Assembly (NCBI RefSeq): GCF_028288205.1
Contig: NZ_JAQBOD010000055.1
Location: 36,434-100,433, forward strand
From: Mucilaginibacter sp.
GTDB taxonomy: Bacteria; Bacteroidota; Bacteroidia; Sphingobacteriales; Sphingobacteriaceae
Reading direction: 5' to 3'
Length of the DNA: 64,000 nt
Both the position numbers and the translations under genes were made by a program. Positions 1 to 64,000 of this stretch are shown piece by piece (within the stretch, counting starts at the first letter, position 1; every line of letters starts with the position of its first letter). The notes beneath the pieces are model-generated. The model had not been told where the DNA came from. It saw nothing but the letters and a program-made list of their open reading frames with translations, and made no database searches.

Positions 1-17
1 CTAATTAACATTTTCCT

Positions 18-50
18 TGCATATTTAAAATTTAATGCAAACTTTTGCAT
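18..50. promoter_or_regulatory. Overlapping AT-rich palindromes (TGCAT-N12-ATGCA at 18-39; ATGCAAA-CT-TTTGCAT at 35-50) upstream of the arg operon; candidate ArgR-type operator
   Basis: Half-sites read directly. They lie about 270 nt upstream of the first arg-operon CDS. The resemblance to AT-rich ARG-box palindromes is from memory only. Confidence 0.2.
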
Positions 51-83
51 CAAATTTTAAATAAAACAAACATTATAATTAAA

Positions 84-206
84 ATGAATCTGCAAACCTT
101 AAATAAGCCCACTGTAAGAGCAATTATTGCTCCGGTTGCCGCTGCTTTGGTTTCAACTGTTTTATTTTCTCCATCACGACGAAGGCTATTTATCCCGCGG
201 GTTTAA
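84..206 (+). CDS. Candidate 40-codon upstream ORF, MNLQTLNKPTVRAIIAPVAAALVSTVLFSPSRRRLFIPRV, with three consecutive Arg codons (CGA CGA AGG, 177-185)
   Basis: Hand translation, ATG 84 to TAA 204-206. It sits in the leader of an arginine biosynthesis operon. It could be a chance ORF. Confidence 0.15.
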   Translation: MNLQTLNKPTVRAIIAPVAAALVSTVLFSPSRRRLFIPRV

Positions 207-322
207 TTGCTAAGCTATCCTATTGCCCGTCACCGAAGTTTTTTAAACTTCTTCAACAAAAAATCATCTAATTACTTAAGGTTTAACAAACCATTATTTT
301 AACAGTAATTTTTCTATTTACA

Positions 323-991
323 ATGACTATACAAGATTTTGATATTCAGGTTGCTTCTGCCCAGCATGTAGACTATGCCCCTATCATTTGCGATGAGATG
401 GCAGAGTCGGCAAAGGCACGTGGCACGGGCATTGCCCAACGCTCGCCTGAGTATGTTGCCGATAAAATGCTGGAAGGCAAAGCGGTTATCGCGCTATATA
501 AAGATGGTACCTGGGCAGGTTTTTGCTATATTGAAACCTGGAGCCACGGCGACTTTGTGGCTAACTCTGGCTTAATAGTAGCGCCGCAATACCGTAAAGT
601 AGGTTTAGCTAAGGCTATTAAGCATAAAATATTCGAGCTTTCAAGAACAAAGTACCCTGAAGCAAAGCTATTTGGCCTAACAACCGGACTGGCCGTAATG
701 AAGATAAACTCTGAGTTAGGCTACGAACCGGTAACTTATTCTGAACTTACGCAGGATGAGGATTTTTGGAAAGGCTGCAAAAGCTGCGTTAATTATGATA
801 TATTAACCATGAAAGAGCGCAAAAACTGCATGTGTACCGCTATGCTTTTTGATCCGGCAGAGAAAGCAAAAGATGCGGAGAAGAAAGAGAATGATGATGA
901 CAAGCTTAGAAAAATAACACACAAAGCCACTTTATTTGAGCGTATTGAAAACGCCATTAAAAGTTTTGGTCAGGACTTGAAAGTATTTTAG
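323..991 (+). CDS. GNAT-family acyltransferase, first gene of the arginine operon (putative N-acyl-glutamate synthase)
   Basis: 222 aa. Acetyltransferase core (QYRKVGLAKAI..., LFGLTT) and position ahead of argG/argC/argD/argF'. Confidence 0.75.
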   Translation: MTIQDFDIQVASAQHVDYAPIICDEMAESAKARGTGIAQRSPEYVADKMLEGKAVIALYKDGTWAGFCYIETWSHGDFVANSGLIVAPQYRKVGLAKAIKHKIFELSRTKYPEAKLFGLTTGLAVMKINSELGYEPVTYSELTQDEDFWKGCKSCVNYDILTMKERKNCMCTAMLFDPAEKAKDAEKKENDDDKLRKITHKATLFERIENAIKSFGQDLKVF

Positions 992-994
992 ATA

Positions 995-1028
995 GAGGTT
1001 AAAGGTAAAAGGCGAAAGGTTAAAGGTA
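995..1028. repeat. Left arm of the 34-nt inverted repeat flanking the four-helix-bundle gene
   Basis: GAGGTTAAAGGTAAAAGGCGAAAGGTTAAAGGTA. It is the reverse complement of 1390-1423 at 30/34 positions. Confidence 0.9.
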
Positions 1029-1391
1029 ATGAGAGATTATAAAAAACTCGATGTATGGAAAAAATCACATTTACTGACAAAGCAAATGTATAAAGATGTT
1101 TTGCCATTAATGCCTATTGAAGAGCGCTTTGCTTTAACCAGCCAATTACGTCGGTCAACTTACTCGATTCCTTTAAATATTGTAGAAGGGTGTGGTAAAA
1201 ACACCGATAAAGATTTTGCACATTATCTGGATAATGCTTTGGGTTCGACCCTTGAAGCAGAATATACTTGCTATTTAATTTTCGATCTTGATTATATTAC
1301 CCAAGATCAATACGATTTAATAAACTCATTAATTAACGAAGTAAAGGCAATGTTAATTTCATTTATAAATTTTTTAAGAAATGGAAAATAA
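1029..1391 (+). CDS. Four-helix-bundle protein (23S rRNA intervening-sequence protein family, TIGR02436/PF05635-like)
   Basis: 120 aa. Typical N-terminus YKKLDVWKKSH and motifs LRRS..SIPLNIVEG and F..YL..A.GS..E. Confidence 0.85.
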   Translation: MRDYKKLDVWKKSHLLTKQMYKDVLPLMPIEERFALTSQLRRSTYSIPLNIVEGCGKNTDKDFAHYLDNALGSTLEAEYTCYLIFDLDYITQDQYDLINSLINEVKAMLISFINFLRNGK

Positions 1392-1423
1392 CCTTTTACC
1401 TTTCTCCTTTTACCTTTTACCTC
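1390..1423. repeat. Right arm of the 34-nt inverted repeat flanking the four-helix-bundle gene
   Basis: AACCTTTTACCTTTCTCCTTTTACCTTTTACCTC. It starts inside the stop codon and ends 1 nt before the argG ATG. Confidence 0.9.
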
Positions 1424-1424
1424 A

Positions 1425-2618
1425 ATGAAAAAGAAAGTAGTACTTGCCTACAGCGGCGGATTAGACACCTCATTTTGCTGCATTTATCTAACGCGTGATT
1501 TAGGTTACGAGGTACACTCAGTAATAGTAAACACTGGCGGTTTTAGTGCTGAAGAATTGAACCAGGTGGAAAAGCGCGCTTATGAAATGGGTGTAACATC
1601 GCACCATGTAGTTGATGAGACCGAGAATTTTTACAATACCTGCGTACGTTACCTTATATATGGTAATGTATTAAAAAATAACACCTACCCTCTTTCTGTA
1701 AGTGCGGAGCGCGTTAGTCAGGCAACCGCTATTGCTAACTATGCCAAAGAAATTGGTGCCGAATATGTGGCTCATGGCAGCACAGGCGCCGGTAATGACC
1801 AGGTTAGGTTTGATATGATATTTAATATTCTTATCCCCGAAGTGGGCATCATCACTCCTATTCGCGATCTGAAATTAAGTCGTGAAGCCGAGATAGAATA
1901 CCTTAAAAAGCACGGCGTTGAAATGAACTTTGAAAAAGCGAAGTACTCTATCAACAAAGGCATTTGGGGAACATCAGTTGGTGGTAAAGAAACTTTAACC
2001 TCAAACTTAGGTTTGCCGGAAGAGGCATGGCCAACACAAGTCAGTGAGTCTGAAGTCAGGAGCCTTGAGTTAATTTTTGAAAAGGGTGAATTAGTTGGTA
2101 TAGATGATGAAAGATATGATCATCCGACCAAAGCTATACAGTCTTTACAGGCTATCGCTCAACCTTATGGTATTGGCCGTGATATACACGTTGGCGATAC
2201 TATTATAGGCATTAAGGGCCGTGTTGGCTTTGAAGCTGCCGCGCCGATGATCATTATTAAAGCTCATCATACTTTAGAAAAACATACCTTAACCAAATGG
2301 CAGTTAACGTGGAAAGACCAACTATCTGTGTTTTACGGTAACTGGCTGCACGAAGGGCAGTTTCATGATCCTATTATGCGTAATATGGAAGCATTTTTAA
2401 CTGATACGCAGAAGAATGTAAGCGGCAAAGTATTTGTACAATTGCATCCTTATCGTTTCCAAATAATTGGTATTGAGTCGGATCATGACCTGATGTCGAA
2501 CAAATTTGGCAGCTATGGTGAAATGAATAATTCATGGAGTGGCGAGGATGTAAAAGGGTTCTCAAAAATATTTGGTAACCAGGTAATGATCTATCATAAA
2601 GTTAACGGACCTGAATAA
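1425..2618 (+). CDS. argG: Argininosuccinate synthase
   Basis: 397 aa. N-terminal AYSGGLDTS ATP-binding motif and GSTGAGNDQVRF. Confidence 0.95.
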   Translation: MKKKVVLAYSGGLDTSFCCIYLTRDLGYEVHSVIVNTGGFSAEELNQVEKRAYEMGVTSHHVVDETENFYNTCVRYLIYGNVLKNNTYPLSVSAERVSQATAIANYAKEIGAEYVAHGSTGAGNDQVRFDMIFNILIPEVGIITPIRDLKLSREAEIEYLKKHGVEMNFEKAKYSINKGIWGTSVGGKETLTSNLGLPEEAWPTQVSESEVRSLELIFEKGELVGIDDERYDHPTKAIQSLQAIAQPYGIGRDIHVGDTIIGIKGRVGFEAAAPMIIIKAHHTLEKHTLTKWQLTWKDQLSVFYGNWLHEGQFHDPIMRNMEAFLTDTQKNVSGKVFVQLHPYRFQIIGIESDHDLMSNKFGSYGEMNNSWSGEDVKGFSKIFGNQVMIYHKVNGPE

Positions 2619-2968
2619 TGAATACGGTATTTTCAAAAGGCGAATGTATTGAGCATTATACCTGGGGCGATGATTGCCATGGGTGGACCTTTGTTGATAC
2701 CGAAGCGCTATCCGTCAAGCAAGAATTAATGCCGCCTGATACGGCTGAAAAGATGCATCATCATGAAAAGGCTATCCAATTTTTCTTTATTTTAAGGGGA
2801 AGGGCCAAGTTTACTATTGATGGTAAGGTGATTGAACTAAGGGAGCAGCAGGCCATACAGATCAATCCAAATCAGAAGCATTTTATAGCTAATCATCAAA
2901 ATACCGACCTGGAGTTTATTTTATATTCTTATCCATCAACAAAAAATGACAGAATTGAGATCAAATAA
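2618..2968 (+). CDS. Cupin-domain protein embedded in the arg operon
   Basis: 116 aa. HHHEKA...F.ILRG......G motif pattern. Its start overlaps the argG stop (TAATG) and its 3' end overlaps argC by 23 nt. Confidence 0.65.
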   Translation: MNTVFSKGECIEHYTWGDDCHGWTFVDTEALSVKQELMPPDTAEKMHHHEKAIQFFFILRGRAKFTIDGKVIELREQQAIQINPNQKHFIANHQNTDLEFILYSYPSTKNDRIEIK

Positions 2969-3944
2969 AATAAAAGCCGGAATAATTGGTGGTGCGGGCT
3001 ATACCGGCGGTGAAATGCTGCGGATATTAATTAACCACCCCAACGTAGATATTGCCTTTGTAAATAGTACCAGCAATGCCGGTAATTATATTTACGAGGT
3101 GCATACCGATCTGTTCGGTGATACAGAGCTAAAATTTTCGGACGGACTACAAACCGACATAGATGTACTATTTTTATGCGTCGGCCATGGCGATGCTAAA
3201 AAGTTTTTAGAGGCTAACGCGATACCTGATAATGTGAAGATTATTGACCTAAGCCAGGATTTTAGGTTGAGTAAAAATTCAAAAACAGGTTCAAAAAGTT
3301 TCGTTTACGGTTTACCAGAATTAAACAGGGGCGCTATTAAATCGGCACAAAATATAGCAAACCCGGGCTGCTTTGCTACCTGCCTGCAATTAGGTTTATT
3401 GCCATTAGCCAGCAAAGGATTATTAAATAGCGAGGTTCATATTTCGGCTACAACTGGTTCTACAGGTGCTGGTCAGAGTTTGGCTGCTACCTCTCACTTT
3501 ACCTGGAGAAATGATAATCTTTCGGTTTATAAGGTTTTTAATCACCAGCATTTAAGTGAGATCGGCGAATCTTTAAAACAACTACAACCTACATTTGATC
3601 AAACTTTAAATTTCATACCATATAGGGGCGATTTTACAAGAGGCATTTTTGCATCTATTTATATGGATAGCGAGTTATCCGAAGAAGAAGCGTTGAAGCT
3701 TTATGAGGACTTTTTTGCAGGTCACCCATTTACCCATGTAACCGACAGGAATATAGACCTTAAACAAGTGGTAAATACCAATAAAGTATTTTTACAGGTT
3801 AAGAAACATGGTAATAAACTATTTATTATAAGCATGTTAGATAATTTACTTAAAGGCGCCTCGGGTCAGGCGGTTCAGAACATGAACCTATTATTTGGCT
3901 TTGATGAGCGCGCAGGATTACGACTTAAGGCGACGGGCTTTTAG
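2946..3944 (+). CDS. argC: N-acyl-gamma-glutamyl-phosphate reductase
   Basis: 332 aa. GIIGGAGYTGGE NAD-binding motif and active-site NPGCFAT. Confidence 0.93.
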   Translation: MTELRSNKIKAGIIGGAGYTGGEMLRILINHPNVDIAFVNSTSNAGNYIYEVHTDLFGDTELKFSDGLQTDIDVLFLCVGHGDAKKFLEANAIPDNVKIIDLSQDFRLSKNSKTGSKSFVYGLPELNRGAIKSAQNIANPGCFATCLQLGLLPLASKGLLNSEVHISATTGSTGAGQSLAATSHFTWRNDNLSVYKVFNHQHLSEIGESLKQLQPTFDQTLNFIPYRGDFTRGIFASIYMDSELSEEEALKLYEDFFAGHPFTHVTDRNIDLKQVVNTNKVFLQVKKHGNKLFIISMLDNLLKGASGQAVQNMNLLFGFDERAGLRLKATGF

Positions 3945-4005
3945 CCCCGAGCCACCTCGAAACACTGTATTAAGTATCTAAATTTTATACCTTATCTAAA
4001 TAAAA

Positions 4006-5133
4006 ATGAAATTATTCGACGTATATCCTATTAACCCTATCAATATTGTAAAAGGTGTTGGCAGTTTGGTTTATGATGATAAAGGACAAGAATACCTGGA
4101 CCTGTATGGCGGCCACGCTGTTATCTCTATCGGCCATACTAATACGCATTATGTAAAACGGTTAGAAAATCAATTACATCAAATAGGATTTTATTCTAAC
4201 TCAATAGAAATTCCTTTACAAAAAGAATTAGCCGAGAAATTAGGTCGTGTATCAGGTAAGGAAGATTACCAGTTATTTTTAGTTAACTCGGGCGCTGAAG
4301 CCAATGAGAATGCTTTAAAACTGGCCTCTTTCTATAATGGCAAAAAGAAGGTTATCGCATTTACCGGTGCTTTCCACGGACGGACATCATTAGCAGTAGC
4401 AGTTACAGACAACCCAAAGATAGTTGCCCCTGTTAATGAAACAGATAATGTAATTTTCGTTCCATGGAAAGATGAGGCAGCTTTAGAACAGACTTTTGTT
4501 GATAATGAAATATCATCAGTAATTATTGAAGGTATACAGGGAGTTGGTGGTATACAGGTTGCACCGGAAAGTTTCCTGCAAAAAATAAGGTCGCTTTGCG
4601 ATACCCATAACGCGGTATTTATTGCAGATGGTATACAATGCGGATACGGACGGACAGGCAAGTTTTATTCGCATGATTTTGCCGGGATAAATGCAGATAT
4701 TTATACTATGGCTAAAGGAATGGGTAACGGTTTCCCTATTGGGGCCATAAGTATATCGCCAAAAATACAGCCCGCATATGGTATGTTGGGTACTACTTTT
4801 GGAGGCAACCATTTGGCCTGCGCTGCTGCGTTAGCAGTATTAGAAGTAATGGAACAGGATAATTTACTGCAAAATGCAGCTACAGTTGGTGCATATTTAA
4901 TTGATGAATTGAAGAAATTCAAACAGGTTAAAGAAGTGCGTGGACGTGGCCTAATGATAGGCATAGAACTGCCTGCCGAATATGCACACGCCAAAAAGGA
5001 CCTGCTATTTAAACATCATATATTTACCGGCGAGGCTAAACCAAACGTGATCAGGCTGCTGCCGGCATTAAATTTAACCAAAGCACATGCTGATCAATTT
5101 TTAGAGGCTTTTACAACTGTAATCAATAAATAG
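4006..5133 (+). CDS. argD: Acetyl/succinyl-ornithine aminotransferase (class III PLP aminotransferase)
   Basis: 375 aa. GGHAV...GH, AFHGRT and the FIADGIQCGYGRTGKF motif. Confidence 0.9.
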   Translation: MKLFDVYPINPINIVKGVGSLVYDDKGQEYLDLYGGHAVISIGHTNTHYVKRLENQLHQIGFYSNSIEIPLQKELAEKLGRVSGKEDYQLFLVNSGAEANENALKLASFYNGKKKVIAFTGAFHGRTSLAVAVTDNPKIVAPVNETDNVIFVPWKDEAALEQTFVDNEISSVIIEGIQGVGGIQVAPESFLQKIRSLCDTHNAVFIADGIQCGYGRTGKFYSHDFAGINADIYTMAKGMGNGFPIGAISISPKIQPAYGMLGTTFGGNHLACAAALAVLEVMEQDNLLQNAATVGAYLIDELKKFKQVKEVRGRGLMIGIELPAEYAHAKKDLLFKHHIFTGEAKPNVIRLLPALNLTKAHADQFLEAFTTVINK

Positions 5134-5137
5134 CATA

Positions 5138-5219
5138 TCATTTCGACCAGCGGGAGGAATCTATACATTAGTTGGATATTTGCTTAGCATGTATAGATTT
5201 CCCGCTGCGCTCGAAATGA
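5138..5219. repeat. REP-like palindrome, family A (TCATTTCGA...GGAATCTATACAT / ATGTATAGATTTCC...TCGAAATGA)
   Basis: Arms of about 31 nt at 5138-5168 and 5189-5219, imperfectly complementary. Located between argD and argF'. Related copy at 21691-21798. Confidence 0.85.
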
Positions 5220-5238
5220 CAAAGAATTTTAATAAATT

Positions 5239-6186
5239 ATGAAACTATTCTCTTCCGTTAACGACGTAACCGATATTAAAGCACTTGTTGCCGAAGCATT
5301 GGAGTTAAAGCAAAACCCTTACGCGCACCAGCATTTGGGTAAAAACAAAACATTGGGACTGGTTTTTCTTAACCCAAGCTTACGTACGCGCATGAGCACG
5401 CAGAAAGCTGCCCTTAACCTGGGGATGAACGTTATGGTGCTTAATGTAGATAAGGAAGGATGGGCATTAGAGCTTCGTGACAACGTTGTAATGAACGGCA
5501 CTACTGTAGAGCACATTCGCGAAGCTGCGGCTGTTATGGGGCAGTATGTGGACATTATAGGGGTACGCTCTTTTCCCGGACTAAAAGATCGTAATGAGGA
5601 TTATGCCGAAGTAGTATTTAATAAGTTTGTTGAGTTTTGCGGTGTGCCGTTGGTAAGTTTAGAATCGGCCACCCGTCACCCACTACAAAGTTTAGCCGAT
5701 CTGATCTCTATAGAAGAATTAAAAACTAAAGCACGCCCTAAAGTTGTATTAACCTGGGCACCACATATTAAGCCACTACCACAGGCTGTACCAAACTCTT
5801 TTGCCGAATGGATATGTAAGGCTGATGTTGATTTTACTATTGCCCAACCTGCCGGTTATGAACTTTGTACCGATTTTACACAAGGCGCTACCATCACCAC
5901 TAACCAGGATGAGGCTTTAGCTGACGCTGATTTTATTTACGTAAAAAACTGGTCGGCTTTTGAGCCTTACGGGCAGATATTCCCGGGTAATGAAGATTGG
6001 ATGCTGACCAATGAAAAATTAAAGATCACCAACAATGCAAAGGTAATGCATTGCTTACCAGTGCGCCGTAATTTGGAGTTATCAGCTGAGGTTTTAGACG
6101 GACCGAACTCAATTGTGGTTCACGAAGCTGGTAATCGTGTATGGGCAGCTCAGGCAGTATTGAAGCAAATGTTGGAGAGTTTATAA
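5239..6186 (+). CDS. argF': N-succinyl (or N-acetyl)-ornithine carbamoyltransferase, AOTCase/SOTCase subfamily
   Basis: 315 aa. SLRTR, HPLQSLADL, HCLPVRRN and the proline-rich loop WAPHIKPLPQAVPNS typical of the acyl-ornithine transcarbamylases. Confidence 0.85.
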   Translation: MKLFSSVNDVTDIKALVAEALELKQNPYAHQHLGKNKTLGLVFLNPSLRTRMSTQKAALNLGMNVMVLNVDKEGWALELRDNVVMNGTTVEHIREAAAVMGQYVDIIGVRSFPGLKDRNEDYAEVVFNKFVEFCGVPLVSLESATRHPLQSLADLISIEELKTKARPKVVLTWAPHIKPLPQAVPNSFAEWICKADVDFTIAQPAGYELCTDFTQGATITTNQDEALADADFIYVKNWSAFEPYGQIFPGNEDWMLTNEKLKITNNAKVMHCLPVRRNLELSAEVLDGPNSIVVHEAGNRVWAAQAVLKQMLESL

Positions 6187-6210
6187 ACTTATATGGCAAA
6201 ATTGAAATAA

Positions 6211-7458
6211 TTATTTACCATCAGGCTTAATTGATGCGTTAATAACCCTATTCAAGGTTAACCCCTGCACTATCACCGAGAATATCACTATAAAATAACT
6301 ACCTGCCAATATAATATGCCGATAGGGACTGGCAGGTAATGATAGCGCCAACGCAATTGATATGCCCCCACGCAATCCTGCCCAGGTAAGAATATTTACA
6401 CTGCTATAACTAATATTTAATGTACGACGCAAAAAAGTTAAGGGTAAACTAATACTTAGCCAACGTGCTATTAATATCACAAATATTCCCACCCCACCTA
6501 TCAACCAGTAATTATTTAAATAGGGTAAATTGATCATTTGCAGGCCTATCATTACAAATAAAATTGTGTTTAGCATTTCATCTATTAGCTGCCAAAACTT
6601 CTCGAGCGCCTGGTGCGAGTGCTCAGTACTATCAATATTTATAGTTTGGTTACCGGCAAATAACCCGGCGCACACAACAGCCAACGGGATAGAAAAATCC
6701 ATAAACGCAGCTACAACAGAAATGCTCATAACTAATGCAAGTGATACCAAAACAATGGTTTGAAAATCAGTAATGGTTTTCATTAGCCGGAAAGCAATAA
6801 AACCAAATACAATTCCCAAAATGATTCCACCAAACACCTCACGAATAAATAAAATGCTTGTTTTGGCAAAATCTAATTTGTCGCTGCCTGACTGCGTAAA
6901 CTCTAATATGGTAATAAATAGTACCAGCCCTATACCATCATTAAATAAGGATTCGCCGGAAATTATAGTTTCCAGGTTTACCGGCAATTTTGAATTTTTG
7001 ATGATCGCTCCTACTGCTACCGGGTCGGTTGGCGAAATCAGCGCACCAAATAAAAAGCAGTAAACCAACGGCACATGGATATGAAACAGCGTGGTAACAC
7101 CATAAAACAATCCACCAAAAATAGCGGTTGAAAATATAACCCCTAACGTACTTAGTATAAATACGGGCCGCATTTCTTTTTTTAATCTTTTAGTATTTAA
7201 TGAAAACGAACCGGAGAAAAGTAAAAAACCCAGCATAATGTTTAATACCGTGCTCGAAAAATTTATATTCTTTGCCAGTAACGTAAGATATCGTTCAATG
7301 CCTGGGTTTAGCTTATCAATAGTAATAGTTATTACCGATACCAGTATAGCTATAGTAACTATACCAATTGTACCCGGTAGTTTTATAAAGCGGGCATTAA
7401 TGTAGGAGTAGATGGCACTCACTATAACCAATAAAGCAATAATTACAAACAGATCCAT
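6211..7458 (-). CDS. Na+/H+ (cation:proton) antiporter, CPA1/NhaP-like
   Basis: 415 aa polytopic membrane protein. Contains SPTDPVAV and ESLFNDG motifs. Confidence 0.8.
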   Translation of the reverse strand: MDLFVIIALLVIVSAIYSYINARFIKLPGTIGIVTIAILVSVITITIDKLNPGIERYLTLLAKNINFSSTVLNIMLGFLLFSGSFSLNTKRLKKEMRPVFILSTLGVIFSTAIFGGLFYGVTTLFHIHVPLVYCFLFGALISPTDPVAVGAIIKNSKLPVNLETIISGESLFNDGIGLVLFITILEFTQSGSDKLDFAKTSILFIREVFGGIILGIVFGFIAFRLMKTITDFQTIVLVSLALVMSISVVAAFMDFSIPLAVVCAGLFAGNQTINIDSTEHSHQALEKFWQLIDEMLNTILFVMIGLQMINLPYLNNYWLIGGVGIFVILIARWLSISLPLTFLRRTLNISYSSVNILTWAGLRGGISIALALSLPASPYRHIILAGSYFIVIFSVIVQGLTLNRVINASIKPDGK

Positions 7459-7484
7459 TTTAATGGTATTAAGTTATGACTATA

Positions 7485-8786
7485 TTACTTTTCAGGTTCA
7501 ACCGTTCTGGTTTGACGGTTAAAACTTCTTATTATTAAGCGGTTATCACTGTTTTTGGTAAAATAATTTATGGCCCAGGTTAAAAAAACCGACGTTTTAT
7601 TTGAAAAGCCCGCTAACGACATGATATGTACAAAACCCCATAAAAGCCAGGCAAAAAATCCCTGGAAATGTAGCCTGCCCAAATCTGCTACCGATTTATT
7701 ACGCCCAATGGTAGCCAGCGTACCTTTATCATGATATTTAAAAGGTTCTGTCGGTTCTGCATTTATTAAATGAACCAGGTTTTTGGCCAGCCATGCCCCT
7801 TGTTGTATAGCTGCAGGTGCAACACCCGGATGGCCGTTAGGATATTCTTCGCTTATTATAGCTGATACATCCCCTATAGCAAAAATATTTTGATAGCCCT
7901 TTACCCTATTTATTTCATCGGTTTGTATGCGCGAGCCACGGGTTAACGTAGCATTTGTTATTCCCTGGGGTACCTCGCCCATTACACCTGCTGCCCAAAA
8001 TACGTTACGGGTTTTTATCGTCATTCCATCATCTATCTTTAATATTAACCCGTCATAGCTTTCTACATGAACGCTGTTATATATGGTAACATCATTTGCC
8101 AAAAGAAACTGTTTAGCCTTTTTTGAAGCCCCGTCAGACATTGCTGCCAGTAGCCTGTCTTTGCCTTCTACCAAATAAACGTTCATGTCATGTTTACTCA
8201 GTCCATGATAATCTTTTTGCAGAATTAAATGTCGCATCTCGGCTAAAGCCCCTGAAAGTTCAACGCCTGTAGGGCCGCCTCCTACTACTACAAAAGTCAT
8301 TAAGGCATCTTTCTCGTCTTTTTCTTTGGTTATCATGGCCATCTCTAAATGCTGTAGAATAAGGCCCCGTAAGTTTAATGCCTCCGGTACATTTTTCATT
8401 GGCATTGCACAATTTTCAATTGTTGTATTACCAAAAAAGTTGGTATTTGAGCCTGTTGCAATAACCAAATAATCATAATGAATATTGCCTATATTGGTTG
8501 TAAGGATATTTGTTTCAGGGTTAATAGCTTCTACATGAGCCAGATTAAAACTAAAATTGTCCTGACAGGTAAATATTCTACGGATAGGAAAAGCGATAGA
8601 ATCGGCCGGAATAGCACCCATTGCCACCTGGTATAATAAAGGCTGAAAGGTATGGTAATTGTGCTTATCAAGCATTAGTATATCAACCGGTGCTTTTTTG
8701 AGTTTTTTTGCCAATTGTAAACCAGCAAACCCGCCGCCAATAATTACTACGCGGGGTTTGCTATTTTTTTGTTGATCCATGTACAA
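7485..8786 (-). CDS. ndh: Type II NADH:quinone oxidoreductase (NDH-2)
   Basis: 433 aa. Two dinucleotide folds (VVIIGGGFAGL, VVVGGGPTGVE) and the IFAIGD motif. Confidence 0.9.
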   Translation of the reverse strand: MYMDQQKNSKPRVVIIGGGFAGLQLAKKLKKAPVDILMLDKHNYHTFQPLLYQVAMGAIPADSIAFPIRRIFTCQDNFSFNLAHVEAINPETNILTTNIGNIHYDYLVIATGSNTNFFGNTTIENCAMPMKNVPEALNLRGLILQHLEMAMITKEKDEKDALMTFVVVGGGPTGVELSGALAEMRHLILQKDYHGLSKHDMNVYLVEGKDRLLAAMSDGASKKAKQFLLANDVTIYNSVHVESYDGLILKIDDGMTIKTRNVFWAAGVMGEVPQGITNATLTRGSRIQTDEINRVKGYQNIFAIGDVSAIISEEYPNGHPGVAPAAIQQGAWLAKNLVHLINAEPTEPFKYHDKGTLATIGRNKSVADLGRLHFQGFFAWLLWGFVHIMSLAGFSNKTSVFLTWAINYFTKNSDNRLIIRSFNRQTRTVEPEK

Positions 8787-9082
8787 TAGTATGCAATAAA
8801 CATTGTGTTTGTAAAGGCCTCATTTTCATAATTGTGTAAATATATTAACATTAATGATGCCAAACCACGTATAGTTAGTTGTTACCACTGTGATATTATT
8901 ATCATTTATATTATATATGATTGGTTGTATTTACAGTAGCATATACAATAGTTTTACTACTTTTTTGTCACATTAAGCAGTTTTGTGATTTTATTTAGTT
9001 AAAAGAAGTATTTTTTTAGACCGCATCTCCTTATTTAACCTATTATTTAGCTATTTTTACCCTTTAATATCAAATATCATCA

Positions 9083-9880
9083 ATGAAAAACCTAAATATC
9101 ATTAAAATTGGGGGAAATGTTATTGATAATTCAGAAAACCTGTATCATTTTTTAAAGGATTTTACAGCGTTGGATGGTTATAAGATATTGGTACACGGAG
9201 GTGGTAAGGTAGCTACACAATTAGCCGAAACATTAGGCATTGAAACCCAGCTGGTTGATGGCCGCAGAATAACTGATATTGAAACCCTGCGGGTAGTTAC
9301 CATGGTTTATGGGGGATTAATAAATAAGAATATTGTAGCGCAGTTGCAACGCTTTGGTACAAACGCCATTGGGCTTACAGGTGCCGATGGAAATTTTATC
9401 CGCACAAAAAAACGACCGGTAAAAACAATTGATTATGGATTTGTTGGCGATATAGATGAAAAATCAATTGATAGTAAAGGGTTAAGCAAATTAATGGAAG
9501 CAGGCTTCGCTCCTGCTTTTTGCGCACTAACACATGATGGCGAAGGACAACTCTTAAATACTAATGCAGATACAATAGCGTCGGCGTTAGCTGTTGCCTT
9601 ATCTGACTTATTTGAAACCACATTGATATACTGTTTCGAAAAGAAAGGTGTACTAATGGATATAAATGATGACGATTCTATAATAAGGGATATTAACCCC
9701 GCCCGTTATGAAGAATTAAAAAAACGGCAGATCATACATAGCGGTATGTTGCCCAAATTAGACAATGCATTTACGGCGATAGCATGCGGTGTTAAAGCCG
9801 TAGTTATTGGCCACAGTAATGATTTAGGAGAGCTAAAACAAAACAAAACATTTGGCACACGTTTAAGTAAAGATATATGA
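9083..9880 (+). CDS. argB: Acetylglutamate kinase
   Basis: 265 aa. IKIGGN, VHGGG and NTNAD motifs. Its stop overlaps the proC start (ATGA). Confidence 0.9.
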   Translation: MKNLNIIKIGGNVIDNSENLYHFLKDFTALDGYKILVHGGGKVATQLAETLGIETQLVDGRRITDIETLRVVTMVYGGLINKNIVAQLQRFGTNAIGLTGADGNFIRTKKRPVKTIDYGFVGDIDEKSIDSKGLSKLMEAGFAPAFCALTHDGEGQLLNTNADTIASALAVALSDLFETTLIYCFEKKGVLMDINDDDSIIRDINPARYEELKKRQIIHSGMLPKLDNAFTAIACGVKAVVIGHSNDLGELKQNKTFGTRLSKDI

Positions 9881-10695
9881 ACATGCAACAACATATTGCC
9901 ATATTAGGCAGCGGTAATATTGGTTTATCGTTAGCAAAGGGATTGGTAAAAGCCGGTATTTTTAAACCCCAGCAAATTACCCTTACACGCAGAAATTTAG
10001 ATGCATTAGCTGATTATGCAGAACTGGGTTATCAAATCACAAATAACAATGCTAAGGCTGCAAAAAAGGCCGATATTGTAATATTGGCTGTATTACCTCA
10101 ACAGTTAAATAAATTACTGGATGAAATAAAACCTGGTATTAAATCAGAAAAACAGTTGCTTGTTTCTGTAATATCAGGTGTAAGTTGTGAAGAGATACGC
10201 CAACACCTTGAAGTGAACATACAGGTTGTGCGTGCTATGCCAAATACGGCTATAGCTATTGGCGATTCTATGACTTGTATTGCTACCGATAATGGGACCA
10301 ATAAGAATATCACACTGGTAAGGTCACTATTTGATACAGTAGGTGTAAGTATTATTATTAATGAAGAATTAATGACTGCCGCAACTGCATTGTGTGCCTG
10401 CGGTATAGCATTTTTCCTGCGTTCTATACGTGCCGCATCGCAAGGCGGAACTGAGATTGGTTTTCATGCCCATGATGCCCTTAAAATGGCCGCGCAAACC
10501 GCTAAAGGAGCGGCTAACCTGCTGCTGCAGTTAAATTCACACCCTGAACAGGAAATTGATAAAGTAACATCACCTAAGGGTTGTACCATAGCCGGATTAA
10601 ATGAAATGGAGCATAATGGCTTCAGTTCTGCTATGATAAAAGGTATAAAATTATCTGCTGAAAAAGCAGGTGATCTGTATAAGAGTGAAAGCTAA
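9877..10695 (+). CDS. proC: Pyrroline-5-carboxylate reductase
   Basis: 272 aa. ILGSGNIG, VRAMPNT and the SPKGCT motif. Confidence 0.9.
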   Translation: MNMQQHIAILGSGNIGLSLAKGLVKAGIFKPQQITLTRRNLDALADYAELGYQITNNNAKAAKKADIVILAVLPQQLNKLLDEIKPGIKSEKQLLVSVISGVSCEEIRQHLEVNIQVVRAMPNTAIAIGDSMTCIATDNGTNKNITLVRSLFDTVGVSIIINEELMTAATALCACGIAFFLRSIRAASQGGTEIGFHAHDALKMAAQTAKGAANLLLQLNSHPEQEIDKVTSPKGCTIAGLNEMEHNGFSSAMIKGIKLSAEKAGDLYKSES

Positions 10696-10704
10696 TCTTT
10701 AGAA

Positions 10705-10785
10705 AACCTTACGAAGTTTTTAAACGGCGAAGCCCTCAATGAGGCCTTTAAAAACAAACACTACCGAATTAAACTTCGTAAGGTT
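10705..10785. repeat. REP-like palindrome, family F (AACCTTACGAAGTTT ... AAACTTCGTAAGGTT)
   Basis: Perfect 15-bp arms at 10705-10719 and 10771-10785, with an inner TTTTTAAA.GG.. hairpin. Located between convergent genes. Confidence 0.85.
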
Positions 10786-10791
10786 AATATA

Positions 10792-11253
10792 TTATTGAGC
10801 CGGCGGCACATCATTTGGCGGCATCAACTTGTAAGCAGATCTTGCCAATAGTAACCATTTCCCGTTTACTTTTTTCCATACCTGCATTACACCTAAGGCT
10901 GTTTTTGCAGCATCTTTTCCAACATTTTTAATATCGCCATAAAGCCGGTGTGTTACAGTTGCAGTATTGCCGCTAACATGTATCTCCTGTTTGGTAATTA
11001 TAATTTTGGTAAAGGTCCATGTTTTAGTAGCTAATGAATCAACGAAACCAGACCTGGTTTGTATAACATCCATAGAATGTGCATAATGGAGGTCGGGCAG
11101 GGTAAGGCTGTTAAGCGCAGCCCTGTCGCCCGCAATCATGGCTTTGCGCAGCGCCTCAATTTGTTTTGCTACGGCTTTCTGATCAGCGCTTTGCGCAAAA
11201 GCTGTTACAGTAAATAACGAAAGAATCAATAATAATCCTGTTAACTTTTTCAT
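10792..11253 (-). CDS. Secreted NTF2/SnoaL-like (DUF4440-type) protein
   Basis: 153 aa. Signal peptide MKKLTGLLLILSLFTVTAFA and an NTF2-like size and pattern. Confidence 0.55.
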   Translation of the reverse strand: MKKLTGLLLILSLFTVTAFAQSADQKAVAKQIEALRKAMIAGDRAALNSLTLPDLHYAHSMDVIQTRSGFVDSLATKTWTFTKIIITKQEIHVSGNTATVTHRLYGDIKNVGKDAAKTALGVMQVWKKVNGKWLLLARSAYKLMPPNDVPPAQ

Positions 11254-11353
11254 GTGGTTTATTGGGTTTATAATAATAAACGAAAGTAATTCGATGCAGG
11301 CAGATATACAAGTTAATGAAGTATTTTCATTACTATCCCATCAAATAAGTTAC

Positions 11354-12043
11354 TTACTCCAGGTAATAATGCCGTATCCTGTTTAACCCTTCGTCCAGCT
11401 CATATACACATGGTACAGCTGTTGGTATTTCAAGGGCGGTAACATCTTTATCAGAAAGATTATCTATATATTTAATTAATGCCCGTAAACTATTGCCATG
11501 CGCACAAATAATTACCTTTTCATTTTTACGAATTGCGGGTATGATGGTCTCATTCCAAAAGGGTAATACCCTATCCATCGTTTGGCTTAAATTTTCTGTT
11601 AGTGGTAATTCGCGTTCGGTAAGGTCCTCATATCGTATATCATGGCCCGGGTAACGCTTATCTTCTTTGGTAATAGATGGTGGAGCTTCATTCGGATCCC
11701 TGCGCCATTTTTGTACCTGTTCTATGCCATACTTTCCCACTGCTTCATCTTTATTTATTCCTTGTAAAGCACCATAAAAACGCTCATTAAGCCGCCATGA
11801 TTTTTCAACAGGTATCCATAAATGATCAAGTTCTTCTAATACTATATGCAGGGTTTTTATAGATCGCTTTAGCAATGAAGTAAATCCAATATCAAAATTA
11901 TAATCATACTTTTTTAATAACTGCCCTGCCCTTTTAGCTTGCTGATAGCCCTCATCCGAAAGATCAACATCTGTCCATCCCGTAAACCTGTTTTCCCGGT
12001 TCCAAACACTTTCACCGTGGCGTATTAATACTAATTTTTGCAT
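11354..12043 (-). CDS. gpmA: 2,3-bisphosphoglycerate-dependent phosphoglycerate mutase
   Basis: 229 aa. [18 protein letters not shown] catalytic motif and AHGNSLRAL. Confidence 0.93.
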
Positions 12044-12144
12044 GGTTGTGGCTTAAATATAAAGTTATTAATCTGCTTTTAATATTTGCAAATGATTATA
12101 AATCATTTAAATTGCATCATAAACCATTAAAACCAAATCATTTT

Positions 12145-12729
12145 ATGACAACAATTGCTCCTGTTAAGGATGGCATAGCCAATCCTGCACCACTTGGCTT
12201 ATGCGCTTTTGGTATAACAACCGTTCTGTTAAATATTCACAATGCCGGATTTTTCGAAATAAATTCCATGATACTGGCAATGGGCATTTTTTATGGCGGC
12301 CTGGCACAAGTGATTGCTGGTATTATTGAAGCTAAAAAAAATAACACTTTTGGTTTAACAGCTTTTACATCCTATGGGTTTTTCTGGCTATCGCTTGTAG
12401 GATTAATTGTATTACCAAAGTTAGGATGGGTTGCGGCTCCGGCGGGTTCTGCCATGGTTGCTTACCTGGCAATGTGGGGTTTGTTTACCTTTTGTCTATT
12501 TTTTGGTACACTAAAATTAAATCGCGCATTACAATTTGTTTTTGGTTCACTTACCATTTTATTTGCATTACTGGCTATTGGCGATGCCACTGAAAATAAA
12601 AACATTACACATTTAGCCGGATATGAAGGTATAATTTGCGGCGCATCGGCAATTTATACAGGTATTGCCCAGGTACTAAATGAAGTTTATGGAAAAACGG
12701 TGTTGCCAATTGGCCCGGTAAATAGCTAA
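12145..12729 (+). CDS. Acetate/succinate uptake transporter, GPR1/FUN34/YaaH (SatP) family
   Basis: NPAPLGL signature near the N-terminus and six hydrophobic segments. Start moved from the track start 12046 to ATG 12145. Confidence 0.8.
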
Positions 12730-12738
12730 ATTGCGCAA

Positions 12739-13119
12739 GTGAAAGATTTTAAAAAATATTATATAATTCCGGCTACTCCGGATGAAGTTTATATGGCGCT
12801 TACCAATCCGCTTACTATTGAGTTATGGACGGGTGACACTGCAGAAATGTCGACGGAACCCGGCTCTGAGTTTTCTATGTGGGATGGGAGTATTATTGGC
12901 AAGAACCTTGAGTTTGATCCCGGTAAAAAAATAGTTCAGCAATGGTATTTTGATGGACAGACAGAAGAATCTATTGTAACCATCAAACTGCATCCTGATA
13001 AAGGAGGCACATCGGCAGAATTAAGACATACTAATATTCCCGATTCTGGATATGATGATTTTGTTGATGGCTGGAACAATAGCTACTTTGGCGCTTTAAT
13101 AGATTTTTATGAAGGGTAA
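12739..13119 (+). CDS. SRPBCC/Aha1-domain protein
   Basis: 126 aa with a GTG start. The pattern I.A.P.EVY.ALTNP...W.G is typical of the AHSA1 family. Confidence 0.6.
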   Translation: MKDFKKYYIIPATPDEVYMALTNPLTIELWTGDTAEMSTEPGSEFSMWDGSIIGKNLEFDPGKKIVQQWYFDGQTEESIVTIKLHPDKGGTSAELRHTNIPDSGYDDFVDGWNNSYFGALIDFYEG

Positions 13120-13135
13120 TTAAAATCATTAATAG

Positions 13136-13165
13136 AAAAAGCCGCTCAAAATTGAGCGGCTTTTT
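13136..13165. terminator. Bidirectional intrinsic terminator
   Basis: AAAAA-GCCGCTCA-AAAT-TGAGCGGC-TTTTT. 8-bp GC-rich stem flanked by an A5 run and a T5 run, between convergent genes. Confidence 0.8.
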
Positions 13166-13206
13166 CTATTGTATAAAGACACGAAATTGCACTTATGTAT
13201 TAGATA

Positions 13207-14589
13207 TTAGAATAATGTAAACTCTACACGACGGTTCATTTGACGACCTTTTGCAGTTTTGTTAGTTGCAATTGGTTGTGTTTCTCCATAACCTGTAGCT
13301 TCTATGCTTGACGGATTAGCGCCTTTACTTACTAAAAAAGCTTTAACAGATTCCGCGCGATTTTTAGACAACCTTAAGTTAAAATCGTTCGAACCTACAT
13401 TATCTGTATGTCCGGCCAATTTTAGGCTAAAGTTCTTGTCAATTAATAATTGAGCAACCCTACTTAAGCTTGGGAATGAATGCGCACGTATAGTAGATTT
13501 ACCGAAATCAAATTCAAGATTTCTGATAGCTTCTTTAACAATTTTCTTATCCTCTTCTGTTATATAAACTTTGACATCAGCTGGTTTTGCAGCTGCTACA
13601 GGTAACGGACAACCAGAGCCATCAACTTTAACACCTGCAGGCGTACCCGGGCATTTGTCAAAGAAATCTGGAACGCCATCACCATCGCTATCGGTAGTAA
13701 ATTTGGCCAAAGTTGCATTCATTGCATCCATATCTGCTCTTAATTTATCATTTGCAGCTTTTTGTGCATTAATTAATGCTTGCAGCCTTTGCTCCTCTGT
13801 CAAATACTCGTGACGTATTGAGGCGATGGGATTAGCCCATTGTATACTTGGTTTTGATTTTGCACCTAATGTAAATTCTAAACCTGCATAACCATAAGAG
13901 TAATGACTCGTAACAGGGTATTGATTAGCACCATTGAAGCTACTTCCATCAATAAAGTTTTCGTTATATCCCAGGTTTAAATTTACCGCATCAGTTAACC
14001 TGAATTTTACACCTACTCCAACAGGTAGAACAATGTTTGATGAGTTAAATGAAGCTGATTCAGTGGTTGGGATACCCGGGGTAGTTGCGCCATAAACAGT
14101 CGGCGTATAATAAACAACACCCAAACCGGCGCTCAGATAAAACCCAATAGCGTTTTTACGGCGCAAATAATCAACCGTAGCAAAGTTTAATACACCGCTT
14201 AGGGTTACTTGATTATATTTAGTACTGAAACTGGTGTAACGCTCTCCATATATATTAGTAACATAGGGCTGTTTTGAAGATACTCCCCCCTTTACCTTTC
14301 CACCATTATAATCAAGTTGCAGGCCGAATGAATGTACCAGTTGATCCCTTATTGACAGGCCATAGCCTAATGTAGGGTCCCAGTGATTAAAACCATTATG
14401 TCCGCCTGTAGCAAGCAAAAGTGATGGAGCACCAATGTTAGCACCTATTGACCAGGTGCGGTATGAGCCAATGCCTGAAAATGGCTTTACATACTCTCTA
14501 CTACTTACAGAGTCGGTTTGGGCAAATACACTGCCGCCTAACAGAACTCCTGTTAATAAGAGGGCGGCTTTTTTTAAATTTTTTTTCAT
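13207..14589 (-). CDS. OmpA-family outer-membrane protein with a thrombospondin type-3 repeat
   Basis: 460 aa. Signal peptide, beta-barrel-like N-terminal half, DSDGDGVPDFFDKCP, and a C-terminal OmpA domain (GHTD..G....N..LS..RA..V, NRRVEF). Confidence 0.88.
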   Translation of the reverse strand: MKKNLKKAALLLTGVLLGGSVFAQTDSVSSREYVKPFSGIGSYRTWSIGANIGAPSLLLATGGHNGFNHWDPTLGYGLSIRDQLVHSFGLQLDYNGGKVKGGVSSKQPYVTNIYGERYTSFSTKYNQVTLSGVLNFATVDYLRRKNAIGFYLSAGLGVVYYTPTVYGATTPGIPTTESASFNSSNIVLPVGVGVKFRLTDAVNLNLGYNENFIDGSSFNGANQYPVTSHYSYGYAGLEFTLGAKSKPSIQWANPIASIRHEYLTEEQRLQALINAQKAANDKLRADMDAMNATLAKFTTDSDGDGVPDFFDKCPGTPAGVKVDGSGCPLPVAAAKPADVKVYITEEDKKIVKEAIRNLEFDFGKSTIRAHSFPSLSRVAQLLIDKNFSLKLAGHTDNVGSNDFNLRLSKNRAESVKAFLVSKGANPSSIEATGYGETQPIATNKTAKGRQMNRRVEFTLF

Positions 14590-14886
14590 GATTGTTGTTT
14601 TAGTTGATCTGCCTTAAATAAGACAGATGTTAACTGGCTTTAGGCAACATTAGTGCCATACACAAAAACGCAATTCAACTTACTTAAATTAATAAATACA
14701 CTGAACTTAAAAACAATAAGTTATATATTGAAAATGGAGTATAAAATAATTATCAAATGATATAAATCACTTGATAATATTTTAAATGAATAACAAATGA
14801 CCTGTTTGAGGGATTAAAGGTTATGAGTTTAAAACTATACAGTTTTGTAATGATATGGGGATAGTTTTAAAAAGTACAGGTTTTAA

Positions 14887-16074
14887 TTAACCTGCGCTTT
14901 TTTCTAATGCCTGGATAATATCTGCAATAATATCCTCTGCTTTTTCTAAACCGGCAGAAATACGAATTAGCCCGGGTGTAATACCAACGCTTAATCTTTC
15001 TGCATCGGTTAACCTGGAGTGCGTGGTACTTGCCGGGTGTGATGCAATGCTGCGTGTATCGCCAAGATTAGCTGTCACCGAAAGCATTTCTAAAGCGTCT
15101 AAAAATTTACGGCCCGCTTCCAGTCCGCCTTTTATTTCCATGCAAAACACACCGCCGCCTAATTTCATTTGTTTTTTAGCTATAGCGTATTGCGGATGCC
15201 CTTCCAGGAAAGGATATTTTACCCACGAAACGTTAGGATGCTTTTGCAAGGTTTCGGCAACCTTAAGCGCATTTTCACAATGGCGTTGCATACGTACATC
15301 AAGCGTTTCTAAGCTTTTGCTTAATACCCAGGCATTAAAAGGTGACATAGCCGGGCCGGTGTTACGGCAAAACAGGTAAATTTCTTTTATCAGATCTTTG
15401 CGCCCAACAATTATACCACCAAGCACCCTACCCTGTCCGTCTATCCATTTGGTTGCAGAATGTATTACCAGGTCCGCGCCGTATTCAATGGGTTTTTGCA
15501 GTAATGGTGTTGCAAAACAATTATCTACACTTAATATAAGGTTATGCTTTTTGGCAAATTTATTTGACCACTCCAAATCCAATACCTCTAATTGCGGGTT
15601 GGTTGGGGTTTCCAGGTAAATCATTTTTGTATTTGGCTGTACAGCTGCTTCCCATGCCGCTTCGTCGCCGGCAGGCACTAACGTGCAGGTAATACCATAA
15701 CGGGGCAGGTATTTGGTAACCAGGGTATAAGTGCTCCCAAAAACAGAGCTGCAGCTTATTATATGATCGCCTTGCTTAAGCAGCGCAAAGAACGCACCGA
15801 ATATGGCACTCATTCCGGTAGATGTTGCAAAACCATCTTCTGCGCCTTCAAGGGCACACATCTTATCTATAAACTCGTCTACATTAGGATTGCTGAAACG
15901 ACTGTATATATTATCATCAGTTTCATCAGCAAATGCGGCGCGCATAGCTTCCGCTTCTTCAAATATAAAGCTGCTGGTTAAATATAAGGGTGTAGAATGT
16001 TCGCGCTGCTGCGTTCTTTCTGTTTGAATGCGTATAGCCTGGCTTATCGGATCTAATTTAGATGTAGATGACAT
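14887..16074 (-). CDS. O-succinyl/O-acetyl-homoserine sulfhydrylase (Cys/Met-metabolism PLP enzyme)
   Basis: PLP-lysine motif HSATKWIDG and family-typical LYLTSSF. Start set at ATG 16074 (MSSTSKLD) rather than the track start 16125. Confidence 0.85.
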   Translation of the reverse strand: MSSTSKLDPISQAIRIQTERTQQREHSTPLYLTSSFIFEEAEAMRAAFADETDDNIYSRFSNPNVDEFIDKMCALEGAEDGFATSTGMSAIFGAFFALLKQGDHIISCSSVFGSTYTLVTKYLPRYGITCTLVPAGDEAAWEAAVQPNTKMIYLETPTNPQLEVLDLEWSNKFAKKHNLILSVDNCFATPLLQKPIEYGADLVIHSATKWIDGQGRVLGGIIVGRKDLIKEIYLFCRNTGPAMSPFNAWVLSKSLETLDVRMQRHCENALKVAETLQKHPNVSWVKYPFLEGHPQYAIAKKQMKLGGGVFCMEIKGGLEAGRKFLDALEMLSVTANLGDTRSIASHPASTTHSRLTDAERLSVGITPGLIRISAGLEKAEDIIADIIQALEKSAG

Positions 16075-16094
16075 GATGTAAGATAGTTTTATAA

Positions 16095-16523
16095 TTATGC
16101 AGCAGGATGTACAAACACCTGCCATTTAATTTCGGCGCCTGCTTTATTTAAAGTGGCACCTACTGAACAATATTTATTAACTGATAATTCTGCTGCTTTT
16201 TTGGCTTTGTCAAGATCAATGTCGCCATATAAGTGAAATACGATATTAATTTCTTTCCATAAAGAAGGTTCTTTGCCTGCCTCGCGTTCGCCGTTGATCA
16301 CCATCTTATAATCCTTAACTTCCTGACGCTGTTTCTTTAATATAGCGATTACATCAATTGCAGAGCATCCGCCCAGGCCCATAAGCAGCATTTGCATTGG
16401 ACGCACGCCATAGTTTTGGCCCCCGCTTTCGGGGCTGCTATCCATATTAACGGTATGTCCGTTTTCATCGGTGGCGGCAAAGCCAAAATCGCCATGCACG
16501 CGCGAAAGTTGTATTGTAGGCAT
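16095..16523 (-). CDS. OsmC-family (peroxiredoxin-like) protein
   Basis: 142 aa. The P..LLL..LG.C...D and C-terminal KYCSV patterns are typical of OsmC/Ohr-like proteins. Confidence 0.75.
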   Translation of the reverse strand: MPTIQLSRVHGDFGFAATDENGHTVNMDSSPESGGQNYGVRPMQMLLMGLGGCSAIDVIAILKKQRQEVKDYKMVINGEREAGKEPSLWKEINIVFHLYGDIDLDKAKKAAELSVNKYCSVGATLNKAGAEIKWQVFVHPAA

Positions 16524-16627
16524 ATATTATTGTAACAAGTGCGCTAAGTTATAACTTTTGAGGGAGTAAATTTTGCTCTAAAATAACATTTCTGTAATTT
16601 TAAGAACATCTTATTGTAAAACCTGTC

Positions 16628-17104
16628 ATGAAAAACTTAGTATTAGCAGTGCTGCTTACCTGCTCAACCTGTGTATGTTTTGGTCAAAAAAGTTTAATCT
16701 CCTATGAAGATCTCAAATACATATTGCATAACAACCTACAAAGGGCCGATACCTTTTTGATGGCTAAGGGTTATACCCTCACACTAAAAAATACCAAAAC
16801 AAATAACAGGATATATACTCTGTCCATAAAGGGCGGCAGCCATGTAAATGTAAGCCTACGGGCGGATGGCAAGCGTTTGTTTATGGAACTGGAAACAAAC
16901 GCAATGGAGCAGTATGACTTGCTAAACAATTCTATATCACAGTATATCCACACAAAGGGGGCAATAGGTGATATACAAACATATGTTATAAAAAATCTTT
17001 GTGAGATCTATATAACTACCAATGATACTATGCCTTACGATCCGTTAAAGAAGGATTACGTTGTGCAGATAATATCTGATAAAAACATTACGGCTTATGA
17101 TTAA
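16628..17104 (+). CDS. Hypothetical secreted protein
   Basis: 158 aa. N-terminal signal-like MKNLVLAVLLTCSTCVCFG. No recognisable family. Confidence 0.5.
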   Translation: MKNLVLAVLLTCSTCVCFGQKSLISYEDLKYILHNNLQRADTFLMAKGYTLTLKNTKTNNRIYTLSIKGGSHVNVSLRADGKRLFMELETNAMEQYDLLNNSISQYIHTKGAIGDIQTYVIKNLCEIYITTNDTMPYDPLKKDYVVQIISDKNITAYD

Positions 17105-17520
17105 TATATCCGGTCTTTAACGGGTATAACTAATTTTAATCCCGACCATATTTCATCAACAGCACACACCTTTATATCAACCAATCCAATACTGATGGCG
17201 TAATTCCTGATATAGTCCTCTGTAATATCTGTTACCATTTTTGAGGCTTTTTTGGGCCACGATACCCAGATTATCCCATCCGGCTTAATTTGTGCTTTTA
17301 ATTGTGGAAGCAGGTAAACAAGTTCAGGCTCTTGTTTTGTAAAAAAATGAATAAGATCTTTTTTTACATCTTCATTCTTTGTAATCTTTATATCAATAGG
17401 AAGCTCGGTAAATAATTGGAAGTAATTTGGCGGCTCATTTATCAAACTTAGAGTATAACCAGCTTTAATACCCAATTTCTTAGCTAAGGGGGTCCCGGAG
17501 TAACCTGCAGATTGAGACAT
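17101..17520 (-). CDS. DUF3052-like protein
   Basis: 139 aa. GYSGTPLAKKLGIK start and the IWVSWPKK motif are typical of DUF3052. Confidence 0.55.
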   Translation of the reverse strand: MSQSAGYSGTPLAKKLGIKAGYTLSLINEPPNYFQLFTELPIDIKITKNEDVKKDLIHFFTKQEPELVYLLPQLKAQIKPDGIIWVSWPKKASKMVTDITEDYIRNYAISIGLVDIKVCAVDEIWSGLKLVIPVKDRIY

Positions 17521-17533
17521 ATCACTTGTTCAT

Positions 17534-18040
17534 TTAACTTAATACTTGTTTTAAATGGTGCCTTAAATGATCAACATAATCCTGCGCAAGCCACTCCACC
17601 GTATGTAGTTGAACTTCATTTTTATCATTATCACATTTGGCATTTAACCTATCAACCGGATAGTTTTTTAATACCCTGATAATTTGTTGATTAAGCAATT
17701 TCCACAGCGTTATTATATCATGTGTATCAACATCCTGATAGTGCTGCACCTTAACCCACTCTACCTGTTCATATATCAGCTTAAAATTTTCTTCGTAAGT
17801 ACAACGTACAAAACGTTGCAGGTTAATTTGTGCACTGTCAATTAAATGCCCAATAATCTCTTTTTTCGACCATTTATCAATTGTGGGTTTATAATTCCAA
17901 TTTATAGTTTGCCTGTCTACTTTTAGCACCTCATCAATTGTGTCACTTAATTTCAGAATAGTATCTTTCACTTTAATATTATTTATTTGAAGATAATTAA
18001 AATCATGAACATATTGTTCATCTGTAAAAATCAAAATCAT
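17534..18040 (-). CDS. DinB-family protein
   Basis: His-rich four-helix pattern (IGHLIDSA...; DHLRHHLKQ). The start is uncertain (track 18070; ATG 18040 preferred). Confidence 0.6.
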   Translation of the reverse strand: MILIFTDEQYVHDFNYLQINNIKVKDTILKLSDTIDEVLKVDRQTINWNYKPTIDKWSKKEIIGHLIDSAQINLQRFVRCTYEENFKLIYEQVEWVKVQHYQDVDTHDIITLWKLLNQQIIRVLKNYPVDRLNAKCDNDKNEVQLHTVEWLAQDYVDHLRHHLKQVLS

Positions 18041-18078
18041 TTGTATATTTTCACATCTGCATATTTGCAAATCAAACT

Positions 18079-19317
18079 ATGGCTTTAAATTATATCTGGA
18101 TATTATTTTTTGTAATTGCCTTTGTTATCGGCCTTATTAAGTTAATATTTTTTGGTGATACAGAAATTTTCAGGCTAATGGTAGAAGGCACGTTCGATTC
18201 TACCAAAGCATCTGTAATGGATATAGCATTGCCGTTGGTAGGCATCATGGCGTTTTACCTGGGCATGTTAAAAATTGCCGAAAAAGCCGGTGCAATAAAT
18301 TTCCTTTCGCGCCTGGTAGGTCCGTTTTTTAACCGCTTGTTTCCCGAAGTACCAAAAGATCACCCCGCTGTTGGGCAAATGATGATGAATTATGCAGCCA
18401 ATTTATTAGGTCTTGATAACGCTGCCACCCCTTTTGGCTTGAAAGCCATGAACGGCCTGCAAGAACTAAATAAGGATAAAGACACCGCGTCAAATGCGCA
18501 GATCATGTTTTTGGTGTTACATGCATCGGGGTTAACGCTTTTACCCATAGCTATTATAGCGCAGCGGGCCATCTATCATTCTAAAGACCCTACCGATATT
18601 TTTATCCCTTGCATTATAGCAACTTATGTTGCAACACTTGCCGGTTTAATAGTGGTAAGTATTAAACAAAAAATAAACCTGTTTGATAGGGTTATATTAA
18701 CCTGGCTGGGTGGTATAACCGCTTTTATAGGATTTGTAATTTGGTATTTCACGGTCTGGTTAACAAAAGCCCAGATAAGCGAAGTTTCAAAAGTATTTAG
18801 CAATTTAACTTTATTTGGTTTGCCTGTATTGTTTATTTTAGGCGGCGTAAGGAAGAAAATAAATGTATTTGAAACTTTTATTGAAGGTGCAAAAGAAAGC
18901 TTTGACATAGCTATAAAAATAATACCCTACCTGGTAGCTTTATTGGCAGCTGTAAGCATATTCAGAATTAGCGGAGCAGTTACCTATTTGGGCGATGGCT
19001 TTAAATGGGTATTTGGCCACTTTAACATAGATACCCGCTTTACTGATGTTTTGCCTATTGCTTTTTTGCGCCCGTTAAGCGGATCTGGGGCGCGTGCTAT
19101 GATGCTTGATAACCTAAAAACATTTGGTGCAGATAGCTTTACCGGGCATTTATCCAGTGTTTTATATGGTACTGCGGATACTACGTTTTACATTGTGGCA
19201 CTATACTTTGGTGCCGTTGGTATTAAAAAAACACGCTATGCCATACCTGCCATGTTGATAGCCGATTTTTTTGGAATAGTTACCGCTATTTTAATCTCTT
19301 ATCTTTTCTTTGGATAG
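18079..19317 (+). CDS. Nucleoside-recognition-domain membrane protein (SpmA/SpmB-like fusion)
   Basis: 412 aa polytopic protein. GLDNAATPFGLKAM and LRPLSGSGA motifs. Confidence 0.75.
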   Translation: MALNYIWILFFVIAFVIGLIKLIFFGDTEIFRLMVEGTFDSTKASVMDIALPLVGIMAFYLGMLKIAEKAGAINFLSRLVGPFFNRLFPEVPKDHPAVGQMMMNYAANLLGLDNAATPFGLKAMNGLQELNKDKDTASNAQIMFLVLHASGLTLLPIAIIAQRAIYHSKDPTDIFIPCIIATYVATLAGLIVVSIKQKINLFDRVILTWLGGITAFIGFVIWYFTVWLTKAQISEVSKVFSNLTLFGLPVLFILGGVRKKINVFETFIEGAKESFDIAIKIIPYLVALLAAVSIFRISGAVTYLGDGFKWVFGHFNIDTRFTDVLPIAFLRPLSGSGARAMMLDNLKTFGADSFTGHLSSVLYGTADTTFYIVALYFGAVGIKKTRYAIPAMLIADFFGIVTAILISYLFFG

Positions 19318-19330
19318 TTCTTTTTTATAT

Positions 19331-19363
19331 AAAAAAAGCAGGCTGGAATCACTTCCGGCCTGC
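19331..19363. terminator. Intrinsic terminator, strongest when read on the minus strand (after the TetR gene)
   Basis: AAAAAAA-GCAGGCTGGAA-TCAC-TTCCGGCCTGC. 11-bp stem. The A7 run gives a U7 tract on the minus strand. Confidence 0.7.
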
Positions 19364-19533
19364 TTAATCACTCTAAAACAATCACCTCTTAACTTTAGAA
19401 GTATCTTTGATAATTGATATGTATATAATATTAATTATTGACTTGGTAAATACTTTAGTCAAAGGTATTAATAAGTTATTTGCAAAAATTAAATAGTGTA
19501 ATTTTTTACTGCTGGGTGACAGTAACTTATTAG

Positions 19534-20151
19534 CTAATACATCAAGCCTTTTATAAAAATATCAAGCAATAACAAGCGTTTGGTATGTATCTCTTCCAGG
19601 TGCTCTTTTTGCGGAAACATTGCCTTTTTGTGTGATACCGCGCTTACCCTTACGCCATGCAATGCGTCTAATAACAGGTCTACTATCTCACCCGGGTTAT
19701 CAACCGGTTTAATATTGCCCTTATCGGCTTCAATTTGAATAGCGGCGCTTAAAAGCACCATTTCTGTTTGATGTATCTCGGTTATAATCTCCCAAATGGT
19801 ATCCGGCAGGTTTTGCTCGTTCACCCTGAAAAAATCAAAAAAATTGTAATTCTTTACAACAAAGTCATGTTGGGTATCTATTTGAAATATGAAAGCTTCT
19901 CTCAGGTTGTCAAACTTATTAAGTTTATTTTGCAGTTTCTGTATGTATTCGGCCGCCAGTTTACGCATTACCGCAATATACAATTGACTCTTATCCGGAA
20001 AATAATAATAAAGCAATGCTTTTGAAAGTGACAGGTCGCCGGCTATTTCATTCATAGTGGTTTTTGAATACCCATAATGCAAAAACCGTTGATAGGCTGC
20101 CTCTAAAATCTTCTCTCTTTTTATATCCTGCTGGTCGCTTCCTGAGCTCAT
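19534..20151 (-). CDS. TetR/AcrR-family transcriptional regulator
   Basis: 205 aa. N-terminal HTH region ILEAAYQRFLHYGYSKTTMNEIAGDLSLSKALLYYYF. Confidence 0.85.
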   Translation of the reverse strand: MSSGSDQQDIKREKILEAAYQRFLHYGYSKTTMNEIAGDLSLSKALLYYYFPDKSQLYIAVMRKLAAEYIQKLQNKLNKFDNLREAFIFQIDTQHDFVVKNYNFFDFFRVNEQNLPDTIWEIITEIHQTEMVLLSAAIQIEADKGNIKPVDNPGEIVDLLLDALHGVRVSAVSHKKAMFPQKEHLEEIHTKRLLLLDIFIKGLMY

Positions 20152-20371
20152 TTGTAGACTTATTACTGCAAAACTGACTATTTAAACAAAATTATCAAAA
20201 ATTCTACATTATTAACTCAAATATGCATGCTATAAGTGTTTAAACTCACAAAATTGATATAGAAATTACAATCAGGTTACAGTGTCTCTATATTATATAA
20301 CAAAATATACTTCATGTCATTTCTCAATTGCTTCTCCTATAAATGACAATCATATTTGACTTTTTAGCAAA

Positions 20372-20863
20372 TTAAGCTAATCTGGCTAAGCCAACTCCTG
20401 CACCAATAACTAACGCGTCTTCTATGGCACCAATAATTGGATCTGTTATACCTGAACTTATTACCATTGCCCTGCGCAAAAAGAAGCTTCCGAATGTTGA
20501 TGCAAAAGCTGCGGTACCACCCAATATCGCTCCTACTATTGCATTACCTCCACTCGCCTTAAGTATTCCCGCCCCTGCTAATGCTCCCGACAGGCAACGT
20601 ACGGTTATAACAGCAGGCTTTATTCTGTTAGGGGTTGACGGAAGTTTATCACCAACAAACTCGGCTAATGTCATTATTTTTAAGCCATTTGCAACAGCGT
20701 TCGCCTGCATAAAACTCAATGGCGACTTTTCTAATATTTTTGAGTGATGATGGCTCAAAATATGGCTTGTAACAGCCGGAGCTGATGCAGACCGCATACC
20801 TGCCAATATGCCAATACTTAACGCTTGCCATAAAGGCTTTTCTATTTTAAATTCCATGTTCAC
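20372..20863 (-). CDS. DUF4126-like membrane protein
   Basis: 163 aa, Gly/Ala-rich hydrophobic segments, GLRS/MRSASAP pattern. The start is GTG 20863 or ATG 20857. Confidence 0.55.
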   Translation of the reverse strand: MNMEFKIEKPLWQALSIGILAGMRSASAPAVTSHILSHHHSKILEKSPLSFMQANAVANGLKIMTLAEFVGDKLPSTPNRIKPAVITVRCLSGALAGAGILKASGGNAIVGAILGGTAAFASTFGSFFLRRAMVISSGITDPIIGAIEDALVIGAGVGLARLA

Positions 20864-20868
20864 TTTGT

Positions 20869-21000
20869 TTAATTTCCTTTTACCAGTTTTTCTTTTTCTT
20901 TAAAGGTCATCCATAAATCGGGTATCTCTGGTTTAAGCGGAAAACCGTAGGTTGGGTTACCTTCTACTCTTATGTCGTTATTAAGTTGTAAGTTATTCAT
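20869..21000 (-). CDS. Possible 43-aa ORF (MNNLQLNNDIRVEGNPTYGFPLKPEIPDLWMTFKEKEKLVKGN) immediately upstream of the DUF4126 gene
   Basis: Hand translation. The stop lies 5 nt before the next start. No family recognised. Confidence 0.2.
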   Translation of the reverse strand: MNNLQLNNDIRVEGNPTYGFPLKPEIPDLWMTFKEKEKLVKGN

Positions 21001-21130
21001 ACAAATACTTTTAGGTAGATTAATATAATAGCCTGTTTAACATAAATACAATAATCATTCCTAAAAATGTGGCATCATTTTGAATACTAAATTTGTAATA
21101 GCAATTTAAATACATTTAATACTATCACTT

Positions 21131-21676
21131 ATGAAAATTCATCAAAATAATGCTTTAGGCGAGTTAGGTAGTGCAGTAGGCAAAGGATTACTTGCAGGCT
21201 TAGCAGCGACAGCAGCTATTACTCTATCGCAAATGATAGAAATGAAGCTCACCAAAAGAGAACCCAGTGATGCCCCTGTTAAGGTGGTGTCTGAAACCAT
21301 AGGCGCTAAACCGGTTGTAAAAGAAGACAAAGAAAAACTATCGCAAGAAATTCATTGGGCCTACGGTACAGTCTGGGGCGTATCGCGTGGCTTAATTGGC
21401 CTTACGGGTCTAAAAGGATTACCTGCCGCGCTGGTACACTTTACGGCTATTTGGGGTACTTCAATGGTTATGTTACCACAATTTAATGCTGCCAAGCCTA
21501 TAGATGAACAAGAACCTAAAGCTATAGCTATTGACGGTTTTCATCATGCAGTTTATGCTTTAACAGCTACCCTTGTTTATGACGCGCTTGATGCCGGCAG
21601 TAAAAATGAAAGACGATTAAACAAGCTTATAAAACAATTACATCTGAAAGGATTATTAAAAAAATTCAGCGCTTAA
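21131..21676 (+). CDS. Hypothetical membrane protein
   Basis: 181 aa with several hydrophobic segments. No family recognised with confidence. Confidence 0.5.
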   Translation: MKIHQNNALGELGSAVGKGLLAGLAATAAITLSQMIEMKLTKREPSDAPVKVVSETIGAKPVVKEDKEKLSQEIHWAYGTVWGVSRGLIGLTGLKGLPAALVHFTAIWGTSMVMLPQFNAAKPIDEQEPKAIAIDGFHHAVYALTATLVYDALDAGSKNERRLNKLIKQLHLKGLLKKFSA

Positions 21677-21690
21677 TTGAATCACAAAAC

Positions 21691-21798
21691 CCATTATTTC
21701 GAACGATAATGAGAACTATCTCTTAAACGATAGCGAAAAATCTTATAACACGCTATAATCGCGCGTATAAGATTTTCCCCGTTCATCGTCAGAAATGG
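21691..21798. repeat. REP-like nested palindrome, family A (second copy)
   Basis: Outer arms CCATTATTTCGAACGATAATGAG / CGTTCATCGTCAGAAATGG. Inner arms GAAAAATCTTATAACACGC / GCGCGTATAAGATTTTCC. Same outer and inner motifs as 5138-5219. Confidence 0.75.
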
Positions 21799-21818
21799 CA
21801 AAAATAGCCTGGTAAATG

Positions 21819-24800
21819 TTAATAAACTGCTTCTACCTGTCTAACTTCTGGTTTAACTTTTTTCCTGAAACGCTCTTTAAGCCTGTAACGGATCAAATAC
21901 ATACAAGGCACCAAAATTAAAGTAATGATTGTTGCAAAGCCTAAACCAAATATCATTGTCCAGGCTAATGGCCCCCAGAAAGCTACGTTATCACCGCCAA
22001 AATGTATGTGCGGCGCAAAGTGAGTGAATAATCCCACAAAGTCAATATTAAAGCCTACTGCCAATGGTATAAGCCCTAATATGGCTGATGTAGCTGTTAA
22101 TAATACCGGTGTCATACGGGTGTGACCAGCCTCAACAACTGCATCATGAACGCTGGCTCCCTGATCCATAAGCATATCTGTAAATTCAACCAGTAAGATA
22201 CCGTTACGTACCACTACACCTGCCAGGGCAATTATACCTACTCCGGTCATTACAATTGATATGGTCATTTTAAATATGCTCACACCTAAAAGCACACCTA
22301 TAATACTGAACAATATTTCACTTAATATGATAAGCGTTTTACCAGTAGAGTTAAACTGTATCATCAGAATAATCAGGATCAATCCAAATGAGGTAGCCAA
22401 CGCGCCTAACAAAAAGTTCATAGCTTCTGCCTGATCTTCTTGTCCGCCACCCATTTTTATGGAAATACTGGTCGGTTTCTTAAAGTTATTTATTGCTTTT
22501 AAAATGTTAGCGTTAACCTCATTTATATTATTCGGCTTAATAACGTTCGAACCTAATGTTAATACGCGCCTTTGTTGTTTGTGCTTAATGTTGCTATAAG
22601 TTGTGGTATATCTAACATCTGTAAATGCAGATATTGGAACCTGACGTATAGCGCCGCCTGTAGCAAGATCGCGGTAAGTAATCTTTAAGTTCTTTAAAGC
22701 GTCCAGATTGCTGCGCTGGCTCTCCAGTGCGCGTACTTTTATCTGGTAGTCGTCCTCGCGTGTATTCCTGAAATCGCCTGCTTTAGCTCCGAATACCGCG
22801 GTACCCAATGCCTGTGTTATCTGACCGGTACTTATACCTTCACGGTTGGCACGTTCGCGGTCAACGTCAAATACAATTTCAGGTTTATCGGTCTGCACAT
22901 CAGCTATTAAACCTTCAATACCGGCAATGTTTTGTTTAGCCAGGTAACTTTTCAAATTATTGGCTGTCTTTACCAATGTATCTATGTTGTCCCCGGCAAT
23001 TTCAATACTGATGTCTTTTTGTACCGGTGGACCGCCGTTTTCCTGGGCCACGGCTATTTTTGCACCCGGTATTATTCCCTCAACAGCTTTACGCACATTT
23101 GCCAATACTGTCTTGGTATCTTTGCCATTACGTTTGCCAAATTCTACAAATGCAACCGTTATCTTACTCTTGTTTTCGTAATCGCCCTGGTCTTCATCAC
23201 TTGGGTCGGCCACGCTGGCTGTAACGTTTGATATGATAGACGAAACAATATCCTTATCGGGCTCAACCACTTCTGCAACTCGTTTCTCTAACTTTTTGGT
23301 AACTTCATTAGTATAAGCCTGATCTGTACCAATAGGCATAGTTATATAAACGAATGCAAAGTTAGGATCGCCTGCCGGAAAAAACTCAACCTTTGGTGAC
23401 CGGGCTACAAGGAAAAATATAGTGAATATAAACAGCATAACGGTGCCGCCTAATACCCATACCGGCCTTTTAACAGCACGTTCAAGCCATCTGGCATACC
23501 AATCCTTAAATCGTGGCCATAAATTGTTTTGAAAGCTGTCTATTGCCCGTAATAAAACAAAATGGTTTAATAGATACAGCGCTATAACCAGCACCATAAA
23601 GTTACCAAAGCCAAAGTTTATTAAATATCCAACTACAGTAGCTATAACCAGGTACAACAGTGAACGCTGTACTTTTTTGTCAAATTTTGGATTGTCGTGT
23701 TCGCCCTCAACATGCGGTTTCATAAAATCAACAGCAAATACCGGGTTAAACAAGTATGCTACAACCAATGACGCTAATAGTGTTATAATAAGCGTAATAG
23801 GTAAGAAAAACATAAAGTGCCCTATCAGGCTGTTCCAGAAAGCCAACGGAATAAATGGTGCAAGCGTGGTCATGGTACCTGAAAATACAGGTAAAAATAC
23901 CTCGCCGGCAGCTATCTTAGCTGCTTGTTTTATAGGTATGGCTCCGTTATTGAATATCCGGTGCGTGTTTTCTATTACCACAATCGCGTCATCAACCACA
24001 ATACCCAAAGCGAGCAGGAATGAGAACAACACAATCATATTTAATGTAAAGCCAATGGCCGGCATTACTAAAAATGCAATAAAACATGACAGCGGTACAG
24101 ATAGCGCCACAAATATGGCGTTGGTGCTGCCCATAAAAAACATCAGGATGATGGTAACCAATATAAAACCAATAATAATGGTATTGATAAGATCATTTAA
24201 CGTTGTACGTGTTTTGTCTGACTGGTCACCGGTCACGGTTATCTTTAGGCCCTTAGGGAAAACTGTTTTTAGTTTCTGCGAAATAAGACTATTTATTTTA
24301 TCAGAAGCCTCAATAAGATTTTCGCCGGTACGCTTACTCACGTTAAGCGTAATTACATTTTTAAAATCTTTGCTATCATTTGCTTTTAAACGCGCATAGC
24401 TTTCCTGCTCTAAAAATGAATCTTTTATATCGGCAATATCACGCAGGTATATGGGTTGCCCTTTAGGGTTCCTAACTACCATTTCGGCTACTTCGGCAGC
24501 GCTCTTATAATCTTTTTTAATATCGATACTACGACGTATACCATCAGTAGTTACGTTACCGGCAGATGCTATAATGTTTTCATTGCCAATCGCTTGTGTA
24601 ATATCACTAAAACTTAACTGTACTGCCGCCATTTTATTCATGTCGACATTTATTTGAATCTCAGGCGTTAATGCTCCAACCTCTTCAACCCGCGATATTT
24701 CTTTATAACTTTCAATATCATCTTTTAAGTTATCGGCATATTCTTTTAACTTTTTCAAGTCGTAATCGCCAGAAATATTTACATATAGAATAGGAATATC

Positions 24801-25232
24801 AGCTACGTTAATATCAGATATAATAGATTCTTTTAAGTTAGCATCATTTTGCGGAAGGTCCTGCTTGGCTTTATCAACGGCTTCCTTTACATCGATCTTA
24901 GCATCTCTAATTTTAACATCGGCATTAAACTCGGCCGTTATTACAGAGATATTTTGTTTTGAGTTTGAGGTTACCTTTTTTAAACCTTTAAGTGATTTTA
25001 ATTGCTTTTCTAATTGCCTGGTCACTAACAACTCAATATTTTGTGGCGATTGGCCAATATATGGCGTACTCACAAAAACTTTTGATTGTGCTATATCGGG
25101 GAAGTTTTCCTTAGGCAAATTATTGTAGCTGATAAGACCCAGTACTGTAATTAAAAATATAAGTACGTATATGGCAGTCTTATTATCAATGGCCCAGCTT
25201 GATGGCCCAAATTCTTTGTTAAGATCTTTCAT
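21819..25232 (-). CDS. RND efflux transporter, inner-membrane permease subunit (AcrB-like)
   Basis: 1137 aa. 12-TM/two-large-loop architecture and typical motifs (AIDNKTAIY..., VDDAIVVIEN). Confidence 0.95.
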   Translation of the reverse strand: MKDLNKEFGPSSWAIDNKTAIYVLIFLITVLGLISYNNLPKENFPDIAQSKVFVSTPYIGQSPQNIELLVTRQLEKQLKSLKGLKKVTSNSKQNISVITAEFNADVKIRDAKIDVKEAVDKAKQDLPQNDANLKESIISDINVADIPILYVNISGDYDLKKLKEYADNLKDDIESYKEISRVEEVGALTPEIQINVDMNKMAAVQLSFSDITQAIGNENIIASAGNVTTDGIRRSIDIKKDYKSAAEVAEMVVRNPKGQPIYLRDIADIKDSFLEQESYARLKANDSKDFKNVITLNVSKRTGENLIEASDKINSLISQKLKTVFPKGLKITVTGDQSDKTRTTLNDLINTIIIGFILVTIILMFFMGSTNAIFVALSVPLSCFIAFLVMPAIGFTLNMIVLFSFLLALGIVVDDAIVVIENTHRIFNNGAIPIKQAAKIAAGEVFLPVFSGTMTTLAPFIPLAFWNSLIGHFMFFLPITLIITLLASLVVAYLFNPVFAVDFMKPHVEGEHDNPKFDKKVQRSLLYLVIATVVGYLINFGFGNFMVLVIALYLLNHFVLLRAIDSFQNNLWPRFKDWYARWLERAVKRPVWVLGGTVMLFIFTIFFLVARSPKVEFFPAGDPNFAFVYITMPIGTDQAYTNEVTKKLEKRVAEVVEPDKDIVSSIISNVTASVADPSDEDQGDYENKSKITVAFVEFGKRNGKDTKTVLANVRKAVEGIIPGAKIAVAQENGGPPVQKDISIEIAGDNIDTLVKTANNLKSYLAKQNIAGIEGLIADVQTDKPEIVFDVDRERANREGISTGQITQALGTAVFGAKAGDFRNTREDDYQIKVRALESQRSNLDALKNLKITYRDLATGGAIRQVPISAFTDVRYTTTYSNIKHKQQRRVLTLGSNVIKPNNINEVNANILKAINNFKKPTSISIKMGGGQEDQAEAMNFLLGALATSFGLILIILMIQFNSTGKTLIILSEILFSIIGVLLGVSIFKMTISIVMTGVGIIALAGVVVRNGILLVEFTDMLMDQGASVHDAVVEAGHTRMTPVLLTATSAILGLIPLAVGFNIDFVGLFTHFAPHIHFGGDNVAFWGPLAWTMIFGLGFATIITLILVPCMYLIRYRLKERFRKKVKPEVRQVEAVY

Positions 25233-25257
25233 TATAGATCAAATTATTTATGTGTGA

Positions 25258-26361
25258 TTAATTACCAGACTGTAATACTGTTACTTTGTCGCCGTCATTC
25301 AAATCGCTGGCGCCGGCAGTTATTAATTGGTCTCCATTAGCTAAGCCGGATATTATTTCGGCCTGGCTTCCATAACTTGCGCCAACTTTAACATTTTTGC
25401 GCTTAGCTATACCGTTATCGTTAATATAAACGTAATCGCCTTGCTCTGATTTTTGAACCGAGTTTAGCGGAATAACAATAGCTTTACTGTTATTATAATC
25501 AGCAATTTTAATAATCGCTGTCATGTTAGGGCGCAGGGTTTTGCGGGCAGGTAAAGCTATTTCTATAGCAAAACTACGTGATGTTGGGTCGATAGCTTTA
25601 GCAGCAAAAGTTAACTTAGCTGTTAATGAATCATTACCATCAGGCACAACAATTTTTACATTATCGCCCTGGTTTACACGGCTTGCGTATGATTCAGGAA
25701 CATCAGCTTTAACTTTCAAATTATCAGCATTAACAATACGAATGCCTGTAACACCCGGCTGCGCAACCTGGCCAAGTTTAAGGTCCATTTGGTCAATAGT
25801 GCCACTTATTGGTGAAGTGATGCGATAAAGATCTGCCTGTTGACGTAAAGCATCAACTTGCTTTTGGGCGCTTTGCATTTGTGTTTGTGCCTGTAAAAAC
25901 TGTACTTCGGTACCAATTTTTTGATCCCAAAGATTTTTCTGGCGCTGAAATAATGTCTTAGTTAAAGTTGCCTGTGTTTCTGCCTGTATAATATTTTCTT
26001 TAAGCACACTATTATCCAATTGCACTAAAACTTGCCCGCGACCTACATGCTGGCCGGGTGCTACAAAAATATTGGTAATAACACCCGGCGATTGCGGGTA
26101 TGCCATTACGTTGTCTTTAGCATCAATTTTACCCTGTATATCAACATAGTGGGTAAATTTGGTTTCTACAATTTTTAATATGCCTATATCAGCACTTTTT
26201 GATGAATCCTGAGGAGAATTACCAACTTGTAATGCAGCTATTTTTGAATTGATCTCTGCCTGTTGCTTTTTAAGATCAGCTAATTGTGTTGCTTTATCTA
26301 CTGGCTTTTGCGAACATGCTGCCAATAAAAGCAAGGCTGGTATGTATATTAATTTTTTCAT
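25258..26361 (-). CDS. RND efflux periplasmic adaptor (membrane fusion protein)
   Basis: 367 aa. Lipoprotein signal LLLAACS, coiled-coil hairpin and beta-barrel regions. Lies adjacent to the RND pump. Confidence 0.9.
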   Translation of the reverse strand: MKKLIYIPALLLLAACSQKPVDKATQLADLKKQQAEINSKIAALQVGNSPQDSSKSADIGILKIVETKFTHYVDIQGKIDAKDNVMAYPQSPGVITNIFVAPGQHVGRGQVLVQLDNSVLKENIIQAETQATLTKTLFQRQKNLWDQKIGTEVQFLQAQTQMQSAQKQVDALRQQADLYRITSPISGTIDQMDLKLGQVAQPGVTGIRIVNADNLKVKADVPESYASRVNQGDNVKIVVPDGNDSLTAKLTFAAKAIDPTSRSFAIEIALPARKTLRPNMTAIIKIADYNNSKAIVIPLNSVQKSEQGDYVYINDNGIAKRKNVKVGASYGSQAEIISGLANGDQLITAGASDLNDGDKVTVLQSGN

Positions 26362-26388
26362 TTTTATAGAGTAATAAGTGATTTAGTT

Positions 26389-27747
26389 TTAGTTGATGCG
26401 TGCATATGCTTTGTCCAGGTCCACTTTGCTTATTAAAGCATTGTATAGTGCCTGTATGTATTGATTATCTGAATTTTCTAATTCGGTTTGTGCCTGTGTA
26501 ACTTCAATGCTTGAGCCTACCCCTTGCGCGTATTTAATTTTTGATACCCGCAATACTTCCTGCGCCAACTCACGGCTGCGTTTTTGGTTATTTAGCGATT
26601 GCAGACTGTTAAAGAAAGTAATCCGCGCAGCACTGGCTTGTAATTTAAAGCCATTACTTGCATTGTACAAATCATTCTGGGCTTTTTGTACATTTATTTG
26701 CGATTGTTTTAATTGATTACTGCGCTGCCACCCGCTAAATATTGGAATATTTATATCTAAACCTATAAAGCTGTTAGGATACATATTGTTATATAAATAC
26801 CTGAATTGGTTTTCCTGGAAAACTTCGCCAAAGCCGGCATTTAAACTTACAGTAGGTAAAAATGTAGCCTTTTTACTTTTAACATCTAATTGATTTAATG
26901 TAACGTTAGTTTCCAACAATTTGTATTCGATACGGTTATGATAAAAAGTAGTATCAAGCGTAGTTGAAACTACCTGGTCAAATTTAATATCTGCCAGCTT
27001 ATCGGTTAATGTTATCTCCTCTTCTATCTGCATACCCATCTGGAATTTTAACATCTGGTAGTTTAATATTAAAGCGCGTGCCACATTTTCTCTGTTAGTA
27101 ACAAGGTTATTGTATTGAACAGATAAACGGTCAACATCTATCTTCTCAACAAAGCCCTGTTTGTTTTGTTGGGTAGTTTGATCCAATTGCTGTTTTAACT
27201 GTGCTATATTCGCATCCAGCAATTTTATTTGCTCATCGCTAACCAATACCTGGTAGTAGGCTTTCGTTACATTAACATTTGTTTCAATTTTTGACCGTAC
27301 CAGGCTGCGTTGAGAAAGCTCCCTGAATGTTTTTACTGCCTGTAAACCAACTATAAAGGTACCGCTAAATAACAACTGGCTGGCTTGTAAAGAATAGGTG
27401 TTATTATACTTTACTGCACCAAATGGGAATTTTATCAAGGGTGCATTCAAATCAATTGGCGTAGCAAAAATGTTAGGCCCTACTGTTGCCGGTGGTTTCA
27501 AAAAATCCTGAAAAGAAATACTTCCGCTTATCTGTGGTAAACCAGAGCCTATAGTTTCCTTAACCTTATATTCTGCGCTCTTTACATCAAGATTGGCGTT
27601 TTTTACCGAATCCTGGTGCTCATAAGCATATTTTATACAATCGGCCAGGCTAAAATTACGCGGCGTGTTTGGTAGCGGTACCTGTTGTGCATAGCTGCTT
27701 AACGCTATGGTACAAATTAAGGTCGCTGTTAAAAAAATACATTTCAT
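26389..27747 (-). CDS. TolC-family outer-membrane efflux protein
   Basis: Two-repeat TolC pattern. Signal peptide runs from MKCIFLTATL. The track start 27780 is also possible. Confidence 0.88.
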   Translation of the reverse strand: MKCIFLTATLICTIALSSYAQQVPLPNTPRNFSLADCIKYAYEHQDSVKNANLDVKSAEYKVKETIGSGLPQISGSISFQDFLKPPATVGPNIFATPIDLNAPLIKFPFGAVKYNNTYSLQASQLLFSGTFIVGLQAVKTFRELSQRSLVRSKIETNVNVTKAYYQVLVSDEQIKLLDANIAQLKQQLDQTTQQNKQGFVEKIDVDRLSVQYNNLVTNRENVARALILNYQMLKFQMGMQIEEEITLTDKLADIKFDQVVSTTLDTTFYHNRIEYKLLETNVTLNQLDVKSKKATFLPTVSLNAGFGEVFQENQFRYLYNNMYPNSFIGLDINIPIFSGWQRSNQLKQSQINVQKAQNDLYNASNGFKLQASAARITFFNSLQSLNNQKRSRELAQEVLRVSKIKYAQGVGSSIEVTQAQTELENSDNQYIQALYNALISKVDLDKAYARIN

Positions 27748-27840
27748 TGGTAAATTATTATTGTGTGTTTGGTTGTTCATTAATTTATTTTCATTTCAAA
27801 ATAACAAGTCAGGTATGACAGCCCTATGTCAACAGAAAAA

Positions 27841-28452
27841 CTATTCATCATTAATATTTTTAAATTGATTTAATAGTTTATATCCTTTTAGTGTGCAAAT
27901 ACCAAAATTAAAATGCTCTAATAACTGATACTGCACTTTCCATATACTAAACTCGTTATGTGGAAATACAGATGTATTAAAGCCCATTTCTACCTGGCTT
28001 ACACGCATACGCGCAATAATTTTAACATCAATGTCGGGCCTTATGTATCCCTGTTTAATACCTTTTGTTAAAAGTTCTTCTAAAGTGCGTACCAAAACAT
28101 CAGCCTTAAAATGCTGGAACTGTTTCCAGGCATCAGGGTGATATTTTTGCAGATCATGTATAACAATGGGGTTGATCCTTGAAAATATTTCTTCGGAGCA
28201 CTTCATCATATTGATCATTTCCTCAATCACATTGCTTGATTTGCCAATGATATCGCACATCTGGTCTTCATCGTCCCGCAGCTTTTTCTTTACTAAAGCT
28301 ATCACTAACTCATTCTTATCCTTAAAGAAATGGTAGATGGTTTTTTTTGACATGCCTAAGTGCCTGGCTATATCATCCATTGTAACGCTTTTAATCCCTG
28401 CTGTTAAAAACAGTTCTTCGCCGCCTTGTATTATTCTATCTGTTTGAATCAT
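27841..28452 (-). CDS. TetR/AcrR-family regulator heading the efflux operon
   Basis: 203 aa. HTH region GIKSVTMDDIARHLGMSKKTIYHFF. Confidence 0.85.
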   Translation of the reverse strand: MIQTDRIIQGGEELFLTAGIKSVTMDDIARHLGMSKKTIYHFFKDKNELVIALVKKKLRDDEDQMCDIIGKSSNVIEEMINMMKCSEEIFSRINPIVIHDLQKYHPDAWKQFQHFKADVLVRTLEELLTKGIKQGYIRPDIDVKIIARMRVSQVEMGFNTSVFPHNEFSIWKVQYQLLEHFNFGICTLKGYKLLNQFKNINDE

Positions 28453-28468
28453 TGACTTAATTAGTCAA
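28452..28468. promoter_or_regulatory. Palindrome TTGACT-TAATT-AGTCAA abutting the TetR start codon; candidate operator
   Basis: Perfect 6-bp arms read directly. Further palindromes at 28475-28520 (GGAAACATTTTT...AAAAATGTTTTCC) and 28523-28539 (ATCTGT-TAACC-ACAGAT). Confidence 0.3.
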
Positions 28469-28601
28469 AACTATGGAAACATTTTTAGATTTCAAAGTTT
28501 CCATTTAAAAAATGTTTTCCACATCTGTTAACCACAGATCAATGGGTATTTGCACATTTAAATAATGTTGAATTTATTACCTTTGCACAAAATCACCAAC
28601 C

Positions 28602-29945
28602 ATGACACTTACACCACTTTCTGCAATATCACCTATTGATGGCCGCTACCGAAAAACCACTGCCGAACTGGGCGAATATTTTTCTGAGTATGCATTGATA
28701 AAATACCGGGTGTTTGTAGAAATTGAATATTTCATCGCCTTGTACCAGCACCCGTTACCGCAACTACAAGGTTTTGATAAAAATTTGTTAGAAAAGTTAC
28801 GGGACATTTACAGAAATTTTACCGAAGCTGATGCGCAAAGCATAAAAGACATAGAGAAAATAACCAATCATGATGTTAAAGCAGTTGAATATTTTATCAA
28901 ACAAAAGTTTGATTTGCTTAACCTCCAAGCCTATAAAGAGTTTATACACTTTGGGTTAACATCTCAGGATATAAACAATACAGCAGTGCCTTATACCTTT
29001 AAACTGGCATTGAACGAGGTTTACTATCCGGCAATTGATGAGTTGGTTAACTTATTAAAAAAATACGCTGCCGATTGGGACAAAATACCCATGCTTGCTC
29101 ATACACACGGCCAGGCGGCATCTCCTACCCGCTTAGGGAAAGAGATACAGGTATTTATTGAACGGTTAGAAAATCAGCTGAATTTATTAAAACAGATACC
29201 ATCGTCGGCCAAATTTGGTGGGGCTACGGGCAATTTTAACGCGCATAATATAGCTTATCCGCAAATAGACTGGAAAGTGTTTGGTAATAGCTTTGTGAAT
29301 GATACACTTGGGCTTAACCGCTCGCAGTTTACAACACAAATTGAGCATTACGATAATTTTGCCGCACAATGCGATGCTTTGAAAAGAATAAACAATATCC
29401 TGATAGATCTTGACCGCGATATGTGGGCCTATATATCTATGAACTACTTTAAGCAGCAAATTAAAGCAGGCGAAGTAGGTTCATCAGCCATGCCGCATAA
29501 GGTTAACCCGATAGATTTTGAAAACTCTGAAGGTAATTTAGGTATAGCTAACGCTTTATTTGAGCATTTGGCGGCTAAGCTACCGATTTCAAGATTGCAG
29601 CGTGATTTAACAGACTCGACCGTATTACGCAACATCGGGGTACCTGTGGCACATACATTGATCGCCATAAAATCAACAGTAAAAGGCTTAGGAAAATTAT
29701 TGCTGAATGAAGCTGTGATCAGTTCGCACTTAGAAGCTAACTGGGCGGTGGTTGCCGAAGCCATACAAACCATTTTAAGGCGCGAGGGTTATTCTAACCC
29801 ATACGAGGCTTTAAAAGAACTTACGCGTACCAATACACAGGTTAACGCGCAAACTATTGCCGAGTTTGTAGATACTTTACAGGTTGATGATAGCGTTAAA
29901 GAAGAAATTAAGAAGATAACGCCGAGTAATTATACGGGGATATAA
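28602..29945 (+). CDS. purB: Adenylosuccinate lyase
   Basis: 447 aa. SPIDGRY N-terminus and the fumarate-lyase signature SSAMPHKVNP. Confidence 0.95.
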   Translation: MTLTPLSAISPIDGRYRKTTAELGEYFSEYALIKYRVFVEIEYFIALYQHPLPQLQGFDKNLLEKLRDIYRNFTEADAQSIKDIEKITNHDVKAVEYFIKQKFDLLNLQAYKEFIHFGLTSQDINNTAVPYTFKLALNEVYYPAIDELVNLLKKYAADWDKIPMLAHTHGQAASPTRLGKEIQVFIERLENQLNLLKQIPSSAKFGGATGNFNAHNIAYPQIDWKVFGNSFVNDTLGLNRSQFTTQIEHYDNFAAQCDALKRINNILIDLDRDMWAYISMNYFKQQIKAGEVGSSAMPHKVNPIDFENSEGNLGIANALFEHLAAKLPISRLQRDLTDSTVLRNIGVPVAHTLIAIKSTVKGLGKLLLNEAVISSHLEANWAVVAEAIQTILRREGYSNPYEALKELTRTNTQVNAQTIAEFVDTLQVDDSVKEEIKKITPSNYTGI

Positions 29946-30032
29946 TGTGCAAATATGCAAATGCGTGGATGTGCAGATGCTTATAAATTATTTAATTCAT
30001 CTGCACACTTGCACATCCGCACATTTGCATAT
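29946..30032. repeat. REP-like palindrome, family C (GCAAATGYGYGGATGTGCA-type units)
   Basis: Arms 29946-29979 and 29998-30032 are complementary except for one extra 8-nt unit in the right arm. The element starts 1 nt after the purB stop. Confidence 0.85.
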
Positions 30033-30119
30033 CATAACGTCACACACAGGTCATAACTATTTTAGGGTAGCATATTAATCAAAAAGCTATTTAACTTTGT
30101 TAAGTAAATAAAGATCAAG

Positions 30120-30671
30120 ATGAATATCAACGTATATACAGAGTCTACGCCTAACCCGGCAACAATGAAGTTCATTGTGAACAAGTTGCTGATAAATGGC
30201 AGTACAGATTTCGCTACTAAAGAAAGTGCAGAAAAATCGCCTTTTGCTAAGGAACTATATAAATTTTCATTTGTAAACGGTGTTTTCTTCGCCAGTAATT
30301 TTGTTACGGTTACCAAAACAGAAGGTACAGACTGGGAAGATATTGAGCCGATATTAAAAGAGTTTGTAAAAGGCGCTGTTGAATCTGAATTAAAAGTACA
30401 GATAGAAGAGCAAACCGGCGAAGTTGATTTTGAAGGGACCGATACCGAAATCAAAATTCAGCAAATATTAAATGATTACGTTCGCCCGGCTGTTGAGCAG
30501 GATGGCGGCGCTATCTCCTACCGTTCGTTTACCGAAGGTGTGGTTACTGTTGAACTGCGCGGTTCATGCAGCGGATGCCCGTCATCAACCATCACTTTGA
30601 AAGCAGGTATTGAGAATTTGCTTAAACGTATGGTTCCTGAAGTTACAGAAGTAGTATCGGAAGCCCTTTAA
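30120..30671 (+). CDS. NifU/Nfu-type Fe-S cluster scaffold protein (Nfu_N + NifU C-terminal domain)
   Basis: 183 aa. TPNP..MKF N-domain and the CxxC motif GSCSGCPSS. Confidence 0.85.
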   Translation: MNINVYTESTPNPATMKFIVNKLLINGSTDFATKESAEKSPFAKELYKFSFVNGVFFASNFVTVTKTEGTDWEDIEPILKEFVKGAVESELKVQIEEQTGEVDFEGTDTEIKIQQILNDYVRPAVEQDGGAISYRSFTEGVVTVELRGSCSGCPSSTITLKAGIENLLKRMVPEVTEVVSEAL

Positions 30672-30676
30672 TTCTT

Positions 30677-30780
30677 GATTTCACAGATTTAGAAAAGGAT
30701 TACACCGATTAAAATAAGGATTGCACAGATTTGTGTGATCCTTTTTTTAATCGGTGTAATCAAACAAAATCAGTGAAATC
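30677..30780. repeat. Triple-nested REP-like palindrome, family E-like
   Basis: Outer arms GATTTCACAGATTT / AAAATCAGTGAAATC. Middle arms GGATTACACCGATTAAAA / TTTTAATCGGTGTAATC. Inner arms AGGATTGCACA / TGTGTGATCCT. Located between convergent genes. Confidence 0.85.
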
Positions 30781-30782
30781 CT

Positions 30783-31574
30783 CTACCTAAAATACTGTTG
30801 AATTGCCTGCAGCATCTCCTCCGTAAACCTCCCGTTAGTAGCCAACAACTCACGGGTATCTAAAACTTCGTCTCCGCCTTTAAAATTTACTACGTGGCCT
30901 CCGGCTTGCTTTACTATTACAATGCCTGCAGCAGCATCCCACGCATTAAGATTGTATTCATAATAAGCATCAAAACGCCCGGCAGCCGTATAAGCCAAAT
31001 CAACAGCTGCTGATCCCAGGCGGCGCAAACCGTGGCAGTTTTTCATCAGGTAGGTAAACAGTTCAATATATTGCGGCTGTTTTTCAAAATTATAATACGG
31101 GAAACCGGTAGCAATTAAGCTATCGCCAATTTTTGGGGCCTTGCTTACTTTAATTTCTTTGCCGTTCAGGTACGCGGGTGCACCTTTCCATGCATAAAAG
31201 CATTCGTCCTGGTTAATTTCGTACACCACACCTAAAACCAACTCATCATATTCTTTAAGCGCTATGCTAACAGAAAATACCGGCAAGCCATGAATAAAAT
31301 TGGTAGTACCATCAAGCGGATCAATTATCCAATTATATCTTTCGGCTATTTTGTTTTTGGTTTGTTCTTCAGTTATAAAGCCGGCATCGGGTATTATTTT
31401 CTCCAATCCGGCTACTATTATCCCTTCGGCAGTTTTATCAACATACGATACCAGGTCATTTAACCCTTTATATTCTATTTTATCAGCATTAAAGGTTTTT
31501 CTTTCCTGACGGATAAAATCTCCAACTTGTTTAGAAAGCTCAATTACTTGGTTTGCTACTTGCTCCAGCTGCAT
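30783..31574 (-). CDS. Inositol monophosphatase family protein (SuhB-like)
   Basis: 263 aa. WIIDPLDGTTNF and the GSAA.DL motif. Confidence 0.85.
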   Translation of the reverse strand: MQLEQVANQVIELSKQVGDFIRQERKTFNADKIEYKGLNDLVSYVDKTAEGIIVAGLEKIIPDAGFITEEQTKNKIAERYNWIIDPLDGTTNFIHGLPVFSVSIALKEYDELVLGVVYEINQDECFYAWKGAPAYLNGKEIKVSKAPKIGDSLIATGFPYYNFEKQPQYIELFTYLMKNCHGLRRLGSAAVDLAYTAAGRFDAYYEYNLNAWDAAAGIVIVKQAGGHVVNFKGGDEVLDTRELLATNGRFTEEMLQAIQQYFR

Positions 31575-32025
31575 GATGTCTTAATGATAGGCTAAATGAA
31601 AAAAATTTATGTACAAAAAAGCTCGCGAAAAACAAACTTAGCGCAGCCGCTACCCTTGCCATTGGTGGATACATATTTAATGACCTTATAAAAATATCTA
31701 ACAGACTTAAATTTGCAAAAAAGCCAATTATAGCTACTGTAACAAATCGTATAAATTGCTTTGCCGGTGATGAAACCGACTCGTTAAATACCATGTACCG
31801 GGTTATTAAAAAATTAACCACCACACCTAAAAAGAAAGATATAGCTAAAGAAATTGTATAGTTATCGAAAGTATAGGAAAGAACATTATAAGTTGGCTGT
31901 TCCAGGAAATTATGATAGAACATATAGAAAGCAAATACGTCAACCAAAAAACCTGCACCTGCCGAAAACACAAACCTAGCTACCTGATTTTTAAACAGCT
32001 TTTGCCTAAATGAATTATTAGCCAT
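31540..32025 (-). CDS. GtrA-family membrane protein
   Basis: 161 aa with four hydrophobic segments and the F...G..G...D pattern. Overlaps neighbours at both ends. Confidence 0.65.
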
Positions 32026-33190
32026 GCTGTGCTTTTACTTTTTTATCCTTATTCAATCCTGATATAATTAAGTACATTCCTCCCAGGAACAAACAGAGAG
32101 ATATCATTTCGGCTTGTGTAAATGATATACCTGCGACATGGTAACGTGTATTTACGCGTATTAATTCAATTAAAAAGCGCTCAATACCATTTAATACCAG
32201 GTAAATACCAAACATTACACCCGGTATTTTAATACGGCTACGAATGCTCCATAAAAACAGGAATAAAAGTAAACATATTACACACTCATAAAATGAGGTT
32301 GGGAATACCGCTTCTCTTAGTTCATTACAATACTTGCCTACACAATTGGCAATTTTATTGCCCTGGTCTTCCATGCTTACGTTATGCGGAAACTTGAATG
32401 CCCACATCCAATCAGGGGCCCAGCTTAACCAATGTGGTTTTGGTGCATGATTAGGTATTCCCCAATCACCATCGCCAGACATCTGGCAGCCAATGCGACC
32501 AATAGCGTAAGCTAACATCATACCCGGCCCGCCAATATCCAGCATATTTAATGGTTTTATACCATGTTTATTTGCAATATAAAGTACCGCGGCTCCCCCA
32601 CATATTAAACCGCCATAAAAGGTAAGTCCGCTAAAACCAATAAGCATACCTACCGGGTCGCGCATAAACTCGTCCCAGTTTTCTAAAGCATTGAACAGTT
32701 TGGCGCCGGCAAAGCCACAAACTGCGGCCCATAATAATATGTTACCCATTAATTCGTACGGATGAACTGTTATTTTTTGGGTTACCGGCTTGTCTAATTT
32801 TTGCTTTTTATTTTCGGCATATGCCCAGTAGGCAAATACTGCCGCCAAAATAATTCCCCCTACAAAATTGCCGCGGGTAGATAAAACAAATGCCTGCGGA
32901 TCATCAATAAAAGCATGGTAGTTAAATACCATATCTAATAATTTATAACCCAATACAAATCCAAAAATGCCATTACCTATTAATTCAGGTATTGTAATAG
33001 CCGAACCCACAGTTACTGTTTTCTCGAAAGAATGGATATAGCCTAATTTTTCTTTGCGCTTAAATTCTTCACTAAAGGCCCAATAGGCTGCTATAAATGC
33101 TATCGCTACAAAAAACCCAAAAGTTTGTATGGGCAGAAGGATATCTAAACCGGTAAGATATTTTATAAGCGAGCTAATACTTGGAAACAT
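32018..33190 (-). CDS. lgt: Prolipoprotein diacylglyceryl transferase (long Bacteroidota form)
   Basis: 390 aa polytopic protein. [15 protein letters not shown] motif region. Confidence 0.82.
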
Positions 33191-33218
33191 AGTTAGATAA
33201 TTTGCAGCGAATATAGAG

Positions 33219-34538
33219 TTAATGTACTAATATTTCCTGGCCCTCGGTTATTTCAACATCACCATCAGGTGATATTTGTGTTAAATAAACATTTTTTAAT
33301 TCGTTTACCAATACCGGGTCGTACTTGGTTTTAACTTTTACATAGTTGCGGGTAAAACCATGCATAAAACCTTCTTTAATATCGCCCTCAAACAGTACCT
33401 CTTCTGTCCGGCCTAATTGGGTATCATAAAATGCGCGGCGTTTTTTGTCAGATAATATGTGCAGCATCTTACTCCTGTCGGCCCGTGTTGAACCGGGTAC
33501 AACACCGCTCATTTCGGCCGCTAAAGTATTTTCACGTTCAGAATAAGTGAATACATGCAGGTATGCTATATTCAGCTCGTTTAAAAAGTTATAAGTATCT
33601 ATAAAATCTTCTCTTGTTTCGCCCGGGAAGCCAACAATCACATCCACTCCAATACAGCAATTTGGCATAAGCTGTTTTATCTTAGCTACCCTATCTACAT
33701 ATAGCTCGCGTTTATACCGGCGGCGCATCAGGCTTAGTATTTTGTTAGAGCCTGATTGTAATGGAATATGAAAATGCGGCACAAATCTTTTAGAATTAGC
33801 TACAAATTCAATGATCTCATCTGTTAATAAATTAGGCTCGATGGATGATATGCGTATACGGTCAATACCTTCTACTTCATCCAGCGCCTTTACCAGGTCA
33901 AAGAATTTAGTTTCGCGCTTGCCATTAATTATACCGAAATCGCCCAGGTTAACCCCGGTTAGCACTATCTCTTTTACATCTGATGCAGCTATTTGTTTAG
34001 CTTGCTCAATTACATTTTCAATAGTATCGCTCCTGCTTGCGCCGCGTGCTAATGGTATGGTACAAAATGAGCAGGAATAATCGCAACCATCCTGAACCTT
34101 CAAAAAGGTACGCGTGCGATCGCCAAAAGAATGTGCAGGAATAAACTCGTTAGCCGCCGTTACCGGCTGATTATATATTAATGTTTTAGGATTTTTAGTA
34201 AGATCAGTAATATGATCTATGATCTGAAACTTCTCTGCAGCGCCTAAAACCATATCAACACCCGGGATTTCGGCAATCTCTTTAGGTTTTAGCTGTGCAT
34301 AACAGCCTACTATGGTTATGTAAGCATTGGGTGATACTTTAAGCGCTTCTTTTACAACCTTTCTGCACTTTTTATCAGCATGATCGGTCACCGAGCAGGT
34401 ATTAATAACATATACATCGGGCGTATTAGTAAAATCAACGGTATCAAAACCCGCGTTACTAAAAAGGCGGCCTAGTGTTGACGTTTCAGAATAGTTGAGT
34501 TTGCAACCCAGTGTATAAAAAGCGACTTTCTTATTCAT
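33219..34538 (-). CDS. mtaB: tRNA methylthiotransferase, MtaB-type radical SAM enzyme
   Basis: 439 aa. N-terminal UPF0004 Cys triad (TLGCKLN...), radical-SAM CDYSCSFC and a TRAM-like C-terminus. Confidence 0.85.
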
Positions 34539-34562
34539 TTTTCCGGTTGCAAATATAAATAT

Positions 34563-34650
34563 AATGAGCGAATGATGGAATGAGTGGTTGAGTGAATGTT
34601 TTTAACACCGCAAGATCAATATTCCATCATTCACTAATCGCTCATTCACT
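34563..34650. repeat. REP-like palindrome, family D (AATGAGCGAATGATGGAAT / ATTCCATCATTCACTAATCGCTCATT)
   Basis: Arms read directly. Located between the ubiX stop and the mtaB start. Related copy at 63754-63814. Confidence 0.8.
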
Positions 34651-34657
34651 AATTATT

Positions 34658-35218
34658 TTACTCGCCCCAACGATAACTATCATTGTCCAATCCTATCAAA
34701 TCTATTACCCTATTTACAACTGTTAAGGCTACTTCTTCAACTGTTTGCGGTTTGTTGTAGAACGAAGGCACTGCCGGGCAAATTATCCCACCAGCCTCGG
34801 TAACGGTTGCCATATTACGTATGTGGATGAGATTTAATGGTGTATCACGGGCCACCAAAATCAGTTTACGGCGCTCTTTTAGTATCACGTCGGCAGCGCG
34901 GCTTACCAGGTCGTCAGATATTCCGCCTGCAATTCTACCCAAAGTACCCATAGAGCAGGGTATAATTACCATAGTATCAAACTTTGCAGAGCCAGATGCA
35001 AAGGGCGCCATGAAATCGTTTTTAGCATAAAATTTATAAGGATAATTGGTATAATCTTCATTATCCAATTCAAATTGCCATACTTGCTTTGCATTATCAG
35101 ACATAATTAGCGCAACCTCGGCTATTTGGCTGTTTAGCTGCTGTAGTTTGTTCAATAATAACCTGGCATATATTGCGCCGCTGGCGCCGGTAATAGCAAC
35201 TACAATTTTTTTCTTCAT
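34658..35218 (-). CDS. ubiX: Flavin prenyltransferase UbiX
   Basis: 186 aa. ITGASGAIYA N-terminus and the IIPCSMGTLG motif. Confidence 0.9.
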   Translation of the reverse strand: MKKKIVVAITGASGAIYARLLLNKLQQLNSQIAEVALIMSDNAKQVWQFELDNEDYTNYPYKFYAKNDFMAPFASGSAKFDTMVIIPCSMGTLGRIAGGISDDLVSRAADVILKERRKLILVARDTPLNLIHIRNMATVTEAGGIICPAVPSFYNKPQTVEEVALTVVNRVIDLIGLDNDSYRWGE

Positions 35219-35260
35219 GATTATTGGTTAACAAACCAAGGGGATTAAAGTTACGGGTAC

Positions 35261-35292
35261 AAAAAAGGGTCGAATAACTAGTACCCGACCCT
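35261..35292 (-). terminator. Intrinsic terminator (second of a tandem pair after ppx)
   Basis: Minus strand: AGGGTCG-13 nt loop-CGACCCT followed by TTTTTT. Confidence 0.55.
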
Positions 35293-35305
35293 ACATCTAC
35301 CTATG

Positions 35306-35330
35306 AAAAACATGCCCTTTGAGAGGGCAT
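35306..35330 (-). terminator. Intrinsic terminator after ppk1-ppx
   Basis: Minus strand: ATGCCCT-CTCAA-AGGGCAT, then G, then TTTTT. Confidence 0.65.
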
Positions 35331-35381
35331 TACAAATGTAATAACACTTTTTTAATTATTAAACAATTTATTAAAATTAAT

Positions 35382-36269
35382 TTAATGTGATTTGACGTAA
35401 TTTTTATCTATTAATGTTTGTATAATACCATCAACCATGCCTACGCTGGGCACATACATGCTCTTAATGCCGGCCCATTTCATTACAGATAAATATATTT
35501 CGCAGGCCGGTATAATAACATCTGCCCTATCCTGGTTTAGGCCCAACACATTAATACGGTCTTTTAACGAAAATGAATCAAGATAACTGTAAAGCGATTT
35601 AAGCTTATTAAAGGTTAATGGTGAGTTATCTTTTTCTTCGGATAATTTATAAAGCTTATTAATATTTCCACCGGTACCAATGCCTGATATATTTTTAAAA
35701 TGCCTGGTATGCTCCCGTATAAATTCTCTCATGGAGTTCCATGATTCCTCTGTATCCTGGTTATCCAGTATGCGGATGGTACCAATGTTAAAAGATTTAG
35801 ACGCTACTAAATCGCCTGATGAAAATAGCGAAAGCTCTGTACTGCCGCCACCTACATCAATATATAAATAGTTTTTTGTTCTGTCTATATTTTGCTCTGC
35901 GTGACTGGCATAAATGATCCGTGCTTCCGCTTGTCCCTGAACAATTTCCAGATCGATATTTGCCTGCTCCTTTATTTGCTTTACAACATCATCACCATTT
36001 TTAGCTTCGCGCATGGCAGATGTGGCACAAGCCATATAATCGCCAACCTTGTATACATCCATAAGGTTACGGAAAGCATGCATGGTTTTTACCAGATCAG
36101 TTGCTTTTCTATCAGAAATATGCTGATTTAAAAACGCGTCATCACCCAAACGTAATGGTACCCGGATTAACGTATTTTTTTTAAATGAAACTGATCCGTC
36201 ATTTTCAATTATATCAGCAATAAGTAATCTTACCGCGTTCGAACCTATATCTATTGCTGCGTATCTCAA
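35382..36269 (-). CDS. ppx: Exopolyphosphatase (Ppx/GppA family)
   Basis: 295 aa. AAIDIGSNAVRLLI and DVGGGSTE motifs. 4-nt overlap with ppk1. Confidence 0.88.
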   Translation of the reverse strand: MRYAAIDIGSNAVRLLIADIIENDGSVSFKKNTLIRVPLRLGDDAFLNQHISDRKATDLVKTMHAFRNLMDVYKVGDYMACATSAMREAKNGDDVVKQIKEQANIDLEIVQGQAEARIIYASHAEQNIDRTKNYLYIDVGGGSTELSLFSSGDLVASKSFNIGTIRILDNQDTEESWNSMREFIREHTRHFKNISGIGTGGNINKLYKLSEEKDNSPLTFNKLKSLYSYLDSFSLKDRINVLGLNQDRADVIIPACEIYLSVMKWAGIKSMYVPSVGMVDGIIQTLIDKNYVKSH

Positions 36270-38320
36270 TTTATTTTGCTTTTATTTTTCAGATAATTAT
36301 AAATGTCTATTTGTGCCCTCACCGGTATCTCAGAATTTGTTTTATGGTACTTGTTGGTATTGTGACTATTAATTTCGCGTGCTTTGGTATTATCGTTAAG
36401 CTGAATATCAATTATATCCCTTATCTCTTTCTTGATTTTTTTATCATAGATAGGGAAACCAACCTCAACACGGGTATCAATGTTCCTGGTCATAAAATCG
36501 GCAGATGTTAAGTACATCAGTTCGTCTCCGCCATTACAATAAATATGTACACGGGCATGTTCCAGGTATTTGTCTACAATGCTTACTACCTCAATATTTT
36601 CGCTGTAACCTTTTATACCGGGCACCAGGCAGCACATGCCTCTTATTATCATTTTAATTTTTACACCGGCGTTACTGGCCTGGTATAGTTTAGTAATTAA
36701 CTGCTCATCAGCCAGGCTATTCATTTTCAGGATCATGTAAGCGGGCTTTTTGGCCCTGGCATGCCTGATCTCGGTATCTATCAATTTATAAATTGCCTGC
36801 CGCGAATCAATTGGCGACACAATAAGGCTCTTTAACCCTTTAGGTAATATGTTTTTATTTAAAGCTTTAAAAACATTTACCAAATCATTAGTTATTTTTT
36901 TATTGGAAGTGAGTAGGGTGTGGTCGGCATACATCCCCGCCGTTTTCTCATTATAATTTCCGGTAGATAAGCAAGCATAGTAAGCCAGTTTATCCTTTTC
37001 TGTGCGGCTTACTAAACATATTTTAGCGTGTACCTTATACCCATCAATACCGTATAATACATTTACACCCTCTTCTTCCAGCCTGCGGCTCCAGGTAATA
37101 TTGTTTTGTTCATCAAAACGCGCCCGCAGCTCAATTAAACAATTTACTTTCTTGCCATTTTTTGCCGCATTTATCAAAGCATGCATTATACGCGAATTTT
37201 CTGCAAGGCGATACACCGCGATACTTATCTCTTTAACCTTTGGGTCAATAGCGGCCTCACGTAAAAAGTGGATCACATAATCATACGTTTGATAAGGAGT
37301 GTTGATTAGATAATCCTGCTTAGCTATCATAGCCATTAAGCTTTTATCAAACGTCAGGTTATCAACCGGTAATGCTGCATATCTTACATACTCCAGCTCG
37401 GGCCCGCCCACGTTAGGGAAAGCAATGAAATTTTTAAAGTTATGGTAACGGTTGCCGGGGATAAGGCTTTCGCCATGCAGGCCCATTTTGCTTACCAAAT
37501 ACTTTAACATATCCAGCGGCATTTCAGAGTCATATAGTAAACGCATAGGTTTACCCCTACGCCGTTTTTGTAAGCTTTTAGATAATGAATCAATAAATTT
37601 CTCGCTTACTTCCTTATCCAGATCTAATTCTGCATCGCGGGTAAGCTGTATGGAATAGGCATCAATATTATCATGCTCGAATATAAAGAAGATATCCTCC
37701 AGGCTGTACCGTATAATATCATCTAATAAAATAATAAATTTCAGGTTATTAGTTTCGGGTAATACAATAAACCTGGAAAGATTATCCGGTATTTCAATTA
37801 AAGCGTATGTTATTTTTTTATCCTTAGTAAGCTTTACAAAAAAGTATATGGAACGGTCGCGCAGCTCTGGCAATATATTTGTATTATCCAGCATAATGGG
37901 CACCAGCGTTGCCAATAGTTTTTCGCGGAAATAGCTTTTTACGAATGTACCCCGAGCTACATTTAACTGTTTATCATTAAGTAGGAATATCTTTTCTTCG
38001 GCAAGCTGTTTAACAATGATATTTTCATACAGGTTATTAAACTTCCGTTCTTGTTTTACAACAACGTTTTTTATTTGGTTTAATAGCTTTTTGGGGTTAT
38101 AACCTAAAATTTCCTTAGCCTTTTCATTCAAGTTGGTAAGGCGGCTTAATGTTGCCACCCTAACGCGGTAAAACTCATCAAGATTTGACGAAAAAATAGC
38201 AAGAAACTTTATCCTTTCAATTAAGGGTACAGTTGGATCGGCTGCTTCTTGTAAAACGCGTTCGTTAAAATATAACCAGCTAATTTCTCTGTTAATTAAA
38301 GGTATGCGTTTAATATCCAT
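36266..38320 (-). CDS. ppk1: Polyphosphate kinase 1
   Basis: 684 aa. INREISWL.FN.RVL N-terminus, two PLD-like HxK regions (VHAKI...) and typical length. Confidence 0.95.
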   Translation of the reverse strand: MDIKRIPLINREISWLYFNERVLQEAADPTVPLIERIKFLAIFSSNLDEFYRVRVATLSRLTNLNEKAKEILGYNPKKLLNQIKNVVVKQERKFNNLYENIIVKQLAEEKIFLLNDKQLNVARGTFVKSYFREKLLATLVPIMLDNTNILPELRDRSIYFFVKLTKDKKITYALIEIPDNLSRFIVLPETNNLKFIILLDDIIRYSLEDIFFIFEHDNIDAYSIQLTRDAELDLDKEVSEKFIDSLSKSLQKRRRGKPMRLLYDSEMPLDMLKYLVSKMGLHGESLIPGNRYHNFKNFIAFPNVGGPELEYVRYAALPVDNLTFDKSLMAMIAKQDYLINTPYQTYDYVIHFLREAAIDPKVKEISIAVYRLAENSRIMHALINAAKNGKKVNCLIELRARFDEQNNITWSRRLEEEGVNVLYGIDGYKVHAKICLVSRTEKDKLAYYACLSTGNYNEKTAGMYADHTLLTSNKKITNDLVNVFKALNKNILPKGLKSLIVSPIDSRQAIYKLIDTEIRHARAKKPAYMILKMNSLADEQLITKLYQASNAGVKIKMIIRGMCCLVPGIKGYSENIEVVSIVDKYLEHARVHIYCNGGDELMYLTSADFMTRNIDTRVEVGFPIYDKKIKKEIRDIIDIQLNDNTKAREINSHNTNKYHKTNSEIPVRAQIDIYNYLKNKSKIN

Positions 38321-38500
38321 ATAAATTGAGTGCTTTGCAGCACTGTATGCAAATCTGCTTATTTATTTGTTAAGTTAATATTAAGTGATTGGTATATTAT
38401 GCTTTTGTTTTTAACAATAATAGTTACTATTTGATTTTATGGCTTTATATATACTATCATTACATTAATTTTGTAAACATCAATTTTAAACCAATTACCC

Positions 38501-38992
38501 ATGCCAACTTTTGATATAGTAAGCAAAATAGACGGCCAAACGCTGGATAATGCTATCAACATTGCTAAAAAAGAAATTTTGAACCGTTATGATTTTAACG
38601 ACTCAAAAAGCACCATAGAGCTTGATAAAAAGACTAACGTAATAACGGTAGTTACCGAGAACGATATGCGTATTAAAGCCATACAGGACGCCATTATAAG
38701 CCGTATGGTAAAGCAGCAGCTTGACCCAAAAGCAATGGATTTTGGTAAGGAAATAGCCGCGTCGGGCAACATGATACGTAAAGAAATTAAGATAAAGCAA
38801 GGCCTTGACCAGGATACCGCTAAAAAAATTGTTAAGAAAATTAAAGACAGCGGCTTAAAGGTACAGGCCAGCATAATGGATGACCAGGTGCGCGTACAAG
38901 CCAAAAAGATCGACGACCTGCAAGCGGTTATCGCCCTTTGCCGCAAAGAAAGTTTTGACCAGCCATTGCAGTATATTAATATGCGTGATTAA
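38501..38992 (+). CDS. yajQ: YajQ-family nucleotide-binding protein (UPF0234)
   Basis: 163 aa. MPTFDIVSK start and family-typical length and pattern. Confidence 0.9.
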   Translation: MPTFDIVSKIDGQTLDNAINIAKKEILNRYDFNDSKSTIELDKKTNVITVVTENDMRIKAIQDAIISRMVKQQLDPKAMDFGKEIAASGNMIRKEIKIKQGLDQDTAKKIVKKIKDSGLKVQASIMDDQVRVQAKKIDDLQAVIALCRKESFDQPLQYINMRD

Positions 38993-39046
38993 GCAGCTTA
39001 TAAAGCCCTGTCCTTTAGAGAGGGTGGATGAGGCCAAAACGAAAAA

Positions 39047-39076
39047 GACCGTCCCCAAAACGGAAACGGCCTTTTT
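39047..39076. terminator. Weak bidirectional terminator-like hairpin between yajQ and hsp20
   Basis: GACCGT-13 nt-ACGGCC (5 of 6 bp) followed by TTTTT, with an A-run upstream. Short stem and large loop. Confidence 0.3.
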
Positions 39077-39190
39077 CAAACTAAACCAACATTACTATTA
39101 TGAAAACTCTCTTTTCGGTATTCCTCGGTCCGGTCCTCTTCACTCATAAAGCTTCCCCACAAACCGGACCTTTGGATTTCCCGATATAAC

Positions 39191-39628
39191 TTATTTTACA
39201 GCTAGTTCTCTTGATTGAAATTTAGCTTCATCTTTTTTAGCGATGGTCAATTTCAAAATTCCGGCTGTATAATCAGCTTCTATTTTTGAATGATCCGCGC
39301 TTTCAGGTAAGGTAAATGACCTTGAAAATGAATTAAAGCTGTATTCGCGTTTGGTAAATTTTTTATTCTCATCCACGGTTTCAGTTTTCTTTTCGGCCGA
39401 AACGCTTAATACATCTTTATCCAAATTAATTTTAAAATCTTCTTTGCTTAAGCCCGGTACTGCTAATTCAACTTCAAATTGATTATCGCTTTCTGCAATG
39501 TTTACCGCAGGTGTACGGGTTGCTAATTTTTCGTTTAAAAACGAATCGTTTAATAATGAATACACATCATTAAAAAATGGATTCACTAAACTGTTTTTTT
39601 GATCCTTGCCAAATTTTACTAAAGTCAT
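39191..39628 (-). CDS. Small heat-shock protein, Hsp20/alpha-crystallin family
   Basis: 145 aa. Alpha-crystallin core (PAVNI.E....F.VELAVPG..KEDF.I....VL.V) and GILKLTI. Confidence 0.9.
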   Translation of the reverse strand: MTLVKFGKDQKNSLVNPFFNDVYSLLNDSFLNEKLATRTPAVNIAESDNQFEVELAVPGLSKEDFKINLDKDVLSVSAEKKTETVDENKKFTKREYSFNSFSRSFTLPESADHSKIEADYTAGILKLTIAKKDEAKFQSRELAVK

Positions 39629-39636
39629 TTTTATAT

Positions 39637-39642
39637 CCTCCT
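39637..39642 (-). promoter_or_regulatory. Canonical AGGAGG Shine-Dalgarno 8 nt upstream of the hsp20 ATG
   Basis: The plus strand reads CCTCCT. Strong SDs are atypical for Bacteroidota, and the other starts I inspected in this window lack one. Confidence 0.5.
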
Positions 39643-39762
39643 AAGTTTTTGTTTTATTATCTTCGCCAGTGGTTGTTCAACTGTTGTACCAATAGCTTTT
39701 TGAAGTTATTTAGAAGACAATTTGTCGTTTAACTATATTTTTACCAGACATAATGGCACACA

Positions 39763-40209
39763 ATGGCTGAAAAACTATCAGATTACAAGTACAAAACCCA
39801 TATCCCTATCCGCTTCTCGGATATAGACGCGGTGGGGCACGTTAACAACGCTATTTATTTAACCTATTTTGAAATTGCCCGCTTTAATTATTGGAAAGAA
39901 GCCATCGACTGGAATTTCAGTGAGAACGGTATCATCGTGGGCCGGTCGGAAGTAAATTATCTGAAGCCCATAACCTTGCATGACCACATTGCCTGCTATG
40001 TACGCGTGGTGCGTATTGGTAACAGCAGTTTTGATGTAATGCATGTACTGGTTAAGATAACTCCACATGGTGAGGAGATTTGCACCACCGGCAAAACAGT
40101 TTGTATCTGTTATGATTATTCGGCTAATAAATCCGTAAAAATACCCAGCAACGAACGCAAGCGAATGATTGAGTATGACGAGCCCAGGCTAATATTAAAT
40201 ACTAATTAA
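39763..40209 (+). CDS. Acyl-CoA thioesterase, hotdog fold (YbgC/4HBT-like)
   Basis: 148 aa. RFSDIDAVGHVNNAIYLTYFE catalytic-Asp region. Confidence 0.8.
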   Translation: MAEKLSDYKYKTHIPIRFSDIDAVGHVNNAIYLTYFEIARFNYWKEAIDWNFSENGIIVGRSEVNYLKPITLHDHIACYVRVVRIGNSSFDVMHVLVKITPHGEEICTTGKTVCICYDYSANKSVKIPSNERKRMIEYDEPRLILNTN

Positions 40210-40220
40210 AAGGTGATGTA

Positions 40221-40417
40221 GTGTTTCACAAAATAATGAAACAGATGAAACACTCTTTTAGGTTAACCTATTGATATTTAGTAATTTGACAAAATGAGTG
40301 AAACACTTTGAAACAGTACAAATACTTTAGGTAGATGTACCTAAATACCTTAATAAGTATTTTATGCTGTTTTTAAGATTTTTACAAAAATAGGGTGAAA
40401 CACCTGATGTGAAACAC
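40221..40417. repeat. Cluster of seven 9-mers matching [GAT]TGAAACA[CG] (one inverted, three tandem pairs)
   Basis: Sites at 40221 (inverted), 40236, 40245, 40298, 40308, 40395 and 40409. GTGAAACAC is exact at three forward sites and once as its reverse complement at 40221. The surrounding 383-bp region is non-coding. Confidence 0.75.
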
Positions 40418-40592
40418 TTTTTTTTTACAATTTGCGACCCCGCCAAGACAATGTTATTGATATAAATTTGCATACTGTCTTTTAATGGTTATTGCTCTCT
40501 CAAGAGGAGTATCGCACAACCCGCCGCTTTTTTTTAATCTTTCGGGCACTCGTACTACAAGCAATATACACCGGGATTGAAAATCCAGATAA

Positions 40593-41288
40593 TTACTTCA
40601 CCCCTATCTCAAACACCGTATTTACCTGGAAGCTTAATTTTATTTTCTTAAAATTAATGTCCGATTCGGAAGGAATACTAACTTCATTAAGCGACATAGC
40701 TTTATACATAACCTGCCTTGGTTGCGGGTAATTACTGTTATCATTTTCGGTAATATTTAGTACGTTGCCCAGCTTTTCGCCCAGGCCATTGAGCAAATAG
40801 GTTGCTTTGGCTTTGGCCGCTAACAACGCTTTTAGCTTAAGCTCGTTTTTTAGCTGATCTATTTTTGAGTAGTTGTAGCTGTCAATATTGGTGCTTTGTA
40901 TGCCTTTAGGGTCAACCTTGCTTAGTATCTGGTTAAATTTATTCAGGTCATGAAATTTAATGCCATATTGTTTTGAAGCCAAAAAATCGGGGTTCTTTTT
41001 CTTTTGGTAAGTATTATTATAGGCCGACATATTATTTACTGTAAAATCATCTTTAGCTATACCGGCATCGCGCACAGCCGCTTCCAACTGGTTTTCTAAC
41101 TGATCTATAGTAACTTTTGTTTTCCCATTAATGTATTCCTGCAGAGAAATGGAAACATTAATAATATCGGGGGTAACTTCCTGCTCGGCAGTGCCGGTAA
41201 CTTCAATTTTGCGGCGCAGGTCAACATTTTGGGCGAATGTATTATAACTAACAATAATAATTGCGGCAAGTATAAGTAGCTTTTTCAT
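40593..41288 (-). CDS. SIMPL-domain (DUF541) periplasmic protein
   Basis: Signal peptide MKKLLILAAIIIVSYNTFA. The I.V.G.AE.EV.PD pattern is typical of SIMPL. Start set at ATG 41288. Confidence 0.78.
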   Translation of the reverse strand: MKKLLILAAIIIVSYNTFAQNVDLRRKIEVTGTAEQEVTPDIINVSISLQEYINGKTKVTIDQLENQLEAAVRDAGIAKDDFTVNNMSAYNNTYQKKKNPDFLASKQYGIKFHDLNKFNQILSKVDPKGIQSTNIDSYNYSKIDQLKNELKLKALLAAKAKATYLLNGLGEKLGNVLNITENDNSNYPQPRQVMYKAMSLNEVSIPSESDINFKKIKLSFQVNTVFEIGVK

Positions 41289-41415
41289 AAATATATTTTT
41301 GTAGATATAGAACAAAGAAACGGGTTATAGTTTAATCATTTGTAATTATTATGATATGCCGGGCTATAAATGGAGTTAAAGTTTGACTGTACTTATTTTT
41401 ATTTTAAATTACAAC

Positions 41416-42561
41416 ATGAAAAAACTGATCCTGATCCTGCTGCTACCTTTAGCATTAAGTACAAAAGCGCAACTGCTTGTTGATACCCATAACGATGCCA
41501 TATCAAACCAATTAATTACCGGCGCCGACCTTGGTAAATTACAGCCAATTGGTAATTTTGACCTGGTACGTGCCAAACAAGGCGGGTTAAACGCGCAGAT
41601 ATTTTCTATATGGTGCAGCGGGCAGTATAGTAAGGGTACAGCTTACGCAATGGCTAACCGCGAGATAGATTCGTTATACTCATTAATTAATCGGCACCCG
41701 GATATGATAGCCATGGTTACTACGCCTAAACAACTAACCAAAGCGGTTAAGCAAAATAAGTTGGCCGCATTAATTGGTGTGGAAGGCGGCCACATGATTG
41801 AGGATAGTATAGGTTATGTTGACCTGTTGACCAAACGTGGCATGGCTTACCTAACGCTAACCTGGAATAACAGCACCAGTTGGGCAACATCAGCAGCTGA
41901 TGAAACTACTAAGGGAGATTCTTTAAAACACAAAGGACTTACTGATTATGGCAAACAGATAGTACATCACTTAAATGATCTGGGTGTTATGGTGGATGTA
42001 TCGCATGTAGGCGAGCAAACCTTTTATGATGTAATAGCTACCAGTACAAAACCGGTTATCGCATCGCATAGCTGCGCGTGGACACTTAATAAAAACCGCC
42101 GTAATATGAAAGACGCGCAATTACAGGCGCTTGCAAAAAATGACGGTGTAATATTTGTTAACTTTTATAGCGGTTTTGTTGACAGTACCTATGCGCAAAA
42201 AGAAGGTACTTTTATAAGGGCACACCGCCCGGAACTTGACTCGCTTATAAAAATTTATAAAGATAGGGATCTGGCTACCGAAAGATTAAGCGCGATACAT
42301 AAAGCAGAATCGGACATGGTGCGCCCGCCATTAAGCATGCTCATTAAACATATTGATTATATAGCCAAACTTATTGGGGTTGAGCATGTAGGCATAGGAT
42401 CAGATTTTGATGGTTCAGAATCATTTCCGCAGGAAATGGATAGCGTTGCTGATTATCCCAAAATAAAAACCGAACTATTAAAGCTTGGCTACAGTAAGAA
42501 AGATGTTGCCAAAATATTTGGTGGTAATTTTATACGGGTGTTTAAGGCTAATAAGAGGTAG
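41416..42561 (+). CDS. Membrane dipeptidase (peptidase M19)
   Basis: DTHND, GVEGGH, DVSH and GSDFDG motifs. Start set at ATG 41416 (MKKLILILL). Confidence 0.88.
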   Translation: MKKLILILLLPLALSTKAQLLVDTHNDAISNQLITGADLGKLQPIGNFDLVRAKQGGLNAQIFSIWCSGQYSKGTAYAMANREIDSLYSLINRHPDMIAMVTTPKQLTKAVKQNKLAALIGVEGGHMIEDSIGYVDLLTKRGMAYLTLTWNNSTSWATSAADETTKGDSLKHKGLTDYGKQIVHHLNDLGVMVDVSHVGEQTFYDVIATSTKPVIASHSCAWTLNKNRRNMKDAQLQALAKNDGVIFVNFYSGFVDSTYAQKEGTFIRAHRPELDSLIKIYKDRDLATERLSAIHKAESDMVRPPLSMLIKHIDYIAKLIGVEHVGIGSDFDGSESFPQEMDSVADYPKIKTELLKLGYSKKDVAKIFGGNFIRVFKANKR

Positions 42562-42604
42562 TATTAAGAGCTAAATGATTGGTGTCAGAGTGCCAGCCGC
42601 AATT

Positions 42605-43303
42605 TCAAGTCATTAAAGTCAGCCTAACCAAATACTGCCCAAACTCATCTTCCAATAGCACTTCCATGCTAAAACCGGTTTCGGCAGCAATTTGCTGCAA
42701 GGTATGCTCATCAATATAAAGCCAGTTAAACCATTCTGTTTTTAGTTTTTTATAGCTGTATTGATATTGTATCTCGCCATAATAGCCTTGCATGGGCAGC
42801 TTGCCTTCGTACAGGTAAGCAATATCTGATGAATCGAATAATATTTGTCCGCCTTTAGTTAACAAGGTTTTTAAATGGGTAAGCAATTGTTTTAATTGTT
42901 GAAGTGTACCTGCCAAACCAATACCATTCATCATAAATAACAGGGTATCAAATTTCTCTGCATTATAATTAAATATATCAGCCTCAACTGCTTTTTTCAC
43001 ACCCCGCTCCTTCATTAGCTGCACACACAACAGCGAAATATCTATCGCTGTAATATCCAATCCCTGTTCTTGTAAAAGCAGCACATGGCTGCCTGCTCCC
43101 GCACCAATATCCAATACCTTCCCCCGGCATTGTTCCATGGCCATATATTCAATATCGGGCATATCGTTCTCTTCCCTAAAATAAGTAGCTATAGGCATTT
43201 CTTCGGGCGGCCCGTATTTATTATTGATCCAAAGTTTACTTTTAGATAAATTGTGGTAATGATCAAGTAGGGCCCGGCCTAAAATGTCGTTCATTTTGTT
43301 CAT
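42605..43303 (-). CDS. Class I SAM-dependent methyltransferase
   Basis: 232 aa. Motif I VLDIGAGAGSH. Confidence 0.8.
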   Translation of the reverse strand: MNKMNDILGRALLDHYHNLSKSKLWINNKYGPPEEMPIATYFREENDMPDIEYMAMEQCRGKVLDIGAGAGSHVLLLQEQGLDITAIDISLLCVQLMKERGVKKAVEADIFNYNAEKFDTLLFMMNGIGLAGTLQQLKQLLTHLKTLLTKGGQILFDSSDIAYLYEGKLPMQGYYGEIQYQYSYKKLKTEWFNWLYIDEHTLQQIAAETGFSMEVLLEDEFGQYLVRLTLMT

Positions 43304-43495
43304 TTTTATTAAACGTGCTTACATTCGCCTGTAAACTTATACTTTTATAACAAAACATAACAACTACATTTATTGTTACGTATAAACACCTGATACCCCC
43401 CTTTTTTAATTTCAAACTGTATTAAACTAAATATTTCGTTACAATTGCCGAAGAATTATTTGTTTTGATAATTTTGCCTACATCTTTCTTAACCT

Positions 43496-44005
43496 ATGAG
43501 AAACCTAACCTACCTATCACTAATATTATTTTTCGCATGCGCTTTATTTTCATGTAAAAAAAGCGAAATAATTGGCGGAAAATCACACGCTGCGTTAATA
43601 ACCGGCAAGTGGCTGGCTTACCAGCAGCACACTATGATATATGATTTGAACACCGCCGATCTTGTAAAAGACACTACCATGTTGTTTAGCTCCACAAATC
43701 CGAAGGCATGGTATGAAATATTTAATAACGATGGTTCTGCCTACATAACTACTATCCCGCATAAAGTAGCAGGTTCATCGGTTTATGGTACTGATACAAC
43801 CTCCTATTTGCATTACACAATTTTAGGTTCGGTATTAACCATTAAACAAAATGGTGGCGGAAGCGAAACTAAGCCTATCATCCGGTTAACCGATATGGAC
43901 CTCGGGCTGGAAACCATATTTCAAAGCAATCCACAACCCGGCTGGGGGCTTGATGTAAATACTTCTTACAAATACATAGTAGATACTTACTACAGCAGGC
44001 AATAA
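43496..44005 (+). CDS. Hypothetical lipoprotein
   Basis: 169 aa. Lipobox-like LFSCKK after a hydrophobic leader. Confidence 0.5.
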   Translation: MRNLTYLSLILFFACALFSCKKSEIIGGKSHAALITGKWLAYQQHTMIYDLNTADLVKDTTMLFSSTNPKAWYEIFNNDGSAYITTIPHKVAGSSVYGTDTTSYLHYTILGSVLTIKQNGGGSETKPIIRLTDMDLGLETIFQSNPQPGWGLDVNTSYKYIVDTYYSRQ

Positions 44006-44008
44006 CAG

Positions 44009-45355
44009 CTATTTGATCTTACCATTTTCTAATGTAACAGGCTTGCTCTTCTCACTCGCCAAATAAGACCAGTTTACGGTACTTACCTGGTAGGTATGAG
44101 TTACTTTATCATCAACTTTATTATCGGTAAAAGTTAATTCGGGTGCCGGTATTGGAGCCGGTTGATCGCCATCGTTCCATCGCTGGTAACCGGTTAGTTT
44201 ACTAAATGTGGTTTTGGTTCTATAAGTTAACGTCGTCAGCTCAACCCCATCACGATAAATAATAAAAGTTTTAATGCCGCTTTCCAGGTCGGGCGAGGCA
44301 TGCCATTTTAACATTAAATTAGTACCCCAAAAATTTGCAACCAGATCATGCGGCGCAGGCGGCGGTGTTTTATCGGTTACATTGCCGGTTGCCATATATT
44401 CTACCCATTTCTCTGCAAGTTCTTTATCAGGGAACCAGCAGGCAGCCAGTTTATCGCCTTTAAAAGACGCGGCCGGGGCAACGGTTCTTTTAGCTGTATC
44501 GCCAAGCCAGGCATTGGTAACATCCATATCGCGCAGATTAGCATTGCCAGCTTTTGCAGGGAGCCGCATTGCCAAACAAGCATCTATCCAGGGGATAGCC
44601 AAAAAACGCATATCATGCACCTGGTGCCCATCCATTGCCGACTCTACTACCGGGTTGACTGCATGTGCCCACAATGCTCCTTTTTTACGCCCGTTAGCAA
44701 ATAAGGTGGCGTTATTATAACAAAGATCCTGTATACCGTTATGGTGCAATATTGGCACTTTTAATGCAGCCGGAACATCAGCTATATCTACCCCACAGGC
44801 TTGGGCTACGGTTACAGCAACCCTTTCCGGATGCTTACCCGTCATGGAAGTTACCCAAATTGACCCGCCCGAATGCCCCCATAGCGCCCACGGAACCGTT
44901 TTAATTTCGGGGTGATTAGCTTTTATTGCCAGTTTATCCAACATCTCCAGGAAAGCTTCGTTTGTACCATTATCCGGATTGTACCAATTGATACATGTTT
45001 TCGCATTACCTGCCCCGGTAATAAACTTTGGCGCCAGTAATACAGCATGCCATTTTTTGGCAAGTTCTTTCCATTGCTCATCAAACATCATTTGCCAGGC
45101 ATCACCTTCGCGGGTACAGCCATGCAGGTGTACAATTACTGTGCGTATCGTCCCTACGTCGCCGGGTATGTAAGCATAACAGGTGGCATTATCAATCATT
45201 ATTCCTTTTTTGGCTATGGCGAATTGGTAAATAGTGCCATCTTCATTCCCATCGGCTTTAAATTGCTTTGCAAAAATAAAAGAAACTAATGCCAGGCACA
45301 GGCATACTGTAACTGATACAACAATATACTTTAAGTAAGTTTTACGTGTTTTCAT
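44009..45355 (-). CDS. Secreted alpha/beta-hydrolase (esterase/depolymerase-like) with a C-terminal Fn3-like domain
   Basis: 448 aa. Nucleophile elbow GHSGGS and an HLHGC region. The C-terminal approximately 100 aa form a beta-sandwich-like region after a PPPAP linker. Confidence 0.6.
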   Translation of the reverse strand: MKTRKTYLKYIVVSVTVCLCLALVSFIFAKQFKADGNEDGTIYQFAIAKKGIMIDNATCYAYIPGDVGTIRTVIVHLHGCTREGDAWQMMFDEQWKELAKKWHAVLLAPKFITGAGNAKTCINWYNPDNGTNEAFLEMLDKLAIKANHPEIKTVPWALWGHSGGSIWVTSMTGKHPERVAVTVAQACGVDIADVPAALKVPILHHNGIQDLCYNNATLFANGRKKGALWAHAVNPVVESAMDGHQVHDMRFLAIPWIDACLAMRLPAKAGNANLRDMDVTNAWLGDTAKRTVAPAASFKGDKLAACWFPDKELAEKWVEYMATGNVTDKTPPPAPHDLVANFWGTNLMLKWHASPDLESGIKTFIIYRDGVELTTLTYRTKTTFSKLTGYQRWNDGDQPAPIPAPELTFTDNKVDDKVTHTYQVSTVNWSYLASEKSKPVTLENGKIK

Positions 45356-45432
45356 TTCCCGTGGGATTTAAAGCTGGTTAGCAATTGGTTGGATTAAATT
45401 TACAATAAATTCTTATCTGAACCATGATTTTT

Positions 45433-45975
45433 GGTAGTGTCTCAGTTTGAAATTTAATTTTCACTTGTAATCTCACCCCCATATCGTATTGCCGCTTCAA
45501 GTATATCAATGTTTATATCTTTTAGCGTTTTGAACCTAATGCAATAACCAGTCACACTCGCCTTGCCTATGTTTTTTCCATACGTTTGGGCTAAGTATGT
45601 CTTATCATTGATACCAAGGATATAGACAGAGATTCCGGTTTTGTTTGCGCTCAAACCAATTTGAAAAAAATCCCTGGTCTTTCCATCAGCATATTTTATG
45701 GTGTAAAATCCATAGCCTATAGTAGGGTTACTAACAGTTTTATTTTCGCTGTTTTTACCATTGTCGAACCATAATTTACAACCTGGTAAAACTTGAAGTG
45801 TGAGCTGGTGCAACTGTTGCATATCACTACGCTTTGATTCAGGTTGGCTAGTAATATAGTTTTTGATTTGTTCTTGTACGTTCATATAAAATATAAAATT
45901 ACGGGTCGTTTACTCTGCCTTTTCAAATCTCGCTTTATTTTTAGTTATACACTAATTTCAAACTGAGACACTATC
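45433..45975. mobile_element. 543-bp non-autonomous cassette: 22-bp TIRs, 8-bp direct duplication (TGATTTTT), single cargo gene
   Basis: TIRs are GGTAGTGTCTCAGTTTGAAATT (45433-45454) and 45954-45975 (21/22 as reverse complement). TSD copies are at 45425-45432 and 45976-45983. No transposase lies inside. Confidence 0.7.
45454..45885 (-). CDS. DUF1801/YdhG-like protein (cargo of the cassette)
   Basis: 143 aa. The family assignment rests on overall pattern (I..YI...PE..R......L, IGYG, CIRFK) and is moderate only. Confidence 0.6.
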   Translation of the reverse strand: MNVQEQIKNYITSQPESKRSDMQQLHQLTLQVLPGCKLWFDNGKNSENKTVSNPTIGYGFYTIKYADGKTRDFFQIGLSANKTGISVYILGINDKTYLAQTYGKNIGKASVTGYCIRFKTLKDINIDILEAAIRYGGEITSEN

Positions 45976-46051
45976 TGATTTTTAGGATTAAAGAATTTTA
46001 GGTTTTTTTATAATTAATCAGAACAATCTTAAAAATCATGGTTAGACACAC

Positions 46052-46083
46052 AAAAAAGCCGGCAGAATCGCTTCAACCGGCCT
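46052..46083 (-). terminator. Intrinsic terminator after the amidohydrolase gene
   Basis: Minus strand: AGGCCGG-loop-CCGGCTT followed by TTTTTT. Confidence 0.55.
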
Positions 46084-46102
46084 GCTATAATTAATTGTGA
46101 TG

Positions 46103-47362
46103 TTATGCTTCTACCAATTCTTCATACGGGGTGCCTACCGTCATAGGGTCCTTATGGAACTTGCCATCTTTCATGATGCCATGCAGTCTCTTTTTGTCCT
46201 GCAATATTTTGATGTCTTTAAGCGGATCCCCATCAACCAGTAACAGATCGGCCAGGTAGCCTTCTTTAACTTTACCCAGGTCGTTTGGCATATTCATTAT
46301 TTCGCCGCCCCATACGGTGGCCGCACGAATGGTGTCCATAGTACTCCAGCCTAAACGCTCAACAAATATTTGCAGGTCTTTTGCATAAGTGCCGTGCGGT
46401 GTCCATAGGAAACCATAATCGCCGCCCGGAAGTATTTTTATACCTCTCTTGTGCATTTCGGTAAGGCCCCTTACGGCATTTTCTAACTCTCTTTTGTAAC
46501 CTACCTTTTCTGCAAGCTCGCTCGAGTAGCCAAACTGACCGGCATCTTCTAAAGTCGCGGTTATCCAGTTTAGGCCAGGTGCTACAAATACAGTATCTTT
46601 TTTAGCTTCCAGCATATCCATACCTTCGTCGTCAATATAGCTTGCATGATAAATAACATCAACGCCATTACGCAGGCACATTTTTATACTTTCGGCGCTA
46701 CGCGCGTGGGCAGATACCCTTACACCGCACCTGTGTGCTTCTTTAACAACCACAGCTACTTCATCATCATCAAAAAATGTTTGTTGTGCCCAAACGCGGG
46801 TGGTAATTTCTTCGCCGCTTAATATTAGTTTGATCATGTCAACGCCGCTGCCAATAATTTCACGGGCAACTTTTCGTACCTGGTCAACGCCATCAACTAC
46901 GTTTGATGCTTTTGGCAGTAATAAGCCATTTGAGGTAGCAAGTTCCATAGCATTAGCCAGGTAACGGGGACCGGGAAAACGCCCGGCATTTATAGCATCG
47001 CGAATAACAATATCCAGCCTGTTTTTTGCCGATGCAGCGCCAACACACATGGTATAACCGGCATCAATATACATCTTAGCCGATTCGACGCATACCAGCA
47101 TATGCTCTTCTACCGGCATATTTTGTACAAAGTCTAAATCGCCGCTGTTCCAGCTTAAGTGGGTGTGCGCATCGCATAGGGTAGACATCAGCGTGCGGCC
47201 GTTGCCTTCTATTACTCTGGTATCACCATCACCTAAAATGCCGCCACCTTCGGCAACTTTTTTAATACGGTTACCTTCAACCAGCACATCGCCGTTAAAG
47301 GTACGCTCGTTATCGCAATCAATAACGTTTACGTTTTTAAATAAAATTGAATTCCCTTTCAT
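46103..47362 (-). CDS. Metal-dependent amidohydrolase-family protein
   Basis: 419 aa. Metal-binding pattern CDAHTHL with later H and D residues. Typical composite N- and C-terminal beta domain. Confidence 0.8.
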   Translation of the reverse strand: MKGNSILFKNVNVIDCDNERTFNGDVLVEGNRIKKVAEGGGILGDGDTRVIEGNGRTLMSTLCDAHTHLSWNSGDLDFVQNMPVEEHMLVCVESAKMYIDAGYTMCVGAASAKNRLDIVIRDAINAGRFPGPRYLANAMELATSNGLLLPKASNVVDGVDQVRKVAREIIGSGVDMIKLILSGEEITTRVWAQQTFFDDDEVAVVVKEAHRCGVRVSAHARSAESIKMCLRNGVDVIYHASYIDDEGMDMLEAKKDTVFVAPGLNWITATLEDAGQFGYSSELAEKVGYKRELENAVRGLTEMHKRGIKILPGGDYGFLWTPHGTYAKDLQIFVERLGWSTMDTIRAATVWGGEIMNMPNDLGKVKEGYLADLLLVDGDPLKDIKILQDKKRLHGIMKDGKFHKDPMTVGTPYEELVEA

Positions 47363-47491
47363 AATTATACATTTTAATTGGTTTGTTGCGTGTATTTGGG
47401 TTACACTATAATTGGTTTACTGTGTTGTATACGTAGGAAATATTAAGAAAGAAATAAAGAACGACAGGCAGCCATAACATGGGCTGTAAAC

Positions 47492-47528
47492 AAAAAATTC
47501 TATACTACTAAGCAGTATAGAATTTTTT
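47492..47528 (-). terminator. A/T-flanked hairpin spanning the stop codon of the alpha/beta-hydrolase gene
   Basis: AAAAAATTCTATACT-loop-AGTATAGAATTTTTT. 9-bp core stem with A6 and T6 extensions. Confidence 0.45.
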
Positions 47529-48281
47529 AATCAATGCTAAAACCTCGTTTGGCTTTTCGCTTATTGTCCAGTGGCCGCAACCGCTTAACAACTCGTATTG
47601 TGAGCCGCTTATGGCTGCATGCAACTTCTCAACATTTGCAGGCGGAGCGGTTTTATCTTCATCACCGGTTATCAGTAATGTTTTACAGGTAATTTTTTCA
47701 GGATCGGCTTTAACGCTTTCTGATAAAGCGATACAGCTTTGTGCATAACCTTCGGCATTTTGACGCATTAATGATTCGCGTACATAACCTACCACTACCC
47801 CTCTGGTAGTCTTGGTTTCTTCTGATAAGCCACCTACTGATATGGCGTCAGCAACCGGGGTCATACCTTTTTCACGTACCAACGCGGCACGGTCTTTTAA
47901 AGCAGGGCGCGCAGGCTCAGGTGCTTCGGCTAACGGGCCCAGCAATACAAGGTCCGTAACTCTGCCGGGTTGTGATGCAGCCATGTGCTGACAAACTATG
48001 GTACCCATAGAGTGACCAATAACTTTAGCTTTATCAATACCTAATTCATCTAAAACAGCAAACATATACTCAGCCAGTTCAGGAATAGAAATTCCCTCGG
48101 CATTGTCTGATCGTCCTGCGCTTGGCAGATCGGGAGCTATCAGTTTATATTGTTTACCAAATTCAATTGTGGCAGGCGCCCAAAAATTTGATGTGCCGCC
48201 TAAACCGTGAACCAGGATAATAGCTTCGCCTTCGCCGGTTACATCTACTGCAATTGTTTTGCCTTTAATAGTTAGAAACAT
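47508..48281 (-). CDS. Alpha/beta-fold hydrolase (enol-lactonase-like)
   Basis: 257 aa. HGLGG oxyanion region, nucleophile GHSMG and a C-terminal GH. Confidence 0.8.
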   Translation of the reverse strand: MFLTIKGKTIAVDVTGEGEAIILVHGLGGTSNFWAPATIEFGKQYKLIAPDLPSAGRSDNAEGISIPELAEYMFAVLDELGIDKAKVIGHSMGTIVCQHMAASQPGRVTDLVLLGPLAEAPEPARPALKDRAALVREKGMTPVADAISVGGLSEETKTTRGVVVGYVRESLMRQNAEGYAQSCIALSESVKADPEKITCKTLLITGDEDKTAPPANVEKLHAAISGSQYELLSGCGHWTISEKPNEVLALIKKFYTA

Positions 48282-48305
48282 GTTTTTAATTGTTATGGTT
48301 AATTT

Positions 48306-49172
48306 TTATGTGATTGTATTTTCAATATATCCTATTCCTGATATAGCTATTTTCATTACATCGCCTTTTTTCAGGAATTTGGGCGGGTTAAAACCTATCC
48401 CTACTCCTGCGGGTGTACCGGTTGCTATAATATCGCCCGGCGACAAGGTCATACTTGCCGATATAGCGGCAATAATGGTTGGTATATCAAATATCAGGTC
48501 GCTGGTATTGGCTCTTTGACGCTCTTCGCCATTTATTATGCCGGTTATCTCCATATTGGTTGGGTCAACCTCATCTGCCGATACGATCCATGGACCCATA
48601 GGGCAAAAGGTATCAATAGATTTACCCAGGAACCATTGTTTATGGGCCGATTGGGTATCACGTGCGGTAACATCATTAATAACAGTATAACCAAAAACAT
48701 GGTCGTAGGCGTTTTCTTTGCTGATGGTACGACCGCCCTTACCAATAATAACGCCCAGCTCAGACTCATAATCAATTTTTTCTGATAACGTCCACGGAAC
48801 TACAACATCATCATAGGGCCCGTTAAGTGAGCTTGGGGCCTTGGTGAAAATGATAGGAAGATCAGGGATAACATCTGTTTTGTTAGAGTCGAACCCGCTG
48901 CCGGCAAATTCTTTGGCGTGTGCATGATAGTTTTTACCTACACAAATAATATTTTTATTGGGTTGGGATATGGGCGATAAAAGGTGAACATCATTTATAG
49001 CAAATGTCTCACCTGTATATTCGGGAGATGTTCCGTTAGATAGTCCCTCTATTACGGCTATCATAGGGTCAATAGTGTTGCCGGGCGATTGGATAACTTT
49101 TATAACAGCGTTATCCACGTCAACAACACCCAGCTTTACAGCTTGGTTAACTTTAAACTTGGCTAATTTCAT
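48306..49172 (-). CDS. Fumarylacetoacetate hydrolase (FAH) family protein
   Basis: 288 aa. E.ELGVIIG and GDII.TGTP.GVG motifs. Confidence 0.88.
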   Translation of the reverse strand: MKLAKFKVNQAVKLGVVDVDNAVIKVIQSPGNTIDPMIAVIEGLSNGTSPEYTGETFAINDVHLLSPISQPNKNIICVGKNYHAHAKEFAGSGFDSNKTDVIPDLPIIFTKAPSSLNGPYDDVVVPWTLSEKIDYESELGVIIGKGGRTISKENAYDHVFGYTVINDVTARDTQSAHKQWFLGKSIDTFCPMGPWIVSADEVDPTNMEITGIINGEERQRANTSDLIFDIPTIIAAISASMTLSPGDIIATGTPAGVGIGFNPPKFLKKGDVMKIAISGIGYIENTIT

Positions 49173-49369
49173 TAAGAGGTTTATAATTATCTATAAATTA
49201 ATTGGTTATTTTACAATTAACCAAATAATTTTTGTCGAAAAGAGCTTTCTCAATCGATGTAGTAGTTGGTTTTTCACCGGCAATAAGGTAAAAACTGCCT
49301 GTTTATACAGTAAAAAGATAGATTTTAAAGACAATGAAATCGATTGTAATAATTATGTTGCTAACTGTA

Positions 49370-49568
49370 TTACCTGTTACGTTTCATTACACGCACCAGC
49401 TGCCTATGTCTTTTAACGGCATAATAATCATTGGTTACTAATATGGCATGTATAACGCCGGGGATCCAAAAAAACAGCGTCAGGAAAATACTTAGGATAA
49501 AAGCCCCCTATCCTGCCCGTAGTGAATATAGCAAGCGGGGGTAATAAAAAGCAAAGGAAATAGCGCAT
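49370..49568 (-). pseudogene. YqaE/Pmp3-family small proteolipid gene with a +1 frameshift in a G5 run (plus-strand C5 at 49504-49508)
   Basis: Frame 1 reads MRYFLCFLLPPLAIFTTGRIGG. The next frame reads AFILSIFLTLFFWIPGVIHAILVTNDYYAVKRHRQLVRVMKRNR*. The span is 199 nt (3n+1). Together the halves give the Pmp3 pattern LPPL...LT.....IPG.IHA. Confidence 0.7.
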
Positions 49569-49655
49569 AATATAAAATACAATGTTAACTTATGTTAGAC
49601 CTTGCTTAATATATATAGTTACAGTACATTTAATTTGTAAGTGATGGCTGCCCAA

Positions 49656-49883
49656 CTAAGGAACAGATATTTTGCTCTTACGCCCAATGATGAGGTAAAC
49701 TATTGAGCCAATAAAAGGGGCAAATAATACAATAAGCGCCCATATTAGTTTAGTAACAGAATCTTTGAAATCTGAACGTACAATATCAATTAAGCAAATT
49801 ATACTTAGTAACGGATAGGCCAGGGCAAAAGCTATAAAGATCAATTCGACCCCGTTAAATTCAAAAAACAGTAAAGTATTCAT
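49656..49883 (-). CDS. PLD-nuclease N-terminal-domain (PLDc_N) small membrane protein
   Basis: 75 aa with two TM segments. Contains K.IWALIVLFAPFIGSIVYLIIGRK. Confidence 0.7.
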   Translation of the reverse strand: MNTLLFFEFNGVELIFIAFALAYPLLSIICLIDIVRSDFKDSVTKLIWALIVLFAPFIGSIVYLIIGRKSKISVP

Positions 49884-49964
49884 AATAAAGGTTTTTACTA
49901 AATTACTATTTTATATTACATTTTAGTATCTGCATTGTTATTGCAGGTAAATCAATAAAGCATC

Positions 49965-50387
49965 ATGAAAATATACCAGCAACAATTACAGCTTAGCCAC
50001 CACAGGCGCGGCTTCCATTTGATTACCGCAGAAGTTATACAAGCACTACCGCAGATCATTGATTTAAAAACAGGTATTTGCCAGGTGTTCATTCAGCATA
50101 CCTCGGCTTCGCTAACCATTAATGAAAATGCCGATCCTACCGTGCGGAAAGATTTTGAAATGTATTTTAATAAAACCGTACCAGAAAATGATCCTGATTA
50201 TATCCATGACGATGAGGGCCCTGATGATATGCCCGCACATTTAAAGGCCGCTTTATTAGGAAGCGCTGTAACCATCCCAATACGTAGCGGAAAATTAGCT
50301 TTAGGCATGTGGCAAGGTATTTATTTATGTGAGCACCGCAACTATGGTGGGCAAAGGAGTTTGATGATTACGGCCTGGGGAGAGTAA
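49965..50387 (+). CDS. YjbQ/UPF0047 family protein (secondary thiamine-phosphate synthase-like)
   Basis: 140 aa. HTSASLTINENADP and the AHLKA.L.G motif. Confidence 0.88.
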   Translation: MKIYQQQLQLSHHRRGFHLITAEVIQALPQIIDLKTGICQVFIQHTSASLTINENADPTVRKDFEMYFNKTVPENDPDYIHDDEGPDDMPAHLKAALLGSAVTIPIRSGKLALGMWQGIYLCEHRNYGGQRSLMITAWGE

Positions 50388-50406
50388 TTATTACAGCATT
50401 TATTGG

Positions 50407-50489
50407 CTGAACCATGATTTACGAGATTTGAGGATTACCTGTATAACTCCTAACAAGGCAATCTTTTAATCCCCAAAATCATAGTTCAG
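50407..50489. repeat. REP-like palindrome, family E (intact copy)
   Basis: Outer arms CTGAACCATGATTT / AAAATCATAGTTCAG. Inner arms GAGGATTA / TAATCCCC. Located between convergent genes. Confidence 0.8.
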
Positions 50490-50497
50490 ACAGCTAC

Positions 50498-51469
50498 CTA
50501 TCCCATATAAAACTTTTCCCTATACCCTGTTGGCGTCATCCCTACTGTTTTCTTAAATATTTTCCGGAAAGCTTTTGGGTCGCTATAACCGGAGTTAATC
50601 ATAACCTCGGTCATTTGCTGGTTAGTTTGTATCAGTAGTTTTTTGGCCGCCTCAATACGCGTTTTTTGCAGATATTCAATAGGCGTAATACCGGTTACCA
50701 GTTTAAATCTACGGGCAATATTTCTCCGGCTCCCGGGTATTTCTTTTATCAGTTCTTCAATAGTGCCGGTATTTTGATAAGCTGCTGCTATATTTTGCTG
50801 TGCCATAGTTACCAACTCATCATTATGGCTTTGTAATGGCGAGAATGTGCTGAAATAAGTTTGCTGGTCCCTATCCATATCAATAGAAAATAATTTGGCT
50901 ATACGTATGGTTATATCTTTACCGCAATATTTTTGCAGCAGGTGCAGCATTAAATGAAAGCTTGAAGTTGAACCTCCGCTGGTATACAATCCACCATCGC
51001 CGGTCACTACTTTATCAGATTGTAATTTTACCGTTGGGAACGCGCTGGCAAATTCTTTACAGGCATCAACGTGCGTGGTAGCTGTTTTGCCGTTAAGCAA
51101 CCCTGTAGCGCCCAGTAAAAAGGCGCCGGTACATACACAAGCCAACTCGGCCCCTGCCTGAAACTGCTGCTGCAACCAGGGTATATAATTATAATTTTCG
51201 CGAATTGCCTGTACAATATCCTCCGACCTAAACGCTGGAATAAATATCAGGTCCTGTTTTGGAGCCGTATTAACCGGTTGTATTTTATATCCGTTAAATT
51301 CAATCGCTTTATCTTTTATTATATCAGCTGCACAAAAAAGATTGATATTAAAAGCGGGTTCTTTATTATCTGCAACATAAAACCGGTTAACGCTTTCAAA
51401 TACATCCAATATAGCGGCTACGCTTAATAACCGGTACCTATTGGTGAGCAAAAGACCTAATTGTATCAT
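50498..51469 (-). CDS. GlxA-type AraC-family regulator (DJ-1/PfpI-like domain + HTH_AraC)
   Basis: 323 aa. The N-terminal GATase1-like domain has the CTGAFLL elbow. The C-terminal AraC HTH reads GYSDPKAFRKIFKK..G.TP..YR. Confidence 0.85.
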   Translation of the reverse strand: MIQLGLLLTNRYRLLSVAAILDVFESVNRFYVADNKEPAFNINLFCAADIIKDKAIEFNGYKIQPVNTAPKQDLIFIPAFRSEDIVQAIRENYNYIPWLQQQFQAGAELACVCTGAFLLGATGLLNGKTATTHVDACKEFASAFPTVKLQSDKVVTGDGGLYTSGGSTSSFHLMLHLLQKYCGKDITIRIAKLFSIDMDRDQQTYFSTFSPLQSHNDELVTMAQQNIAAAYQNTGTIEELIKEIPGSRRNIARRFKLVTGITPIEYLQKTRIEAAKKLLIQTNQQMTEVMINSGYSDPKAFRKIFKKTVGMTPTGYREKFYMG

Positions 51470-51612
51470 ATTCGTAAGTTTTAAATGGCAAGGCTAATAT
51501 ATAGAATTTTTGTCTTAAATGCCCCCGATAATTGACCGCTAACACCATTTTTAATACCATTATAAGCAGGTATCTTAGTAAAAACAATCACGCTCACTTA
51601 AAACAACAAACA

Positions 51613-52038
51613 ATGGCTAAGATCAATCCTTATTTAAACTTTCTGGGTAAGACCGAGGAAGCTTTTAACTTTTACAAATCGGTATTTGGCGGTGAGTTTT
51701 TAACATTGCAGCGCTTTAAAGATACGCCGCATGGCGATAGCATGTCGGCAGAGGATAAAGAGAAAATTATGCATGTAGCGCTGCCAATTGGTGGCAATAT
51801 ATTAATGGGTACCGATGCGTTGGAATCAATGGGACAAAATTTAAAGTTTGGCGATAATTTTTCCATCGCTATCGATCCTGAAAGTATGGATGAGGCTAAC
51901 AGTCTTTTTAATGGGCTTGCAGTTGGCGGCCAGGTAATGATGCCGTTAGAGAAAATGTTCTGGGGTGCATGGTTCGGTATGCTGGTTGATAAATATGGCG
52001 TACAATGGATGGTGAATTATGACGATAGCCAAAAATAA
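51613..52038 (+). CDS. VOC/glyoxalase-fold protein (PhnB-like)
   Basis: MAKINPYLNF start, FYKSVFGGE and DKYGV.WM.N. Start moved to ATG 51613. Confidence 0.8.
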   Translation: MAKINPYLNFLGKTEEAFNFYKSVFGGEFLTLQRFKDTPHGDSMSAEDKEKIMHVALPIGGNILMGTDALESMGQNLKFGDNFSIAIDPESMDEANSLFNGLAVGGQVMMPLEKMFWGAWFGMLVDKYGVQWMVNYDDSQK

Positions 52039-52050
52039 GCCGCAGTTAGC

Positions 52051-52548
52051 ATGAATGATGTTTTAACAGAATTACAAGACACAAAGGCTGAGCTTGAACT
52101 GGCCATCTCTTCAATTAGCGATGACCAGTTTAATACTATTCCTTTTAAGGATAGTTGGACGCCCGGGCAAGTATCAGATCATATTCTGAAAGCTGTGGGG
52201 GTTGGTGTGCTTTACGGAAATACCAAACCAACAGCGCGAAACCGCGACGAGAAAGTAGCCGAAACCGCTAAGCTCTTTCTGAATATGGATATCAAAATGA
52301 AATCTCCGGATTTTATTTTACCATCAAACGCGCCTCAAAATAAGCAAGAGATATTGAGTAAGATTGATGATACCTTTTCCAGATTAATTGAAGCGGCTAA
52401 AACGTTAGATCTATCCTTAACCTGCCTGGCATTTGAAGTGCCGGGATTTGGTGAATTTACAAGATCAGAGTTTATATGGTTCTATATTTTCCATGCTCAA
52501 AGACATATCTATCAGTTAAAAAATATAGCTAAAGCATTAGGCGATTAA
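52051..52548 (+). CDS. DinB-family protein
   Basis: 165 aa. W.PGQV.DH... and C-terminal HAQRH.YQL. Confidence 0.72.
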   Translation: MNDVLTELQDTKAELELAISSISDDQFNTIPFKDSWTPGQVSDHILKAVGVGVLYGNTKPTARNRDEKVAETAKLFLNMDIKMKSPDFILPSNAPQNKQEILSKIDDTFSRLIEAAKTLDLSLTCLAFEVPGFGEFTRSEFIWFYIFHAQRHIYQLKNIAKALGD

Positions 52549-52552
52549 TAAT

Positions 52553-52765
52553 ATGGTGGTTGAAGTTTTTAAAACAAATGTGGAGGAGATTAAGCTGTCT
52601 GAGTTATTAATTCAGCAATTGTTAAATCATTTCCCGGATAGCCGGGTAAACTTTGATATGGAAGACTGCGACAAAATATTGCGTATTGAAGCCGAGGCTA
52701 TTGTCCCCGAAAAAATAATTGAAGTATTAAACGCAAATGGTTATTCTTGTGAGGTCTTGATCTGA
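52553..52765 (+). CDS. Small conserved-looking hypothetical protein
   Basis: 70 aa, compact spacing inside the operon. No family name known to me. Confidence 0.45.
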   Translation: MVVEVFKTNVEEIKLSELLIQQLLNHFPDSRVNFDMEDCDKILRIEAEAIVPEKIIEVLNANGYSCEVLI

Positions 52766-52796
52766 TAATTAGGCGATACCTTTTTCACCCCAACTA

Positions 52797-54173
52797 ATGA
52801 CCGTCAAAAATATATTTTCTATCATACGGCAATCGCTTAATGGCGAGGAACAGGATTATACGCAAGGCAGCATTCGCAAAGCGGTGTTCCTGCTGGCTAT
52901 CCCTATGATATTAGAGCTAAGCCTGGAAAGTGTTTTTGCTTTGGTGGATATATTTTTTGTAAGTAAGCTGGGCCAGAATGCCATTGCAAGCGTTGGGCTT
53001 ACAGAATCTGTTATAACCATTGTATATTCTATTGCCATAGGTTTAAGTACAGCGGCCACGGCCATTGTGGCCCGCCGAATTGGCGAAAAAAATACCGAAG
53101 GTGCCGCACATGCGGGCGCGCAATCATTAATTATAGCTTTTATTATCAGCGGCTTTTTAACCGTTGCCGGGATGGTGTATGCCGGCGATATTTTATCGTT
53201 AATGGGTGCAAGTAAAGCCGTTGTTGCAGAGGGCGCTATATTTACCCGCATAATGTTTGGCGGCAGTCTGGTAATAATATTGATCTTTCTGATCAACGGC
53301 ATTTTTAGGGGGGCAGGCAACGCGGCCATGGCCATGAAGAGCTTGTGGATTGCCAGCTTAACCAATATAATACTGTGCCCCATTTTAATTCATTTTTTTG
53401 GGTTAAAAGGCGCGGCAATAGCTACGGTTACAGGCAGAAGCTCGGGTGTGCTTTATCAATGTTATCATTTAATAAAAGGGCATGGTATTGTAAAATTCAC
53501 AGCCAAACATTTTAGTCTTGACGCGCCAATAATTAAAACTATCATCACCATTGCCTGGCCCGCTACCTTGCAGTTTGTAATTGCAAGCGGCAGCTGGATA
53601 GTTGTAGCCCGGCTGGTAGCCGAAACAGGTGGAACGGCAGCATCGGCAGGTTACCAGGTAGCTATACGCAATGTGGTTTTCTTTATCCTGCCCGCGTGGG
53701 GATTAAGCAACGCGGCCGCTACGCTGGTGGGTCAAAATCTTGGGGCCAAAGAAATCCAAAGAGCCGAAAAAAGTGTTATTATGACCGCGAAGTATAACGC
53801 TGTTTTTATGGGGATAGTGATGGTGATATTCCTGTTTTTTTCAAACCCTATTATCCGCATATTCACCCAAGATGAAGCAGTTGTTAGATTTGGCATCCAG
53901 GCTTTGCAGATATTCGGATCTGCCTATATTTTTTACGGCATTGGCATGGTAATGACACAAGCGCTAAATGGCGCGGGCGATACTAAAACCCCCACCTGGA
54001 TAAATTTTGTATGTTTCTGGCTCATCCAGATACCTTTAGCCTATTTTCTATCAAAAACACTGGGTATGAAAGCTACAGGAGCTTTTATTTCAATCCCCAT
54101 TGCCGAAACTATGCTTGCTTTAGCGGCATGGTACTATTTCAAAAAAGGGAAATGGAAAACAGTGAAGGTGTAA
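52797..54173 (+). CDS. MATE-family efflux transporter
   Basis: 458 aa, 12 TM segments. Typical N-terminus (L.LAIPMILE) and the RG.G motif. Confidence 0.9.
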   Translation: MTVKNIFSIIRQSLNGEEQDYTQGSIRKAVFLLAIPMILELSLESVFALVDIFFVSKLGQNAIASVGLTESVITIVYSIAIGLSTAATAIVARRIGEKNTEGAAHAGAQSLIIAFIISGFLTVAGMVYAGDILSLMGASKAVVAEGAIFTRIMFGGSLVIILIFLINGIFRGAGNAAMAMKSLWIASLTNIILCPILIHFFGLKGAAIATVTGRSSGVLYQCYHLIKGHGIVKFTAKHFSLDAPIIKTIITIAWPATLQFVIASGSWIVVARLVAETGGTAASAGYQVAIRNVVFFILPAWGLSNAAATLVGQNLGAKEIQRAEKSVIMTAKYNAVFMGIVMVIFLFFSNPIIRIFTQDEAVVRFGIQALQIFGSAYIFYGIGMVMTQALNGAGDTKTPTWINFVCFWLIQIPLAYFLSKTLGMKATGAFISIPIAETMLALAAWYYFKKGKWKTVKV

Positions 54174-54179
54174 GTCTGT

Positions 54180-55088
54180 TTATTTTTTCCACACATCTGT
54201 AATCACCGTAGCTTTTGTGGTGTCGCTAACCGGTAAATTATACATGGCTTCTATAGTGTGCAGTAAATTATAATGGTTGATCTTTTCGCTGTATCTACCC
54301 TTATTTATGTTCGCACCGGCAAAAATTGTCGGGATATAATTAACGGGTTTAAAATCGTCTTCATCAAAAGTTACTATTAACAGGCTATTATGCTTTTTGG
54401 CCCAATTAACGTAATCACCCAAATTATCCTTTAGCCACTTATCCCCTCTTTGTATGGCCGCTGCATCACCAGATTCGCCTATATTATGCATATCATTATC
54501 CATGTTTGGGATAACAAAGGCAACGGTAGGCAACTTATCAAAATTTTTAGGGAACTCATCCATTGGTAAACTTAACGCGGGCGATATGCCATTTACTTTA
54601 TTACCCAACCAGTTTGCCCATGGCACATGCTTACGTGCGTATAAATATTGGTGCGTCAGATCGCTTATTTTATAATTACAGGGCAAATATCCTGCCGAGG
54701 GCATAGTTTCTGCATATCCGCTAAATGTTAAACCGCTACCTATTAAAGCAGCACCTAAATTTGGTGATGTATACGGGGTTATGGTTACCAGGCACTCATC
54801 GCCTATGGTATTTTGTACGCTGCCAGAAAACAGGGCCAGATAATTTGGCTGACTTGGGTGCGTTACTCCATGCGAATCTGTAAATAATGCGCCGTCATTG
54901 GCAAGTTGATTAATATAAGGCGCATTAGGCGAGCCAATAAGTGCATTATAGCCATGATTTTCTTCAATAACTACAATTACATGATCATAACGATGTGGCT
55001 GGTCCTGTGGCTTTTTACTAAAAGAAAAGCATATTATCCCAACGCCTGATAAGGCTGTTATGCTAAGTAGTTTCGGAAGGAATTTCAT
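54180..55088 (-). CDS. Secreted phosphoesterase-family protein (acid phosphatase / PLC-like, PF04185-type)
   Basis: 302 aa, with a signal peptide. HVIVVIEENHGY and SQPNYLALFSG motifs. Confidence 0.7.
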   Translation of the reverse strand: MKFLPKLLSITALSGVGIICFSFSKKPQDQPHRYDHVIVVIEENHGYNALIGSPNAPYINQLANDGALFTDSHGVTHPSQPNYLALFSGSVQNTIGDECLVTITPYTSPNLGAALIGSGLTFSGYAETMPSAGYLPCNYKISDLTHQYLYARKHVPWANWLGNKVNGISPALSLPMDEFPKNFDKLPTVAFVIPNMDNDMHNIGESGDAAAIQRGDKWLKDNLGDYVNWAKKHNSLLIVTFDEDDFKPVNYIPTIFAGANINKGRYSEKINHYNLLHTIEAMYNLPVSDTTKATVITDVWKK

Positions 55089-55154
55089 AGTTCAATACTG
55101 TTTTGCAAAGAAACTAAAAATCCTTTCAAATATTGTGGGATAATATATCTTATT

Positions 55155-55405
55155 CAGCGCAAACGCATTAAAATAATAACACATACCATTAGGAAGCTCC
55201 CACGGAGCTTTTTCTAACTTTATAGCTTATTTTCTATAAAGAGGGGACTCCTCCGGAGTCAAATGTCCGCTTTGTTTTCAGCAAATATTGGCTCCGGAGG
55301 AGCTCCCTGTTTATAGAAGGAGACAAGACAAATCCTATTTTGGCCCCTATTGGAGCCTCCTTATACATGCGATATGCTTTGAGTTCTTTTAATGCGTTTG
55401 CCCTG
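55155..55405. repeat. Composite nested palindromic element, family B (termini CAGCGCAAACGCATTAAAA / TTTTAATGCGTTTGCCCTG)
   Basis: Terminal inverted repeats plus an internal 26/27-nt inverted pair (55234-55260 and 55291-55316) and the small hairpin GAAGCTCC-CAC-GGAGCTT. Shares its termini with 62997-63213. Confidence 0.85.
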
Positions 55406-55682
55406 ATGCCTTATTAACTATTCACATTTTTCAGGGCGAGGTATATTTACCGATCAGGATATTATTGGGTGAGTTGTTTTAATTGCCCGGGGTACTGTAA
55501 GGCTTTCCAATCCAAATCTCCATCAAAAATGACCTACCCGTCACTTTTCTTAACCAATTTTAACATTTACAATCACAATATCCACCGGGTGAATAGCGTA
55601 TTATTTGCATTATGTTTAATCGCTAAAACCCACTGCCCATTTGAAGAAAACGGACTATTCAATTATTTAAAATCATCACAAC

Positions 55683-55922
55683 ATGAAATTTAAAATGAAG
55701 TTAGCCGACGGTACTACTCAAATAATACAAATAACTGCCGACTATTTTAAAACCTGGCGCGTGTGGCGGGTACAGGTGAACGGAAAAGTTGCCATGCTAT
55801 ACAAATTAGGCAATGAGTGGATGCAGCGTCATGAAGATTATTTAGATGCCCGTACTTTATTGGCTATAGGCAATTATATTGATAGTATGCTTTCGTCGCC
55901 GGATAACGCTTCATTTGCCTGA
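55683..55922 (+). CDS. Hypothetical protein
   Basis: 79-aa ORF. No recognisable family. Coding status uncertain. Confidence 0.35.
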   Translation: MKFKMKLADGTTQIIQITADYFKTWRVWRVQVNGKVAMLYKLGNEWMQRHEDYLDARTLLAIGNYIDSMLSSPDNASFA

Positions 55923-55925
55923 CAA

Positions 55926-56651
55926 TTATATATTGGGGGTAAAAAGGTTAAGGTCATAAATATTCATTCCTTTTTCAATTTGGGTTACTTTATCAACGGC
56001 CATATCAAAGCCGTCGCCACCAAATTGTTCCTTTTCCTTTTTCTCAAAATCTTCGCCCAGCGAATCGTACTCATGTTTAGAGATGAGCTTATGTAAGGCA
56101 GGGAACAATACGGTATCTTCCCGGGCTTCATGGGGGTTATACATTCGTACAAACGCCTGCATATCCTGCGCCATCAACTTTCGTTCATCAGGTGTAGGGT
56201 TGGGCTTTTTTGCGTTTTCAATAATACGCAGGGTTAATAGCCTGCCTTTTTTGTGTTGCACTCTTAATATTTTGGTGAGGTCGGTTAGCTGCCCGGCTTT
56301 TTCAAAACGTGGAAATAAGTGATCTTCTTCCAGCTTCTCATGGTAATCTTCTACAAAACTTTTAATAAGATTGGCCGATTGCCCAACCAGTTCCAGGTTG
56401 AGGTCCTTGCCTTTTATAAGCCGTGACGATGCCTCATCATAAATAAGTAGTATTCTTTTCAGTACACCATGCTCGCGCATCAGGTCCTCGTTAGTGGTCA
56501 CATCATCGTCTCCCCCCTTCTGCAATCCACATGAGCTGATACCGGTTAAAGCTATGCCTCCTGCTGCAAGCAAGCTGGTTTTAGTTAAAAAGTCCCGCCG
56601 GCCTTTGTCTTGCTGATCTAACCGGTTAGATTGATTGTTAAGATTCTCCAT
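55926..56651 (-). CDS. Tat-exported hemerythrin-domain protein
   Basis: 241 aa. Twin-arginine leader GRRDFLTKTSLLAAGG and hemerythrin-like H/E pattern (REHG, EDYHEKLEE.H.FP, HEAREDT). Confidence 0.75.
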   Translation of the reverse strand: MENLNNQSNRLDQQDKGRRDFLTKTSLLAAGGIALTGISSCGLQKGGDDDVTTNEDLMREHGVLKRILLIYDEASSRLIKGKDLNLELVGQSANLIKSFVEDYHEKLEEDHLFPRFEKAGQLTDLTKILRVQHKKGRLLTLRIIENAKKPNPTPDERKLMAQDMQAFVRMYNPHEAREDTVLFPALHKLISKHEYDSLGEDFEKKEKEQFGGDGFDMAVDKVTQIEKGMNIYDLNLFTPNI

Positions 56652-56773
56652 GATGCAATATTGAACAACTTATAACTGTACTATCAAAATTAATACCATT
56701 ACTGCCTGCTGCTTTAAAAGCGATGGATTTAAATCCCTGAAAAACTGACTGATACATTTTGCTAAACAGCCTT

Positions 56774-59551
56774 CTACCTGATGATGGTGACATAGCCCGA
56801 TATGATTTTACGGCCATGTTTTGGATCAATAAAGTAATAATAAACCCCCGTGGGCAGGTCCTTGTTATTAAACCTTCCATCCCATGCCATTGGATAACCT
56901 ACTGATGTATAAACTTTTTGCCCGTAACGATTAAATACCTCAACCGTACAATCCAAATAAGTATCAAGGTGTTTAATATCCCAAACATCATTAATACCAT
57001 CGCCATTCGGCGTAAAAGCATTAGGTATAACCGGGCTTTTTAATACCGAAACAGTAACCTTATCGCTTGCAGAACACCCTTCACTATTAGTTACGGTAAT
57101 GGTATAAGTAATATCCTGCCCCGGGCTAACCACCGGGTCAGGAATAGCAGCATTACTTAAGCCGGTAATTGGCAACCACGCGTAGGTAATACCATCGCCG
57201 GTTGCTGTGGCATGTAAGGTGCCGCTGCCTCCTGCTAATATGGCAATTGCTGTACCCGCGTTTACAGTTGGTATCGGCTTAACCATAATGGTATTGCTTA
57301 TGGTATCAGCACAGGTGCTGTTAGCTGTAAAAATGTACTTTATATTAAATGTGCCCACGCCTGCACCTGCAGGATCAAACAACCCGGTACTGCTTACTCC
57401 CGTACCTGAGTACACGCCCGATCCTGCAATGCCGCTGTTCTCTTGCGCGTTTAACTGAATTTTACCTGCATTTAAGCAAACAGCAGTGGGCGTGTTAAAA
57501 GAAACAGCAGGTGTAGCCAGCAGGGTTATGGTTTTATCCATTTCTGACACACAGGTACCACCCGAATAAGCCAGCATACGTACCTGGTAATTCCGGGTAG
57601 CCAGTGGGGTATGAAATTCGGGATAAGTATGCTGATAAAGCTTTCCTGAATATGGGCTGTTATCTGTTTCTTGAATGGTTATATCGCTGCTATCATAGTA
57701 CCATATTACTTTGGTGATATTGCCAAAGTCAACCACAGACTCGTTGGTAAAATACACCGGCCGGCTACTGCATAGCGCCGCGGCATTTAATACATTAAAA
57801 ATAGCGGTTGGCGTAGAGCCGTTTACCATAAAATCTTTAACTGTTGTAACCTGGCACCCATTAACCGAAGTTACAGTGAGTGTAACATGGTATAGTTTTG
57901 CCTGTATATATTTATGTGTTGGGTCCTTAAGGTTTGATGTATTAGGATTTGCAGCCGTAGCGTTTGCATCGCCAAAATCCCATAAATAAGTAAACCCGGC
58001 AGCGGTATTATCGGCTATGGTTGTGCTGTCTGTAAACTTAGCGTATGAATCGGCCAGGCATACCGCGGGCGTACCAAATTTCACCACGGGTAGAGGGCTT
58101 ATTTTAATGGTTTTGATTAAGGTTGATGTACAGCCCTTATCATTAGTAATGAGCAATTTTACTGTATAAGTACCGGTAGCAGCATAGATATGCCGAAAAG
58201 CCTGGTTATCGGTTTTGATTTCGGTCAAGCCATCACCATAGCTCCATGCGCTGGCGGTTATTGTGCCCTCCGCGCTGGTTGATACATCGTTAAATGTAAC
58301 GGCTTTAGTAACACAATCGGGTGTTGAATAATTAAATGATGCAACAGGTGGTTGCCCTATATGTATACTTTTAGGGGTTGATGCCACTGCACAGCCATTA
58401 CTATTTGTAACCGTTAATTGTACGATATAAGTACCCGGCGCTGCATACAGGTGCGACGGATTTTGTATGGCAGATGTTTGACCGTCGCCAAAATTCCATA
58501 GCCATGTTTTTACGTTTGCTGTAGACTTATCCTTAAAAGCCGTTGAATCGCCAAAGCAGGTATTATCGGGCGCTAATAGTGCCGCCGCGGGCGAAGGTAA
58601 TACCGTTAATATGAGCTGGTTTGATGACACTACACAATTGGAAACATTAATATTATCCGCTTGCCCCGAAACTATCCGGTAAGAATAAGTACCGGCAATA
58701 GCTGGTGATAAAAAACTAAAGGACGAATTAGTACCCGCCGGTCCCTGGTCTGTCCAAACACCATTAACCAGCATCTGACGTTTTTGATTATAGTTAGCAG
58801 CCAATGTTGTGGTTGTATTAATATGTACCGTTTGCGGTGTGCCCGAGCATAGCGTTTGTGAGGTAACAGATTGATCAAATACTACCGCCACCTGGGCACC
58901 ATACGGCCTAAAGGTTATATCATCAATAGCAATATCATTGCCTATACCTCCCGGAGCGTTATTAACCATTTTTAAAACTATGGCGTCGGTACCTGGCGGC
59001 GTGGTAAATGTAAAAGGATATTGTATCCATGCGTCGCCAGTCGGAATATCATTGGTATTGCCCGTGCCAAGTACAGCTCCGCCTGCAGTTTCAATAGAAA
59101 ACGTTACATTAGGTAAAATTCCGTTGTTTTTTAACAGGTTTTTCATCCAGGCTGCAAACTGGTATTTGGTGTTACCGCATAAACCTATAACTGTACGGGT
59201 ATAAAAAATGCCGGGTGTATAACTACCGTTCACCAGCATAAAATAACCACCCTGGTTTCCGGTATGATCGGTTGTGATCCACCAGCCCCCATTTGTATTA
59301 CTTGAAGTATTTACAATGGTATAATAATTATCGTTAGGTGTACCGGCGCTGTAGGTATAAGAAGTTGAGCCCGAATCTGCTGGTAAAGGGCCGGCATATT
59401 TATTTATGCCCGAGCCAAAAGTTATATTAACAATAGGATCGCCTAAACTTTGTGTATATCCTTTACTGCTAAAAAACAAGATTATCAGACTGATAAAGAT
59501 AACAGCGTAAATATTTTTACGAATAGCTATTCCTTTAAAGTATTTAAACAT
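56774..59551 (-). CDS. Large PKD-repeat surface protein with a T9SS type-B (gliding-motility CHU_C) C-terminal sorting domain
   Basis: 925 aa, with a signal peptide. Repeated W.FGDG...S....P.H.Y...G.Y.V.L PKD units. C-terminus reads PNAFTPNGDGINDVWDI...GVYYY. Confidence 0.88.
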   Translation of the reverse strand: MFKYFKGIAIRKNIYAVIFISLIILFFSSKGYTQSLGDPIVNITFGSGINKYAGPLPADSGSTSYTYSAGTPNDNYYTIVNTSSNTNGGWWITTDHTGNQGGYFMLVNGSYTPGIFYTRTVIGLCGNTKYQFAAWMKNLLKNNGILPNVTFSIETAGGAVLGTGNTNDIPTGDAWIQYPFTFTTPPGTDAIVLKMVNNAPGGIGNDIAIDDITFRPYGAQVAVVFDQSVTSQTLCSGTPQTVHINTTTTLAANYNQKRQMLVNGVWTDQGPAGTNSSFSFLSPAIAGTYSYRIVSGQADNINVSNCVVSSNQLILTVLPSPAAALLAPDNTCFGDSTAFKDKSTANVKTWLWNFGDGQTSAIQNPSHLYAAPGTYIVQLTVTNSNGCAVASTPKSIHIGQPPVASFNYSTPDCVTKAVTFNDVSTSAEGTITASAWSYGDGLTEIKTDNQAFRHIYAATGTYTVKLLITNDKGCTSTLIKTIKISPLPVVKFGTPAVCLADSYAKFTDSTTIADNTAAGFTYLWDFGDANATAANPNTSNLKDPTHKYIQAKLYHVTLTVTSVNGCQVTTVKDFMVNGSTPTAIFNVLNAAALCSSRPVYFTNESVVDFGNITKVIWYYDSSDITIQETDNSPYSGKLYQHTYPEFHTPLATRNYQVRMLAYSGGTCVSEMDKTITLLATPAVSFNTPTAVCLNAGKIQLNAQENSGIAGSGVYSGTGVSSTGLFDPAGAGVGTFNIKYIFTANSTCADTISNTIMVKPIPTVNAGTAIAILAGGSGTLHATATGDGITYAWLPITGLSNAAIPDPVVSPGQDITYTITVTNSEGCSASDKVTVSVLKSPVIPNAFTPNGDGINDVWDIKHLDTYLDCTVEVFNRYGQKVYTSVGYPMAWDGRFNNKDLPTGVYYYFIDPKHGRKIISGYVTIIR

Positions 59552-59678
59552 CGGTATCCCCGGTAAACATAATTTGGTTTGGATGTTAAAAGTATCATAA
59601 ATAGATGAAATACACTATAGAATTAATTGAAAGTTATTGGCTATCAATTCAATTACCAACTTATGAGCGTAAGCAATT

Positions 59679-60665
59679 TTAACGACGGAGACTAAAACAC
59701 TCTATCGAATTTAACAATGGTGACCCTCCGCTATTGCCTACCCCTGCCGCGGTATATATTTTCTTGTCGTAATAAATAGCTCCTGTAGCATGCCTGCCCG
59801 CAATAAGCGGTGGTAATGTTCTAAATTCGTCGGTTTTAACATTGTAGGCCTCCGCTTCGTTATGCGATATTTTCTGGACAGTGCTTTCTCCTGCTATTAT
59901 CAGTATCTCATTTTTTATAACTACTAAGGCATTGCCCGCTCGTAACGTGGGCAGCTTAGCATTTGCTGTGCTCCACTTACCGGTGTTAAAATCATAAACA
60001 TCCACCTCTGCAATAGTATTATTTAACAATTTCTTTTCCATTGCGTTTGATTGTACACCGGCAATACAATATAATTTATGACCAACAACGGCAGCTTTAA
60101 AATGATCCCTGGCCCTGGGGGCATCATTAAGTTTGGTCCATTGGTTAGTTTGCGGGTTATACTCATCAAACCATGCAACATTACCCGTCCAATGCCCGTC
60201 CAATATCCCGTTAACCAGGTAAAATTTATCTTTATAAACAACTACCCCACCCGATCCTCTTTGCCTGTCTTTAGGTATTTCTGCACCTACGCGCCAACTG
60301 TCTGATGCGGGATTATATATATAAATATTGGCAACCGGCTTTTCGTGCGGGAAACCACCCGTCATGGCACCGCAGATATAAATTTCATCTTTATATGCAA
60401 TGGCTTGGAAATGATTTAGTTCGATCGGCGGTTTTGCACCATTTGTCCAGGTGGATGTTTTTGGATCAAATACAGAAATATTTTTTATTCCCCGACCGCC
60501 CAATAGGTAAAACAGCCCTTTAATATTTACAAAATCCCCTTCTTCCCTTACTATAAAGTTGCCGTTTGTAGCTATAATTTCCCAGTTGTATCCTTTAAAT
60601 TGTGCATTAGCATTAAACTCAAGCAAACAAACTATAACAAAAATAATCAGACTAATTTTTTTCAT
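59679..60665 (-). CDS. Secreted Kelch-repeat beta-propeller protein
   Basis: 328 aa. Signal peptide and about six repeats with the W.....P..R pattern. Confidence 0.8.
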   Translation of the reverse strand: MKKISLIIFVIVCLLEFNANAQFKGYNWEIIATNGNFIVREEGDFVNIKGLFYLLGGRGIKNISVFDPKTSTWTNGAKPPIELNHFQAIAYKDEIYICGAMTGGFPHEKPVANIYIYNPASDSWRVGAEIPKDRQRGSGGVVVYKDKFYLVNGILDGHWTGNVAWFDEYNPQTNQWTKLNDAPRARDHFKAAVVGHKLYCIAGVQSNAMEKKLLNNTIAEVDVYDFNTGKWSTANAKLPTLRAGNALVVIKNEILIIAGESTVQKISHNEAEAYNVKTDEFRTLPPLIAGRHATGAIYYDKKIYTAAGVGNSGGSPLLNSIECFSLRR

Positions 60666-60770
60666 AATTGAGGCAGTGCAAATTGGTTTAATATAAAGGA
60701 ATAAAATTTTACATAATTACAAACAATTACGGATGATTTGCGTTTTATGCAAGTTAACTTCTGATAATAA

Positions 60771-61400
60771 ATGGATAATAGTAGTACTGGGGAGTGGTAC
60801 CGTAGTGAAACCAAGATTTTCTGGAATGATATTGCAACTGATAATCATATAGTTCAAATTTACGATGACGACTCCATTTTGTTAAATACACTTACTAATT
60901 ACGTCATCGAGGGATTTAATGCGGACAATTGTGCAATTGTTATTGCAACTCCAAATCATTTGAATATACTGAACACGCGGCTTGTGAAATATGGCTTTGA
61001 CCTGAATAGACTAATGGCTACTGATGACTACATACCATTAAATGCTGTTGAAACGCTTTCAAAGTTTATGGTAGATGGATACCCCGATGAAAAATATTTC
61101 ATGGAAACGGTAGGCCCTATTATGAAGAGAGCTAATAAAAACGGAAGGCAGGTACGTGCGTTTGGCGAAATGGTAGCATTATTGTGGGAACGCGGAAACA
61201 GTAGCGCTACCCTACAACTGGAGCACTTATGGAATAAGTTTTGTGCAACAGAGTCTTTTTGCCTGTTTTGTGCCTACTCTAAAAGTGGTTTTAGTAATGA
61301 CTCCAGCGCCGCAATAATGCATATTTGCAGCGCCCACTCCAAACTGATCGAAGCAGACGAAAAATTTCCTTCAGAAATACTATATAAAAATGTTGTTTAA
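60771..61400 (+). CDS. Stand-alone MEDS-domain protein
   Basis: 209 aa. HIVQIYDDD..LL..L..YV.EG......IVIAT..H is typical of the MEDS (DcmR-like sensory) domain. Confidence 0.6.
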   Translation: MDNSSTGEWYRSETKIFWNDIATDNHIVQIYDDDSILLNTLTNYVIEGFNADNCAIVIATPNHLNILNTRLVKYGFDLNRLMATDDYIPLNAVETLSKFMVDGYPDEKYFMETVGPIMKRANKNGRQVRAFGEMVALLWERGNSSATLQLEHLWNKFCATESFCLFCAYSKSGFSNDSSAAIMHICSAHSKLIEADEKFPSEILYKNVV

Positions 61401-61561
61401 AAAAAGTAAAAACATTACTGCTTAATTATCACTGGTTTTATAATTAAGAAAGGCGGCGGGAAGCAAAATATTGAACCCGTTCCCATACTGCTGGTCACCC
61501 ATATTTTCCGTCTTCATGTTTAATGATCTCCTACAAAATATACAAGTCCAATCCACTGTTT

Positions 61562-62971
61562 TTACTTTTTTTGGTCAAATATTTTCCCCGGATTTAATAT
61601 GTAATTTTTATCGAAAACCTTTTTAATACCACGCCATAGCTCAAAGTGTATAGGCGAATACTTTATTGGCATAAAATCTTTTTGTACCAGCCCAATACCA
61701 TGTTCGCCGGATAAAGTGCCCTCTAAAGATACCGTTAGCTCAAATATTTCGCGTATGCCATCTTTCAGTTTGGTATTCCAGTCTTCATCACTCATGTTGG
61801 CTTTAATAATATTTACATGCAGGTTGCCATCGCCTGCATGGCCATAGCATACAGATTCAAAACCATATTTAGCTCCCGTATCTTTTATACCTTTTATCAA
61901 TTGCGGTAACGCCGCGCGGGGCACTACGGTGTCTTCTTCTTTGTATACGGAGTTTGATTTTACTGATACGGCCATAGTGCGCCTTATGCGCCATAACTCT
62001 TCCTTTTGTGCTGCCGATTCGCCAAAAAGTACATCTGTACAACCAAATTCTTCTAAAACAGTATTGATCTTTTCACAATCACCAAATATTACATCCGGAT
62101 TGGTACCATCAACTTCTATCAGCAAAAATGCGGCTACATCATCTTTCAGATCAAAAATTATCCCGTCATGCTCTATTACCCACTCTACCCCTCTCCGCTC
62201 CATGAACTCTAATGCCGATGGTACTATACCGGCCCTGAAAATAGCCGGTACCGCGGCGCATGCCGCTTCATTCGATTTGAATGATGCCAGCATCAAGGCA
62301 TCAGTAGTTGGCGCGGGAATAAGTTTAACCACAATTTTGGTAACAATACCTAATGTGCCTTCCGACCCGATAATCAACTGGGTTAAATTATATCCTGATG
62401 AATATTTTAAAGTGTTAGCACCCGTCCAGATTATCTCTCCCGATGGCAAAACTATTTCCAGGTTTAATATGTACTCGCGTATGGTACCATACTTTACCAC
62501 CCTGGGCCCGCCAGAGCCGTGCGATACATTCCCACCTATAAAACAACTGCCCTTGCTTGCCGGGTCAATAGGGTAAAGCAAACCTTTAGCGGCAACCTGG
62601 TTCATAAATTCTTCTGTTATTACACCCGGTTCAACAGTGGCCTGCAGGTTTTGCTCATCTATATTCAGTATTTTGTTAAATCGCTCCATGGCTATAAGTA
62701 AGCCGCCCATTATAGGCAAGGCACCACCGCTTAGCCCTGTACCCGCACCTCTTGGTGTTACAGGTATTAAATGCTCATTACAAAGTTTTAGCAGCGCTGC
62801 AACTTCCTGCGGCGATTTGGGTTTAGCAACAACCTCGGGATAAAAGTGCAGATCTTCCGTTTCGTCATGGCTGTATTTTTCCATGTCATTAGGCGTTATT
62901 ATAACCGCATCGTCACCTACAATTAATTTAATTGCAATTAATATATCTTCGGTTATTTTATTGTAAGTCAT
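61562..62971 (-). CDS. FAD-linked oxidase (GlcD / D-lactate dehydrogenase-like)
   Basis: 469 aa. FAD-binding PCMH domain (PRGAGTGLSGG) and the C-terminal GEHG.G motif. Confidence 0.88.
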   Translation of the reverse strand: MTYNKITEDILIAIKLIVGDDAVIITPNDMEKYSHDETEDLHFYPEVVAKPKSPQEVAALLKLCNEHLIPVTPRGAGTGLSGGALPIMGGLLIAMERFNKILNIDEQNLQATVEPGVITEEFMNQVAAKGLLYPIDPASKGSCFIGGNVSHGSGGPRVVKYGTIREYILNLEIVLPSGEIIWTGANTLKYSSGYNLTQLIIGSEGTLGIVTKIVVKLIPAPTTDALMLASFKSNEAACAAVPAIFRAGIVPSALEFMERRGVEWVIEHDGIIFDLKDDVAAFLLIEVDGTNPDVIFGDCEKINTVLEEFGCTDVLFGESAAQKEELWRIRRTMAVSVKSNSVYKEEDTVVPRAALPQLIKGIKDTGAKYGFESVCYGHAGDGNLHVNIIKANMSDEDWNTKLKDGIREIFELTVSLEGTLSGEHGIGLVQKDFMPIKYSPIHFELWRGIKKVFDKNYILNPGKIFDQKK

Positions 62972-62996
62972 AAAATTTAAAAAAATCTAAAATTAT

Positions 62997-63213
62997 CAGG
63001 GCAGACGTATTAAAATTTCTTTGCCCTCTTTCCGCGCAGCGAAGAGAGGGCCGACCAGCGTAGCGTAGTCGGGGTGAGTAATCGCCACCGTGCATTGGCG
63101 GTAATGTCGCTTTATTAGTACTCACCCGATCATCGCTAAGTCGCTCGATCACCCTCTCTTCCGCAAGCGGTAAAGAGGGTTGGGATGGTGGATTTTTTAA
63201 TGCGTCTGCCCTG
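62997..63213. repeat. Composite multi-hairpin element, family B (termini CAGGGCAGACGTATTAAAA / TTTTAATGCGTCTGCCCTG)
   Basis: Terminal inverted repeats enclose at least five internal hairpins: GCCCTCT...AGAGGGC, CCGAC...GTCGG, GGTGAGTA...TACTCACC with an inner CGCCA...TGGCG, and ACCCTCT...AGAGGGT. Confidence 0.85.
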
Positions 63214-63372
63214 CAAAATTATAGATTTATGTATTATAAATTGATTTATATGTCATTAACTTATAAAACTCCAACCGGAAAGAATCACCGGGATGAGCAG
63301 CGTGGCGGTAAAATTCACCAAAAACAAACCGGCCAAAGAAAATTACCGGTATGATGAGATTATCCTAAATAA

Positions 63373-63732
63373 TTATTTACTGTAATTAATTGTAACGCTT
63401 GAATATTTGGTTTTGGCACCAACCAACGGATTGAGCTTTTTAATAACAACCTGTATAGTATCTGCAAAGGCATATTGTTTTTTTATCTCATTGATAATTG
63501 CCTGCGCCACCGTTTCAATTATTTTTTTGGGGAGCTTCATTTCTTCGCAGGCAATATCATAAAGCTTTTCGTAATTTACGGTATTACTTAAATTGTCTTC
63601 TTTAATATTGCCGGTTGGCGTAAAGCCAACCTCCACATCAACAATAAAATAACTCCCTATTTTTTGTTCTTCGGGGTAAAAACCATGATAGGCAAAAAAC
63701 TCCGCTCCGTGCAAGGCTACAATCATTTTCAA
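63373..63732 (-). CDS. folB: Dihydroneopterin aldolase
   Basis: 119 aa. F.YHG...EE...G..F.VD pattern and the VNYE motif. Confidence 0.85.
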   Translation of the reverse strand: MKMIVALHGAEFFAYHGFYPEEQKIGSYFIVDVEVGFTPTGNIKEDNLSNTVNYEKLYDIACEEMKLPKKIIETVAQAIINEIKKQYAFADTIQVVIKKLNPLVGAKTKYSSVTINYSK

Positions 63733-63753
63733 AAGTAATTGTTTTAGTTGATT

Positions 63754-63814
63754 TAGTGAGTGGTGAATAGTGAGCAGTTAGCTTACTTTTTTATTCATCA
63801 TTCACTACTCACTA
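63754..63814. repeat. REP-like palindrome, family D (second copy)
   Basis: TAGTGAGTGGTGAATAGTGAG / ATTCATCATTCACTACTCACTA. Located in the divergent region between folB and the acyl-CoA dehydrogenase gene. Confidence 0.75.
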
Positions 63815-63857
63815 TTTTCTATTCAGCTATATTTGTTTAATACTAATTAAATGCCTT

Positions 63858-64000
63858 ATGCCAAAAACTGATCTTTTTGAATCGCCAGACTATTATCAAT
63901 TAGATGAACTGCTTACAGATGAACATAAACTGATACGCAAAAGTGTGCGCGATTGGGTAAAAAAAGAAGTAAGCCCCATAATTGAGGACTATGCCCAGCG
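63858..64000 (+). CDS. Acyl-CoA dehydrogenase (glutaryl-CoA dehydrogenase-like), 5' fragment running off the window
   Basis: Hand translation gives MPKTDLFESPDYYQLDELLTDEHKLIRKSVRDWVKKEVSPIIEDYAQ, a typical ACAD N-terminus. Confidence 0.7.
   Translation, partial: MPKTDLFESPDYYQLDELLTDEHKLIRKSVRDWVKKEVSPIIEDYAQ

Follow-up and report, generated by a model that had tools for sequence, protein, structure and literature searches.

Proteins of the S23p kind were first met inside rRNA intervening sequences (IVSs). Members of the S23p/IVS family have twice been crystallised and are common in Bacteroidota as well as cyanobacteria; to our knowledge, no function has been assigned to them. In many bacterial genomes, the long simple-sequence repeat that occurs in excess is the heptamer, and we know of no established reason for this excess. 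The locus described here lies in a 64-kb stretch of DNA (the window, meaning the whole stretch analysed) and consists of a PF05635/TIGR02436 gene between two heptamer arrays, located in an arginine operon between a GNAT acetyltransferase gene and argG.

ORF-bearing IVSs of 23S rRNA, as found in Leptospira, Coxiella burnetii and Brucella, resemble this cassette most closely. In the Coxiella 23S IVS, the S23p ORF follows three to four GACAGAT heptamers, at the first of which RNase III cleaves (PMC4990558). Such IVSs and the cassette encode the same protein family in the loop, have complementary flanks whose predicted pairing gives an extended stem with the insert in its loop, and are sporadically distributed, with presence or absence between relatives; the Coxiella IVS additionally shares a 5' arm in which tandem heptamers immediately precede the ORF. 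The host molecules differ, being helix 25 or 45 of 23S rRNA for the IVSs and a protein-coding polycistron for the cassette. Of the features that characterise an IVS, the enclosing stem and the S23p ORF after heptamers were thus found at this locus, while insertion into an rRNA helix was not.

Known heptamer arrays include GGGAATC in Xanthomonas, of which 70-75 form convergent pairs, cyanobacterial STRR/GGGGAYT and TAACTGA in Beggiatoaceae (PMC4692102, PMC4679880). Like the arms of the cassette, these are intergenic 7-nt tandems, often beside start or stop codons, within operons and convergent, but most of them have no adjacent PF05635 ORF. The studies describing them drew no link to PF05635 and proposed G-quadruplexes or unidentified post-transcriptional regulators (PMC4692102, PMC4679880). 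Avd, the accessory protein of diversity-generating retroelements (DGRs), has the same four-helix-bundle fold as the cassette protein and is part of a ribonucleoprotein, and both Avd and S23p homologs are pentameric in crystals; unlike the Avd locus, the cassette adjoins neither a reverse transcriptase nor a template/variable repeat pair. MITEs and REP/BIME elements are similar in being short inverted repeats between operon genes, with an ORF-less majority and presence/absence polymorphism. In contrast to MITE/REP elements, however, the arms of the cassette are 7-nt arrays instead of unique terminal repeats, a transposase or RAYT-type gene is missing, and no target-site duplication was seen. 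Likeness to TRAP concerns the mode of action only, i.e. an oligomeric ring with roughly one tandem unit per subunit beside a start codon; the two proteins are not homologous, and array binding by the cassette protein is purely putative.

Anatomy of the cassette and its arms

The locus comprises the following features of the window:

323-991, + strand: GNAT acetyltransferase gene, upstream neighbour and first gene of the arginine operon (ORF; Pfam Acetyltransf_1; stop 989-991)
995-1028, + strand: left arm, purine-rich, about five degenerate heptamers (30/34 complementarity; TRF 996-1029; exact-spacing chain of five)
1029-1391, + strand: cassette ORF, 120 aa, PF05635/TIGR02436 four-helix-bundle protein of the S23p/23S-IVS family (family models, PDB match, AF2 model)
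1390-1423, + strand: right arm, pyrimidine-rich, about five heptamers complementing the left arm (complementarity; TRF 1391-1422)
986-1432, + strand: whole foldable unit (extended pairing of 986-1030 with 1388-1432)
1425-2618, + strand: argG (argininosuccinate synthase), downstream neighbour (ORF and domain match)
3945-4005, + strand: empty argC/argD junction of the window genome (no heptamer remnant; the commonest cassette site in relatives)

The two arms are reverse complements at 30 of 34 positions, exactly as counted in the initial annotation, and a repeat search extended their pairing to 45 nt (84%). The flush fit described there was also reproduced. The left arm (GAGGTTAAAGGTAAAAGGCGAAAGGTTAAAGGTA) ends at 1028 and abuts the ATG at 1029, the right arm starts at 1390 within the stop codon (TAA, 1389-1391) and ends 1 nt ahead of the argG ATG at 1425, and the cassette fills the GNAT/argG gap except for 3 nt on its upstream and 1 nt on its downstream side. 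The arm-arm duplex was calculated at -48.7 kcal/mol. In a control that combined the upstream flanks of homolog loci with their shuffled downstream flanks, the median was -16.5 kcal/mol and the strongest duplex reached -36.3 kcal/mol. The long-range stem was present in the MFE as well as the centroid fold of 970-1450 (z = -3.46), and in the predicted fold the extended pairing sets the GNAT stop and the argG start at the base of one stem. The complementarity of the arms is not a matter of chance.

Both arms are heptamer arrays, a property that the initial annotation did not include. TRF detected 4.9 copies of AGGTAAA with period 7 at 996-1029, where the individual units read AGGTTAA, AGGTAAA, AGGCGAA, AGGTTAA and AGGTA, and 4.6 copies of ACCTTTT, also with period 7, at 1391-1422. 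The upstream heptamer is of the AAAGGNN type, the downstream heptamer is its complement, and the arrays are convergent; with period 7 in both arms and this orientation the cassette has the defining traits of an intergenic heptamer SSR array. The two arms are the sole heptamer chains of at least four units in the window (chance expectation ~0.6), and no other PF05635 paralog was found in these 64 kb.

The placement of a GNAT gene at the head of the operon is not peculiar to this genome, as GNAT homologs also come first in the arginine operon in 60+ loci. A scan of positions 1-8000 for sigma-70-type promoters and terminators revealed nothing above chance and no site inside the cassette. The Bacteroidetes -7 motif TAnnTTTG occurred at chance frequency and was not found on the + strand within the cassette, which lends weak support to read-through. 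Rfam models at gathering thresholds gave no family match and no rRNA in the whole window. Besides PF05635, no Pfam or NCBIfam domain was found in the cassette product, and hence no transposase, recombinase or nuclease domain; as regards a transposon or MITE, terminal inverted repeats are present in form only, and no transposase or recombinase is encoded.

Fold and conservation of the encoded protein

The assignment of the ORF to the IVS-type family, as proposed in the initial annotation, is borne out by scores far above both cut-offs (PF05635, 112.9 bits vs 33.8, E 1e-32; TIGR02436, 105.3 bits vs 24, E 1.9e-30) and by a sequence match to PDB entry 2GSC (E 2e-14). The AF2 model (pLDDT 94.6) has four helices in an up-down bundle that superimposes on solved family members, with TM 0.91 and rmsd 1.2 Å to 2GSC and TM 0.81 to 2RLD. 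Its proposed likeness to Avd was confirmed with TM 0.79 to 4DWL at a structural-alignment identity of 12%; the fold thus matches XCC0516 (TM 0.91), BT_0352 and Avd, including Avd within DGR ribonucleoprotein structures. Membership in a DGR was nevertheless rejected, as the cassette protein reached only 22.6 bits with the NCBIfam Avd model DivGenRetAVD (cut-off 80) and the neighbours are GNAT and argG. The homolog entries 2GSC and 2RLD contain five chains each, and XCC0516 is given as a homopentamer in a reference cited in PMC4990558.

The dN/dS values of the cassette protein (0.03-0.09) indicate strong purifying selection, comparable in strength to that on the arg enzymes, whereas the Coxiella IVS ORF is decaying and probably untranslated. 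The predicted pI is 6.1, with a family median of 7.7. Avd is basic, unlike the cassette protein, and the lack of basic character weakens the case for nucleic-acid binding; the same value does not support a highly basic nucleic-acid binder.

Distribution and history of the cassette

The homolog search sample consisted of the best 80 of 159 matches and is biased to this one lineage; within it, arginine operons account for 79 of the 80 loci with the protein, in two orders, and for 100 of 101 close homologs from Sphingobacteriales and Chitinophagales. Among these 101 homologs, the occupied junction was argC/argD in 60 cases, GNAT/argG in 21, argD/argF' in 16 and argG/argC in one, while two further copies at cut contig ends read as GNAT/argG (L007) and argC/argD (L055). 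Individual operons carry one to three copies, spread over four different junctions, and all copies are co-oriented with the arginine operon (100/100). The single close homolog outside arginine operons is located after dinB and is 83% identical.

Arrays are present at nearly every close-homolog copy, and copies that seem weak have arms lying farther out or grown to 14-17 units. The fit is flush across loci, with a median of 3 nt from the upstream stop to the array and 7 nt from the array to the downstream ATG, and the cognate-arm duplex has a median of -30.5 kcal/mol compared to -16.5 kcal/mol for shuffled flanks. Arrays typically contain 4-5 units within an overall range of ~3-17, and a strict rule of five units for five subunits was rejected on account of this range. 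The initial annotation had asked whether all paralogs are flanked by the same AAAGGT-rich repeats. Inverted repeats do flank paralogs as well as distant relatives, but the heptamers differ, with GGT-, GTT-, GCT-, GAC- and TGC-type units each matched between the two arms of their own copy. The heptamer unit co-varies with the protein clade.

The empty sites that the initial annotation had proposed to look for do occur. In a sister species whose GNAT is 98% identical (L003), the GNAT/argG junction is empty and only the paralog at argC/argD is kept; reciprocally, the argC/argD junction is empty in the window genome. The window copy is orthologous to the GNAT/argG copy of a more distant relative (L001), copies from the GNAT/argG and argC/argD junctions are interleaved in the cassette tree, and the window and L003 copies are separated by a dS of 0.90, with 0.34-0.66 for the flanking genes. 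As initially described, a target-site duplication is not apparent; at the empty junctions, L003 and the window bear unrelated, non-alignable spacers that do not lend themselves to a base-by-base comparison of boundaries. While the cassette is indeed the discrete, flush unit that suggested a precise insertion, this pattern is better read as old residence and reciprocal clean loss than as a fresh insertion. The identity of the cassette protein tracks that of ArgG and ArgC (rho 0.76-0.78), which is consistent with vertical inheritance. From these comparisons, the cassette lineage would have resided in the arginine operon since before the split of Sphingobacteriales and Chitinophagales, duplicating occasionally to another junction and rarely to another locus, and its loss would be clean, with the arms going too. 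A different 28-nt palindrome sits at the same GNAT/argG junction in L002 and L004.

The same architecture was observed elsewhere. Genes of the BT_0352 type in gut Bacteroides lie between araD and araA as well as between an aminotransferase and a DAHP synthase gene, in both cases with TTGACAA/TTGTCAA arrays. Arrays were also found at 13 of 14 plasmid-borne PF05635 genes of cyanobacteria and Gemmatimonadota; three plasmid genes (L082, L088 and L214) run antisense to at least one of their neighbours. Xanthomonas XCC0516, the crystallised S23p homolog, is abutted by a GGGAATC array (PMC4692102, supplement). In Xanthomonas campestris, this gene adjoins accB. Altogether, the contexts of PF05635 relatives include ara, aro, acc, cas, nrd, tRNA and 23S rRNA, heptamer arrays flank nearly all relatives examined in several bacterial phyla, and the linkage of ORF and array recurs in >120 independent genes. 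Neither of the sequence patterns that the initial annotation had named as speaking against it, i.e. paralogs devoid of flanking inverted repeats or conservation at this exact junction with diverged, non-complementary flanks, was encountered. ORF-less heptamer hairpins are far commoner than ORF-bearing ones and are widespread in metagenomes as well as present at further arg junctions; paired arrays have one polarity only (17 vs 0), and many contigs contain ORF-less arrays with no family member nearby. A full-text literature search, covering papers outside subscription, returned none that links PF05635 to heptamer arrays or describes operon cassettes.

Possible roles of the stem and the arrays

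The cassette is best read as the operon counterpart of the ORF-bearing rRNA intervening sequence. We consider it probable, though by no means assured, that it is an operon-resident, IVS-type element in which a PF05635 gene between inverted arrays is read through, the stem is probably an RNase III substrate and the arrays also serve as binding sites. Since no promoter of its own was found and all copies are co-oriented with the operon, transcription is presumed to occur by read-through within the arginine polycistron. In the transcript, the arrays would pair as an imperfect duplex of ~35-45 bp that loops out the ORF and would leave only a few nucleotides between the GNAT stop codon and the argG start codon at the stem base, which would explain how closely spaced operon genes can accommodate the cassette. 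The stem is longer than the ~20 bp that RNase III usually needs, and processing by this enzyme is plausible by analogy to the rRNA IVSs. Uncoupling of the GNAT and argG messages by such cleavage, as proposed in the initial annotation, is hypothetical. The occurrence of tandem 7-nt units of differing sequence in every lineage, in place of arbitrary complementary arms, suggests that the arrays would double as repeated binding sites, most likely for the putative pentameric ring formed by the encoded protein, in analogy to Avd, which binds RNA in DGR particles.

Several observations bear on how much of this architecture is owed to pairing. Selection on the sense RNA would be expected to leave more G·U than A·C mismatches in the stems; the counts were 47 vs 63, with no excess of G·U, and selection acting specifically on the sense RNA duplex is therefore not supported. 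Within the AAGG class, cognate arms were only modestly better partners than non-cognate arms (median 18 vs 14), the cognate arm was the best partner in 4 of 49 cases, and positional covariation was weak. Given this modest advantage, the complementarity may be a by-product of one unit being arrayed on both sides. Because the arms are repeat arrays, they do not permit the unambiguous alignment that covariance modelling would need. Moreover, pairing cannot account for everything, as two relatives (Pseudanabaena and Gemmatirosa) have arrays in direct orientation, with which a stem is impossible. The antisense placement of the three plasmid genes, the variable array length and the absence of an Rfam match also count against the preferred reading.

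The alternatives explain different parts of this evidence. Intergenic palindromes are common, as the unrelated one in L002 and L004 illustrates, and the inverted repeat could in principle be fortuitous or an ordinary terminator or REP-like hairpin independent of the ORF. The duplex energy far beyond the shuffle range, the absence of a T-run and of any terminator call in the cassette, and above all the recurrence of ORF plus array, which already refutes this explanation, leave it a negligible probability. A DNA-level mobile element, in which the arrays act as (sub)terminal repeats bound by the bundle protein, which recruits host recombination or replication, the ORF-less hairpins are MITE-like and the RNA stem is incidental, would fit junctions that are either occupied or cleanly empty and the relocation of copies to other junctions as well as to dinB, ara and aro operons. 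It would likewise accommodate the majority of ORF-less paired arrays with their 17:0 polarity, as expected of defined element ends, the lack of a G·U bias and the co-variation of repeat unit and protein clade. We nevertheless regard it as rather unlikely, as the sole product is a 120-aa helical bundle devoid of transposase, recombinase or nuclease domains, target-site duplications were not seen and the window holds a single copy; the co-orientation of 100/100 arg copies agrees with a reliance on transcription of the host operon and speaks against insertion at random, and the co-divergence with host genes (rho ~0.77) shows that movement is rare.

Residence of the lineage in the arginine operon would follow directly if the protein were a domesticated, arginine-specific regulator, as might be concluded from the 79 of 80 loci in two orders (best 80 of 159 matches), the strong selection on the protein and its co-divergence with ArgG and ArgC. 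This sample favours the lineage itself, however, and the place within the operon is not fixed, as copies number one to three, occupy any of four junctions and can be lost cleanly. The 83% identical copy after dinB, relatives in ara, aro, acc, cas, nrd and tRNA contexts and in 23S rRNA, and a sister species that does without the cassette at this junction, a hint at dispensability for arginine, make such a role improbable; an arginine-specific function was rejected on the varied junctions and non-arg contexts. A more serious contender, although still less likely than not to be correct, holds that the arrays are primarily single-stranded RNA sites for a ring protein in the manner of TRAP, forming an autoregulatory or operon module in which protein bound to one array would be in competition with the pairing of the arms and would thereby govern how well the neighbouring cistrons are translated or how stable they are. 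The 7-nt period that is universal despite differing sequences, the five chains per entry in homolog crystals together with a typical array of 4-5 units, Avd as a component of a solved DGR ribonucleoprotein, the direct-orientation arrays and the selection as strong as on the arg enzymes all favour it, whereas the near-neutral charge of the protein, arrays of 8-17 units and the ORF-less arrays in contigs with no family member nearby do not.

Should the preferred reading of a read-through, IVS-type cassette be true, it would connect the function of S23p/IVS proteins, the bacterial excess of heptamers and the tolerance of foreign ORFs in tight operons. In that case, the reported association of "23S rRNA IVP" with CRISPR may also reflect passive insertion of cassettes into cas operons and not a CRISPR function. 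For annotation, PF05635 genes and their arms are best recognised as one unit. Tractable test loci are BT_0352 (araD/araA) in Bacteroides thetaiotaomicron and XCC0516 (accB) in Xanthomonas campestris.

More tentatively, PF05635 rings may read tandem heptamers sequence-specifically, each paralog co-evolving with its own heptamer, and bacterial heptamer arrays might belong, as ORF-less members or as targets, to a single ancient family of elements for which the rRNA IVS was merely the context noticed first. Such a system would insert into transcripts (mRNA, tRNA, rRNA and cas operons) and be folded or cut out as RNA. The heptamer types drawn into this broader reading are AAAGGNN and TTGACAA of Bacteroidota, the cyanobacterial STRR-like units and GGGAATC of Xanthomonas.

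Anatomy of the cassette and its operon

ORF calls and family matches place an arginine operon in the first 6.2 kb of the window, on the + strand, and a small ORF with complementary arms, together the cassette, lies between its GNAT and argG genes.

Genes of the arginine operon in the window
323-991, + strand, GNAT
1029-1391, + strand, 120-aa cassette ORF, a clear member of PF05635/TIGR02436
1425-2618, + strand, argG
2618-2968, + strand, cupin gene
2946-3944, + strand, argC
4006-5133, + strand, argD-like transaminase
5239-6186, + strand, acetylornithine-type carbamoyltransferase (argF')

The initial annotation had described an ORF of the intervening sequence (IVS) type clamped by inverted repeats at an operon junction, and every detail of this structural observation (arms, fit, ORF and stem) was borne out, the family assignment included. 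Read as reverse complements, the arms at 995-1028 and 1390-1423 match at 30 of 34 positions, and their pairing could be lengthened without gaps to 45 nt (986-1030 with 1388-1432, 84%). The last base of the left arm precedes the ATG at 1029 and the right arm overlaps the TAA stop from its second base on; the gap is filled except for 3 nt after the GNAT stop and 1 nt before the argG ATG. RNA folding of 970-1450 (z = -3.46, equalled by no shuffle) returned the long-range stem in the minimum-energy as well as the centroid fold. The initial annotation missed that the arms are built of degenerate heptamers, about five in tandem in each (left arm AGGTTAA AGGTAAA AGGCGAA AGGTTAA AGGTA, right arm the complement). 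Tandem Repeats Finder (TRF) reported period 7 in both arms with 4.9 and 4.6 copies, and these are the only such heptamer arrays within the 64-kb window.

The cupin gene (116 aa) overlaps the argG stop with its ATG and argC by 23 nt at its 3' end, and is present in the operons of some relatives and absent from others. A near-perfect 20-nt palindrome at 22-63 (TATTTAAAATTTAATGCAAA / TTTGCATCAAATTTTAAATA, 95% complementary, 2-nt spacer), some 260 nt ahead of where the arg genes begin, could be a candidate operator for the operon. The top TRF score in the window belongs to a 21-nt tandem repeat at 30677-30732 (GATTACACAGATTTAAAAAAG, 2.7 copies).

Arginine operons of relatives

In a homolog scan with one genome per species, the best 80 of 159 matches were taken as loci, and in 79 of these 80 the homolog lay within an arginine operon. 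Including secondary copies, 101 genes were placed, with two at cut contig ends (L007, L055) assigned separately.

Placement of the 101 genes from the best 80 of 159 matches
argC|argD, 60 copies
GNAT|argG, 21 copies
argD|argF', 16 copies
argG|argC, 1 copy
cut contig ends (L007, L055), 2 copies, read as GNAT|argG and argC|argD
after a dinB-type polymerase gene (L005), 1 copy

There are one to three copies per operon, and every copy has the orientation of its operon. Mucilaginibacter, Pedobacter, Chitinophagaceae and Segetibacter are among the taxa represented. Protein identity to the window copy correlates with ArgG and ArgC identity (Spearman 0.76-0.78), which indicates that the cassette lineage was mostly inherited vertically with the operon. 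One argD|argF' copy (L064, 5559-5914) is frameshifted (two HSPs, residues 1-54 and 57-119) and is a rare pseudogenised cassette that kept its upstream array.

Nearly all copies have complementary flanks, with a median duplex of -30.5 kcal/mol versus -16.5 kcal/mol for shuffled downstream flanks; where duplexes seemed weak, the upstream arm was more distant or expanded to 14-17 units, in some cases with an extra internal hairpin. The arms are period-7 arrays, usually of 4-5 units, and sit tight against the neighbouring genes: the median distance is 3 nt between the upstream stop and the start of the arrays, and 7 nt between their end and the downstream ATG. The proposed check for shared AAAGGT-rich inverted repeats around paralogs found inverted repeats, with different units. 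In divergent paralogs of these operons, 45-60% identical, the unit is AAAGTTG, AAAGCTT, AAAGACT or AATGCTG, and in Pedobacter copies it is TAAGGTN/TAGGGTT. In each of these the unit of one arm recurs inverted in the opposite arm; what covaries is the repeat unit. Upstream arrays of 14-17 heptamers (L048, 3700-3800; L009, 3780-3900) and a triplicated array-containing unit of about 100 nt (L046, 2350-2650) make it evident that arrays lengthen and shorten, presumably by slippage. Directly 5' of the ORF in L037 (3960-3995) the array consists of CCCTAAA repeats; the likeness to the plant-type telomere unit is probably a coincidence.

The initial annotation had read the window cassette as a precise insertion at GNAT|argG and had proposed looking for empty sites in relatives. 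Such a site was found in L003, the closest relative among the loci listed (GNAT 98% identical, flanking-gene dS 0.34-0.66): at GNAT|argG it has 31 nt with no heptamers, and its cassette is located at argC|argD, a junction without a cassette in the window (3945-4005). In a neighbour-joining tree, Mucilaginibacter copies from GNAT|argG and from argC|argD intermingle; the two copies of L010 group together, as do those of L011. The window and L003 copies have a dS of 0.90, roughly double the flanking-gene value; for the window copy and that of L001, also at GNAT|argG, dS is 0.96 (flanks 0.87-2.8). Judged from these sequences, the simplest history would be an ancestor with both junctions occupied, from which lineages shed one or the other copy cleanly, arms included; the cassette would therefore be old at GNAT|argG and the sister species the loser. 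Tree interleaving and dS lead us to replace insertion by this old residence with loss. Relocation does occur, since the copy downstream of dinB in L005 nests among arg-operon copies. A sufficient route would be recombination of cassette arms with an ORF-less hairpin of matching unit at a different junction, which would require no transposase; the cassette contains none.

GNAT|argG junctions without a cassette hold a different element, a perfect 28-nt palindrome GTAGAGACGCAATGCATTGCGTCTCTAC (L004, 1385-1430; L002, 860-950, two related copies; L003, 1420-1450, a fragment) with no copy in the window. This junction seems prone to structured inserts.

Arrays outside arginine operons

A tblastn search of plasmids identified 19 PF05635 genes, mainly cyanobacterial, and heptamer arrays adjoin 13 of the 14 examined. 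Among the units were AGTCAGG (Nostoc, Aulosira), GGTGACA (Anabaena 90), GGGAAAA (Geminocystis, Nostoc), GGAGATA (Picosynechococcus), CTGCCNT (Stanieria, Nostoc) and GGGAGTA (N. edaphicum, 8 units and 4 units). Most arrays were inverted with the purine-rich one upstream. Those of Pseudanabaena (L081, 1400-1960; GCTAAAA x13 upstream, GCCAAAA x10 downstream) and Gemmatirosa (L209, 1090-1660; CTGCCCT on both sides) point the same way and thus cannot form a stem. Contexts included cas6|cas4 and cas10|cmr3 as well as stretches of plasmid genes in one orientation. The cassette of N. edaphicum plasmid pNe_5 (L214), with the 8-unit and 4-unit GGGAGTA arrays, separates the genes for the alpha and beta subunits of ribonucleotide reductase but is on the opposite strand, an exception to co-orientation.

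The cas-operon cassettes (cas6|cas4 twice, cas10|cmr3 once) are those of Pseudanabaena (L081), Anabaena 90 (L084) and Picosynechococcus (L210). Such positions may be why the '23S rRNA IVP' is listed among CRISPR-associated proteins (PMC10910872), an association that could reflect passive insertion and not function.

In gut Bacteroides, BT_0352-type genes at araD|araA and a 79%-identical relative at aminotransferase|DAHP synthase are preceded by TTGACAA arrays and followed by TTGTCAA arrays. In Xanthomonas, a GGGAATC array lies 6 nt from bccP (XCC0517) and overlaps the start of XCC0516, an adjacency passed without remark by Rehm et al. (PMC4692102, supplement). The Coxiella 23S IVS carries 3-4 GACAGAT heptamers immediately 5' of its S23p ORF, the first being the RNase III cut site (PMC4990558). 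One family ORF with AAAGGCG-type arrays (L118, 1072-1589, minus strand) is directly downstream of, and co-oriented with, a tRNA-Ser(GGA) gene, a stable-RNA context besides rRNA.

A metagenome scan with four AAGGNNA units matched at least 120 loci, and among the 120 matches listed an HMM detected the family ORF in 7. In paired arrays among these matches the purine array came first in 17 and second in none, with loops of 4-118 nt, or 377-421 nt with an ORF. ORF-less AAAGGNN/NNCCTTT hairpins occurred at 55-66% G+C (L091, L101, L114, L134, L148, L175), far from Bacteroidota composition, so the unit is not lineage-specific. ORF-less hairpins were also present at other arg-operon junctions.

The encoded protein and a proposed mechanism

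The cassette protein is under constraint equal to that on ArgG, with dN/dS of 0.026-0.056 against the closest copies (median 0.09 over 31 pairs). AlphaFold modelled a confident four-helix bundle (pLDDT 94.6) that superposes on XCC0516 (TM 0.91), BT_0352 (0.81) and Avd, free and within ribonucleoprotein structures of diversity-generating retroelements (DGRs; about 0.79). Both crystallised homologs (XCC0516 and BT_0352) have five chains per entry. The protein is non-basic (pI 6.1; family median 7.7). A DGR component was rejected as an identity for the cassette.

The cassette is a discrete unit, an ORF with inverted heptamer arrays, co-oriented and flush within operons and polymorphic among relatives; it is ancient in the arginine operon, encodes a strongly constrained Avd-like bundle and is built like the ORF-bearing intervening sequences of rRNA. 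The closest known system, the ORF-bearing 23S rRNA IVS, differs in the location that defines it and has the other testable features in common. Heptamer arrays in Xanthomonas, Nostoc and Beggiatoaceae have been described as unexplained repeats (PMC4692102, PMC4679880), and a full-text search outside subscription journals found no publication linking them to PF05635 or describing such cassettes at operon junctions. The cassette is of fairly high interest because it connects two unexplained features in a way that can be tested, with tractable loci named.

Within the polycistron the cassette would be transcribed by read-through, as no promoter or terminator signals were found inside it. The arms would then pair, closing the operon junction, and by analogy with rRNA the stem may be cleaved by RNase III. 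Caution toward a purely RNA-stem view is advised because G·U is not overrepresented among stem mismatches (47 G·U versus 63 A·C), cognate arms are just slightly better partners than non-cognate ones, and two relatives carry non-pairing direct arrays. We think that the array units also serve as recognition sites, since a stem requires no periodicity yet all lineages have 7-nt units; the encoded ring protein would be the only constant candidate for their reader.

Follow-up and report, generated by a model that had tools for sequence, protein, structure and literature searches.

A putative IS1-family mobile insertion cassette with a DUF1801 passenger gene in Mucilaginibacter sp.

The cassette and its cargo

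The window analysed here is a 64-kb stretch of DNA from the genome of a Mucilaginibacter sp. It contains a segment of 543 bp (45433-45975, the cassette) that is bounded on both sides by 22-bp inverted repeats (Table 1). As an earlier note on this DNA had claimed, the two repeats agree at 21 of 22 positions: the inner 20 nt are perfect and the single mismatch is a G/A difference at the second base. In the whole 64 kb the 22-mer has these two matches only (up to three mismatches allowed), where shuffled sequences give an expectation of 0.00. The same octamer TGATTTTT abuts both ends, also as described before, and both of its copies are complementary to one AAAAATCA at 46031-46038.

The sole credible ORF within the cassette lies on the minus strand and encodes a protein of 143 aa. 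Its stop codon shares one base with the left repeat, and its start codon is separated from the right repeat by a leader of 68 bp. The ORF listing of the unit thus confirms the arrangement of one passenger gene with its upstream region. The unit had also been described as lacking a transposase, which holds true: the DUF1801 gene is its only ORF, and tblastn with two family transposases (see below) as queries found no transposase in the cassette or in the 64-kb window, nor any remnant of one in the 543 bp.

Table 1. Coordinates of the cassette, its target duplication and the interrupted host repeat (window positions)
Feature	Position	Strand	Remarks
Outer left arm of the interrupted host palindromic repeat, CTGAACCA	45416-45424	.	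Pairs with 46039-46046; matches family arm GTCTGAACCATGATTTTTAGGATTAAAGGATT
Left copy of the target-site duplication, TGATTTTT, 8 bp	45425-45432	.	Adjoins left repeat
Terminal inverted repeat, GGTAGTGTCTCAGTTTGAAATT	45433-45454	+	3' side of the cargo gene; equals the family consensus
Cargo gene, DUF1801/YdhG-like protein, 143 aa	45454-45885	-	WP_299516530.1 / MDB4926518.1
Leader, 68 bp	45886-45953	-	Between cargo start codon and right repeat; core CTAAAAATAAAGCGAGATTTGAAAAGG
Second terminal inverted repeat, GATAGTGTCTCAGTTTGAAATT on the minus strand	45954-45975	-	One mismatch to consensus
Right copy of the target-site duplication, TGATTTTT, 8 bp	45976-45983	.	Adjoins right repeat; identical 8/8
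Rest of the interrupted palindrome: inner left arm AGGATT, loop, complete right arm AATCTTAAAAATCATGGTTAG	45984-46046	.	
Uninterrupted member of the same palindrome family	50407-50489	.	Comparison only, outside the cassette

The RefSeq product of the cargo (WP_299516530.1) reads "DUF1801 domain-containing protein [Mucilaginibacter sp.]". The protein matches Pfam DUF1801 with an E-value of 1.2e-6 and 29.2 bits, just over the cut-off of 27.2, by which the assignment as DUF1801/YdhG-like is borne out. The fold matches agree: the top PDB hits are the YdhG-like proteins 9t2w and 2oc6, and the fold family includes the frataxin-like protein YdhG. As these hits derive from a poor AlphaFold model (pLDDT 59), they serve only to corroborate the Pfam match. 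A PDB sequence search with the cargo gave no match. The leader presumably holds the promoter and 5' UTR and would drive expression of the cargo. It has no match in Rfam, and promoter and terminator scans of the unit gave no informative result, with a promoter model (the sigma-70 consensus) that is unfit for Bacteroidota.

The interrupted host repeat

When the 543 bp and one copy of the octamer are taken out, the remaining site folds into a hairpin with z = -4.8, as stable in 0 of 200 shuffles, and its termini match the uninterrupted palindrome at 50407-50489. The restoration of a hairpin that the earlier note had described is therefore reproduced. The 27-mer at the rebuilt junction, TCTGAACCATGATTTTTAGGATTAAAG, was found as an exact match in 23 unrelated metagenome contigs. 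These contigs represent more than 20 distinct sequence contexts, with two pairs sharing one context, and the 27-mer makes up the conserved arm of palindromes of ~90 nt there. It follows that TCTGAACCATGATTTTTAGGATTAAAG is the intact arm of a repeat family that does exist. The uninterrupted target is thus a real and common sequence, and the cassette would have split an intact member of it.

The palindrome family itself (loci L252-L274 and the copies in the window) has a strongly conserved arm GTCTGAACCATGATTTTTAGGATTAAAGGATT. Some of the metagenome copies are single-armed, and one is located directly 3' of a tRNA end (L253). REP-like sequences, MITEs and terminators are candidate natures for this family.

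The 23 contigs bear on the target family only: blastn with both flanks found no orthologous locus among them. Exact matches to both flanking proteins were found only in Logan run SRR13312976, which is of the same strain, and no empty site of a relative was found. For the amidohydrolase on the right flank there is no homolog of more than 65% identity besides that of its own genome. The best matches of this amidohydrolase (46103-49172 region) are actinobacterial, and it and the neighbouring genes for an alpha/beta hydrolase and an FAA-hydrolase may form a block acquired horizontally. The two contigs of SRR13312976 (L001 and L002) both break within the cassette, one exactly 30 nt past the first base of the repeat and the other within the conserved leader core. 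The break after 30 nt is what a k=31 assembly of a repeated end would show, and the two breaks give a hint, and only that, of at least one further DUF1801 cassette in the sample.

A repeat shared across phyla

The distribution of the 22-bp repeat was examined by two scans, one of viral contigs with a 16-nt core of the repeat and one of GTDB genomes (one genome per species) with a 20-mer. The core was found at 107 loci in the viral contigs, in many unrelated and often GC-rich contexts, and at 50 of these it is preceded by GGTAGT to give the exact 22-mer. The 20-mer was found at 120 or more loci in GTDB, and 108 of the matches listed contain the exact 22-mer. These loci belong to Alphaproteobacteria, Acidobacteriota, Bacteroidota, NC10, Nitrospinota, Planctomycetota and others. 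Within the Bacteroidota, the 20-mer occurs in Mucilaginibacter, Flavipsychrobacter, Agriterribacter, Ferruginibacter and Cytophagales. A literature search for the repeat sequence or for "ISMhu11" gave no match.

The loci were then paired with an inverted partner (at most 4 mismatches, within 9 kb). Among the 62 inverted pairs obtained, 43 have a perfect 8-bp duplication at their flanks and 9 have one that agrees at 7 of 8 positions, where a perfect duplication is expected by chance at 1.5e-5 per pair. In total, 51 distinct elements of 79-4790 bp, from Alphaproteobacteria, Acidobacteriota, Bacteroidota and further phyla, combine the repeat with duplications of 7/8 or 8/8. Over their 102 ends, positions 1-21 of the repeat are conserved at 90% or more and the conservation drops sharply after position 22, although these values are partly inflated because the loci were retrieved by an exact 16- or 20-mer.

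This distribution bears on the simplest alternative, namely that the repeats belong to the host palindrome family or arose at random around a resident gene. The region is AT-rich and does hold the palindrome family. However, no matches are expected by chance, and the 22-mer is common to more than 150 loci in unrelated phyla. The 22-mer GGTAGTGTCTCAGTTTGAAATT is moreover missing from the uninterrupted palindromes, both at 50407-50489 and in the 23 metagenome contigs, so that it is not an ordinary arm of the host repeat, a point on which the earlier note had made its reading depend. An origin by chance or from the host palindrome can hence be regarded as negligible.

The target duplications also decide on two further readings. 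In invertons of Bacteroidota, inverted repeats of ~20 bp bracket a few hundred bp, and the cassette has the same anatomy. A site-specific recombinase could then flip the gene-bearing segment via its 20-22-bp inverted repeats. Inversion, however, does not give rise to a perfect 8-bp direct duplication such as the one here, from which a palindrome is restored. In many phyla, the same 22-mer also delimits elements that have 8-bp duplications and encode a transposase, and the flipping of a complete gene along with its own leader would switch nothing. An inverton is therefore very improbable. The target duplication likewise leads to rejection of an integron gene cassette: such a cassette has a single attC at its 3' side and neither terminal inverted repeats nor a target duplication, whereas the window unit has both.

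Autonomous relatives and their transposase

The search for a transposase bounded by the same repeat, as proposed in the earlier note, was successful. A DDE transposase, probably of the IS1 family, is encoded by elements of 2.1-4.8 kb that have the identical 22-mer and perfect 8-bp duplications. The full-length gene is present in 25 of the 51 elements, all of at least 2.1 kb, and is usual in those from 2 kb upwards. It consists of one continuous ORF of about 266-321 aa, which often ends inside the repeat (C-terminus ...ISN*), and the D, D and E positions are invariant across six aligned members. The repeats of the window cassette are 22/22 and 21/22 identical to the ends of transposase-bearing elements, among them L075, L096, L172, L250 and L251. 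Apart from the repeat, the cassette shares nothing with the rest of the family.

The best profile match of the family transposases is IS1, at scores below both curated cut-offs: NCBIfam NF033558 is matched with E-values of 1.8e-16 and 5.9e-17 (60.7 and 62.3 bits, cut-off 100) and Pfam DDE_Tnp_IS1 (PF03400) with 22 and 23.9 bits (cut-off 24.1). Plasmid genes that are 54-61% identical to the family transposase are named "IS1 family transposase" in RefSeq, and homologs are named likewise by JGI. On plasmid NZ_CP041717 of Acidiphilium multivorum, an element of 2.6 kb has the same repeat and the perfect 8-bp duplication AAGCCGAG. Plasmid NZ_CP011481 of Hoeflea sp. carries an element of 4.2 kb, also with the same repeat and a perfect duplication, GATGATTG.

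A profile of the low-GC transposases retrieved at least 8000 homologs, and PF03400 is precomputed on most of the best 120. Chitinophagaceae, Panacibacter, Nemorincola and Flavisolibacter are named among the matches listed; Mucilaginibacter is not among the named homologs in the best 120 of the at least 8000. Full-length relatives in Bacteroidota are L172 (Flavipsychrobacter), L154 and L075.

The ends of IS1-family elements follow the pattern GGnnnTG (GGTGATG in IS1 itself), and their target duplications measure 8-9 bp. The present family resembles them in its ends (GGTAGTG) and its 8-bp duplications, as well as in the best (though sub-threshold) profile match and the RefSeq product name of its transposase. 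In classical IS1, the transposase is produced from overlapping insA and insB' genes with a programmed frameshift, whereas the autonomous elements of this family have a single continuous ORF. They are therefore grouped with the single-ORF members of IS1 and not with classical IS1. The window element differs from IS1-family insertion sequences by the absence of any transposase.

In the sample, the autonomous members always bear extra genes, for example XRE/ImmA-type regulators or DUF3467. The passengers of several same-repeat relatives are of a defence or addiction type: a GmrSD_N protein and a RiboL-PSP HEPN protein in L172 (547-3989), a DNA methylase fused to an Mrr-like domain in the 2505-bp element of L092, and XRE/ImmA-like regulators in L075 (928-3866) and in the 2584-bp element of L174. 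The Acidiphilium element (L250, 2312-4945) adjoins a RES-Xre toxin-antitoxin pair. A small lysine/alanine-rich ORF of 77-87 aa recurs near one of the repeats in many family members (L075 3544-3807 on the minus strand, L154 7107-7340 on the minus strand, L034, L152 and L156). It has a conserved stretch like LGKLGGxKGGKARAxxLTPxxRxEIAxKAAxARW and no match in Pfam, and may serve the element in an accessory or regulatory role. In L096, a full-length family member splits a pair of ORFs (3227-4399 and 7368-7916) that, with translations read by eye, resemble one TnpB/OrfB-like gene. One of the two ORFs extends into the repeat, pointing to a nested mobile element.

The family also includes many units without a complete transposase. 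The smallest are MITE-like (79-221 bp). Among units of 370-1060 bp, some hold remnants of the transposase and others hold unrelated ORFs. Several small members, for instance L041, L072 and L152, are deletion derivatives that keep transposase fragments. At 2-2.6 kb, there are again cassettes without transposase, one of them with a methylase-Mrr fusion. Copies with different cargo or with none, for which the earlier note had suggested looking, thus exist from the 79-221-bp units up to the 2-2.6-kb cassettes.

The DUF1801 cassette at other loci

Homologs of the cargo number in the thousands, and the best 120 are 85-91% identical to it. They come from Mucilaginibacter species, Chitinophaga niabensis and many metagenomes. 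A near-identical second copy of the cassette was not found: the closest cargo among the matches listed is 91% identical. In every lineage examined the neighbours of the cargo differ. The copies usually keep the leader core and a recognisable 3' repeat. The core CTAAAAATAAAGCGAGATTTGAAAAGG is present in L003, L004, L007, L013, L131, L157, L276 and L278, including copies that are devoid of the 5' repeat. The leader occurs in two variants, a short one and one that is about 60 bp longer.

Further copies with the same cargo, which the earlier note had also proposed to seek, are hence present at different loci in other Bacteroidota, and several have duplications of their own. L013 is flanked by CAAATTGG (8/8), while the duplications of L131, from a Mucilaginibacter MAG, and of L003 agree at 7 and 6 of 8 positions, respectively. 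In other DUF1801 cassette copies one or both repeats are gone, and since the repeats are eroded in most copies, much of the cassette family is fossil. As read from these genomes, the cassette is shown to have moved as a unit, with gene, leader and repeats together at unrelated loci. A scan of the viral contigs for the cassette-specific 3' junction gave no match.

The median pairwise dN/dS of the cargo copies is 0.17, corresponding to purifying selection. Their dS amounts to 0.23-0.52, including comparisons with Chitinophaga, which belongs to a different class. The low dN/dS, taken together with a low dS even against Chitinophaga, indicates that the cargo is probably a functional gene that was spread horizontally. 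A separate observation was made in L006, a contig assigned to Candidatus Tumulicola. There, a 90%-identical DUF1801 gene (3001-3426) with a GC content of 0.42 is found without repeats in a contig of GC ~0.6. This copy reflects either a cross-phylum transfer or a chimeric MAG contig.

The other copies also weigh on the most serious alternative, decay in situ. Here, a full-length IS1-family element with a DUF1801 passenger would have lost its transposase by internal deletion, and the 543-bp unit itself would never have transposed. Such decay does occur in the family, as the small members L041, L072 and L152 are plainly deletion derivatives. The transposase gene of many full-length elements also ends within the repeat, at the same position as the cargo does. 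Nevertheless, the compact unit of repeat, leader, DUF1801 gene and repeat recurs elsewhere between duplications of its own (those of L013 and L131), the 543 bp are free of transposase remnants, and none of the sampled elements with a full-length transposase carries a DUF1801 homolog (tblastn). Decay in situ is thus considered unlikely.

Proposed origin and comparison with known systems

The cassette at 45433-45975 is most probably a mobile insertion cassette (MIC), that is, a non-autonomous derivative of the IS1 family that is putatively mobilised in trans (estimated probability of about 0.88). It would keep only the two 22-bp terminal repeats of the IS1 family, the transposase being replaced by the passenger gene and its leader. 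Both repeats would have been recognised by a cognate DDE transposase of that family, encoded at another site, which placed the unit in the left arm of the palindromic host sequence. The octamer TGATTTTT would have been duplicated on repair of the staggered cut. The perfect duplication and the 21/22 agreement of the repeats suggest that the insertion is a comparatively recent event on an evolutionary scale. The transposition proposed in the earlier note is supported by the transposase-bearing elements with the same repeat, the other copies at other loci and the intact natural target.

The earlier note had not recognised this terminal repeat or cargo arrangement as that of a described element. 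Both can be placed: the arrangement corresponds to the described MIC class (PMC3129680), and the repeat is most probably that of the IS1 family. With a parent family that can be recognised, the element is less novel than was then assumed.

The MIC class was defined in PMC3129680, and other examples are the qnrS2 MIC of Aeromonas plasmids (PMC5444012) and the Tn3-like MICs of Xanthomonas (PMC4337579). Known MICs, including the IS231-derived MIC231 of the Bacillus cereus group, have the inverted repeats of an insertion sequence family together with its target duplication. They encode no transposase, carry one or a few passengers unrelated to transposition and are presumed to be mobilised in trans. 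The window cassette shares these features. It differs in its parent family (IS1 instead of IS4/IS231 or Tn3), in its cargo (a DUF1801 gene instead of a peptidase, a resistance gene or an effector) and in its host, which is a member of the Bacteroidota.

Transporter IS, MICs and MITEs are established categories (PMC3129680; PMC7986276). Transporter IS (tIS) are IS1 members with passenger genes, and the related autonomous elements, which always bear passengers in the sample, are similar to them. Bacterial MITEs, such as MITEAba12 (PMC6382973), are non-autonomous, have terminal repeats and target duplications and depend on a transposase in trans, as would the window unit. MITEs are small and non-coding, however, while the window unit carries a leader and a complete 143-aa gene under purifying selection. 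A classification as MITE was therefore rejected.

Implications

With this cassette, the few MICs described so far gain a probable IS1-family representative from Bacteroidota, and no new mechanism is revealed by it. The question of more interest is why its DUF1801 cargo has been so successful. A broader reading can be offered tentatively, and is rather less likely than its opposite. The repeat GGTAGTGTCTCAGTTTGAAATT could be the mark of a pan-phylum, IS1-like gene-shuttling platform that repeatedly sheds transposase-less cassettes and whose members almost always carry passengers, including defence-type modules. The DUF1801 cassette would be its most successful offshoot in Bacteroidota, spread horizontally across classes, and perhaps to another phylum, through selection on the cargo itself. 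In that case, the benefit of the DUF1801 protein would be portable and independent of context, and worth identifying.

For Mucilaginibacter, a protein annotated as "DUF1801 domain-containing protein" can now be read as the probable cargo of a transposable cassette. This cassette is tied to a very large IS1-related family that is scarcely annotated at the DNA level and that appears to ferry passengers across many phyla. It thereby suggests how a small gene came to be spread widely among soil Bacteroidota, where it is highly conserved, and this makes the DUF1801 gene a reasonable target for functional study.
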